41,797 nucleotides of DNA from Candidatus Pacearchaeota archaeon (lineage in GTDB: Archaea; Nanobdellota; Nanobdellia; Pacearchaeales; GW2011-AR1), in NCBI GenBank assembly GCA_018304055.1, contig JAGVWY010000001.1, forward strand, positions 1 through 41,797, given 5' to 3'. Shown in pieces: positions 1-41,797 of the stretch. The notes beneath the pieces are model-generated. The model made no database searches. It was not told the origin of the DNA and worked only from the letters and a program-made list of their open reading frames with translations. The first letter of the stretch is position 1. Each line of letters starts with the position of its first letter. Position numbers and translations under genes: made by a program.

Positions 1-112
1 TAACCCTATTAAGATATTTCCAAGAAGCCTGCGTTCCAATATAGTGCTCACTCTTCAAATCTTGAATTGCTTTTAATTTTCCTTCTAAATTTTTTCTTTT
101 TTCTTCATCCAT
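1..112 (-). CDS. hypothetical protein, 5' part only (runs off the window start)
   Basis: Own minus-strand translation: ATG at 112-110, then MDEEKRKNLEGKLKAIQDLKSEHYIGTQASWKYLNRV..., open to position 1. It starts 3 nt after the stop of the signal peptidase gene (115-117), so it looks co-transcribed. No family recognised. Confidence 0.4.
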   Translation of the reverse strand, partial: MDEEKRKNLEGKLKAIQDLKSEHYIGTQASWKYLNRV

Positions 113-114
113 CC

Positions 115-612
115 TCAATAAATTATCCCAATAGTTTTATATTCAATGTCTTTAAATCGTATCTTTCCATCACTAACAAAATTATTATCTCCTTTGGTTA
201 TAAAATAAACTCCATTATTATCAATACCTTTCTCAATAACTCTGTGGATAATAAGCAAGTTTCCTTCTTTAAAAGTTATTATATCTCCTATGTTTATGTC
301 ATCTTCAGAAACTGGTTTAATTCTTATTCCATTGCTCGAATGATCAAATAAAGGTTTCATGCTTCCTGTTGGAGCATATTTCGATAAGCTGGCATTTTCT
401 ACTTCAATAACTATTTTATCACTATAAACTTTTATATTATTTTCAGAAATAAAATCACTTGGAGCCGGAGTATCATTTACAGGCGAGAGATTAGCTATAA
501 AAGGTATTTCTAATCCAGATATACTATAAAAGCTAAGAAAGCTAAGAAGTAAAGCACATAAAGCTCCTAGAAAAAAGAACATTGTATAATCAATGATTGT
601 TGCAAGATTCAT
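115..612 (-). CDS. signal peptidase I, archaeal/Sec11-type (S26B)
   Basis: N-terminal TM helix (IIDYTMFFFLGALCALLLSFLSF), then PTGSMKP (Ser box), LLIIHRV (His box) and ITKGDNN. Start taken at internal ATG 612 (MNLATIID) rather than the track start at 678. Confidence 0.85.
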   Translation of the reverse strand: MNLATIIDYTMFFFLGALCALLLSFLSFYSISGLEIPFIANLSPVNDTPAPSDFISENNIKVYSDKIVIEVENASLSKYAPTGSMKPLFDHSSNGIRIKPVSEDDINIGDIITFKEGNLLIIHRVIEKGIDNNGVYFITKGDNNFVSDGKIRFKDIEYKTIGIIY

Positions 613-1003
613 TTTTATCTCCTTTTGAAAGATATTCACTAAGTTTTCTCCATTTAGAAAGATCAGCTCTATATACAAATGTTCCTTCTTGTAAACCTCT
701 ACTTTTTTTTGTCATCTCTTTTCTGAGGACCAAACCTTCGTCAGCTAAATAATCCAGCGATTTTTTTATACCCGCCTTTAATATTACCTCAATCTCAAGG
801 ATATAACCTCTTCTATAAACCTCACTTAAAACTATTGTAGGATCAAAATATTTAGTAGGAGTATTTTTAGTAAGTTCAATTAAAGATTCTAATACGGCTT
901 GATTATAAGTTAATTCGCTATTAATGATTCTCATGTATAATGCTATAGAATTATATTTAAAAAACTTTGTATTGTAATAATTATCTAGTAATGACACAAT
1001 CAA
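590..1003 (-). CDS. hypothetical protein, possibly winged-helix
   Basis: Track ORF. The segment SLDYLADEGLVLRKE...GTFVYR resembles a wHTH recognition helix plus wing. Alternative start ATG 934 (MRIINSE). Divergent from the TrmB gene at 1072. Confidence 0.55.
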   Translation of the reverse strand: MIVSLLDNYYNTKFFKYNSIALYMRIINSELTYNQAVLESLIELTKNTPTKYFDPTIVLSEVYRRGYILEIEVILKAGIKKSLDYLADEGLVLRKEMTKKSRGLQEGTFVYRADLSKWRKLSEYLSKGDKNESCNNH

Positions 1004-1071
1004 AAGATTTATAAACCTATAGTTCTAAATATAACTACTATAAAATGACATTCAATCAAAAGAATTAAAAA

Positions 1072-1848
1072 ATGATAATGAAAACAGAACTTATAAAGCA
1101 AGTAAAAGATTATTTTGATCTGAATATATACGAAACAAAGGTATGGCTTGCATTGTTAGCAAAAGGAATAGCAAGTGCTGGAGAAGTTGCAGAAATGTCA
1201 GGGGTTCCGAGGTCAAGAACATACGATGTTTTAGAAAGTCTTGAAAAAAGAGGATTTGCGATAATGAAACTCGGAAAACCAGTCAAATATATCGCTGTTA
1301 AACCTAACATAGTCATAGAAAAATTAAAATCAAAAACAATAAATGAAGCAAACGAAAAAGTGTCAAGCATATCAAAGTTAAAAGAAACAGATGAATACCA
1401 AGAATTAGAACATTTGTATGTTACAGGAATAAAACCAATTAAGCGGGAAGATATATCTGCATCATTAAGAGGAAAATCCATCATTTACAATCATATTAAA
1501 GAATTATTAGAAAATGCTGGAAAAGAAGTTACTATCTGCAGTTCTGCCCAAGAAGTAATGTCAAAAGCTCGATTTTTTTCTTTGATATTTGAAAAACTGA
1601 AGAAATCAAAGATAAAAATGAAAATAGCCTTATCTGGAGATGAAAAAGAAATAGAAAAAATTAACAAAAAATTCAAAATAAAAGTACAACCTATTACTAT
1701 AGATTCACGATTTTTCATTATAGATAATGAACAAGTTGTTTTCATTATAGCAAACTCAAATCTTCCAGAAGAAGAAATAGCCATTTGGCTTAACACGCCT
1801 TTTTTTGCAAGTGCTTTATCATTTTTATTTGATGCTGCAGTGAAATAA
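1072..1848 (+). CDS. TrmB family transcriptional regulator
   Basis: TrmB-type N-terminal wHTH: YETKVWLALLAKGIASAGEVAEMSGVPRSRTYDVLESLEKRGF. Length about 255 aa with a C-terminal sensor-like domain. Confidence 0.85.
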   Translation: MIMKTELIKQVKDYFDLNIYETKVWLALLAKGIASAGEVAEMSGVPRSRTYDVLESLEKRGFAIMKLGKPVKYIAVKPNIVIEKLKSKTINEANEKVSSISKLKETDEYQELEHLYVTGIKPIKREDISASLRGKSIIYNHIKELLENAGKEVTICSSAQEVMSKARFFSLIFEKLKKSKIKMKIALSGDEKEIEKINKKFKIKVQPITIDSRFFIIDNEQVVFIIANSNLPEEEIAIWLNTPFFASALSFLFDAAVK

Positions 1849-1957
1849 AATTATAGTGAACGCAAAAAATTTTCGTAATTTTTTGACGTTTCCTAAATAG
1901 ACAAACGCATAAATTCATTGCGAACATTAAACGCGTTTGCTATAATAAAGATAAAAA

Positions 1958-2260
1958 ATGAAACAACAAACAAAAATCAAAGGAAGATATAGAAATGTAA
2001 TCCCTATTACTTTTAATGTTGATTATCCAAGAAATATCGAGGTTATGGTTGATACTTCAAAAAGTTGGAAAATAGAAACTTTTAAACCAAATGGTTCTTA
2101 TATGACAGATGCAGATAAAGAACTCTTTATGTTAGGGGATGAAAGAGTTACAATTAATGGAATCCTTGGAAGAGTTGAATATGTTAAAGTTAGCGATGAT
2201 TACACTGATAATCAAAAGCTTAGAGCGCTAAAATATGAAAGAGCTAACCAAAGCATATAA
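1958..2260 (+). CDS. small hypothetical protein (family S1, copy a)
   Basis: Track ORF. Paralog of 2340..2678: NVDYPRNIEVMVD...ELFMLGDERVTINGILGRVEY versus NVSIGYPRSLEVTVE...RLFTLGADRVVVDGIFGRKAY. Confidence 0.65.
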   Translation: MKQQTKIKGRYRNVIPITFNVDYPRNIEVMVDTSKSWKIETFKPNGSYMTDADKELFMLGDERVTINGILGRVEYVKVSDDYTDNQKLRALKYERANQSI

Positions 2261-2339
2261 ATTATTAAAAATGTTTAAAATAAATAATATAAAGAAGATA
2301 AATAATAAAATAATTAATGTAAGGAGGTAAAATAAGAGA

Positions 2340-2678
2340 ATGACAGAAAAATATCCAAATTGGAATTATAAGGTAGAGAAGATTTATCCATTACCAAGAA
2401 AGGCAGAATATTCTAATATCCTAAATGTATCAATTGGTTATCCAAGAAGTTTAGAGGTTACAGTTGAAGAAGGAAGAGAAAGAACCTTCAATGCAGAGAC
2501 TACTTTTACACCATTAACAGATTCTCAAAGAAGGCTTTTTACATTAGGAGCTGATAGAGTAGTTGTTGATGGAATATTCGGAAGAAAAGCTTATAGGAAA
2601 ACAAGAGACGAAGCTTATTCAGCTGCTGACGGAACACCGCAGAGAACGCTTGCTTATGTAGTTGAAGAGAAAAAGTAA
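2340..2678 (+). CDS. small hypothetical protein (family S1, copy b)
   Basis: Strong SD (taaggaggtaa) 9 nt upstream of the ATG. Paralog of 1958..2260. Confidence 0.7.
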   Translation: MTEKYPNWNYKVEKIYPLPRKAEYSNILNVSIGYPRSLEVTVEEGRERTFNAETTFTPLTDSQRRLFTLGADRVVVDGIFGRKAYRKTRDEAYSAADGTPQRTLAYVVEEKK

Positions 2679-2698
2679 TTGTAAGGAGGTAACGGAAA

Positions 2699-2971
2699 AT
2701 GACAGAACAAAGAACAATAGATGATATAGAATTAAGAGATAGATTAAGAAACCTCGAAAGTTTAGGAGTAGAAATACCTTCAATGAGATACTCAATTAAT
2801 AAACCAACTTACTTGAGAACAACAAGTGACGGTTTAGAGATTTATCTTCATGGTAATGAAAAAGTTATAGTTGGACCAGGAGAAGTCATAGATTCTCATG
2901 GAAATGTTGTTAATTTATCAGCTCTTGAAAGACAGGTCAGAATAATTTATCATCAATTTAAGAATGAATGA
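2699..2971 (+). CDS. small hypothetical protein (family S2, copy a)
   Basis: SD taaggaggtaa upstream. Paralog of 2990..3220: GLEIYLHGNEKVIVGPGEVIDSHGNVVNLSALE versus GNEIYMHEERLVEVRAGEIIDSHGNIFDLRALL. Confidence 0.7.
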   Translation: MTEQRTIDDIELRDRLRNLESLGVEIPSMRYSINKPTYLRTTSDGLEIYLHGNEKVIVGPGEVIDSHGNVVNLSALERQVRIIYHQFKNE

Positions 2972-2989
2972 AAGTAGGTAAAATAAGAA

Positions 2990-3220
2990 ATGAAAGGAAA
3001 AAGATATGCGTGGAAATATATAGAGCATAGATTAGGTTATGGATTCTCCCAACCCTCTGTGGAAATTCCTCAATATATCGGGGAAACTGACCTTGGAAAT
3101 GAAATTTATATGCATGAAGAAAGATTAGTTGAGGTTAGAGCTGGTGAAATTATTGATAGTCATGGAAATATTTTTGATTTAAGAGCATTATTATTGACAA
3201 GGTTAATAAGGGGATATTAA
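2990..3220 (+). CDS. small hypothetical protein (family S2, copy b)
   Basis: Track ORF, 18 nt after the previous stop. Paralog of 2699..2971. Confidence 0.65.
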   Translation: MKGKRYAWKYIEHRLGYGFSQPSVEIPQYIGETDLGNEIYMHEERLVEVRAGEIIDSHGNIFDLRALLLTRLIRGY

Positions 3221-3276
3221 GAAGATAAAATTACAAAATATCATTTAAGAAATAAATTGCAAGAAAGTAAAAAAAC

Positions 3277-3447
3277 ATGCACGAAAGATACCCTATAAAA
3301 TACGAGAACACTAATCCAATAAGTAGAAATGAAAGAGAAGAAAACATAAGAAAAATGAGAAAGTTGGAAAGAGATTATAGAGACGGAAATTACAATAATA
3401 ACCTTGTTGAACGACTAAGAGAATTGTATAAAGATTCAATAAATTAA
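3277..3447 (+). CDS. small hypothetical protein (56 aa, not in the ORF track)
   Basis: Own translation: MHERYPIKYENTNPISRNEREENIRKMRKLERDYRDGNYNNNLVERLRELYKDSIN. It fills the only gap in the same-strand small-gene cluster. Confidence 0.4.
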   Translation: MHERYPIKYENTNPISRNEREENIRKMRKLERDYRDGNYNNNLVERLRELYKDSIN

Positions 3448-3493
3448 CTATCTAAATTAAGAAATAAATAAAGTTACAAGGTAAGATAATCAA

Positions 3494-3724
3494 ATGACAC
3501 ATATTTTATATGATGGAAGTAAATTTTACGGGTCAACAAATTATCCTAGAGAAAGAAAAACACCTATTACAATAGATGAACTTCCAATTGAATTTGAGAC
3601 AGGTACTAGAGTAGAACTTGATTCTTTTGGCTGGATTATTTTTACGAGGAATGTTCCACGCAATCAATTTATTAGATCATGTGAAAGATATTATGGTCTT
3701 AAATCTAGAAGTGATAAAAATTAA
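3494..3724 (+). CDS. small hypothetical protein
   Basis: Track ORF in the same-strand cluster. The NYPRERKTPITIDE segment loosely recalls the YPR..EV motif of family S1. Confidence 0.55.
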   Translation: MTHILYDGSKFYGSTNYPRERKTPITIDELPIEFETGTRVELDSFGWIIFTRNVPRNQFIRSCERYYGLKSRSDKN

Positions 3725-3746
3725 AAAAATTACATAAAAAAATGAA

Positions 3747-4148
3747 ATGATAACTGAAAGAAATTATGCTCATCGTGGAAGAGAAACCTTGGTTAATTAT
3801 AGTTCAGCAAACGGAGAAAAAACAAGAGTAGATATTATTCCTGGTAAGAGATCTTTTAAAATTTCCACTACTTCTGTAGGAATATATTCTAATAACTCAC
3901 TTGTAGGATCTTACCAATGGGATGGATTACAAGTTCCTGATTGTTTTATATCTAAAATTGAAGAACTTGCTTCAACAGGAACAAATGCTAAAGATATGTT
4001 TGATGAATTACATCAATTTAATACCGCTGTTGAAGAAGCAGATAGAATAGACCAAGAAAATGATAGAAGAAATCCAGATTATATTCCTCTGCTTCATGAA
4101 TTAAGTGGATTTCTTATTGATGAAAAACATATCAGAAAAAATTTTTGA
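3747..4148 (+). CDS. small hypothetical protein
   Basis: Track ORF, last gene of the cluster. No motif recognised. Confidence 0.6.
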   Translation: MITERNYAHRGRETLVNYSSANGEKTRVDIIPGKRSFKISTTSVGIYSNNSLVGSYQWDGLQVPDCFISKIEELASTGTNAKDMFDELHQFNTAVEEADRIDQENDRRNPDYIPLLHELSGFLIDEKHIRKNF

Positions 4149-4158
4149 TAAGAGAATC

Positions 4159-5421
4159 TCACTTTTTTCTTAAATAAGTTATCCCCATTTCTTTTATTAT
4201 TTTTTTATATTTTTTCTTAAAATTTGAAAACCATTCATCAAATTTTACATTATGTTTTATTGCAGCATAAACAAAATCCCCTTTAATAAAAGCATTGGAA
4301 TGAACTTTTTTAAATTTTTCAACATTCATCTTGTTTTCTAACGCAGGCCCTTTCACAATCTCATCATTTCTTTTATCCAATAAAAAATAAAAATTTGCTT
4401 TATTACTTTCCTCATTATACTCAAAATCATTCTTTTTAACCCTAAATTCTTTTTTTAATTGTCTTAAAAAAAATTCATAAAATTTTTTGCTTTTCGTTCC
4501 TGCAATATCCCCAACCTGCTTGTTTGTCTTTACTGAAATTATCTTAACTTGCTTAAATTTTTTAAATTCATCAGAAATATTTTTCTGCACAAAAAAACTT
4601 CTACTCGGTTTATTCAAAAAATCTTTACATGCCTTTTTAAATCTCAAAAAAGTTTCCTTGCTTAAGCTTGAAAGAGCGTTTCTTTCTTTAAATGTAGGGT
4701 CTATTAAAATAATAGGAGATTGCCTCTTAGCAAAATTCAGATTTTTCAATAGTTCTTCTTTACTGCTATAAAAATGAGCATCATCTATAATTAATTTCTC
4801 GTTATCTTTTAATTGCGAGATTTCCTGCATTAAATTTAATAAAGTTTTATAATGGCATATTAACAATTCCAAAGCATAACCAGAAAATCCTTTAATATAA
4901 CTTTCAGCTCCATAAACATTTTGCGCGTAACAAAAATTTTTTGCTAAAATTATCTCATTTTTTAATTTCTCGTCATTTTTTATTTTTTCTAGAACATACT
5001 TTACATGAAAATAGCTCAAATCAGTAACATTTTCTGCTTCTCCAGGCTTCTCAATTTTCAAGACAGGAATAACTTCTATAAGAATATTTTCTATTTCATT
5101 TTGAAAATAATCTCTAGAACCATGAACCTTCTTAAATTTTTTATCTAAAATTTTTCCAAGTATATCCGATATTTCCTCATCTTTATTACCCTGAAATCTC
5201 ACAAAAACATCTATGTCATAAATATTTTTATGAACAAGCGTTCCTTTAGCAACGCTTCCTCCCAAAAAAACATCTGCTTTAATTTCATTTTTAATTAAAT
5301 TGTCATTAATCTTTCTACAGAACTCATCAGAAGTTTTATTAATTTTTCTTAGCATTTCTTCAGAAGGCTTTATTAATTGCAATTGTTCATTAAAAATTTT
5401 TTCAGTTTTTTTTGATTTCAT
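4159..5421 (-). CDS. cca: CCA-adding tRNA nucleotidyltransferase, archaeal class I
   Basis: Class I nucleotidyltransferase signature GGSVAKGTLVHKNIYDIDVFVRF near the N-terminus, length about 420 aa. Start taken at ATG 5421 (MKSKKTEK). Confidence 0.8.
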   Translation of the reverse strand: MKSKKTEKIFNEQLQLIKPSEEMLRKINKTSDEFCRKINDNLIKNEIKADVFLGGSVAKGTLVHKNIYDIDVFVRFQGNKDEEISDILGKILDKKFKKVHGSRDYFQNEIENILIEVIPVLKIEKPGEAENVTDLSYFHVKYVLEKIKNDEKLKNEIILAKNFCYAQNVYGAESYIKGFSGYALELLICHYKTLLNLMQEISQLKDNEKLIIDDAHFYSSKEELLKNLNFAKRQSPIILIDPTFKERNALSSLSKETFLRFKKACKDFLNKPSRSFFVQKNISDEFKKFKQVKIISVKTNKQVGDIAGTKSKKFYEFFLRQLKKEFRVKKNDFEYNEESNKANFYFLLDKRNDEIVKGPALENKMNVEKFKKVHSNAFIKGDFVYAAIKHNVKFDEWFSNFKKKYKKIIKEMGITYLRKK

Positions 5422-5500
5422 GTAATAAAGAATTAAAAACATTATTTAAATCTGTTCATTCTTTTTCGTTCAAATATCAAAATCAAATGTCAAAATATAA

Positions 5501-5580
5501 CGCCCTGTGTAGGAATCGAACCTACGCGTCTAAAAGACATCAATTTCCAATCGATTGCAATACCACTATGCGAACAGGGC
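5501..5580 (-). tRNA. tRNA-Ser (anticodon GGA), long variable arm, no encoded CCA
   Basis: Hand fold of the minus strand: GCCCTGT TC GCAT AGTGGTA TTGC A ATCGA TTGGAAA TTGAT GTCTTTTAGACGC GTAGG TTCGATT CCTAC ACAGGGC G. It has a 7-bp acceptor stem, U8, A14, GG in the D loop, U33, A37, a 13-nt variable arm and a TTCGATT T loop. Confidence 0.9.
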
Positions 5581-5629
5581 ATGAAATAGAAAGATGTAAT
5601 TCCTTTTAATAGATTTTTGTTTTAATGGA

Positions 5630-6541
5630 TTACTCATCTCCCAAATATCTATCAGCATCTAATGCAGCCATGCAACCAAATCCTGCTGCAGTTACTGCCT
5701 GCCTATAATTGTAATCATGAACATCTCCTGCTGCAAAAACTCCTTTAACACTGGTCTCTGTTTTGTTCTTTAATGCTATATAACCTTTTTTATCTAGTTT
5801 AATTTGCCCTTTAAATAGCTCAGTGTTAGGAATATGCCCTATAGCAATGAAAATTCCTCCTACTTTCATAATCTCTTTTTTATTTGTTTTATTATTAATA
5901 ACAATAATTTCCTGTACTTTCGCATCTCCTTTTATTTCCTTAACCTCGGTATTCCAGTGAAATTTTATTTTTTTAATCTTAAATGCCTTTTCTTGCATTA
6001 TTTTGCTTGCTTTCAATTTATCTCTTCTATGAATAACATGAACCTCCTTTGCATATTGTGAAAGAAAAATTGATTCTTCCATAGCAGCATCTCCGCCACC
6101 AACAACTGCTAATATTTCATTTTTAAATAAAGGTCCATCACAAACAGCGCAATAGCTCACTCCTCTACCTGAATATTCTTTTTCTCCTTTTATCTCCAGT
6201 TTTCTATAATCTGCCCCTGTAGCAATAATAACTGCCTTACCTTGATATTCTTTATTTTTTGTAAAAACTTTAAATGGTTTTGTTTTAAAATCAACCTTGA
6301 CTATTCTATCGTCAACTATCTCTGCTTCTGATCGTTCAGTTTGCTTTCTCATTACGTCCATTAATTCAGGCCCAAGAATTCCTTTTTCAAATCCTGGATA
6401 ATTTTCAACAATAGTAGTGCCAACTAATTGTCCTCCTGGCAACAAACCGCTAAATAAAATTGTTTTCCTTCTTGCACGACTTGCATATATACCAGCAGTA
6501 TAACCAGCAGGACCAGAACCAATAATAATTACATCATACAT
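5630..6541 (-). CDS. trxB: thioredoxin-disulfide reductase
   Basis: FAD site IIGSGPAGYTAGIYASRA, redox centre CAVCDG, NADPH site VVGGGDAAMEE, C-terminal GVFAAGDV. About 300 aa. Confidence 0.95.
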   Translation of the reverse strand: MYDVIIIGSGPAGYTAGIYASRARRKTILFSGLLPGGQLVGTTIVENYPGFEKGILGPELMDVMRKQTERSEAEIVDDRIVKVDFKTKPFKVFTKNKEYQGKAVIIATGADYRKLEIKGEKEYSGRGVSYCAVCDGPLFKNEILAVVGGGDAAMEESIFLSQYAKEVHVIHRRDKLKASKIMQEKAFKIKKIKFHWNTEVKEIKGDAKVQEIIVINNKTNKKEIMKVGGIFIAIGHIPNTELFKGQIKLDKKGYIALKNKTETSVKGVFAAGDVHDYNYRQAVTAAGFGCMAALDADRYLGDE

Positions 6542-6576
6542 AGTATATATGACAGAAGTATCATATATAAACCTTG

Positions 6577-7215
6577 CTATAAAATATTTTTAATTTTATT
6601 CTGATTTTTCACTCCATGTATTAACAAATGATGAAAATCATCTATATGATATTGTTTTACTTTTCCTTTTTTATCAATAATAAAACTACTAACCGCAGCA
6701 TTGCTTAAACCAAAAAGTCTTGCTTCTAAAATATCTAAGTTTAGGATAATAAGTATAAGATATCTTAGAAAAATCCCATGACTCACTACCAAAATAGAAC
6801 TATTCTTATGATTTTTTATCAATAAATTATAAAATTTTTTTGCCCTATTATATGTTTCTCTCATGCTTTCTCCTGCTTTTGGTTTAAAATCTACAATATG
6901 TTTCCCGGATTTAACTGCATCCTTAAAATAATTTTCCCAATCATCTTTTCCATATTTTCTATAAATTCCAATATCTTGCTCAACTATTTTTTTAGAATAA
7001 ATTAAAGGCACATTTTTTACATAAGGTTTAATTTCTCCTAAAGTTTCTTTAGCTCGTTCTAAAGTGCTGCAATAAATTTTATCAAGTTTAACATTATGAA
7101 AATATTTTCCTAGTCTTCTTGCTTGCTCTTTTCCATCTTCTGTTAATTTATCTTCGTGAGAATTATGGCCTGCATTTCTTTCTGATTTTGCATGTCTTAC
7201 TAAATAAAGTTTCAT
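6577..7215 (-). CDS. histidine phosphatase family protein (phosphoglycerate mutase-like)
   Basis: N-terminal LYLVRHAKSERN (RH catalytic motif) and later VVSHG. Confidence 0.8.
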   Translation of the reverse strand: MKLYLVRHAKSERNAGHNSHEDKLTEDGKEQARRLGKYFHNVKLDKIYCSTLERAKETLGEIKPYVKNVPLIYSKKIVEQDIGIYRKYGKDDWENYFKDAVKSGKHIVDFKPKAGESMRETYNRAKKFYNLLIKNHKNSSILVVSHGIFLRYLILIILNLDILEARLFGLSNAAVSSFIIDKKGKVKQYHIDDFHHLLIHGVKNQNKIKNIL

Positions 7216-7232
7216 ATGACAATAATTTAAAA

Positions 7233-7559
7233 TTATTTTATATATTCATTTATTTGTTTTATAATATTCTCATAAAAATTATTATTAATAGTACATAATT
7301 TTTTGATAATTATTCTTTTATCTATTGTAAATAATCTGTAGAGTCTTAATGCGCTCTTGAATGGTAATGTGCCTTCTTTAAAATTTTCTTTTTTGATTTC
7401 AATATCATCTGACCGTATATTAGAAGTTATTAAACAACAAATTCTATCATCTGATTTATTTAATTTTTGATTAGATATTATTAATGCCGGTCTTTTTTTA
7501 CTACCTGTCAAATCAGAATATGGAAAAGGTATTAAAATGATATCTTTTTGTTCATACAT
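7233..7559 (-). CDS. PemK/MazF-type toxin (type II TA)
   Basis: IILIPFPYSDLTGSKKRPALIIS is the typical MazF/PemK N-terminal beta-strand motif. The ATG at 7559 overlaps the upstream antitoxin stop by 8 nt. Confidence 0.8.
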   Translation of the reverse strand: MYEQKDIILIPFPYSDLTGSKKRPALIISNQKLNKSDDRICCLITSNIRSDDIEIKKENFKEGTLPFKSALRLYRLFTIDKRIIIKKLCTINNNFYENIIKQINEYIK

Positions 7560-7782
7560 TGTTCCACCTTTCATCTAGTTCATTATCCCAATCTTTTTTT
7601 AGAACTTTTTCAGAAGCTAGCATTGTTAGTATAGATTCTTTATTTTTATCTTTTTCTAATGACTCTAATTCTTCAACTCGCTTTTTAATCATTTTTCTAA
7701 CAAACTCACTCCACGTTACTTCTGAGTGTTTTTTCATTTTTTTATAAACTTCATCATCTATTGATAGCGTAATGTTCGTCAT
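7552..7782 (-). CDS. putative antitoxin, ribbon-helix-helix-like
   Basis: 76 aa. The N-terminal beta-strand-like ITLSIDDEVYKKMKK is followed by helices. It lies immediately upstream of, and overlaps, the MazF-like gene. Confidence 0.6.
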   Translation of the reverse strand: MTNITLSIDDEVYKKMKKHSEVTWSEFVRKMIKKRVEELESLEKDKNKESILTMLASEKVLKKDWDNELDERWNNV

Positions 7783-7816
7783 TATATATTAAGTGAGTTC
7801 ACTTATTTAAACCTTT

Positions 7817-8269
7817 TCATCTGCTTCCTAATTTATTTATCTTTTTTAATCGTCTTTTATGTTTTTCTTTATCAGAAAATTTTGTTTTGAGCCATTTTCT
7901 TATTGCTTTAATTGCTTCTTTTTCATTAAGGAATCGCGCTCCTAATGATAGTACATTAGCATTATTATGTTTTTTAGAAAGTTTAATTATTTTTAAACTG
8001 CCCCCATAATAAACGACGGCTCTAATTCCTTTAATTTTATTTGCAGTTATTGCCTCTCCCTGACCACTTCCACCAAAAACAATACCAAGAGCCTGTTTAT
8101 CTTTTGCTACTTTTCTTGCAACAGGAAGAACAAAATCTGGATAATCATCATCTTTGTTATATCCTATACTACCTAAATCTTCATACAATATTTTTTTCTT
8201 ATCCAAAAATGCTTTAATTTTCTGTTTTAAAATAAAGCCGGCATGATCGCTTCCAAGATAAATTCTCAT
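7817..8269 (-). CDS. rpiB: ribose-5-phosphate isomerase B
   Basis: MRIYLGSDHAGFILKQKI and GIVFGGSGQGEAITANK are typical of the RpiB/LacAB family. About 150 aa. Confidence 0.9.
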   Translation of the reverse strand: MRIYLGSDHAGFILKQKIKAFLDKKKILYEDLGSIGYNKDDDYPDFVLPVARKVAKDKQALGIVFGGSGQGEAITANKIKGIRAVVYYGGSLKIIKLSKKHNNANVLSLGARFLNEKEAIKAIRKWLKTKFSDKEKHKRRLKKINKLGSR

Positions 8270-8580
8270 TTTTTATATTTACTAAATAATTTAATTAGAA
8301 AACATGATAGTAAATAAGAAATGACAACATAAAATATAACTATATAAATGCTAATATCAAAAGTTGGATACACAAATTCAGATGATAAAATAGTTTTAAT
8401 TACATAAATAATCCCAGAAAATTTAAATTGATATTCTCCACAAGGAGGACATTCTGCTGGAGGTTCTCCACAAGGTTTACAAATAAAATTCTGCCATCCA
8501 AAAATAGGAAGAATTAATAGTAAAATTATGAATAAAATAAATTTTCCAAGTGTTGGTTTAAAAAATTCTTTCCACCCCAT
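8266..8580 (-). CDS. small membrane protein with Cys-rich loop
   Basis: Two hydrophobic helices flank CKPCGEPPAECPPCGE. Its stop overlaps the rpiB start by 4 nt. Confidence 0.55.
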   Translation of the reverse strand: MGWKEFFKPTLGKFILFIILLLILPIFGWQNFICKPCGEPPAECPPCGEYQFKFSGIIYVIKTILSSEFVYPTFDISIYIVIFYVVISYLLSCFLIKLFSKYKK

Positions 8581-8886
8581 TTTTTATCCTATTTATTATA
8601 TTGCTAAAGAATAAAATTTTATAAAGGTATGTGTTGAGAAAAAATTATCCAAAATGGATAATGCTTTATAAATAAATTTAAATAGATTCCAGTTCTCTAT
8701 GTTGTATGCTTAGAGAAAATAAAAACAGTAAAAATGATTTAGAAAATATGAACTTTAATCAAGTTTTAATTTATATTTAAGTTTTTGTATAATTTTCTTC
8801 AATACCTTGTGAACTTCACAAAATAAAAAGATTTATATAGTTAATTTATACCATATTAGTAAATAAATTACTAAAACAATATAAAA

Positions 8887-9594
8887 ATGCAATTAAGCAA
8901 AGGCGAAGAAAAGGCATATGAAGTTTTGAGAAAAAATAAAATTCAGGTGTTCAGACTGAGAGAATTAGCTTTGCTTCTGGAAATTGATAAAACTAAAACA
9001 TATAATCTGATTAAGGCCTTGAAAAAGAAAAAGGTGATTGATGTGCTTTCTTCCGGAACGTATTCTTTGAATGATGCAGACGATTTCGTCGTTGGCGCTT
9101 ATTTTAACTGGCCGTCTTACGTAAGTTTTCTTTCTGCATTGAACTACTATGGATTAAGCGACAATCTGCCTAAAAAGATAACCTATGTTTCTGTAAAATA
9201 TAAAAGACATAAAAGGTTTGTGTATGTTTGCTTATCCAAGAACAGATTTTTTGGATATTTTAAAATTGGAGATTTTATTATTGCTGAAAAAGAAAAAGCC
9301 TTTGTTGACTCTTTGCTGTTTCCTAAATATAGCGGCGGCGTAAGAGAAATTTCAAGATTATTACTGGAAAATATTAATGAGCTTGATATTAAGAAGTTAA
9401 TAAATTATGCTTTAAGAGTTAATAGTAAGATGGTATTAAGAAGATTAGGATTTATCTTAGATGAAAAATTGAATAAAAAAGATAAAAATACTCTGCTGAA
9501 AAAAATTGGCAAAGGAGTTGGGTTTCTTGATCCAATGAATAAAACAAGAAAGGATTTAAATAAAGAATGGCGGCTTTATACAAATTTAAAATGA
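8887..9594 (+). CDS. abiEi: AbiEi-like antitoxin/transcriptional regulator (type IV TA)
   Basis: N-terminal wHTH (FRLRELALLLEIDKTKTYNLIKALKKKKVI). Size and position directly upstream of an AbiEii nucleotidyltransferase, with an ATGA stop/start overlap at 9591-9594. Confidence 0.7.
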   Translation: MQLSKGEEKAYEVLRKNKIQVFRLRELALLLEIDKTKTYNLIKALKKKKVIDVLSSGTYSLNDADDFVVGAYFNWPSYVSFLSALNYYGLSDNLPKKITYVSVKYKRHKRFVYVCLSKNRFFGYFKIGDFIIAEKEKAFVDSLLFPKYSGGVREISRLLLENINELDIKKLINYALRVNSKMVLRRLGFILDEKLNKKDKNTLLKKIGKGVGFLDPMNKTRKDLNKEWRLYTNLK

Positions 9595-10334
9595 TATCAA
9601 GAGAAGAACTTGTATTGCTTAAACAAAAGAGGAAGATAAGTTTGTATTATTTAGAGAAGGAATATTTGCAGTATATTTTTCTTAATGCTGTGTCCAAACA
9701 TGGAGATTCTACCGTCTTTAAAGGCGGAACCTGTTTAAGACTGTGTTATGGTTTAGAAAGAGCTTCAGAAGATTTGGACTTTACCATTTATCTAAATGTC
9801 AATAAATTAAAAGAGCTCATAAATGGTTGTTTGAAGTCTTTTGATTTATTGGGAATTGAACACTTTGATATGATTGAGAAAGTATTTGAAGGAAATATAA
9901 GATTTGAAATAAAATTTAAGGGGCCTTTGTACAATGGAAATCTTAATTCTGCCAACAATTTGAAGATTGATTTTAATAAGAACAAAGTTTTTTTTAAGAA
10001 AGCGTCAGTAATAAATCGGGTTTTTTCAGACGTTCCTTTGTTTGTTATTGTCGCATTAGCTGAAAAAGAAATTCTTGCTGAGAAAATCAGAGCGATTGCA
10101 AATAGGAATCAGGCAAGAGATTTATATGATTTGTGGATGTTACTAGGAAAAAAAGTAGAGATAGATAAGAATCTAATTTATAAAAAATTAAAAGAAGAAA
10201 AGGTTGATTTGAATAGGATAACTTTGCTATCAAAAGAATCATATGAAACGGATTTGAGGAACTTAGTAGATTATATTCCAGATTATGAACAAATAAAGAA
10301 AGAAATAATTGAATTTATTGAGGAGTTAAAATGA
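9591..10334 (+). CDS. abiEii: AbiEii/DUF1814 nucleotidyltransferase toxin
   Basis: Hallmark motif FKGGTCLRLCYGLERASEDLDF, later AEKIRAIANRNQARDLYDL. Start taken at ATG 9591 (MISREEL), overlapping the abiEi stop. Confidence 0.85.
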   Translation: MISREELVLLKQKRKISLYYLEKEYLQYIFLNAVSKHGDSTVFKGGTCLRLCYGLERASEDLDFTIYLNVNKLKELINGCLKSFDLLGIEHFDMIEKVFEGNIRFEIKFKGPLYNGNLNSANNLKIDFNKNKVFFKKASVINRVFSDVPLFVIVALAEKEILAEKIRAIANRNQARDLYDLWMLLGKKVEIDKNLIYKKLKEEKVDLNRITLLSKESYETDLRNLVDYIPDYEQIKKEIIEFIEELK

Positions 10335-10435
10335 TATCAATATTCTGCCATATAGAAAATAATTAATTTGAACTTTTTAAGTTTTTAAATAATTTTTATA
10401 GAAAGATTTATTAAACTCTTTAACGTAATTAAAGT

Positions 10436-10711
10436 ATGGAATCAAAGGATTATACAGATGAATTTGGAAATTATTGGCCAGCTTCTAAACCAGTTCGTAT
10501 GTTAATGAGTGCAGAGGAATTTAGTGGACAATTCAAAGGATATCCAACTATTGCTGTTGAAATGACAAGTGATAGGATTTACGCTGCTGGCGATAGTGAA
10601 GAGAATCTTGTGAAAGGAATTGAAGCGAGAAATTTAGAGTGTGAATTATTTCAACTTGAGCCCGGGCCTCTTAATGGACTAAACCTTGAAAAATTGATTC
10701 GTGATGGTTAG
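10436..10711 (+). CDS. hypothetical protein
   Basis: Track ORF. Visibly more G+C and a different amino-acid usage than its neighbours. No motif recognised. Confidence 0.55.
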   Translation: MESKDYTDEFGNYWPASKPVRMLMSAEEFSGQFKGYPTIAVEMTSDRIYAAGDSEENLVKGIEARNLECELFQLEPGPLNGLNLEKLIRDG

Positions 10712-10791
10712 AAACGAAGAGAATAATTATTATATAATTCAGATTTGGTTAATGATAATATCTTTATAAATAAAATAACCTTATTTTTTTC

Positions 10792-11634
10792 ATGGCTTAC
10801 GAAACTGTATATAAAATTCCTAGTGGAATAATAGAAGGAGAAAAAGGAAAACGATTTGTTAGAAAGGATAATCTACAAGAACTTGTAGAGAGTAGTGAGA
10901 AATTTAGTATGTTATATTTTGTGCGAAAAAGCGAATATGATGTTCATGAAGATCCGTATATAAGCACGAGACTTGTTAGTACATTAAGGCGTTCAAAAAT
11001 AAGAGGTCCATTTGAATCTGCTCCTGAAAAACTATTCCGTAAGAGAAGTAATTGGGTCGATGAATATAGTATAAATGAACTTTATAGTGAAGAAGAAGAA
11101 CTTTTAAGAAAACTTATTCCAACAAGAAAAATGCCTCTTAATCTGGAGGATATTATGTGGGTGGAATATGGTACAAATCATTTCGTGATTTCTTTTTCAG
11201 TCCATCATATTGAAACTGATGTGGAAGGATTAATACAAGTTGGACGGGGGGTTTTGAATTATTTGTCACAATTTAGAAATGAAAAAGTTTCAACTACCAG
11301 ATATAAAGGATTAATTAATGATTGTTTAGTGGATTTTTATTTTGATCCTGAAGTTGATTTTAGTGAAGAGAAAATAAGAAAAGCATGCCCAGAGTATCCA
11401 AAGGTGAATATAAAGATTCTCGGAAAGATAGACACGATCAGAAAAATAATAAATGATTCTGGAGTTCAAAATATAGAACCTAAAATAAATCCTCATCGAG
11501 GTAATGGAGGTTGTCCAGCATTAGAAAGAGTAGTAGTAGAAGGATTAGCTTACGATTTAGATTTAAATTCCATGATTGATAAAGAAATAAGTAATTACGA
11601 GGATCTTAGAAGAATAGAAAATATTATTGTTTGA
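10792..11634 (+). CDS. hypothetical protein
   Basis: Track ORF, 280 aa. No motif recognised. Confidence 0.6.
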   Translation: MAYETVYKIPSGIIEGEKGKRFVRKDNLQELVESSEKFSMLYFVRKSEYDVHEDPYISTRLVSTLRRSKIRGPFESAPEKLFRKRSNWVDEYSINELYSEEEELLRKLIPTRKMPLNLEDIMWVEYGTNHFVISFSVHHIETDVEGLIQVGRGVLNYLSQFRNEKVSTTRYKGLINDCLVDFYFDPEVDFSEEKIRKACPEYPKVNIKILGKIDTIRKIINDSGVQNIEPKINPHRGNGGCPALERVVVEGLAYDLDLNSMIDKEISNYEDLRRIENIIV

Positions 11635-11734
11635 TTTTTAGAAATCTTCTTATAATCATTTCTTAAACTTTCTCACCGCAACATTTATATCTCACAATAA
11701 TTTTATTTCCTAATTAAAAAAGAGATAATAAAAC

Positions 11735-11950
11735 ATGCAACCTACTTTATTCATTTTAGGATTTATTATAGATGCTTTAGGCAAAGTTCTGTTAGGTATA
11801 AGTGTTATTTTAGTTCATGGCATTGTCTACAAAGAACGGAAAATTGATATAAAGGTTTTAAGAGAAATGAAAATAGAAAAAAAATTAAGTCTTTTAGGAA
11901 TTATACTTATTATTATTGGTTCTGGAATTCAGGTTTGGTTTATGATTTAA
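11735..11950 (+). CDS. small membrane protein (2 TM)
   Basis: Two hydrophobic helices. Its 3' end overlaps the convergent methyltransferase gene by 57 nt, which lowers confidence. Confidence 0.4.
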   Translation: MQPTLFILGFIIDALGKVLLGISVILVHGIVYKERKIDIKVLREMKIEKKLSLLGIILIIIGSGIQVWFMI

Positions 11951-12595
11951 CTTTCCAAATAATACATAATATTCATCCTTATTTTTTAGACTCTTATTCG
12001 TGGATAGTTTAATTATTTTAAAATCTTTGAATTCTTTCTCTAGAATATTTTTATTAAAAAGATAATGGATAACTCCCTTTTCCCTTCCTCCTAGAGGTAC
12101 ATATGTTCTTGAATCAATAAATGTGTAATCTTTTTGTAGACTTTTTGTTATACCTTTAACAACTGTTAAATAAATAAATCCGTTAGGTTTAAGAATCCTT
12201 TTTATTTCTGATATAGCTTTTCTAATGTCCTGGATAGTGCCATGATTCAAAGTTCTTATACACATTATTGCGTCAAAATAATTTTTTTGATAGGGTAATT
12301 TTCCATACATGGATCTTACTTTTAAACTAGCATTAACTCCTTCCTTCTTTAACCATAACTTCGTTTTATGTACTCCTTCACTTGATATATCCAGTCCGTA
12401 CATTTCAAATCCTTCTTTCGCTAAATAAACAATATTCCTTCCTGAACCACACCCTAAGTCTAAGATTCTTGATATGTTATTTAATTTGAAAAAATTAGCT
12501 ATTTGTGGTAAATTTCTTTGAGGTTTTTTAGTAAAATTGTCATTCACATAAACTTCATTCCATTGTTTTTTTACTTTTAACTCAAAATTTCTCAT
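11894..12595 (-). CDS. class I SAM-dependent methyltransferase
   Basis: Motif I ILDLGCGSGRN followed by the acidic YGLDIS. The ATG at 12595 lies 1 nt after the stop of the upstream aaRS-like gene (the track start at 12604 is a GTG). Confidence 0.85.
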   Translation of the reverse strand: MRNFELKVKKQWNEVYVNDNFTKKPQRNLPQIANFFKLNNISRILDLGCGSGRNIVYLAKEGFEMYGLDISSEGVHKTKLWLKKEGVNASLKVRSMYGKLPYQKNYFDAIMCIRTLNHGTIQDIRKAISEIKRILKPNGFIYLTVVKGITKSLQKDYTFIDSRTYVPLGGREKGVIHYLFNKNILEKEFKDFKIIKLSTNKSLKNKDEYYVLFGKLNHKPNLNSRTNNNKYNS

Positions 12596-12596
12596 A

Positions 12597-13760
12597 TTAA
12601 TCACTTTTGCTTTCGCTATTCAGCTGAAGATATTCCTCCTTCTTTTTGAATAAATTCATGAAGTAGTAAACTGAATAATGCCTGAATAATTTGTGAGGAT
12701 TATCAATCCAGGATGATACTTCTTCGTAAATTATGTCTAATCCTTTTTTATCAAAACTCTCTTTAAGGTAATCATAATCAACAAGATAAGAGGGGAGATA
12801 CCCATATGCATTTTGTTTTATAGAGAGAGATTTAGATAATTTAGCTCCAGACCAATCGAGAATTAATGGCGAGTATACTATAATAGGTAATTCATGAGCA
12901 TAGACATTCCCTAATAAAGATGCTGTTCGATAAAGAGCCTGTTCTTGATAGTAACCTGCATAATCACTTCCAGTAACCCTTAATATTTCATATTCAATTG
13001 AAGTGTCCTTATTTTTTTTATGATATAGGAGTGCTCGGATTAGATTTCTTAATGGAGTGTTATACTCTAATAAACGTGATTGTTTTTTAATATTAATCTT
13101 AAATTTACCATGAGTTGGACAAAGGCATTCTATGCTATTATTAAAATATTTATTATTTACTCCTTTTTTGTCTGTTAAACCACATTGTGGACATGACACT
13201 CTAATGACAAATTTATCAGAGGATCCGAAAACCCTGTTTAAGGAATCCCTATTTTTAATAAAAAGTTTGACTAACTCCAGAATTTCTTTTTGTTTATTAA
13301 ATTCTTCTTGATTCCTTATTTTATAAGTTATTCCGCTTATTTTTTCTAAAAAATTCAATAGCTCGATATATTTTTTTAATATACTACTGCTTATTGAGTT
13401 ATTACGAAGATTGATTTGATAAACTATATCTTTAATTTTTAATATTTCTGATGGAGCTGAATCTACTATCTCAAATAATATTTCAACATTAATTTGTTTA
13501 GAAAAATTTTTTATTTTGGAAGCTAATGAAAAAGCCGTCATGAAAGTTATTATAGTGCCTAAATGAGGGGATGAATTCGGTTGTGCTCCTATACTTATGA
13601 TTAAGTTCTCTTTTTTAATATTATTTAATAAATAGCTAATAAAATTATCATTAAAAAGATAAGATGCTCCTCCAAGAGGATAGTATACTTTATTATCGTG
13701 AGTAATTACTTTATCTAGCTCTATTTTTTCATGAAAGTTGTTAGTTAATGATAAATCCAT
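12597..13760 (-). CDS. class I aminoacyl-tRNA synthetase-like protein (LysRS-I-like catalytic core, no anticodon-binding domain)
   Basis: HIGH-type motif in GAQPNSSPHLGTI and KMSKS-type motif in SGAKLSKSLS. GSDYAG sits where class I enzymes have G.DH. A Zn-knuckle insert is present (CPQCG...CLCPTHG). Only 387 aa. Confidence 0.7.
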   Translation of the reverse strand: MDLSLTNNFHEKIELDKVITHDNKVYYPLGGASYLFNDNFISYLLNNIKKENLIISIGAQPNSSPHLGTIITFMTAFSLASKIKNFSKQINVEILFEIVDSAPSEILKIKDIVYQINLRNNSISSSILKKYIELLNFLEKISGITYKIRNQEEFNKQKEILELVKLFIKNRDSLNRVFGSSDKFVIRVSCPQCGLTDKKGVNNKYFNNSIECLCPTHGKFKINIKKQSRLLEYNTPLRNLIRALLYHKKNKDTSIEYEILRVTGSDYAGYYQEQALYRTASLLGNVYAHELPIIVYSPLILDWSGAKLSKSLSIKQNAYGYLPSYLVDYDYLKESFDKKGLDIIYEEVSSWIDNPHKLFRHYSVYYFMNLFKKKEEYLQLNSESKSD

Positions 13761-13785
13761 CTTAAACTAAAATTATTGATGAAAA

Positions 13786-14541
13786 CTATTTTATTATTCC
13801 GAACGAAGATCCGCATAGATCATCTCCGGGTTCACGGCCTTCGATACAAAGCACATGTTCTAGAGGGTTACCGCCTGTTACACCATAAAGATGATCATGA
13901 TTATATCTAGAAATATAAGACACATCGTCCACTACCATAATTTCGTCTTTTAAATCAAGTGTTCCAACCTCATAACCATCTTTAAAATTATGGGAAGCTT
14001 CTTCTAATTTTCTTGCTCCTTCTAATCCGAAACTAGCTATCACAAAACCATTTTTAGACAAAGGGATCTTATCTTTGGATACATATGTTTCTCTTGGAGC
14101 AAATCTAATTCTTCCATCCTCACTAAATCTTACGCCTTCTATTTCTTCTCCATTTTTAACTATTTTTTCTAATTTATTCACTTTATTTATCAGATTTATT
14201 TTATGCTGCCTATGCGCCTGACTAGATACATATTCTCCACTAAATATTGTTCCATTTGCTTCTTGATCTTGTAGAACATAGACTCCATTATATGTAGATA
14301 AATTTCTATTAAAAACCCATATCCTAACATGATCTTTAATAAACGTATAAGGAGGGTAAACAGAACGAATTAAAGAAGCAATTTCTTCTCCAGTTGGTAT
14401 TTTATATCCCTTTTCTAATATTCCTCTCCCTACTTCTCTATAAAAACCTCCTATCGAAGGGTATGCAAATATTATCTCTCCATCTTCATGTGGAATGATT
14501 AATCTTGCTTGATTGTTTGTTCCGGGATTCATTTGATTCAT
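13786..14541 (-). CDS. hypothetical protein (family Q, copy 1)
   Basis: Paralog of 37494..38438: DGEIIFAYP / DGEIIFGYP; GVRFSEDGRIRFAPRETY / GVRFSKDNKIRFAPRDSY; NGFVIASFGLEGARKLEEAS / DGFIIASFGIEGAKKLAEIS. Confidence 0.65.
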   Translation of the reverse strand: MNQMNPGTNNQARLIIPHEDGEIIFAYPSIGGFYREVGRGILEKGYKIPTGEEIASLIRSVYPPYTFIKDHVRIWVFNRNLSTYNGVYVLQDQEANGTIFSGEYVSSQAHRQHKINLINKVNKLEKIVKNGEEIEGVRFSEDGRIRFAPRETYVSKDKIPLSKNGFVIASFGLEGARKLEEASHNFKDGYEVGTLDLKDEIMVVDDVSYISRYNHDHLYGVTGGNPLEHVLCIEGREPGDDLCGSSFGIIK

Positions 14542-14645
14542 AACAACTAATTTGAATTATCTTTAATCGCATCTTTTACAAATATATCTTTAGTAGAAAA
14601 AAAATCAACCTAAAAGTTTATAATTAACTGATTCTATTATATTTA

Positions 14646-15437
14646 ATGTCATTACCTCTATCTACTATTGGTAGCAGTTCAACAAAAAATTCAATTATAG
14701 AAATTCTCTCTAGGGAATGGCCGTTGACAGCAAAAAAGATTTATGGAAAATTAAAAAGACAATACAAACTATCACTTACTTATCAAGCTACGCATAAAGC
14801 CCTAAAAGAATTAACTGAAAATAGCATTCTGGAAAAGAAAAAAGAAGGCTATGTAATTAATAAAGAATGGATTAAAAGCCTTGGAAGTTTTAGTGAAAAA
14901 TTGTTATCTGACTTAGAGGCTTTACACGCTAAAAGAGAAATAAAAACATTTCATAAAATTTCTTTTGAAAATCATAGAGAATTCATAAAATTTCATTTAG
15001 ATTTCATAGATAAGGTAATGAAAGAAGATAAAAAGCTCAATGTGGTTATCCATTGCAGACATGTACCATATCCTCATGTATTGACAAATGAAGAAATAAA
15101 AAAATTAAGATTAATGAGAAATATGAAATGTTTAATACTATCTAAAAAAGATACAATATTAGACAGATGGTGTGCAAAACAATGGAAAAAAATGGGTGTA
15201 AATGTGAAATTGGGAGCAGAAATCGGTGTAGACATGAAAATTATTTTAAATGACTATATTATGGATATTTATAATACAAAAGAAGTAATATCTATGTGGG
15301 ATAAAATACATTCAGTAAAAAGTGTTAATGATTTTGATGCAACTTCAATGTCTGAAAGCATACTCAATACAAAATTGAAGATTGTTGTAACAGTATATAA
15401 AGATAAAGAGCTTGCTTCGTTGTTAAAAAAAGCTTAG
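14646..15437 (+). CDS. winged-helix DNA-binding protein, putative regulator
   Basis: N-terminal wHTH-like IIEILSREWPLTAKKIYGKLKRQYKLSLTYQATHKALKELTENSILEKKKEGYVIN. Divergent from the family Q / aaRS-like / methyltransferase operon. Confidence 0.6.
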   Translation: MSLPLSTIGSSSTKNSIIEILSREWPLTAKKIYGKLKRQYKLSLTYQATHKALKELTENSILEKKKEGYVINKEWIKSLGSFSEKLLSDLEALHAKREIKTFHKISFENHREFIKFHLDFIDKVMKEDKKLNVVIHCRHVPYPHVLTNEEIKKLRLMRNMKCLILSKKDTILDRWCAKQWKKMGVNVKLGAEIGVDMKIILNDYIMDIYNTKEVISMWDKIHSVKSVNDFDATSMSESILNTKLKIVVTVYKDKELASLLKKA

Positions 15438-15452
15438 ATTAATAACTATAAC

Positions 15453-15491
15453 GGAAGACTTAAATTTTTAACCAATTTATTTAAGTCTTCC
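15453..15491 (+). terminator. perfect 13-bp hairpin after the 14646..15437 gene
   Basis: ggaagacttaaat (15453-15465) and atttaagtcttcc (15479-15491) are exact reverse complements with a 13-nt loop, 16 nt after the stop codon. Confidence 0.45.
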
Positions 15492-15495
15492 AAAC

Positions 15496-15714
15496 ATAGC
15501 AAAAGACATTTTGGTAAATGTCAAAAACCATAGGTCAGAAACCTGTTGTATTTTTTTAATATGGTTTTTGAGCACATCAGAAATTTTTCAGAAAATTTCT
15601 GAGCGCCCCAAAAAACTTCTGATAGTTTTTTGGTGTGCTCCGAATTCCACATGCTATTTTTTACTACTTGTCTTAAACATGTGGAATTCGGACATTTTAA
15701 GAGTCTTTTGCTAT
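15496..15714. other. 219-bp nested perfect-hairpin element (MITE-like DNA or structured RNA)
   Basis: The outer 12-bp inverted repeat atagcaaaagac (15496-15507) / gtcttttgctat (15703-15714) encloses four perfect hairpins: 15521-15532/15560-15571 (12 bp), 15577-15587/15592-15602 (11 bp), 15608-15617/15624-15633 (10 bp) and 15639-15653/15678-15692 (15 bp). Confidence 0.6.
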
Positions 15715-15732
15715 AAATTCTGAAACAAATAA

Positions 15733-16185
15733 TCAATTAAGCTCGACAAACTCTGTTTTGACTTGTTTTAAAGAAGTTAATGAAATTGTTTTTGCAAATC
15801 CATATTTCTTAATAGCTTCTTTTGCATATTCATAATATTCATCTATGTTTTTACATCTTAATTTTATAATTAGCTCGTAATCTCCAGTTACAACATCAAC
15901 AGATTCTACTCTTGAGTCTTTGGCAATTTCTTTGGCAATTTTTTCCGGCTCTGCATAATTCTCCTGTATGAGATTCACAAGGATATAAATGCAATATCCT
16001 TCTTCAATTTTTTTATAATCGAAAACAGCTTTATATGTTTTAATCGCTTCTTCTTTCTCTAACTTTTTGATATTGTAATGAATCGTTGTTGCCGGTTCTT
16101 TAATCTTTTTAGCTATTCTCGCTATTTGAGGAGTACAGTAACCCTGTTTAAACAATTTTATTAACCTTGATCTTATATCTTTCAT
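15733..16185 (-). CDS. Lrp/AsnC family transcriptional regulator
   Basis: N-terminal HTH (YCTPQIARIAKKIKEPATTIHYNIKKLEKEEAI) plus a C-terminal RAM-like domain (CIYILVNL...VESVDVVTGDYELIIKLRCKN). About 150 aa. Confidence 0.8.
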   Translation of the reverse strand: MKDIRSRLIKLFKQGYCTPQIARIAKKIKEPATTIHYNIKKLEKEEAIKTYKAVFDYKKIEEGYCIYILVNLIQENYAEPEKIAKEIAKDSRVESVDVVTGDYELIIKLRCKNIDEYYEYAKEAIKKYGFAKTISLTSLKQVKTEFVELN

Positions 16186-16286
16186 TTTTCTATAAACTGT
16201 ATAAGATTCAACTATTTATAAATTTTATGTATAAAAATTGTATAATATTCAATTATTTATATATAGATAAGTAATTTAATAAAGAC

Positions 16287-17552
16287 ATGGAAATTGGAAT
16301 TATTGGATTAGGAGATATGGGGAAATTATACGCAAATAAATTTGTTAGAGCTGGATATGCAGTTAATGGATGCGACTTACCTGTAAAAAGAGATAAATTA
16401 GAAGAAGAATTATCTGGAATTGGAATTAATATATTAGAAGATGGTATAGCGGTTTCTAGAAATAGCGATATGATTTTTTATTCAGTTGAAGCTGAGAACA
16501 TTGAAAAAGCTATTGAGAGATATGGCCCTTCAACAAAAACCAGAGCAATAGTAGCTGGACAAACTTCTGTAAAAACTCCTGAAATAAAAGCTTTTGAGAG
16601 ATATTTGCCAAAAGACGTAAATATTGTTACTTGTCATTCACTACATGGTCCTTCTGTTGATCCTATAGGACAAAGCTTAGTAGTTATAAGACATAGGAGT
16701 ACTGATAATGCATATAAATCTGCATTAAATACTCTTGAAGTTTTAGGATCAAACATTGTTGAAATTCCAGACTACAAGGAACATGATAAAATTACAGCAG
16801 ATACGCAGGCTGTAACACATATAGGATTTGAAAGTATGGGAACTGCATGGAAAAATGCTGGATTTTATCCATGGGAAAATACATCATATATTGGAGGGAT
16901 TGATAATGTGAAAGTATTAATGGCTCTAAGAATTTATGGTGGAAAAGGACATGTTTACTCTGGACTTGCAATTTTAAATCCATTTGCAAGAGAACAAGTT
17001 AGACAATATGCAAAATCTGAATCAGAATTATTCAAAATGATGATTAAAGAAGATGAAATAGCATTTAAAGAAAGAATAATGAAAGCAACAGATTTTGTTT
17101 TTAAAAATGTTGATTCCCCAATTTTTTTAGATAATAATGTAATGGGGGAATTTAGCTTGGGAATAAATTCAGATAATAGAACTCCAAATTCTCATCTAAG
17201 TTTATTAGCAATGATAGATGCATGGTATCAAATGAGAATTAATCCTTATAATAATCTTATATGTCAAACACCTCCATTCAGATTAAGATTAGGGATTGCA
17301 GAATATTTATTTAGAGATAAAGAATTATTATATGAGTCTTTACAAACTGCTCTATCTGATAAAAAGATTAGGGGAGATGATTTAGAATTTCATTCTGCGG
17401 TTAGAGAATGGGCTTCTATTATAGAGCGTAAGGATTTAGTTGGCTACAAACAACAATTTGATGAGACTAGATCTTTCTTTAAAGATAGGATTCCAGAAGC
17501 TATGAAAAAAAGCACTGAATTGATTAAAAGATTAACTATAGGTTCAAAGTAA
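16287..17552 (+). CDS. tyrA: prephenate dehydrogenase, long monofunctional (fungal TYR1-like) type
   Basis: Rossmann motif IGIIGLGDMGKLYANKF. The blocks GQTSVKTPEIKAFERYLPKDVNIVTCHSLHGP, EHDKITADTQAVTH, PNSHLSLLAMIDAW and DDLEFHSAVREW match my memory of yeast Tyr1-type enzymes. Confidence 0.75.
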   Translation: MEIGIIGLGDMGKLYANKFVRAGYAVNGCDLPVKRDKLEEELSGIGINILEDGIAVSRNSDMIFYSVEAENIEKAIERYGPSTKTRAIVAGQTSVKTPEIKAFERYLPKDVNIVTCHSLHGPSVDPIGQSLVVIRHRSTDNAYKSALNTLEVLGSNIVEIPDYKEHDKITADTQAVTHIGFESMGTAWKNAGFYPWENTSYIGGIDNVKVLMALRIYGGKGHVYSGLAILNPFAREQVRQYAKSESELFKMMIKEDEIAFKERIMKATDFVFKNVDSPIFLDNNVMGEFSLGINSDNRTPNSHLSLLAMIDAWYQMRINPYNNLICQTPPFRLRLGIAEYLFRDKELLYESLQTALSDKKIRGDDLEFHSAVREWASIIERKDLVGYKQQFDETRSFFKDRIPEAMKKSTELIKRLTIGSK

Positions 17553-17599
17553 TTTATAACATAGTCAAACAACTAATTTCTTCGGTTTTTTGGTTGTTG

Positions 17600-17653
17600 C
17601 AAACTAAAAGCATTTGTAAATAAAATAAAAAGATAGCAAATGCTTTTAGTTTG
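17600..17653 (+). terminator. perfect 17-bp hairpin downstream of tyrA
   Basis: caaactaaaagcatttg (17600-17616) and caaatgcttttagtttg (17637-17653) are exact reverse complements with a 20-nt loop, followed by a T-rich run. Confidence 0.4.
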
Positions 17654-17776
17654 TTTGATTTATTAGGAAACCAATTTACCATCAAATATAAATCGGTTTA
17701 CTATACATAAAAAAATCATTTGACTTCAACCACAACAAACCTTATATTGTTCTCATTACTTCTTTTTCTATAAAAA

Positions 17777-18886
17777 ATGGGTAATAATTTTTTAGAGAGA
17801 CATTCTGCAAAGATACAAGCTTCTTTGTCTATACTAGTGAAACTTGCACTTATAGCTTCTATAGCATATTTTTTATATTTTCATTCATGGAGAATTTTGT
17901 TTGTTAATCTTTTATTATTAGTTCTGGTTTTTCTTCCTTATTTATCCAGGAAAATAAACATAGAAATCCCAAGAGAAATAGAATTCATATTACTGATATT
18001 CGTTATTATTTCATTTTTTTTAGGCGATTTAAGAGGATTGGTTGTACAGGTATTTTTTGGCTTATCACTTGGATTTGTCGGATTCGCGTTAATAACCATC
18101 TTGTATAAAAACAGTAAATTAAAACCTAATTATCCTTTGATAATGTTTTTTTCTTTGTCTATTTCATTGGCATTAGGAGCGCTTTCAGAATTGGCTAAAT
18201 TTTATCTGAGATGGTATCTTTCTATACCCTTAGATATTTCAGATTATCAATTTGCAATGGAATCTTTGACTTTAGTTTTTATTGGAGCATTGCTCGCAAT
18301 TTCTGCTGGTTTTTTTTATGTGACTGGTAATAAAATAATTTTCCTGAATAAGTTAGTTGAAAGATTCAAGCATAGAAATCCTAATTTATTCATAGAAAAA
18401 ACTGATTCTCCAGACGAAATAGTAAAGTTAATTAAAAGGGGAGAGAGTGAAAAAATTGAGTTTAAATCAACGCTAAGAACAAATATCCATACTGGCCAGC
18501 ATGATAAAAATATGGAGCATACTATTCTTAAAACAATATCAGCATTTCTGAATTCAGAAGGAGGAACTTTATTGATAGGAGTTTCAGACAAGGGAGAGAT
18601 ACATGGAATTGAAAAAGACCAATTTCCCTCAAATGACAAGTTTAATTTGCAATTTACGAATTTAATCAAAGAATATATTGGCAATGAGAACCTTCCTTAT
18701 TTACATTTTGAATTAATCCTAGTAGAAGGAAGTTACATTATGAAAGTAGACTGCATGAAATGCAAAAAGCCGGTATTTTTAAGATTTAATAAGATAGAGG
18801 AATTTTATGTGAGGGTTGGGGCATCTACTGTTCAATTACAGGGAAGCAAGTTAGTTGATTACATAAATAACAATTTTGGGAAATAA
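17777..18886 (+). CDS. polytopic membrane protein fused to a C-terminal AlbA_2/Schlafen-type putative DNA-binding domain
   Basis: About 6 hydrophobic helices in the first 190 aa. These are followed by ESEKIEFKSTLRTN...LKTISAFLNSEGGTLLIGVSDKGEIHGI, the characteristic AlbA_2 (divergent AAA_4) core. Confidence 0.7.
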   Translation: MGNNFLERHSAKIQASLSILVKLALIASIAYFLYFHSWRILFVNLLLLVLVFLPYLSRKINIEIPREIEFILLIFVIISFFLGDLRGLVVQVFFGLSLGFVGFALITILYKNSKLKPNYPLIMFFSLSISLALGALSELAKFYLRWYLSIPLDISDYQFAMESLTLVFIGALLAISAGFFYVTGNKIIFLNKLVERFKHRNPNLFIEKTDSPDEIVKLIKRGESEKIEFKSTLRTNIHTGQHDKNMEHTILKTISAFLNSEGGTLLIGVSDKGEIHGIEKDQFPSNDKFNLQFTNLIKEYIGNENLPYLHFELILVEGSYIMKVDCMKCKKPVFLRFNKIEEFYVRVGASTVQLQGSKLVDYINNNFGK

Positions 18887-18934
18887 TTGTTCTGTTTACT
18901 TTAAATTTAAATACATAGATAATTAAATAAGTTA

Positions 18935-20239
18935 ATGAAATCAGAGAGTTTACTCTCAAGAAGAGAATTTCTTTATAGAACAGGAAATAGTTTGTCTTTT
19001 TCTTTTTTTTACCCTTGTATAAAACCATTCTCATATAACCCAAGAAATGCAGAAGAATGGTTAGAAAGATGGATGAAAGAAAATGAATTTGATAATTTAG
19101 AAAGGAGGATATCAGAATCTGTTGAGTTAATGGAGGATAATAGTTATAGAATAAGAAACAAAGCTTTTTTAGATGTTTTAGCTCCTCTAAAAGAATTATC
19201 AAGATTTTATAATCCTCTGCCTGTAGAAGTTATGGAAACGTTAAATAAATTATCTTCTGAAACAAAAAATTTTTCTATTGAACAACAAATGAGGATAAGA
19301 GAGATGCATAAAGTTTTAGAAGAGATTCAAAGGAATTCTTCAACAAACTATCCTCCTGTCTCAAATAATGCTTATAGTATTATTTTAGATTTAAATGAAA
19401 ATTTTTGCACAAATTTCAGAGTAGACAACGAAATAGAGCATAGATTATGGTTAGAAACTATAAATCTAAATGGAAGAAATAGTCTAACATCACTAATAAA
19501 AGAGATATGCGATAAAACCAGCACTAAAATAATTACAGATAGTTATAATAGAGATTGTTTCCATATTGTAGAAAGAGGAAATGAAAGATTAATCGCATAT
19601 GATAAAATTCTTGTTACTGTTAATGATAACAAAGTTGAGCTTTTACTTGACCCTCATTGTGGAAGATTTCTAAGCGTTGAGAAAGCTTACAAAAACTCTC
19701 AAGTAAATGAAGACATTGAAATTTTTATTCCTGAACTTCTTCCTGATTGGGAGTTTATTGGCTCAGAGATTTATAAAAAATGTCCAGATTCTAAAACAGC
19801 TGTATACAGGGATAGAGATATTGAAACGCATCAGATAAAAATTGAATTGATTACGGCAGTTTATCCCTTTACATCCAGACTTGTTTTTGATAATGAACAA
19901 GATTTAGGATTTCAAAAAAGATTAACAGCGCATAAAGAAGAAAATGATGATGGAACTTATAGTGTTGAAATAAGTTCAACCCCCTTTCCAGAATCATTTT
20001 GGGAAATAAGAAGAAATAGAGAATTTATGTATACGAGAGCAGCAGCTGATGCCTCTAGTTTTAGATTCTATGACAAAAAATCAAGAAAATTAAAAAGTGA
20101 TAGGATAAAAACAACTATTGTAAGAAGAGATATTAACTGGTTAATAGAATGTGAGGATGAACCAGAATATGTTGAAGTTAAAACTTATGATGATATAATA
20201 AGATGTGAACTCTTTTTAGACAGAAGAGAAATATTTTAA
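18935..20239 (+). CDS. hypothetical protein
   Basis: Track ORF, 434 aa, 48 nt after the previous gene. N-terminal LSRREFLY resembles a twin-arginine motif, but the h-region is weak. Confidence 0.6.
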   Translation: MKSESLLSRREFLYRTGNSLSFSFFYPCIKPFSYNPRNAEEWLERWMKENEFDNLERRISESVELMEDNSYRIRNKAFLDVLAPLKELSRFYNPLPVEVMETLNKLSSETKNFSIEQQMRIREMHKVLEEIQRNSSTNYPPVSNNAYSIILDLNENFCTNFRVDNEIEHRLWLETINLNGRNSLTSLIKEICDKTSTKIITDSYNRDCFHIVERGNERLIAYDKILVTVNDNKVELLLDPHCGRFLSVEKAYKNSQVNEDIEIFIPELLPDWEFIGSEIYKKCPDSKTAVYRDRDIETHQIKIELITAVYPFTSRLVFDNEQDLGFQKRLTAHKEENDDGTYSVEISSTPFPESFWEIRRNREFMYTRAAADASSFRFYDKKSRKLKSDRIKTTIVRRDINWLIECEDEPEYVEVKTYDDIIRCELFLDRREIF

Positions 20240-20262
20240 ATGAATAAAAAATTAAGATAGAT

Positions 20263-20661
20263 ATGAAGATAACAATAAAAACAAAGGGGAATAATGATAT
20301 TCTAAATATTACTAACAAAATTAACGAGATTATTGAAAAATCAAATAAAAAAGAAGGCATAGTTCATTTATTTGTTATAGGCTCTACAGCAGGTTTAACA
20401 ACTATAGAGTACGAGCCCAACTTAGTAAAGGATTTCCAAGATTTTTTAAATGAACTAATCCCAGCTAATAAAAATTATAAGCATAACAAAACATGGAATG
20501 ATAACAATGGCCATTCTCATATCCGAGCTTCTTTATTAAAACCAGATTTAACAATTCCATTTGAAAATAGTAGATTATTAATAGGAGAATGGCAACAAAT
20601 TGTTTTAATTGATTTTGATACAAGACCAAGAGAAAGAGAAATTATTATTAGTATTTTTTGA
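20263..20661 (+). CDS. YjbQ/UPF0047 family protein (secondary thiamine-phosphate synthase-like)
   Basis: HLFVIGSTAGLTTIEYEP, NGHSHIRASLLKPDLTIPFENSRLLIGEWQQIVLIDFDTRPRER. Typical family pattern and size (about 130 aa). Confidence 0.8.
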   Translation: MKITIKTKGNNDILNITNKINEIIEKSNKKEGIVHLFVIGSTAGLTTIEYEPNLVKDFQDFLNELIPANKNYKHNKTWNDNNGHSHIRASLLKPDLTIPFENSRLLIGEWQQIVLIDFDTRPREREIIISIF

Positions 20662-20801
20662 TGATATGCCATAAAAATGTTTTAGTTAGTTTTGATAATA
20701 ACAAGTTTTAAATGTTAATTAAGTTATAATTTATAAAGGAATCTCTGAAGATTTATAGAACTAATAAAGGTATCTGCAATATATGTGGAAAAAAAGCTTG
20801 T

Positions 20802-21047
20802 ATGGTTATGGAATCACTGGATACAAACAAAAAATTATTTCTTTGCGCACAACATTATGTTGACGAAGAAGGAGAATGTGAAATTGAGAATGACCTAAAA
20901 GTTATTAATAAATGGGAAGATTATAAACGATGGCATCCTGAAATAGCACGAGAAATTACGAAGAAGTTTCCGACAATAGCAAATAGATATGGAAAAATCC
21001 TAAGAAAAATTATTCAAGTTCAAGAAAAAAGACCAAAGCATCATTGA
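20802..21047 (+). CDS. hypothetical protein
   Basis: Track ORF. The frame stays open upstream to 20730 and there encodes CNICGKKAC, but with no ATG/GTG/TTG start. Confidence 0.45.
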   Translation: MVMESLDTNKKLFLCAQHYVDEEGECEIENDLKVINKWEDYKRWHPEIAREITKKFPTIANRYGKILRKIIQVQEKRPKHH

Positions 21048-21062
21048 CAAATTGATGGACAT

Positions 21063-21740
21063 TTAAAGATTTATTTCAATAACCCCATATTTCCTCAACT
21101 CCTTTCCTAATTGTTTATTATTCTCAAACAAAATTGTTTTTATTCCTAATTTTCTTGCTGGTTCCAAATTGTAATCTCTGTTATCAATAAATAATATTTC
21201 ATCAGCCTTAACATTTTTATCTAAAAGATGAATTTTTTTCATCAATAATTTGTAAATTTCAGGATGCGGCTTTCTGACTCTAACTTCATATGATATAATG
21301 ACAAAATCAAAATTTTTATTTTCTTTTTTCGGAAAAATAGCTTCCCTTGATAAAGGCCATTGGTCAGATAATACCCCTATAACATAATTTTTTCTAATTT
21401 TTTTTACTAACTGAAATAAATAAAGATTTTTTTTCATTTTATATCTATAACAATCAATTATAGTTCTCACTAATCTTTTTTTATTTATTTTTAGTCTTTT
21501 GCTAACAGTATCTATGAATTTTTCTCGTGATATTTCTCCAATAATTGACTTAACATAAAGGCTGTCAATTGCATCAAACCATTCATCAAATTTTATGCCA
21601 AGTTTATGTGCGATGTGTTCATGAATTCCTGAAAATTCTTTCCCATCTTTTTTGATATAATATCGAGGAATCATTAAAACTCCTCCTACATCAAAGACAA
21701 TAACTTTAATTTCTGATTTCTTATTTTCCTCTTTTTTCAT
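21063..21740 (-). CDS. HAD superfamily hydrolase (subfamily IA-like)
   Basis: Motif I variant VIVFDVGGVL, motif II GVLSD, C-terminal LFIDNRDYNLEPARKLG. Confidence 0.8.
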   Translation of the reverse strand: MKKEENKKSEIKVIVFDVGGVLMIPRYYIKKDGKEFSGIHEHIAHKLGIKFDEWFDAIDSLYVKSIIGEISREKFIDTVSKRLKINKKRLVRTIIDCYRYKMKKNLYLFQLVKKIRKNYVIGVLSDQWPLSREAIFPKKENKNFDFVIISYEVRVRKPHPEIYKLLMKKIHLLDKNVKADEILFIDNRDYNLEPARKLGIKTILFENNKQLGKELRKYGVIEINL

Positions 21741-21741
21741 T

Positions 21742-22560
21742 TTACAAAATCAATTTTCCATGCTGCCAATCTCTCACTATAGCTATGTTTGTTCTGTTTT
21801 CATCTGGCATTCCTCCCTTAATAAGGTAACCTCTTCTTTTAGCTATCTGTAATGTTATTGACTCAAAATCTTCTTTAATAATTTTTATATCGTAAAAACT
21901 CTCAAAACTTTTTTTATTATATTTCATAAATAATTTTATTAAAGAATCTGCTACAACCTCTGGATTTTTTAATTTATCAGAATCTCTCGCTCCAATTAAA
22001 GCATATTTTAATTCATCATCTTTTTTGAGAGGAATAACTCCAGGGGAATCTATTAATTTTATTTCTTCTGTTGCCTTAATCCACTGAATGCCATGCGTTG
22101 TTCCTGCCTTTTTGCTTACTTTGGTTTTAGTTTTGTGAGTCAGGGCATTAATAACAGAAGACTTCCCAATATTAGGATAACCTAAAACACCAACCACAAT
22201 ATCTGCTTTTGCCTCTCTATAAAGAGGTTTTTGATTAGAAATTTCCTCAACATGTTTTTTTCCATATTTCCTGAATACTTTTTTTATAGTATACAAAAGG
22301 ATTTTTACAGATCTCTTATTTTTAGTTGATATAAATACTAATGGACTATCTTCCCTTAATTTCATTAACTGCCTCTTTAAATTTTTTCTTGAAATTAAAT
22401 CACTTTTATTAACAACAAAAATCAATGGCCTTCCTATTTCTTTAACAATAGTTTCTACTTCTTCATTTCGTGACAATTCAACAAATCTGGCATCTAAAAT
22501 TTCTAATACAATATCAGACTCTCTTACAATTCTTTTTATCAATTCCCAATATTGTTCCAT
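21742..22560 (-). CDS. circularly permuted ribosome-biogenesis GTPase (YlqF/RbgA-MJ1464 type)
   Basis: G4 (VVNKSDL) precedes G1 (GYPNIGKSSVIN) and G3 (DSPG), with DARFVELSRN at the N-terminus. Start taken at ATG 22560 (MEQYWELIKR). Confidence 0.85.
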   Translation of the reverse strand: MEQYWELIKRIVRESDIVLEILDARFVELSRNEEVETIVKEIGRPLIFVVNKSDLISRKNLKRQLMKLREDSPLVFISTKNKRSVKILLYTIKKVFRKYGKKHVEEISNQKPLYREAKADIVVGVLGYPNIGKSSVINALTHKTKTKVSKKAGTTHGIQWIKATEEIKLIDSPGVIPLKKDDELKYALIGARDSDKLKNPEVVADSLIKLFMKYNKKSFESFYDIKIIKEDFESITLQIAKRRGYLIKGGMPDENRTNIAIVRDWQHGKLIL

Positions 22561-22654
22561 AATAAAAAAAGAAATAGAAGCTTTTAAGACTTTGCTTACT
22601 TTGCTTAAAGGCAATCAATATTTATTGTACAAGTTAGGTTTTAAAGTTAACTTA

Positions 22655-22831
22655 CTACCCCTCTTTAATATGTTTTATAGACTCTTTTTTTCTATAGCCG
22701 CATTTATTACAACTGTCAAAATAATAAAATCCATCTATGAATTCCACAACTACATCTAAACTACCGCATCTAGGACAAAATGTTTCAATCTGGTAATTGT
22801 ATTCTGTATCGCTAAAGATTATATTTAGCAT
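22655..22831 (-). CDS. small zinc-ribbon protein (58 aa, not in the ORF track)
   Basis: Own translation: MLNIIFSDTEYNYQIETFCPRCGSLDVVVEFIDGFYYFDSCNKCGYRKKESIKHIKEG. Two CxxCG knuckles, and a strong SD (ggaggt) 5 nt upstream of the ATG. Confidence 0.5.
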   Translation of the reverse strand: MLNIIFSDTEYNYQIETFCPRCGSLDVVVEFIDGFYYFDSCNKCGYRKKESIKHIKEG

Positions 22832-23055
22832 ATTTACCTCCTTTTTTATAAGGTAAAGCTTATTAATATAATTTTTGGTTTTCTCTGAATTGAAAAATAC
22901 TTTTTAAATAGCTGGCTTTTATCCAGATATTCTTTGCTCAATTGTTTCCTCATGCTCAACAATTTAGCTTAATTTTTGTTTAATAATTAATAATAAATAA
23001 ACGATAAAGCTCGCAAGAAAAGCTTTTCTATTACTACTAAATGAAAAAAATATAT

Positions 23056-23334
23056 TTATCTTCTTTGTTTTTTCCTGCTTTTTCTCTCATTAAATTTCAT
23101 CTCAGAAAAAATATAAATATAAAGTATCTCTAAAATCCCAATAGTATTTGTTATTAAAAAAACTATAAACCATACAAGATGATTTTTTTTAGCTGATTTC
23201 CATAAAGCTATTCCTTTCCAGATAATTGACCAGATTGCTACAATAGCTAGAATAATTATTGCAAGCGTTAATGATATTCCCAAAGTATCAGCTAAAGGTT
23301 GAGCAAATATTTTATAAAGTTCATGGCTTGTCAT
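23056..23334 (-). CDS. small membrane protein (2-3 TM)
   Basis: Hydrophobic helices with WKGIALWKSAKKNHLVWFIVFLITNTIGILEILYIYIF and a basic C-terminal tail. Confidence 0.55.
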   Translation of the reverse strand: MTSHELYKIFAQPLADTLGISLTLAIIILAIVAIWSIIWKGIALWKSAKKNHLVWFIVFLITNTIGILEILYIYIFSEMKFNERKSRKKQRR

Positions 23335-23380
23335 ATATTGTAAAAGATTTTATGACTTTTAAAACTTTAGATATTTAAAA

Positions 23381-24229
23381 TTACAATCTGAAAACTCTTT
23401 TTGCATTATTATACATAATATTTTCAATATCAAGTTCAGAAAGGTTCATCTCTGTTTTTAATTCATCCAAAATCCCTCTCTGTTGCTTTAAGATATGCTC
23501 TCTATATCCATGAGGAAAAATCCTTGTATCTGTTCCAAAAATAATGCCCTCAGAAGAAAATATTTCAATTGATTTTTTGAAAACATCTTTTAACGTGAGA
23601 AAAGAATCCTGATAATCAGTCCAGTTGTTTGTTCCCGAAGTGTCTACATACAAATTATCTTGCTTGTACTTGAGCATTAATGTTTCCCGGAAAAAGCCAG
23701 CTCCAAAATGAGCTATAATAAAATTAACATCGGGAAATTCTTTTAGCGGGCTGGATAGTCTCAAGGGATTTCCCTCAAATAAGTTTGATTTATGACCAAT
23801 TGTAACGCCGAAGTGGATTATTATCGGTAGTTTTTTTCTGGCGCAAAATTCATAAACAGGATAACACTCTTTTGCTCCAACATCACAACCATCTCCTGTT
23901 GCATATATTTTAACACCCCTCATTCCATTTTCATATTCTTTTTCTAAATGTAAAACTGCATCAGATTCTTCGGGATTAACTTTTGCACATCCAATAAACC
24001 GTTCACTTGTATTAATAAAATCAGTAAATTCCTTGTTAAGAGAAGAATTTGCCATGAATACTGTTTTTTCTATGTTCCATTTATCCATTGCTTCTATCCA
24101 AGTTTCTTTGTGTTTATCTATTGAATTGTCTGTCCATTCATGCTGCAGTCGTTTTTTTGTGTTTTCATCAACAGACAAGGCTTTCATTATAGAAGCAGTT
24201 ATCATGTGTGCATGTCCGTCTATTATCAT
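23381..24229 (-). CDS. amidohydrolase-2 type TIM-barrel metal-dependent hydrolase
   Basis: N-terminal MIIDGHAHM (HxH metal site), later IIIHFG, IIAHFGAGF and FGTDT. Confidence 0.75.
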   Translation of the reverse strand: MIIDGHAHMITASIMKALSVDENTKKRLQHEWTDNSIDKHKETWIEAMDKWNIEKTVFMANSSLNKEFTDFINTSERFIGCAKVNPEESDAVLHLEKEYENGMRGVKIYATGDGCDVGAKECYPVYEFCARKKLPIIIHFGVTIGHKSNLFEGNPLRLSSPLKEFPDVNFIIAHFGAGFFRETLMLKYKQDNLYVDTSGTNNWTDYQDSFLTLKDVFKKSIEIFSSEGIIFGTDTRIFPHGYREHILKQQRGILDELKTEMNLSELDIENIMYNNAKRVFRL

Positions 24230-24384
24230 TTTCCTGTTGAAAATAATTTTATTTCTCCTGGTTGCAGTTCATATGTTTCTAGTGAATAAATATCAAAAGA
24301 AGCCGCATGATCGCTTCCATAATGAGGAATCTTTGCATCACCATGCAATTTTTTTATTTTTACTTGCACTTTTTCTATTGGCAT
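24226..24384 (-). pseudogene. dut: dUTPase N-terminal fragment (52 codons), truncated
   Basis: Own translation: MPIEKVQVKIKKLHGDAKIPHYGSDHAASFDIYSLETYELQPGEIKLFSTGK, then TGA. This matches the first two trimeric dUTPase motifs (..AAG.DL.. and PGE..L..TG). The remaining ~100 aa are absent, and the stop overlaps the amidohydrolase ATG (ATGA). Confidence 0.55.
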
Positions 24385-24535
24385 AAGGTAAGATGCATGC
24401 GGAATATTTAAAGATTATTATCAAAAAGTCCTTATGTGTTACTGCGAACTGAAGTCCGCAGTTTCAAACAAAAATATTTTCTGAAAATACACATATTGTA
24501 TCAAAAAAATATTTTTTGAATGAAACTTAATTATC

Positions 24536-24551
24536 ATACAGCATATTGTAT
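24536..24551. promoter_or_regulatory. NrdR box (imperfect)
   Basis: atacagcatattgtat, i.e. ataca-N6-tgtat, close to the published 16-bp NrdR palindrome acaCwAtATaTwGtgt. A further 15-bp variant (atacacatattgtat) lies at 24487-24501. Confidence 0.55.
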
Positions 24552-24623
24552 GGAAATATTTATATAGTTGTGTTAATTAAAAAAAGAGTAAATACAATAA
24601 GTTGGGTTTTTGACCATAACTAT

Positions 24624-24639
24624 ATACAATATATTGTAT
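24624..24639. promoter_or_regulatory. NrdR box (perfect 16-bp palindrome)
   Basis: atacaatatattgtat is its own reverse complement and fits the NrdR-box consensus. It lies 53 nt upstream of the nrdR ATG. A half-site (atacaata) is centred 32 bp upstream. Confidence 0.7.
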
Positions 24640-24691
24640 TTCCATTAAAATCATAAAGAAGAGGTGAAATTGCTTTTCGTTTCTTATCATA

Positions 24692-25123
24692 ATGAAATGT
24701 ATTTATTGTGGAGCTCAAACACGAGTAACTGACAAAAGAGAGTCTCCTAAAGGTGTAAGGAGAAGGAGAGAATGTCTAAAGTGCAAGAAAAGATTTACAA
24801 GTTATGAAAAACCAGAGAAAAAAGATATAGTAGTAGTAAAAAAAGATGGGAGAAGAGAAAGCTTTTCAATAGATAAATTGAAAAGTGGTATAATGAAAGC
24901 GTGTGAAAAACGGCCAATATCAATAAAAGAAATTGACCTTGCTGTGGAAGACATTGAAGAAAAATTATTAAATAAAGGTAAGGAAGTAAAAAGCGAAAAA
25001 ATAGGAAAAATGGTGATGAATAAATTAAAGAAAATGGACAAAGTAGCTTACATAAGATTTGCTTCAGTTTACATGGATTTTAAAGATGTGAAAGATTTCA
25101 AACTTGCAATAAAACAGGTTTAA
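24692..25123 (+). CDS. nrdR: transcriptional repressor NrdR
   Basis: N-terminal zinc ribbon MKCIYCGAQTRVTDKRES...RRRRECLKCKKRFTSYE, then an ATP-cone (VVKKDGRRESFSIDKLKSGI...YIRFASVY). Confidence 0.9.
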   Translation: MKCIYCGAQTRVTDKRESPKGVRRRRECLKCKKRFTSYEKPEKKDIVVVKKDGRRESFSIDKLKSGIMKACEKRPISIKEIDLAVEDIEEKLLNKGKEVKSEKIGKMVMNKLKKMDKVAYIRFASVYMDFKDVKDFKLAIKQV

Positions 25124-25234
25124 AGGGAAAGAGGAAAAGTAAAGAGTAAAAAAGCAGAAAAGAATACGGAAAAAGTGGAAAAGCTGAAAAATAGAAAAGA
25201 TTAACAAAAAATAAAATGAGTGAAAAGAGGAAAA

Positions 25235-28200
25235 ATGGCAAATGTTGAACAAAGAGGAACTTTAGATTTTAAAAATGGACTTTATTTAGAACTAGATGAA
25301 AAATTAAGACCAGTTTTTAATCCTTTAGTTGAAAAAGGAATTCTTAGCTCTTATCAAGATAATGGTTCACTATATATTTCAGTAGATGAAATTAATGAAC
25401 TAATGAGAGTTTTTGATAGGAAATTTAAGTTTTCTCCAATGATTCTTAAAGCATATGACAGAGTAAGGCATATTCCATTAGAAGAAGCATATAATTTGAT
25501 TGAAGAACAAAATGATTCTAACTTACAGGTTGATAAATTAAAACAAGCAATTTCAAATAATGAATTAAGAGTATATAATTTCAAAGGACAACAATTTATT
25601 GATAGATTGGATATAGGTAGAGTATATCATCAAGAAAGAAAGTATAAAGAAGGATTGACTATAGAGAGATATTTTTCAAGGGAAGGTGAAAATCCATTTA
25701 ATAGTGTTGGAGAATATCATGAAATTGACCTTTTTATCCAAAAAGAAGGAAAAAAGGATTTTAGCATGCCTAATGCTTATTTTCCTAAATCATGGGAAAA
25801 TCAAACTGCTAATAATATTGTTGGCGATAAATATTTTTTTAAGCCGACTAAGCCAGAATGGAAAGAAAAATTGAAACAAAAAATTGGGAGAGAATATGAA
25901 TTCTCACCAACTCATTTAATTAATAGAGTTACGAATTATATTGCAGATGAAGGATTTAGACTTGGATATTTTAAGACAGAAGAGGATAAAAAAGCATTTG
26001 CTGATGAATTAAAATGGCTTCAGATTAATAGAAGGTTTGCATTTAATTCTCCTGTTCAGTTTAATTTTGGAATTTATAATGAATATGGAGTTGAAGGTGG
26101 AGGAGGAATTAATTATTATAGGGACCCTGAAACAGGGGAAGTTAAAAAAATTGAAGAGGGATGTTATGTAAAACCACAAGGACATGCCTGTTTTATAAAA
26201 GGACCAAAAGATGATTTAGAAAGTATTTTAATGCATATGGTCCATGAAGGAGCTATTTTTTCTTCTGGTTCTGGTATTGGGCAGAATATAGGAGTTTTAA
26301 GAGGAGAGGGAGAACTTTTATCAGGAGGAGGATTTGCATCAGGACCACTAAGTTTTTTTGAAGGTTATGATAAAAATGCCGGAGGAATAAAATCCGGAGG
26401 CAAAAGTAGAAGAGCAGCAAGATGGACCGGAATGGATTACAATCATAGAGATATTATGAAATTTATAAGAGCTAAAATAAAAGAAGATAAAAAATGCTTG
26501 GATTTAATTAAATTAGGTTATAACGCTGGAATGGATGGAGAATCGGCAAGGACAGTCGCTTATCAAAACACAAATATTACTGTAAGAGCTGATGACGAAT
26601 TTTTTAATGCAGTTGAAAATGATGGAAAGATTCAACTAAGAAATGTTACTGATGGAAAAGTTGTAGAAGAAATTTCAGCCAGACAAATGCTTAAAGAAAT
26701 TGCTTTTGGTAGCTGGAGAATTGGCGATCCTGCAATTCAATATGAATCTGAAATTCAAAGAATGCATACATGTAAAAATTCTGGAAAACAACAGGCAACA
26801 AATCCTTGTTCAGAATATCTTTTTTTAGATGATACCTCTTGTAATCTTTTATCTCATAATTTACTAGCTTATTGTGATGAAAGAGGAAATTTTAATGTTG
26901 AGGGATATGGCCGAGCAGTAAAATTAACTGCAATTGCATCAGATATTATTAACGATGCTGTTTCGTATCCTGTCGAAGATATTGCAACAATAAGTACTGA
27001 ATTCAGAACAGTTGGTGTTGGAAATTGTAATGTTGGGTCACTGCTTATGAGAAAAGGAGTGCCATATGATTCTGAGGAAGGAAGAGCAATAATAGCAGCA
27101 ATTACTGCTTTAATGACTGGAAAAGTTTATGAAGCATCAATAGAGTTGGCTGAAAGACTAGATCCATTTGTTCATTTTGAATTTAATAAAAGACCATTTA
27201 TTGAGGTAATGAAAAAACATCAGAAAAATCTTGATGAAATTGTTTGGGACCATGTATCTGATAGTGGATTAAGAGAAGCAGCCTATAAGTCGTGGGATAA
27301 TATAATTAGAAGAGGTGAAGTTTTTGGTTTTAGAAACGCACAAGCAACTGTTTATGCTCCTACAGGAACAATTGCATTTTTAATGCATGCTGATACAACA
27401 GGTATTGAACCAGCTTATGCTTTAAAAATTGGGAAAGAACTTGCAGGAGGAGGTTTTGTTAACATAGTAAATATGGAAGTTCCTAATGCTTTAAGAAATC
27501 TTGGATATAATGATGATCAAATAAAAGACATAAAGGATTTTATTGATAAAAATGATGTTGTTGTTGGAGCCCCACATATAAAACCAGAGCACTACCCTAT
27601 ATTTGATACTGCTAATGGAGATGCAAAAGGATGGGGAAGTATAAACTTTGAGGGCCATGTTAAAATGCTTGGGGCAGTTCAGCCATTTGTTTCAGGAGCA
27701 ATCTCAAAAACCTGCAATTTACCTGAAAGTTCTACTGTCAAAGACATTTATGACAGCTATTTATTAGGAAAGAAACTAGGATTAAAAGCATTAGCAGTAT
27801 TCAGAGATGAGAGTAAGCCAACTGCTGCACTAAAAAGAAAACCAGAAGATTTTATAGAATTGAAGAGAGGTGAAAAAGAAGATTTACCATTTAGCGGGAA
27901 TTCTTTCAGACAAGCGGTGAGTATAGGCAGAGTTCCTTTCTTAATTAATATCGGCGAATACAACGATGGTAGACCAGGAGAAATAGTAATAGAATCGTAT
28001 ACTTCAGATTCTACATTGGGCGCTCTTTTAAAAATAGCTGGAATTGATGCTTCAACTGCTTTAAAAAGAGGAGTTGATTTAGAAGATATAGTTAAAAAAT
28101 GGGTTCATGGTTTTGAACCAAAAGGATTTGTAACAGTAGAAGATGAAAACGGAAGAGTAATTCCACACCCATACATAAAACAAGTAAATTCTCCCTTAGA

Positions 28201-28549
28201 TTTCATAAGAAGATTGACCTTACTTCATTATAAAGGAGATATTTCAATAGCCCAAGAACCAGAAAAAGTAGATACAACTAAATTAAGAGGATATACGCAT
28301 GGAGCATTTAGGACATACAAAAAACTAAAAACTAACGATTGGGATTTTGAAACAGTAATTAACGATCCTGAATTGGGCGGATTTGAAACATCTCGCGGAA
28401 AGTTAGAATTGTCTAATGGAAGTAAAAATAATTTAAATAATTCAAGAGGAGTTACCTGTCCAGGTTGTGGTAGTTTAATGAGGCAGATATCTTCAAATTG
28501 CTTTTCATGTGAAAGATGTGGAGATAAAATAGGCGGTTGTGGAATGTAA
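25235..28549 (+). CDS. nrdJ: adenosylcobalamin-dependent (class II) ribonucleotide reductase
   Basis: FNSPVQFNFG, ACFI, SGSGIGQNIGVLRGEGELLSGGGFASGPLSF, GGKSRRAA, NPCSEYLFLDDTSCNL, FRNAQATVYAPTGTI, KTCNLPE, and a C-terminal Cys-rich tail CPGCG...CFSCERCGDKIGGCG. Start taken at ATG 25235 (the track start at 25220 is a GTG). Confidence 0.9.
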   Translation: MANVEQRGTLDFKNGLYLELDEKLRPVFNPLVEKGILSSYQDNGSLYISVDEINELMRVFDRKFKFSPMILKAYDRVRHIPLEEAYNLIEEQNDSNLQVDKLKQAISNNELRVYNFKGQQFIDRLDIGRVYHQERKYKEGLTIERYFSREGENPFNSVGEYHEIDLFIQKEGKKDFSMPNAYFPKSWENQTANNIVGDKYFFKPTKPEWKEKLKQKIGREYEFSPTHLINRVTNYIADEGFRLGYFKTEEDKKAFADELKWLQINRRFAFNSPVQFNFGIYNEYGVEGGGGINYYRDPETGEVKKIEEGCYVKPQGHACFIKGPKDDLESILMHMVHEGAIFSSGSGIGQNIGVLRGEGELLSGGGFASGPLSFFEGYDKNAGGIKSGGKSRRAARWTGMDYNHRDIMKFIRAKIKEDKKCLDLIKLGYNAGMDGESARTVAYQNTNITVRADDEFFNAVENDGKIQLRNVTDGKVVEEISARQMLKEIAFGSWRIGDPAIQYESEIQRMHTCKNSGKQQATNPCSEYLFLDDTSCNLLSHNLLAYCDERGNFNVEGYGRAVKLTAIASDIINDAVSYPVEDIATISTEFRTVGVGNCNVGSLLMRKGVPYDSEEGRAIIAAITALMTGKVYEASIELAERLDPFVHFEFNKRPFIEVMKKHQKNLDEIVWDHVSDSGLREAAYKSWDNIIRRGEVFGFRNAQATVYAPTGTIAFLMHADTTGIEPAYALKIGKELAGGGFVNIVNMEVPNALRNLGYNDDQIKDIKDFIDKNDVVVGAPHIKPEHYPIFDTANGDAKGWGSINFEGHVKMLGAVQPFVSGAISKTCNLPESSTVKDIYDSYLLGKKLGLKALAVFRDESKPTAALKRKPEDFIELKRGEKEDLPFSGNSFRQAVSIGRVPFLINIGEYNDGRPGEIVIESYTSDSTLGALLKIAGIDASTALKRGVDLEDIVKKWVHGFEPKGFVTVEDENGRVIPHPYIKQVNSPLDFIRRLTLLHYKGDISIAQEPEKVDTTKLRGYTHGAFRTYKKLKTNDWDFETVINDPELGGFETSRGKLELSNGSKNNLNNSRGVTCPGCGSLMRQISSNCFSCERCGDKIGGCGM

Positions 28550-28714
28550 ACTTATTTTTTTAGGTTCAATAAACTTTATAAAACTATTAATTATTGTGTA
28601 AAGAAGACATTTCTGCAAATCATTTAAAACAAAAACATTTATTAACCCTTTTTTTCTATAAAATGTAATGACTAATTTATTTACAAGAGGCGATCTGACT
28701 ATTAGAGATGCAAA

Positions 28715-29050
28715 ATGGTTCCCAGTAATGAAATTGCAACGGAAATTACTCATGAAGAATTTAAAGATATTATAAATAATTCTCATAGATTAGTTATTGT
28801 TGATTTTTTTGCTGAATGGTGCATGCCTTGTCTAATGCTTGCTCCTTTCATAGAAGAATTAGCTGAAAAATTTGATAAAGTTAAATTTGTAAGAATTAAC
28901 GTTGATGATAACGAAGAGTTATCACGAAGATATAGGATTTCAAGCATTCCCTGCCTTGTTTTCTTTAAAGATGGAAAAGAAGTTAATAGAATAATTGGCA
29001 ATCAACCTATAGAGAACATTGAAGAAAAGATTAATGAATATCTTGATTAA
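28715..29050 (+). CDS. trxA: thioredoxin
   Basis: Active-site region VVDFFAEWCMPCLMLAP (CxxC, with Met where canonical WCGPC has Gly) and the cis-Pro region SIPCLVFFKDG. About 110 aa. Confidence 0.85.
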   Translation: MVPSNEIATEITHEEFKDIINNSHRLVIVDFFAEWCMPCLMLAPFIEELAEKFDKVKFVRINVDDNEELSRRYRISSIPCLVFFKDGKEVNRIIGNQPIENIEEKINEYLD

Positions 29051-29109
29051 TTGAAAAATATATTTTTGAAAGAGATAGAGTTTAAATATAATCTAATTTT
29101 TTAGAATTA

Positions 29110-29745
29110 ATGAGGAAAGGTAATTTTATAGTCTTTGAAGGCGTTAATGGTTGTGGGAAAAGTACTCAATTACACATTTTTATTAAAAATTTATACGAGA
29201 GCGATAAGTCTCGTACTATATTTGTAACACGAGAACCAAATGAATTTAGCGAGTATGGAAAATTAGCTCGAGAAATGCTTAGTGCAGACGGGGATCCTTA
29301 TCTTAACCAGCTTAAGGCAATGGAATATTTTACAGAAGCTAGAATAGTTCATAATGATATTTTTTTACCTTTATTAGAAAAAGGAATTGATGTTATTTCT
29401 GACCGTTACTACCATAGCACGTTTGCATTTCAACATGCGCAAGGAATATCTTATGAAGAAATTGCCGAAAGAAGCAAAAAAGTAAAAATTCCTGATATTA
29501 CTTTTATATTAGACCTTCCTATTGAAGAAGCATATTCTCGGCTTGTAAAAAGAGGCGATAAAAGAAGAAAATTTGATAAAAATCTAGATTTTTTAGAAAA
29601 AGTAAGACAGAATTATAGGGAATTGGGTACAACTTTACCACAATTACTCGAAGATAGAAGTATCATCTTCATTGATGGTAATCGCTCAATTGATATTATT
29701 GCTGAAGAAATTTGGGAAGTTTATAGAAGACGTTTTCCTTCATAA
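29110..29745 (+). CDS. tmk: thymidylate kinase
   Basis: P-loop FIVFEGVNGCGKSTQ and DRYYHSTFAFQ (DR(Y/H) motif). About 210 aa. Confidence 0.9.
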   Translation: MRKGNFIVFEGVNGCGKSTQLHIFIKNLYESDKSRTIFVTREPNEFSEYGKLAREMLSADGDPYLNQLKAMEYFTEARIVHNDIFLPLLEKGIDVISDRYYHSTFAFQHAQGISYEEIAERSKKVKIPDITFILDLPIEEAYSRLVKRGDKRRKFDKNLDFLEKVRQNYRELGTTLPQLLEDRSIIFIDGNRSIDIIAEEIWEVYRRRFPS

Positions 29746-29799
29746 ATAATACCAACTAATTTATAAACTAGAATTTTCTTTACAATTTATTCATCAAAT

Positions 29800-29874
29800 G
29801 GCTCCATAGCTCAGCCTGGTTAGAGCACCGGCCTTTTAAGCCGGGTGTCGGGGGTTCAAATCCCCCTGGGGCCA
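29800..29874 (+). tRNA. tRNA-Lys (anticodon UUU), no encoded CCA
   Basis: Hand fold: GGCTCCA TA GCTC AGCCTGGTTA GAGC A CCGGC CTTTTAA GCCGG GTGTC GGGGG TTCAAAT CCCCC TGGGGCC A. Confidence 0.95.
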
Positions 29875-29931
29875 TGTATTATTGAACGAAGTGAAATAAT
29901 AGATGTTCTTGAATGTATTTTAATTCACTTA

Positions 29932-30006
29932 GGGTTCAAATACAGAACATTGCTTTGCAATGTGTGTTGCCAAAAATCAAAGATTTTTTAGCACCCCTTG
30001 GGGCCA
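29932..30006 (+). repeat. degenerate second copy of the tRNA-Lys T-loop and 3' acceptor strand
   Basis: gggttcaaat (29932-29941) repeats 29852-29861. ccccttggggccat (29994-30007) repeats ccccctggggccat (29862-29875) with 1 mismatch. The two pieces are split by 52 nt containing a 6-bp hairpin (cattgc/gcaatg). Confidence 0.4.
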
Positions 30007-30015
30007 TCACAAAAT

Positions 30016-30166
30016 TTTATATAGAGGACTTTGAATAATTAACATTTCCGAAGACTTCAATCTTCTCTGAAGTTGAAGTATTAGGAATTTTAATTCCTAA
30101 GGAAATCTACTCAAAGTCCTTCTTAGAGAATTTTTATTTCCTAGGTTTTTCAAAATTCTCTTAAGA
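30016..30166 (+). repeat. structured repeat element, copy A (long form)
   Basis: Shares with 35784..35884 the blocks ttttat(at)agaggactttga, atttccgaag, ggaaat, tcaaagtccttcttagaga and aggtttttcaaaa.tctct. Stems: aggactttga/tcaaagtcct (30025-34/30111-20), atttcc/ggaaat (30044-49/30101-06) and agagaatttt/aaaattctct (30125-34/30152-61). About 50 nt carrying two extra hairpins are inserted in the apical loop. Confidence 0.55.
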
Positions 30167-30314
30167 ATTTTTAGAAGTCATTAAACAAAATAAATGATTA
30201 TTGATATTCATAACTAAGTTTATAATAATAAAATAATTAATATTTTTATGGAAATAAAGAAAATTTTGCAAAATTAACAAAATTTTCAGTCTTTCCATTT
30301 TTCATAAATTCAAA

Positions 30315-30956
30315 ATGGAAATAAAAAATATTTTAAACATTTTGGAAAAACATTTTCATAATGAACAAAGAACTACTCTTAACAGTATGAGGGGAGAAGA
30401 TCCTTTTAAAGTTTTAGTTGGATGTATTGTAAGTATTAATATTAAAGATGAAGTTACTAACAAAATTTTAGAAGAATTATTTTCTAAAGTAAGAGATTTT
30501 AATGAATTGCTTGAAATGGATAACCAGGAATTAGAAAATATTTTGTATTTAGCTAGATATAGAAAAGTAAAAGCTAGAACTTTAAAAAATATCTCAAAAG
30601 TAATATTGGAGAAATATAATGGAAAAGTCCCGAACACAAAAGAAGAACTATTATCTATTAAAGGCATAGGTCCAAAAACAGCCAGTGTTGTCTTAAATTT
30701 TGCGTTTAACAAGCCTTTTATTCCTGTTGATTCAAATACCTTAAGAATTGCTAATAGAATTGGATGGATAAAAACAAATAAAAATGAAGAAGTTGAGAGA
30801 TTATTAATGGAATCTTTAAACGAAGACATGATAAGAAAAGCAAATGCCATATTTATGCTTCATGGAAAAAATATCTGTGTTCCTGTTTCTCCTTTTTGCA
30901 GTAAATGTCCTGTTAATAAATTTTGTAAGAAAATTGGAGTGGAAAAATGGAGGTGA
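30315..30956 (+). CDS. nth: endonuclease III (HhH-GPD DNA glycosylase with 4Fe-4S loop)
   Basis: HhH motif LLSIKGIGPKTASVVL, catalytic-region PVDSN, and the C-terminal C-x6-C-x2-C-x5-C (CVPVSPFCSKCPVNKFC). Confidence 0.9.
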   Translation: MEIKNILNILEKHFHNEQRTTLNSMRGEDPFKVLVGCIVSINIKDEVTNKILEELFSKVRDFNELLEMDNQELENILYLARYRKVKARTLKNISKVILEKYNGKVPNTKEELLSIKGIGPKTASVVLNFAFNKPFIPVDSNTLRIANRIGWIKTNKNEEVERLLMESLNEDMIRKANAIFMLHGKNICVPVSPFCSKCPVNKFCKKIGVEKWR

Positions 30957-31067
30957 TTATTTCATATTTACGGAGATGCCTGATTTGTTTGTGTTTACTT
31001 TCAATAAAAAATTCACTAACAAAAAGTAATAAGGAATTTATAAAAACAAACTCTTATTAAAAATATT

Positions 31068-31592
31068 ATGAATTTATTTAGAAAGAAAAAAGCAAAATTA
31101 GAATCATTAGATATTTATGTAACATTAAAAAGATTTGATTTTTATTTTGATTATGGGCTAATTGGGGAGGATCATTTCTTAAATTCTTACATAGAAGAAA
31201 TAGATAAACAAAAAAAGGATGGATTTTTTCTTCATGTTAAATTACCTTTATTTAATTTCTATTTAATAGGTTGTTCTAAAAATGCAGTTGGGGGATGGAA
31301 ATCTCTTGAAACTGCAATAAGAGCTCATGAAGAAACTCATTTTTTAGATAGATATGGAAAGTTAGGCATTCTGGAAAAAAGAATGAAAAATAAAGGAAAA
31401 AACATCTCTTTTCATTCTATAGAAGATAGAGAAGTTAGAGCGAATATAGGTTGTTTATATGCTTTAGATGTGCAGGGCAGAATATGTGAAGATAATGAGG
31501 TTGATGAAGATAGAATTTCTTTAGGATCCTTAAGGAAATTTACACAAGATTATTCTCTAGATGAAGCTATGGAAATTTACTTTGGAAGATAA
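31068..31592 (+). CDS. hypothetical protein
   Basis: Track ORF. A single HExxH string (AHEETHF) is the only motif, which is not enough to call a metallopeptidase. Confidence 0.55.
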   Translation: MNLFRKKKAKLESLDIYVTLKRFDFYFDYGLIGEDHFLNSYIEEIDKQKKDGFFLHVKLPLFNFYLIGCSKNAVGGWKSLETAIRAHEETHFLDRYGKLGILEKRMKNKGKNISFHSIEDREVRANIGCLYALDVQGRICEDNEVDEDRISLGSLRKFTQDYSLDEAMEIYFGR

Positions 31593-31634
31593 TAAAAAAT
31601 AAAAGAACACCTCTTCTTAACAAAAAATAAAGAT

Positions 31635-31901
31635 TTACATTAATTGTCTTCGTATGGAATCTATGTCATCAGCTATTCCTTCGCCTTTCTTTGTTAGCTT
31701 TATTAATTTTATTCTTCCTTTTTTCTCAAATAACACTAATCCTAGTTCCTCTAACGTTTGAAGTATTTTCACTGCATGTGAATACGTACAGTCAACTTCT
31801 TTTGCTAACAAAGAACCATATCTTGCTCTAGACATTTTTTTTAAAGCCACTAACATTAAAGCAGGCTTTCTTCTAAAAAATATATCAAAATTGTCTTTCA
31901 T
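31635..31901 (-). CDS. small winged-helix transcriptional regulator
   Basis: YGSLLAKEVDCTYSHAVKILQTLEELGLVLFEKKGRIKLIKLTKKG is an HTH plus wing. 88 aa. Confidence 0.65.
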   Translation of the reverse strand: MKDNFDIFFRRKPALMLVALKKMSRARYGSLLAKEVDCTYSHAVKILQTLEELGLVLFEKKGRIKLIKLTKKGEGIADDIDSIRRQLM

Positions 31902-32184
31902 TTTGCTTCTGAAGGGATTTATTTAAGGTTTAAAAAGTTTCAATTTAAAAATACTTTTTGAAACCATATATTTAAGTTGTATAATAGCTTATAAAGCTTT
32001 CTGTTAAAAAAGTTAACCAAGCAGTAACAAATTGTATTTATTAAAAGCTCATGCTATTAATGTTTTCCATCCGTATACCTATAAACAGAGTCCTGACCGA
32101 GGACTTACTATTGGTGTTTGAGAAGAATGCAGAGAACGTGACAAACAATTATCGTCTTATTTATCTGATTCACTAAAAGAGGGA

Positions 32185-32661
32185 ATGCACATTTTAGTCC
32201 ATGATTGTTCATGTGGAAATATTATAACAGACAGCTTAGAAATTGTTACCTTGGAGTCTGATCCTCTTTTTGCTGTATTCTTTGATGAACGAGTTGAACA
32301 CATTGTCACGACACCATCTGGTGTTCCTATTCCAGATAATAAACCAGAGAAAATTTCGCCAGAACAATGGAATCTACTCAACAGATTTTATATTGCTCAT
32401 TTGGCATTAGAAAGAAAAATACAACCTCATGATCGGCAGATTTTTATTGGAGGAGTATTTGAAAATTGTGTTGCCAATGCGATCAGCTATTATAGTGCTT
32501 TCTACAAACAGCATATCGAAAGATTATTCTATATTCCAGACCTCTGCGTGAGTTTTGATGAGACAGAAAAGAAAAAGACAGAACAGCGAATGATGATTAA
32601 TAATTGCAGAACAATTACGATTAATGAATCACTTACGTTATGCAATAGAAAATATGATTAA
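32185..32661 (+). CDS. hypothetical protein
   Basis: Track ORF, noticeably more G+C than its neighbours. IFIGGVFENCVANA faintly resembles the cysteine-hydrolase (isochorismatase-like) Cys strand, but this is not a call. Confidence 0.5.
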   Translation: MHILVHDCSCGNIITDSLEIVTLESDPLFAVFFDERVEHIVTTPSGVPIPDNKPEKISPEQWNLLNRFYIAHLALERKIQPHDRQIFIGGVFENCVANAISYYSAFYKQHIERLFYIPDLCVSFDETEKKKTEQRMMINNCRTITINESLTLCNRKYD

Positions 32662-32675
32662 AATCTTTCTCAATA

Positions 32676-34669
<1,994 letters not shown>

Positions 34670-34689
<20 letters not shown>

Positions 34690-35032
34690 ATAATTTATTG
34701 AAATAAGATTGAGTTTCTTTTACTGGATGCCTATTACCATCCCACCCAAATCCAAAGGCAGTAAAACCATGGTCCATGCCAATACATAAATATTCTAAAA
34801 AACTTAATGGGTTGTTATTTGTTCCATTACCTAAAAATGAATGTGATGTATTTTCCCTAGCTAACCTTGTAAATGAATCTACTATTTTCCTATAATGCTC
34901 TTCGTCTTGTGATTTAGCAAGTATTTGTAAAGCTCTTCCTAGATTTGCAAGCCTTACACTATAAACATTTCTATAACTTTCAATTTCTTCTGCATAATTT
35001 CTTGCTTGTTCAGGTGTTTCAATTTTTTCCAT
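34670..35032 (-). CDS. hypothetical protein (second ORF between groES and groEL)
   Basis: Track ORF. Its ATG shares nt 35032 with the upstream stop (TAATG). No motif recognised. Confidence 0.65.
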
Positions 35033-35400
35033 TATTTTAATAAGTCATCTAAATATTTAATTGTTTTTTGTCTTTTTTGTTTATCTTCATTATAAATTTC
35101 TAAGTATACTTCAAAAGCTCCTAACTTTAAATTGACTGACGTATCTAGGATTTGATAGATTAATACATTGGGATACCCAAACTCAGAATTAAAAGACTCA
35201 TGTATTTTAGGTAAACCTGCAATAATAAAAGCTTTTTGAATACTTCGGTAAGTATTTCCATTTATATCTCCAGGGAGACCTATGCGAGTTGCATAATCTT
35301 TATCATCTTTAGTTAAGTCTTCAATGCCTATTATTTTATACATTCCAAGTTTTCTCTCTACCCTTGGAACTTCCTCAACTGTTCTAGTTTTTACCATCAT
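35032..35400 (-). CDS. hypothetical protein (first ORF between groES and groEL)
   Basis: Track ORF. Its ATG overlaps the groES stop (ATGA at 35397-35400). No motif recognised. Confidence 0.65.
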   Translation of the reverse strand: MMVKTRTVEEVPRVERKLGMYKIIGIEDLTKDDKDYATRIGLPGDINGNTYRSIQKAFIIAGLPKIHESFNSEFGYPNVLIYQILDTSVNLKLGAFEVYLEIYNEDKQKRQKTIKYLDDLLK

Positions 35401-35666
35401 TCAATCCTCGCTAAAATATCTTTAAATTCTATAATTAAATACTTTACTCCATCTATCATAAATTCGTCTGATGAGTATCCTCCATAAAGTATTCTATCTC
35501 CTTTTTTTAAAGGCATTGCACCTTCTTTTAAAATTCCAACTTCCTCTACAATAGCCTGTTTCTTATCTTCTCTTGCTTCTTCAGGAATAAATATTCCGCC
35601 TTTTGTTTTTTCTTCTGCTTTTATTGGCTTTATTAATACTCTTTCACCAATTGGTTTAACGTTCAT
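35397..35666 (-). CDS. groES: co-chaperonin GroES (Cpn10)
   Basis: MNVKPIGERVLIKPIKAEEKTKGGIFIPEEA...GDRILYGGYSSDEFMIDGVKYLIIEFKDILARIE. This is the canonical GroES pattern including the mobile-loop region. Confidence 0.9.
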   Translation of the reverse strand: MNVKPIGERVLIKPIKAEEKTKGGIFIPEEAREDKKQAIVEEVGILKEGAMPLKKGDRILYGGYSSDEFMIDGVKYLIIEFKDILARIE

Positions 35667-35783
35667 TTTAATTCTTTAGAAATTTATTTCTATAAATTAA
35701 CTTCATAATACCCCTATTTAAATTTTTCTTTAGTGGAGTGTATATTAATATTTAATTTTTTAAAGAATTTTCATTCAATTTAT

Positions 35784-35884
35784 TTTATAGAGGACTTTGA
35801 TTAACCCTTATTTCCGAAGGAAATCGCGTCAAAGTCCTTCTTAGAGAGTTTTGAATTTTGAGGTTTTTCAAAACTCTCTATATA
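35784..35884 (+). repeat. structured repeat element, copy B (short form)
   Basis: Stems: aggactttga/tcaaagtcct (35791-800/35829-38), atttcc/ggaaat around a gaa loop, and tagagagttttgaa/ttcaaaactctcta (35842-55/35867-80, 14 bp perfect). Same orientation as copy A. Lies 120-215 nt upstream of the groES ATG. Confidence 0.55.
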
Positions 35885-36009
35885 TTATTTCTTAGCTTGT
35901 TTCCACAAAATGTTATATTATCAGTAACTTTTAGACACTGATTTTTTTAGTCTTTCTTTTACTCACAAAATTCCGAAAGTTCTAAATATAAATACTCATA
36001 TGAGTATTT

Positions 36010-36168
36010 ATGGCAATCAAAGATAGAATAATGAGGTTCTTTGGTGCTTTAAAAGACAAAAATATTGACTGGAATAAGAGGGAAAAAAGAATGAGAGAGT
36101 TTAGAGATTCTTTTGAAAAAAGAATAAATAAAACTTCGGAATATATGGAACAGGTAAGAAAAAAATGA
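36010..36168 (+). CDS. possible small basic protein (52 aa, not in the ORF track)
   Basis: Own translation: MAIKDRIMRFFGALKDKNIDWNKREKRMREFRDSFEKRINKTSEYMEQVRKK. No SD or homology support. Confidence 0.3.
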   Translation: MAIKDRIMRFFGALKDKNIDWNKREKRMREFRDSFEKRINKTSEYMEQVRKK

Positions 36169-36209
36169 GTCATAGATAATTTTAAATATCTTTGTTCTTT
36201 AGAAAATGT

Positions 36210-36437
36210 ATGGTTAATTTTAATGTTATTATAGAGAGAGGGGAAGATGGATATTATATATCTGAAGTAGTTGAACTTCCGGGATGTCATACTCAGGGAA
36301 AAACTTTAGATGAATTAATGGAAAGAACAAGAGAAGCAATTGAACTTTGTTTAGAAGAAAAAAGAGAAGATAATAAAATTGATTTTGTTGGTTTGCAAAA
36401 GATAGAGATAAAAAATGAGCAAATTGCCTCAAATTAG
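36210..36437 (+). CDS. hicB: HicB-family antitoxin (UPF0150 fold)
   Basis: MVNFNVIIERGEDGYYISEVVELPGCHTQGKTLDELMERTREAIELCLE is the typical HicB N-terminal domain. Start at ATG 36210 (the track start is a TTG). Confidence 0.8.
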   Translation: MVNFNVIIERGEDGYYISEVVELPGCHTQGKTLDELMERTREAIELCLEEKREDNKIDFVGLQKIEIKNEQIASN

Positions 36438-36642
36438 TGCTGATGAGCTTATTAAAATTCTAGAAAAAATAGGGTTTGAAGTAATCAGGCAAAGAGGTAG
36501 TCATATATTTATGAAACATCTTGATGGAAGAACAACCACTGTTCCAAATCATCCTGGAGAGAAACTAGATAGAGGATTGCTAAACAAAATTCTCAAGAAA
36601 GATATACAAATTTCCAGAGAAGAATTTGAAAGACTATTATAG
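36415..36642 (+). CDS. hicA: HicA mRNA interferase toxin
   Basis: LIKILEKIGFEVIRQRGSHIFMKHLDGRTTTVPNHPGEKLDRGLLNKILK carries the HicA (YcfA) signature with the catalytic GSH. It overlaps hicB by 23 nt. Confidence 0.85.
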   Translation: MSKLPQISADELIKILEKIGFEVIRQRGSHIFMKHLDGRTTTVPNHPGEKLDRGLLNKILKKDIQISREEFERLL

Positions 36643-36656
36643 ATGTCTCTGATTAT

Positions 36657-37385
36657 TTATTTCCTTGCCATTTTCCACAATAACTCAAAATGTTTTCTGT
36701 ATCCTTCAGCTACCTTATCATCTTTAATTAAAAAACCATAGGCATTTTCTGTAAAGACATTAATTGCAACATACTCACCTGCAATAACAGTCTCTTGAAA
36801 TTGTGCAAATTCCTTGGATAGATATTTTACTTTTGATAATGACCTTTTTATTAAATTCTGTCCGAATTTTCTCACTGTTTCATCAAATATCTGCCTAGAA
36901 GGTAATTTATTTGCAATTCTTTTTGTGTGCATTGATTCCCACCAAGTTGTTCCCATTCTTTCCTCACACATATAACCTCCTCCAAATGTAAGATATTCTT
37001 TCGCCTTACTGTTAATCATTATATTGTAAATTTCATTTATGCCTTTAACTCCCCTATAAACTGTAGCATTTTCATGAGTTTTAGCTTGTTTCTGTTTTTC
37101 TTTTAATAATGGAAATATTTTTTCAAAGTTTCTTTTTTTATCTTCTATAAAATTAAAGAAATTTTCTGGATTTGTGGCTTGATAGATCTTCCTTTTGGAT
37201 TCTAAAATGTAATTGACAAGCCCTTTACTAATTAAAGAATTTAATGCTCTATGAACGACTGAATTTTGTAAATGCGTTTTTTCTAAAATAGGTTTTGCTG
37301 TTGAGCTTCCTAGTTCTAATAAAGCTAGATATGTTTTAATTTCCGCATTTGTTAATCCTAAATCCTCTAATATTGATATATCCAT
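36657..37385 (-). CDS. TrmB family transcriptional regulator
   Basis: LGLTNAEIKTYLALLELGSSTAKPILEKTHLQNSVVHRALNSLISKGLV is a TrmB-type wHTH. About 240 aa. Confidence 0.8.
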   Translation of the reverse strand: MDISILEDLGLTNAEIKTYLALLELGSSTAKPILEKTHLQNSVVHRALNSLISKGLVNYILESKRKIYQATNPENFFNFIEDKKRNFEKIFPLLKEKQKQAKTHENATVYRGVKGINEIYNIMINSKAKEYLTFGGGYMCEERMGTTWWESMHTKRIANKLPSRQIFDETVRKFGQNLIKRSLSKVKYLSKEFAQFQETVIAGEYVAINVFTENAYGFLIKDDKVAEGYRKHFELLWKMARK

Positions 37386-37493
37386 AATTCTTTTAAAGAA
37401 TTAATAGTATTTAATCTTTTTTATTGTAGTCTCTTTTGGGAGGACAAATGTTTAAGAATAGAGTATTTGTGAATTGTTAAGGTAAATTGAAAA

Positions 37494-38438
37494 ATGGAAA
37501 AAAAATCAAAACTAAGAATAGAGAAAGTAGAGAAAATTTGGATACCAGATGTAAAAATATATTTACCTAGTAAAGATGGAGAAATAATCTTTGGATATCC
37601 CCCTCCAAATAAATATGAACTAGATAGGAAAAATTTTAGATTACCATCAGCAGATCAGGTTGTAGACTTAATTTATGCGGCATTTTTTAGTAAAAGAAAT
37701 GAACCAAATCTAGATTTGATTTTAGATCCCTGTTTTTTTAGAATTTATAATGTAAATTTATGGACTAATGAAGGAATTTATGTAGAGGAATGTTCAAGTG
37801 ATTGGTCTGAAAGATATCCAAGTTTTAACTTAGAAGTTGGAGAATTAGAAGAGAAATTAACTGGAGGAACAGTACTTTCAAATGGAGTAAGATTTAGTAA
37901 AGATAACAAAATAAGATTTGCTCCCAGAGATAGTTACACTCTAGATGTTCCAGCAAAATATGCTCCTTCTAAGAATTTTCCTAAATTTTCGGAAAAGGAA
38001 TTAATAGAGGTTTTGCAGGCGGCGAACAATCTAGAATCAATAGCTAGAACGCTCAACCCAAAAGATTATGTTAAGGTTAGAGAAGAAGAATTAAAATTTT
38101 TTAAAACTGATCTTGAAAATGATGGATTTATTATTGCAAGTTTTGGTATAGAAGGAGCCAAAAAATTGGCTGAAATCTCAAAACTAAAAGTATTTGGAAC
38201 TCATCATCCCAGATGTTTTCCAATATCTTGGGAGTCAGAATCAGATGAATATATAAAGGAGGTGGTTAATGATAGTAATTATTTAAGATTACAACACCCT
38301 TTCGCCGGTTATGGATTTGAACTTATAGGTAGTAGCTATCTTTATTCTGGATGGCGTAAAATATGGAAAAACCATCGAGAAAGAATGGGTAATGATTTAG
38401 TTGAGGGATGTAAAACTTTTTATGTTTTAAAAGAATAA
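37494..38438 (+). CDS. hypothetical protein (family Q, copy 2)
   Basis: Paralog of 13786..14541 (shared blocks listed there), with an extra ~50-aa insert. Divergent from the TrmB gene and upstream of serS. Confidence 0.65.
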   Translation: MEKKSKLRIEKVEKIWIPDVKIYLPSKDGEIIFGYPPPNKYELDRKNFRLPSADQVVDLIYAAFFSKRNEPNLDLILDPCFFRIYNVNLWTNEGIYVEECSSDWSERYPSFNLEVGELEEKLTGGTVLSNGVRFSKDNKIRFAPRDSYTLDVPAKYAPSKNFPKFSEKELIEVLQAANNLESIARTLNPKDYVKVREEELKFFKTDLENDGFIIASFGIEGAKKLAEISKLKVFGTHHPRCFPISWESESDEYIKEVVNDSNYLRLQHPFAGYGFELIGSSYLYSGWRKIWKNHRERMGNDLVEGCKTFYVLKE

Positions 38439-38631
38439 AATACTCCCTAACTTAACAATTTTAAGCCAAGCCAACAACAACCCTTAAATATTCATTTATT
38501 TTATGAATTATAATTAAACTGCAAGTTAATCTTAGGTAAGGTGACTTACAAAAGCTTTGAATTTAGCAAATATACGATAAGTAACAAAATTCAAAGATTG
38601 AGTGGAGGAAAACCTAGGTTTTCATAGGAGC

Positions 38632-39906
38632 ATGCTAGACATCAAATTTATTAGAGAACATCCGAAAGAGGTTAAGGAAAACATCAAAAAGAAATTTCAA
38701 GAGCATAAGCTTAAACTTGTTGACGAAATTCTATCATTAGATGAGCAGTGGAGAAAAAATAAATATGGACTAGATAATTTAAGAAAAGAGAGAAATCTTA
38801 TTTCTGAAGAAATAAATAAAGCTAAAAAATCAAAAGACGAGAAAAAAGCCAAAGAACTTATTCATAAAGCAAAGATCATCCCGGAGAAAATAAAAAAAGC
38901 TGAAGATGAGACTGAACTTCTAGGGAAAAAAATAAAAGAATTACTTTTAGAAATTCCAAATATTATAAGCAAGGAAACTCCTGTTGGAAAAGATGCTTCT
39001 AATAACAAAGAAATTAAAAAAATAGGAAAAATAAGAAAAGATAAAATAAAAAATCATGTTGAATTACTTGAAGAACTAAAATTAGCAGATTTTGAAAAAT
39101 CTGCAGAAGTATCTGGAAAAGGATTTTATTATATTAAAAAAGAATTGGCTTTGTTAAATCAAGCATTAATTAGATTTGCAATAGATTATATGAAAAAGAA
39201 AAAATATGAATATATAGAAACTCCTTTAATGTTGAATGAAATCTCTATTTTTGCGTCAATGAATAAAGAAGCAATTGAAGAGTCTGTTTATTCTATTAAT
39301 AATGAGGATTTAAATTTAATTGGAACTTCTGAACAATCACTTTTAGCAATGCATAGCAATGATGTTTTAAAAGAAGATGAGCTTCCTAAAAAATATTTTT
39401 CATATTCAATGTGTTTTAGAAAAGAGATTGGCGCTCATGGAATTAATGAAAAAGGTTTATGGAGAACTCATCAATTTAACAAAATAGAGCAATTTGTTTT
39501 TTGCAAGCCTGAAGATTCTGAGAAATTATACAAAGAGTTGCTTAATACTTCAGAAGAAATTTTAAAAGCATTACAATTACCTTATAGAGTTATTGAAATT
39601 TGTTCTGGTGATTTAGGAGACTGGAAATATAGAAGTCATGATTTCGAAGTTTTCAGGCCAACAATTAAAGAATATGGAGAAGTAGGTTCATTAAGCAACT
39701 GCACTGATTATCAAGCAAGAAAAGTAAATATTAAAGTTATTGATAAGCATGGTAATAGAAAAATAGTCCATACACTTAATAATACTGTATTAGCTACATC
39801 AAGAATAATGGTAGCTATCATAGAAAATCTCCAAACAAGAAATGGAATTAAAATTCCAAAAGTTCTTTGGAAGTATACAGGGTTTAAAGAGATAAAAAAA
39901 TCTTAA
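38632..39906 (+). CDS. serS: seryl-tRNA synthetase (class II)
   Basis: MLDIKFIREHPKEVKENI plus a long coiled-coil arm. Motif 2 region FRKEIGAHG...GLWRTHQFNKIEQF and motif 3 region TLNNTVLATSRIMVAIIEN. Start taken at ATG 38632 (the track start at 38602 is a GTG). Confidence 0.9.
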   Translation: MLDIKFIREHPKEVKENIKKKFQEHKLKLVDEILSLDEQWRKNKYGLDNLRKERNLISEEINKAKKSKDEKKAKELIHKAKIIPEKIKKAEDETELLGKKIKELLLEIPNIISKETPVGKDASNNKEIKKIGKIRKDKIKNHVELLEELKLADFEKSAEVSGKGFYYIKKELALLNQALIRFAIDYMKKKKYEYIETPLMLNEISIFASMNKEAIEESVYSINNEDLNLIGTSEQSLLAMHSNDVLKEDELPKKYFSYSMCFRKEIGAHGINEKGLWRTHQFNKIEQFVFCKPEDSEKLYKELLNTSEEILKALQLPYRVIEICSGDLGDWKYRSHDFEVFRPTIKEYGEVGSLSNCTDYQARKVNIKVIDKHGNRKIVHTLNNTVLATSRIMVAIIENLQTRNGIKIPKVLWKYTGFKEIKKS

Positions 39907-39957
39907 TACATCCCCGAGTATTTGAGTAAGTATAAATTTTCATAATATCCTTGTAAT

Positions 39958-41040
39958 ATGTACAAATTTGAATCTGTTGGATACCGAGTAAGACCTGAAA
40001 TGATAGATGGAGAACTATTAAATAGAGTTGGCTCTGCATATCGAGAGTTAACATCTTCTGGACATTTGTCTAATGATAGTGCTTATATGAGACTATTAGT
40101 TTCAAAACCATATAGAGGGACCAAAGCAAAATCATATGTTAAATTTTCTTTATGTAATAAAGATGTCTCTCTAATGGGAAATTCTACCTCTGCGGGCGAA
40201 GTTAATCTTGATACAACCAACGTGAGAATTGCTTATCACAGAAAACCGTTTGTTCATTTAACGGCTAGAAAAGGTCGAGATATCGAAAAAGATTTTGAAA
40301 TTGTAAGAGGACTTTTCGGAGCAAATTTAACTTTTAATCAAATTCATCATGAAGGTTACATGGACGCATCGTTTGACAAAAATGAAATCTATTCAGCAGA
40401 TGTTACTCCAGAACAACTTAAAAGATTAGACATCAGAAAACTAGAAAAAGTTGCGAGTTTACATAGTATTGGTTGGGCTAATGGAAGAGGTATGGAAGAC
40501 CCCCATATAATTGCTCTTGGAACAGGAATTGAATCTCCATCATCTGCAACTATTACACCAATTGCTGTTTACTTGTCAGATGACAAACATACTTATGCAC
40601 TAGGTTATGTTTTGACAACTCAATGGATATCAAATACGCATCAAGAAGAATTATCAAGAGAAGCTAAGGATTTTCAATTACAAATGTTAGAGATATTAAG
40701 AAAGATTTCTGTTCCAGAAACTTTGATTGTTGTAGCGTCGGATTCAAGTAGTTCGAGAGTGCAATTGTTTACTCCTGAAACAGAATTAGAGAAAATTGTG
40801 AGACTTAATATCGGAGGTTACGATACAAAGAATTTGGTTAGTAGTAGTGATAAATTAGTAGATTATTACAATGCACTGCAAAAGGCAGAAGAACCTGGGC
40901 CAAGATATGCCTCTAGGTTACTACAAACAATGAAATCTGTACATAGAGAACTTCCTGAACCTGATGGTAAAAGTCCTCGAAGTGACGCTAAATTGGATCT
41001 TGGCTTCACTATTAAGCAAATTGAGAATCCTGAAGAATAA
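39958..41040 (+). CDS. hypothetical protein
   Basis: Track ORF, 360 aa, 51 nt after serS. No motif recognised. Confidence 0.6.
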   Translation: MYKFESVGYRVRPEMIDGELLNRVGSAYRELTSSGHLSNDSAYMRLLVSKPYRGTKAKSYVKFSLCNKDVSLMGNSTSAGEVNLDTTNVRIAYHRKPFVHLTARKGRDIEKDFEIVRGLFGANLTFNQIHHEGYMDASFDKNEIYSADVTPEQLKRLDIRKLEKVASLHSIGWANGRGMEDPHIIALGTGIESPSSATITPIAVYLSDDKHTYALGYVLTTQWISNTHQEELSREAKDFQLQMLEILRKISVPETLIVVASDSSSSRVQLFTPETELEKIVRLNIGGYDTKNLVSSSDKLVDYYNALQKAEEPGPRYASRLLQTMKSVHRELPEPDGKSPRSDAKLDLGFTIKQIENPEE

Positions 41041-41218
41041 GAATAATTATAATTCTTGAACAACTTGTTGCGAAGCATCTGCTGGCACCCTCTTTCTTGC
41101 TAGGGCCCTCAAATTGTACATAACTCCTGATATAAGACCCAGCGCACTCTCAAGATCGGGCATTCATTCCTAAAGATGTTTAACATTATCTATTAACTGG
41201 TGGCTTGTTTATATTTAT

Positions 41219-41299
41219 CCAATTGGGTTAATACCCCATAGCTTGCTACGATATTTTTCGTTCCCAATTGGAGGCTCAAAAAATACCCCCCAGCTTGCT
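41219..41299. repeat. two tandem degenerate repeat units in a non-coding stretch
   Basis: Unit 1: ccaattgg (41219-26), aatacccc (41230-37), agcttgct (41240-47). Unit 2: ccaattgg (41264-71), aatacccc (41282-89), agcttgct (41292-99). ccaattgg is itself palindromic. Confidence 0.35.
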
Positions 41300-41401
41300 G
41301 TGATTGGGATTTTTTATTTTTCAAATTAAAAAGCACATTTAACTTAACAACGCAACTACCAAAGAAACACTTAAATAATACAAGGTATTACATTTAATAC
41401 A

Positions 41402-41602
41402 ATGGCAAAAACAATAAAAGGGAAAAAAGATTATGTTGTTGAGAAATATAAAAATGGTGAGTTTTCCTTTGGTCAAGCTGCTAAATTTGCAGAAGTAAGC
41501 TTATGGGATTTTCCATCATTATTGAAGGAGAAAGGAGTGTTCCTAAACATGGACCTTGAGGAATTAAAGTCTGATTTAGAAACAATAGATGGAAGAACTT
41601 GA
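41402..41602 (+). CDS. UPF0175-family small HTH protein (antitoxin-like), no partner seen
   Basis: 66 aa. YKNGEFSFGQAAKFAEVSLWDFPSLLKEKGVFLNMDLEELKSDLETI fits the UPF0175 pattern (..G.LS.G.AAELAG.S...F...L...GI......EDLE.DL). Confidence 0.6.
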   Translation: MAKTIKGKKDYVVEKYKNGEFSFGQAAKFAEVSLWDFPSLLKEKGVFLNMDLEELKSDLETIDGRT

Positions 41603-41797
41603 GCAATAGTTAAATTATAATTTTACATAAGCTACATTTAAAAATAAAAAAATATTATTTTTTTCATGAAAAAACTATTAACCAAGCATAATATCTATCT
41701 AACAAGTTAATGCCCTTCGGACAACTCCGTTAGGTTAATCGTTTCATTTCTAGTCATGCAGACAGCTTATTCTTGTCTTTTGGTGGAGGTTTCTTGC

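Follow-up and report, generated by a model that had tools for sequence, protein, structure and literature searches.

An ASCH-associated family of truncated class I lysyl-tRNA synthetase-like proteins and its member in a Candidatus Pacearchaeota operon

Results

Gene organization of the locus

The window analysed in this study is a 41,797-nt (41.8-kb) stretch of a Candidatus Pacearchaeota contig. It contains three consecutive genes on the minus strand, of which the first encodes a protein designated Q (13786..14541), the second a truncated, LysRS-I-like class I aminoacyl-tRNA synthetase catalytic core of 387 aa (hereafter the aaRS-like protein; 12597..13760), and the third a class I SAM-dependent methyltransferase (11894..12604 from a GTG start, or from an ATG at 12595; Methyltransf_25, E 6e-21). 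Direct reading of the junctions gave a spacer of 25 nt between the Q stop codon and the aaRS-like ATG, not the 26 nt stated in an earlier note on this DNA, and the single nucleotide that the same note had placed between the aaRS-like stop codon TAA and the methyltransferase ATG at 12595. The alternative in-frame GTG at 12604 would overlap the aaRS-like gene by 8 nt. At this junction the methyltransferase gene is translationally coupled to the aaRS-like gene, and a T8 run on the minus strand (11877..11884), 9 nt past the methyltransferase stop codon, is plausibly an oligo-T archaeal terminator closing the three-gene unit.

Upstream of Q, an AT-rich intergenic region of 104 nt (14542..14645) separates this gene from a divergent gene on the plus strand (14646..15437), and it is likely to be the promoter region for both. 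The 263-aa product of the divergent gene gives only a weak winged-helix signal (HTH_45, E 0.019, below threshold) and may possibly be a local regulator; no homologs of it were found in related aaRS-like loci. The surroundings of the unit within the window are accessory in character and include a Schlafen/AlbA_2 protein as well as an AbiEii toxin-antitoxin (TA) pair. At a distance of 16 kb from the aaRS-like gene there is a tRNA-Lys(UUU) gene. No other LysRS was found in the window, which carries no weight because only 41.8 kb are covered.

To the earlier note, all three genes looked like a single unit. The operon stood, but a conserved functional trio did not: in ~150 related loci neither Q homologs nor orthologs of the window methyltransferase were found beside the aaRS-like gene, and relatives of Q never adjoin an aaRS-like gene. 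The methyltransferase gene is physically a member of the same operon, yet not a conserved partner. It was also rejected as kin of MT3, a methyltransferase of the extended operon described below (18 bits), and of the Pantoea plasmid methyltransferase (E 0.29), as both resemblances are at superfamily level only. Unrelated class I SAM methyltransferases nevertheless recur in the extended operon and on the Pantoea plasmid, so that the pairing of an aaRS-like gene with a methyltransferase gene is not absurd, merely non-orthologous here.

Q has 37 homologs, restricted to DPANN archaea, which elsewhere adjoin reverse transcriptase genes (RVT_1 genes in L070 and L071), ribosomal-protein genes and TA genes. 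Its AF2 model (pLDDT 85) gave a moderate Foldseek match to 5ioo (prob 0.99, E 2.5e-3, TM 0.44 and 0.51), which assigns it the C-type-lectin fold known from DGR variable proteins; the C-terminal ~50 aa of Q are hypervariable (alignment A4). An active DGR in the window was rejected, since there is no TR/VR repeat and no RVT match among the window ORFs scanned. Q was likewise rejected as a cryptic PUA/ASCH substitute, given its C-type-lectin model and the failure of ASCH HMMs to detect it. Q is probably unrelated in function to the aaRS-like gene and only shares its transcript.

Conserved motifs of the aaRS-like protein

The three ORFs of the earlier note were found at the coordinates given there, and the four motifs that it listed (SPHLGT, GSDYAG, KLSKS and CPQCG...CLCPTHG) proved exact in translation. 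The HIGH-type motif SPHLGT (residues 64-69; 13554..13571, minus strand, as for the other motifs) aligns with PSGYVHVGN of P. horikoshii class I LysRS (1irx) and PTGYLHIGG of GluRS, and the KMSKS-type loop KLSKS inside DWSGAKLSKS (12828..12842) aligns with the GQKLSKR loop of GluRS, so both elements match true LysRS-I and GluRS motifs. GSDYAG (G264 and D266; 12954..12971), which aligns with RGEDH of GluRS 2cfo, is the counterpart of the class Ib G-x-D-H/W motif upstream of KMSKS. In the putative Zn-knuckle insert, CPQCG-x18-CLCPTHG (13107..13193), C190, C193, C214 and H217 are invariant in alignments A1 and A2, and this stretch runs collinearly with positions ~190-221 of the PF01921 model. The knuckle proposed earlier is thereby retained with a refined ligand set; metal would be bound by these four residues and not by C212, which is not conserved.

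Conservation was assessed in 30 closer and 42 divergent relatives, ~70 diverse sequences in total. Among the 42 divergent relatives (23-32% identity), H66, G68, C190, C193, C214, H217, G305 and S309 never vary, and K307, K310, D266 and D302 hardly ever do; the same motif residues are invariant in the 30 closer relatives (alignment A1). Because the motifs are invariant or nearly invariant across relatives, they are not a matter of chance. Only 76 residues, forming three helices in the AF2 model, follow KLSKS, which leaves no room for an anticodon-binding domain and agrees with the absence of this domain suspected in the earlier note for the 387-aa ORF.

Fold and relation to class I LysRS

The AF2 model of the aaRS-like protein (pLDDT 81, pTM 0.83) found P. 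horikoshii class I LysRS 1irx as its best Foldseek match (E 7.9e-11, TMq 0.56); BshC (4wbd; E 2.7e-7, TMq 0.39), GluRS and MetRS came next. The top viral fold match was a ~511-aa protein (E 3e-11), and phrog_35625, annotated as 'tRNA synthetase', matches the protein over nearly its full length (E 2.5e-10). Used alone as a query, the protein retrieved nothing usable from Pfam, NCBIfam or PDB sequences, and the A1 profile of the family gave only noise against PDB sequences. The window protein has no match to PF01921, the class I LysRS model, but 15 of the 30 relatives match it below threshold. Such matches are collinear with the model, over positions 20-221, and the best-scoring relative reaches 26.6 bits against a curated gathering threshold of 27 bits. 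PF00749, the GluRS catalytic domain, was matched neither by the window protein nor by the 30 relatives, and weak profile matches of the family to GluRS chains occur near the KMSKS loop (E 1.6e-3).

These fold, profile and motif results support the identification of the ORF as the catalytic core of a class I aaRS with LysRS-I as its nearest kin, in line with the class I LysRS-like core first read from the sequence. The protein retains the class I fold and the complete ATP-site motif set (PHxGT, GxD and KLSKS), and the family to which it belongs stands apart from canonical LysRS-I.

Distribution and mobility of the family

Homology searches recovered 380 homologs with E-values as low as 1e-195, and the family comprises ~357 clusters at 50% identity. 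Members are ~355-390 aa long and share the signatures QPNSxPHxGT, CxxC...CxxH, G-x-D-[YW] and DWSGAKLSKS, all present in the window copy, and NTPLRNLxR is a further invariant signature of the family. The hosts include DPANN archaea, CPR, gut Firmicutes, plasmids, temperate Streptomyces phages and Basidiomycota, and full-length matches from Woesearchaeota, CPR, Clostridia, Bacilli, Mollicutes, Bacteroidales and Halobacteriales are uniformly ~45-52% identical. Macrococcus, Pantoea and Prauserella plasmids carry the gene, and in temperate Streptomyces phages it occupies the region bounded by the lysis cassette and the integrase. The Streptomyces phage copies all belong to a divergent clade, and no member of the close clade was found in IMG/VR or phage records. 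Fragmented (pseudogene) copies occur among relatives. One relative, P0001, is full-length, 80% identical to the window protein, and carries the same N- and C-terminal extensions, which indicates purifying selection in this sub-lineage.

Occurrence on plasmids, in phages and as pseudogenes, together with the patchy taxonomy, argues against a housekeeping LysRS and suggests an accessory family, apparently a set of class I (subclass Ib) synthetase paralogs that has spread by horizontal transfer. The family is uncharacterised, with no name, no Pfam model and no literature found; a search for ASCH together with LysRS, aaRS or PUA returned nothing relevant. A known defence system was also rejected, since PADLOC has no match for the aaRS-like protein and only ASCHa (see below) matches a candidate, PDC-M11B; the literature on PDC-M11 was uninformative.

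ASCH proteins are the conserved partners

The conserved partners of the family are two ASCH (PUA-like) proteins, ASCHa and ASCHb, and not Q or the methyltransferase. ASCHa is present in 48 and ASCHb in 25 of the 64 dereplicated lineage groups of aaRS-like loci, and both concentrate around the aaRS-like anchor (43 near vs 4 far for ASCHa; 21 near vs 0 far for ASCHb). In nearly all relatives, an ASCH protein is either fused to the aaRS-like protein or encoded by a translationally coupled gene. ASCHa start codons typically overlap the aaRS-like stop codon by 4-62 nt, with ASCHb usually downstream of the pair. In bacteria and one fungus, ASCHa is fused to the C-terminus of the aaRS-like protein (ASCHa HMM, E 1e-53 and 6e-30), where it occupies the place in which an anticodon-binding domain would sit. 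A homology search with ASCHa found close stand-alone relatives only, and ASCH proteins are annotated as RNA-binding in phrog_19935 and Picard gp29.

A six-frame HMM search of the whole 41.8 kb detected neither ASCHa nor ASCHb, and the window is the sole well-flanked lineage without any of the usual partners. The partners were thus invisible to the earlier note because they are absent from the window. For the same reason, conclusions drawn at the family level may not hold for the window copy, which could be functionally decayed despite its intact motifs.

Other recurrent neighbours

Several recurrent neighbours of aaRS-like loci are nucleotide-themed, including MazG, Nuc_deoxyrib_tr, NUDIX, dCMP/cytidine deaminase, LOG and Ham1. 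MazG (4 near vs 0 far) and Nuc_deoxyrib_tr (3 vs 0) concentrate around the aaRS-like anchor, and NUDIX (3 vs 4) and ABC-F (4 vs 2) show no positional enrichment. AdoMetDC (8 near vs 0 far), AlaDH (7 vs 0) and MT3 (8 vs 1) also lie close to the anchor, and all such near/far enrichment is partly circular because the neighbour families were defined from near flanks. The extended operon MT6-AlaDH/PNT-MT3-AlkZ-aaRSl-AdoMetDC holds together through rearrangements, and its enzymes occur in ~10-11 of the 64 lineages, many of them from related gut elements. On the Macrococcus plasmid, the aaRS-like gene, ASCHa and two ATP-grasp ligase genes adjoin an MFS transporter gene and a regulator gene. The presence of AlaDH/PNT, AdoMetDC, methyltransferases or ATP-grasp ligases in this subset of loci hints at amino-acid/polyamine small-molecule chemistry. 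Multi-TM proteins are not enriched near the aaRS-like gene (0.25 vs 0.32 per 10 kb), and an export-linked metabolite was rejected as a general reading.

Discussion

Our results suggest, with a probability of roughly 55%, that the aaRS-like protein is an accessory LysRS-I-like core which activates an amino acid and, by way of ASCH, transfers it to an acceptor of the nucleoside or nucleobase type instead of charging tRNA-Lys. In this scheme, the core, made up of the Rossmann fold, the Zn-knuckle insert and a short helical tail, would bind ATP and form an aminoacyl-adenylate; the amino acid may be lysine or lysine-like, a guess from the LysRS-I ancestry. The ASCH partner would then present the acceptor, onto which the activated amino acid would be moved. 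The acceptor would most likely be nucleoside or nucleobase in nature, whether in a free nucleotide or in RNA or DNA; as the binding of nucleic acids or nucleotides by ASCH domains is generic, the class of acceptor is itself a guess. The window holds an orphan copy, with no ASCH partner in its 41.8 kb, coupled to an unrelated methyltransferase which may share its substrate or product. A bolder proposal, offered only tentatively, is that the family represents, next to GluQRS and MshC/BshC, a third and hitherto overlooked line of truncated class I aaRS paralogs that, with ASCH, aminoacylates the nucleobase or ribose of a nucleotide or nucleic acid. The product, such as an N4-aminoacyl-cytosine-type adduct or a puromycin-like aminoacyl-nucleoside, would be a new modification or toxin in conflicts between genomes, and the family would have moved between DPANN archaea, CPR and gut bacteria, plasmids, temperate phages and fungi.

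It is also conceivable, if rather doubtful, that the protein is a biosynthetic ligase that joins an amino acid to a non-nucleotide amine or hydroxyl (opine-, polyamine- or peptide-type), with the methyltransferase tailoring the product. Such a ligase would parallel MshC/BshC, and BshC ranks second among the fold matches (E 2.7e-7); the stable extended operon with AdoMetDC, AlaDH and MT3 concentrated near the aaRS-like gene, the ATP-grasp pair and MFS transporter on the Macrococcus plasmid, and the coupling of the window copy itself to a SAM methyltransferase are all in keeping with it. However, these enzymes reach just ~10-11 of 64 lineages, many of them from related gut elements. Multi-TM transporters show no enrichment near the aaRS-like gene, the near-universal partners are ASCH domains, atypical of metabolite pathways, and the minimal module turns up in settings unrelated to one another, among them the tiny genomes of DPANN archaea and CPR. 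A GluQRS-like enzyme that aminoacylates a modified nucleoside within tRNA, with ASCH binding the RNA, would share the architecture of YadB/GluQRS (a class Ib core lacking the anticodon domain) and would fit both the RNA-binding annotation of ASCH (phrog_19935, Picard gp29) and the position of the fused ASCHa where the anticodon-binding domain is missing. Yet aaRS-like loci have no linkage with tRNA genes or known modification enzymes, and the patchy and mobile distribution on plasmids, in prophages and as pseudogenes fits an accessory or conflict function better, making this variant improbable. It is a special case of the nucleoside-acceptor explanation rather than a true alternative.

Two further explanations concern the window copy more directly. 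That it is a horizontally acquired remnant which has lost ASCH, is non-functional or drifting, and came to share an operon with Q and the methyltransferase by an accident of insertion would explain why this lineage alone among the well-flanked ones has no recurrent partner, why the six-frame search of 41.8 kb found no ASCHa or ASCHb, and why accessory genes flank it while fragmented copies occur elsewhere. We consider this quite improbable, since the ORF is intact with all family-invariant residues, a full-length relative at 80% identity exists (P0001), the tight coupling to the methyltransferase looks evolved, and partners could be encoded beyond the window. Least credible by far is that the protein is the organism's own LysRS with a short functional tRNA-recognition region, despite LysRS-I being the best fold match, the lack of another LysRS in the window and the tRNA-Lys(UUU) gene 16 kb away. 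The window protein does not match PF01921 and its relatives reach at most 26.6 bits, compared with 175.8 bits for a genuine shortened LysRS-I; 76 residues only follow KLSKS; close family members occur in gut Firmicutes and on Macrococcus and Pantoea plasmids, in hosts that use a class II LysRS; and the family is also carried by phages.

Truncated aaRS paralogs have repeatedly given new chemistry, as in glutamyl-queuosine, mycothiol, EF-P lysylation and cyclodipeptides. The present family is found in three domains of life and also in phages and on plasmids, and its nearly obligate PUA-like ASCH partner takes the place of the anticodon-binding domain. Identifying its amino acid and acceptor could reveal a modification of nucleotides or nucleic acids, or a bioactive aminoacyl-nucleoside, that is new, and the 'tRNA synthetase' annotations on phage and MAG members are misleading.

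Among known systems, gp172 of Halogranum tailed virus 1 (HGTV-1; 375 aa, annotated as class I LysRS) is of similar length and matches the fold (TMq 0.45). Unlike the aaRS-like family, it has no adjacent ASCH gene, and it was rejected as a member because it scores 175.8 bits against PF01921 and hhalign found no significant match to the family profile. EpmA/PoxA, a class II LysRS paralog without an anticodon domain, lysylates EF-P and thus follows an analogous logic, a LysRS core redirected to a non-tRNA acceptor, but its class II fold is structurally unrelated; no EF-P or aIF5A linkage was seen at aaRS-like loci. MshC and BshC, which also have class I aaRS-like cores, are the cysteine ligases of mycothiol and bacillithiol synthesis, in which an aminoacyl-adenylate acylates a small-molecule amine. 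They differ from the family in their low structural match (TMq just 0.39), lack of sequence similarity and other partner set, and no thiol-pathway genes were found in aaRS-like neighbourhoods. GluQRS/YadB transfers its activated amino acid to a modified nucleoside and not to the tRNA 3' end. By description, it resembles the family as a truncated class Ib paralog with a Zn site and no anticodon-binding domain. However, YadB is GluRS-derived (PF00749), a model that the family does not match, and is a chromosomal bacterial gene, in contrast to the patchy and mobile family; YadB is not known to require an ASCH partner. Class I LysRS (LysK, PF01921, 1irx) shares with the family the Rossmann core, the HIGH/KMSKS-type motifs and the Cys-rich knuckle insertion. 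Compared with full-length class I LysRS of ~520 aa (1irx chains, 507-523 aa), the 387-aa aaRS-like protein is without ~140 C-terminal residues corresponding to the alpha-helical anticodon-binding region, and its family lies below the Pfam threshold, bears its own signatures, and is accessory or mobile and paired with ASCH.

Results

The aaRS-like gene at 12597-13760 (minus strand) encodes a protein of 387 aa, hereafter aaRSl, in whose translation we found all four motifs of the earlier note exactly and at the predicted positions: SPHLGT (13554-13571), CPQCG-x18-CLCPTHG (13107-13193), GSDYAG (12954-12971), and KLSKS (12828-12842), all on the minus strand. In 30 close relatives the blocks GAQPNSSPHxGT, NTPLRNLIR, RVTGSDYAGFYQE, and DWSGAKLSKS are invariant, as are the ligands C190, C193, C214, and H217; the four ligands together with H66, G68, R187, P298, G305, and S309 are still invariant in 42 divergent relatives (23-32% identity). 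As a single query, aaRSl gave no significant match in Pfam, NCBIfam, or PDB sequences. The class I LysRS model PF01921 is matched by 15 of the 30 close relatives, all below its gathering score of 27 bits (best, 26.6), and the alignments are collinear, with residues 33-217, in one case, covering model positions 20-221 of 360. A profile of the divergent clade aligned the HIGH block with PSGYVHVGN of 1irx and PTGYLHIGG of GluRS, the G-x-D block with RGEDH, and DWSGAKLSKS with the KMSKS loop of GluRS. The best PDB match of an AlphaFold model (pLDDT 81, pTM 0.83) is also 1irx (E 7.9e-11, TMq 0.56), followed by BshC, GluRS, MetRS, and CysRS. Motif conservation, alignments, and fold thus bear out the proposal of a class I LysRS-like core, albeit a remote one. 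The suspected lack of a C-terminal anticodon-binding domain also proved correct, with only 76 residues following KLSKS, and aaRSl lies outside the curated LysRS-I membership.

The aaRS-like gene lies between two co-directional ORFs on the minus strand, Q (13786-14541, 251 aa) and a methyltransferase (11894-12604). The spacer between the Q stop and the aaRS-like ATG reads 25 nt rather than the 26 nt given before, whereas the other junction reads as described: the stop codon TAA (12597-12599) is followed, after 1 base, by the methyltransferase ATG at 12595. An alternative in-frame GTG start at 12604 would give an 8-nt overlap with the aaRS-like gene. A T8 run (11877-11884) 3' of the methyltransferase stop is a putative terminator, and the AT-rich 104-nt region between Q and the divergent gene at 14646 is a candidate promoter region. 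Given the tight junctions and these flanking elements, the three genes therefore look like one transcript. On the opposite strand, a very hydrophobic ORF of 71 aa (11735-11950, plus strand) overlaps the methyltransferase gene at its 3' end; it may encode a small membrane protein or have arisen by chance.

The earlier note had also taken these three genes as one unit. We clustered the flanking ORFs of 62 loci from genomes, 80 from metagenomes, and several from plasmids, phages, and contigs, and in none of the surveyed relatives did a Q homolog or an ortholog of the window methyltransferase, a generic class I SAM enzyme, adjoin the aaRS-like gene. The trio is thus not conserved among these loci, and of the three-gene unit only the appearance of a single transcript stands. 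On a Pantoea plasmid, a class I methyltransferase unrelated to that of the window overlaps the aaRS-like gene and is followed by LOG, a DMT transporter, and ITPase.

The Q family is small (37 matches) and confined to DPANN, with a paralog in the window at 37494-38438 (plus strand); its members adjoin ribosomal-protein genes, TA modules and, in two cases, reverse transcriptases (RVT_1). The sole structural match of a Q model (pLDDT 85) is 5ioo (prob 0.99), the C-type-lectin variable protein of a nanoarchaeal diversity-generating retroelement (DGR), and in the family alignment it is the C-terminus that is hypervariable. Q is therefore best read, from its predicted fold and homologs, as a putative DGR-target-type protein that would stand at the operon head by chance. 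No template repeat or reverse transcriptase was found in the window, so Q and its paralog may be trans-targeted or relict DGR targets.

Partners of another kind emerged when the relatives were dereplicated into 64 lineage groups at 70% identity, and similar amounts of near (within 2.5 kb of the aaRS-like anchor) and far (4-8 kb) DNA were compared. ASCHa, an ASCH-like protein of ~140 aa, was found in 48 of the 64 groups (near 43, far 4), and ASCHb, an ASCH protein of ~118 aa (PF04266), in 25 (near 21, far 0). The start of ASCHa usually falls within the final 4-62 nt of the aaRS-like gene, and in several bacteria and one fungus ASCHa is fused C-terminally to the aaRS-like core (HMM E 1e-53, 6e-30), exactly at the position of an anticodon-binding domain. 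Searches linked ASCHa to the PADLOC candidate PDC-M11B and to phage families without known function, and ASCHb to a phage family annotated 'RNA-binding protein'. These results show that ASCH is an almost obligate partner at the C-terminal position across the aaRSl family. The canonical order aaRSl, ASCHa, ASCHb is seen in the two relatives that rank next in similarity to the window protein, at 53-54% identity. The window itself contains neither ASCHa nor ASCHb in any frame and, among the 64 groups, is the only adequately flanked lineage with none of the recurrent partners. The defining partner of the family happens to be missing here, which leaves the window protein an orphan whose gene is coupled to that of a SAM methyltransferase.

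Other neighbours recur in subsets of loci. Near and far counts were 8 and 0 for AdoMetDC, 7 and 0 for AlaDH, 12 and 2 for AlkZ, 8 and 1 for the methyltransferase family MT3, 4 and 0 for MazG, and 3 and 0 for Nuc_deoxyrib_tr. NUDIX (3 and 4) is not enriched, ABC-F (4 and 2) not clearly so, and multi-TM proteins (transporters) showed no enrichment near the aaRS-like gene. Because neighbour families were defined on near flanks, the enrichment of any of them is in part circular. Nucleotide enzymes that recur as neighbours are MazG, Nuc_deoxyrib_tr, NUDIX, dCMP/cytidine deaminase, LOG, and Ham1. An extended operon, mostly in gut metagenome elements (L080-L098, L090, L106, L112, L118, L120), comprises MT6 (a second methyltransferase family), AlaDH/PNT, MT3, AlkZ-like (often in two copies), aaRSl, and AdoMetDC. 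These genes are kept together despite rearrangements and are often followed by serine recombinases, and the operon resembles a mobile cassette for biosynthesis or modification. On the 16-kb mobilizable Macrococcus plasmid pML2573_1 (L072), genes for two ATP-grasp ligases lie ahead of the aaRS-like gene and ASCHa, adjoined by an MFS transporter and an HTH regulator; the plasmid also carries an AbiEii toxin. This locus would serve as a compact, testable model system.

We found 380 aaRSl homologs in a 90%-clustered database, forming 357 clusters at 50% identity. Full-length members with 45-52% identity to the window protein occur in Woesearchaeota, Nanoarchaeia, WWE3, Saccharibacteria, Peribacteria, Clostridia, Bacilli, Mollicutes, and Muribaculaceae, and a Halobacteriales genome holds only a fragment. 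The copies at several bacterial loci (L054, L057-L066) are fragmented, which may reflect pseudogenization or be an artefact where Mollicutes-like MAGs use an alternative genetic code. The gene is plasmid-borne in Macrococcus, Pantoea, and Prauserella, and the temperate Streptomyces phages Picard and Mojorita carry it between the lysis cassette and the integrase. In Picard (gp28-gp29; L155, 6902-8373), the aaRS-like gene ('tRNA synthetase') overlaps an ASCH gene ('RNA binding protein'), and the phage pair sits in an accessory, moron-like region. Basidiomycota homologs (P0126, P0127, P0129, P0139, P0151, P0209) have tandem-duplicated or ASCH-fused aaRS-like domains: P0209 is fused to ASCHa, and the second copy in P0126 has lost the HIGH histidine and kept DWSGARLSKS. 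The tandem copies and the fusion suggest that the enzyme is dimeric and that its spread into fungi was ancient or horizontal.

The window, with a GC content of about 28%, is an AT-rich segment of a DPANN-type archaeal chromosome and carries genes for thermosome, class II RNR, CCA-adding enzyme, SerRS, thioredoxin reductase, thymidylate kinase, HhH-GPD glycosylase, tRNA-Ser, and tRNA-Lys. The stretch that holds the aaRSl locus, from an AbiEii-type TA pair (8887-10334) to a Schlafen/AlbA_2 gene (17777-18886), looks accessory. In the type IV pair, about 1.5 kb from the operon, an upstream ORF of 235 aa, probably an AbiEi-type antitoxin, overlaps the gene for the toxin, a nucleotidyltransferase with a PF08843 match at E 9e-28 (8887-9594 and 9567-10334, plus strand). 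The Schlafen/AlbA_2-domain gene (plus strand) is followed by a 434-aa ORF without Pfam match (18935-20239, plus strand), possibly its partner in a defence-type pair. A non-coding element of about 115-160 nt (repeat families D4, D16) occurs in two copies 77-80% identical, at 30010-30172, just downstream of tRNA-Lys(UUU) (29799-29875), and at 35776-35890.

Discussion

We have shown that aaRSl carries the motif set of a class I adenylate-forming active site and no anticodon domain. It would form an aminoacyl-adenylate and then pass the amino acid, which from ancestry one might guess to be lysine-like, to an acceptor bound by ASCHa. Nucleic acids and modified nucleosides are ligands of PUA-like ASCH domains. 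With the nucleotide-processing enzymes among the optional neighbours, this favours an acceptor of nucleoside or nucleobase type, free or within RNA or DNA, of which a GluQRS-like tRNA modification would be a special case, over the main rival, an MshC/BshC-like ligase acting on a non-nucleotide metabolite. The window protein, for its part, may work on its own or together with a partner encoded elsewhere, or it may be decaying; against decay, every invariant residue is intact, and a relative with 80% identity has matching terminal extensions.

The aaRSl family, with its plasmid and phage carriage and fragmented copies, is accessory and mobile and probably has no housekeeping synthetase role. Its members are labelled 'hypothetical protein' or, in phages, 'tRNA synthetase', and literature searches on the family found none. 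Together, our results point to a sizeable, aaRS-derived, uncharacterised family. A shortened LysRS-I is also known from the haloarchaeal virus HGTV-1, which has 36 tRNA genes. Unlike the aaRSl family, however, its gp172 (375 aa; L157, 43946-45073) scores 175.8 bits against PF01921, and hhalign gave no significant match between it and the aaRSl family profile; gp172 is a genuine PF01921 LysRS-I, distinct from aaRSl. The family would join the truncated class I aaRS paralogs that use non-canonical acceptors.
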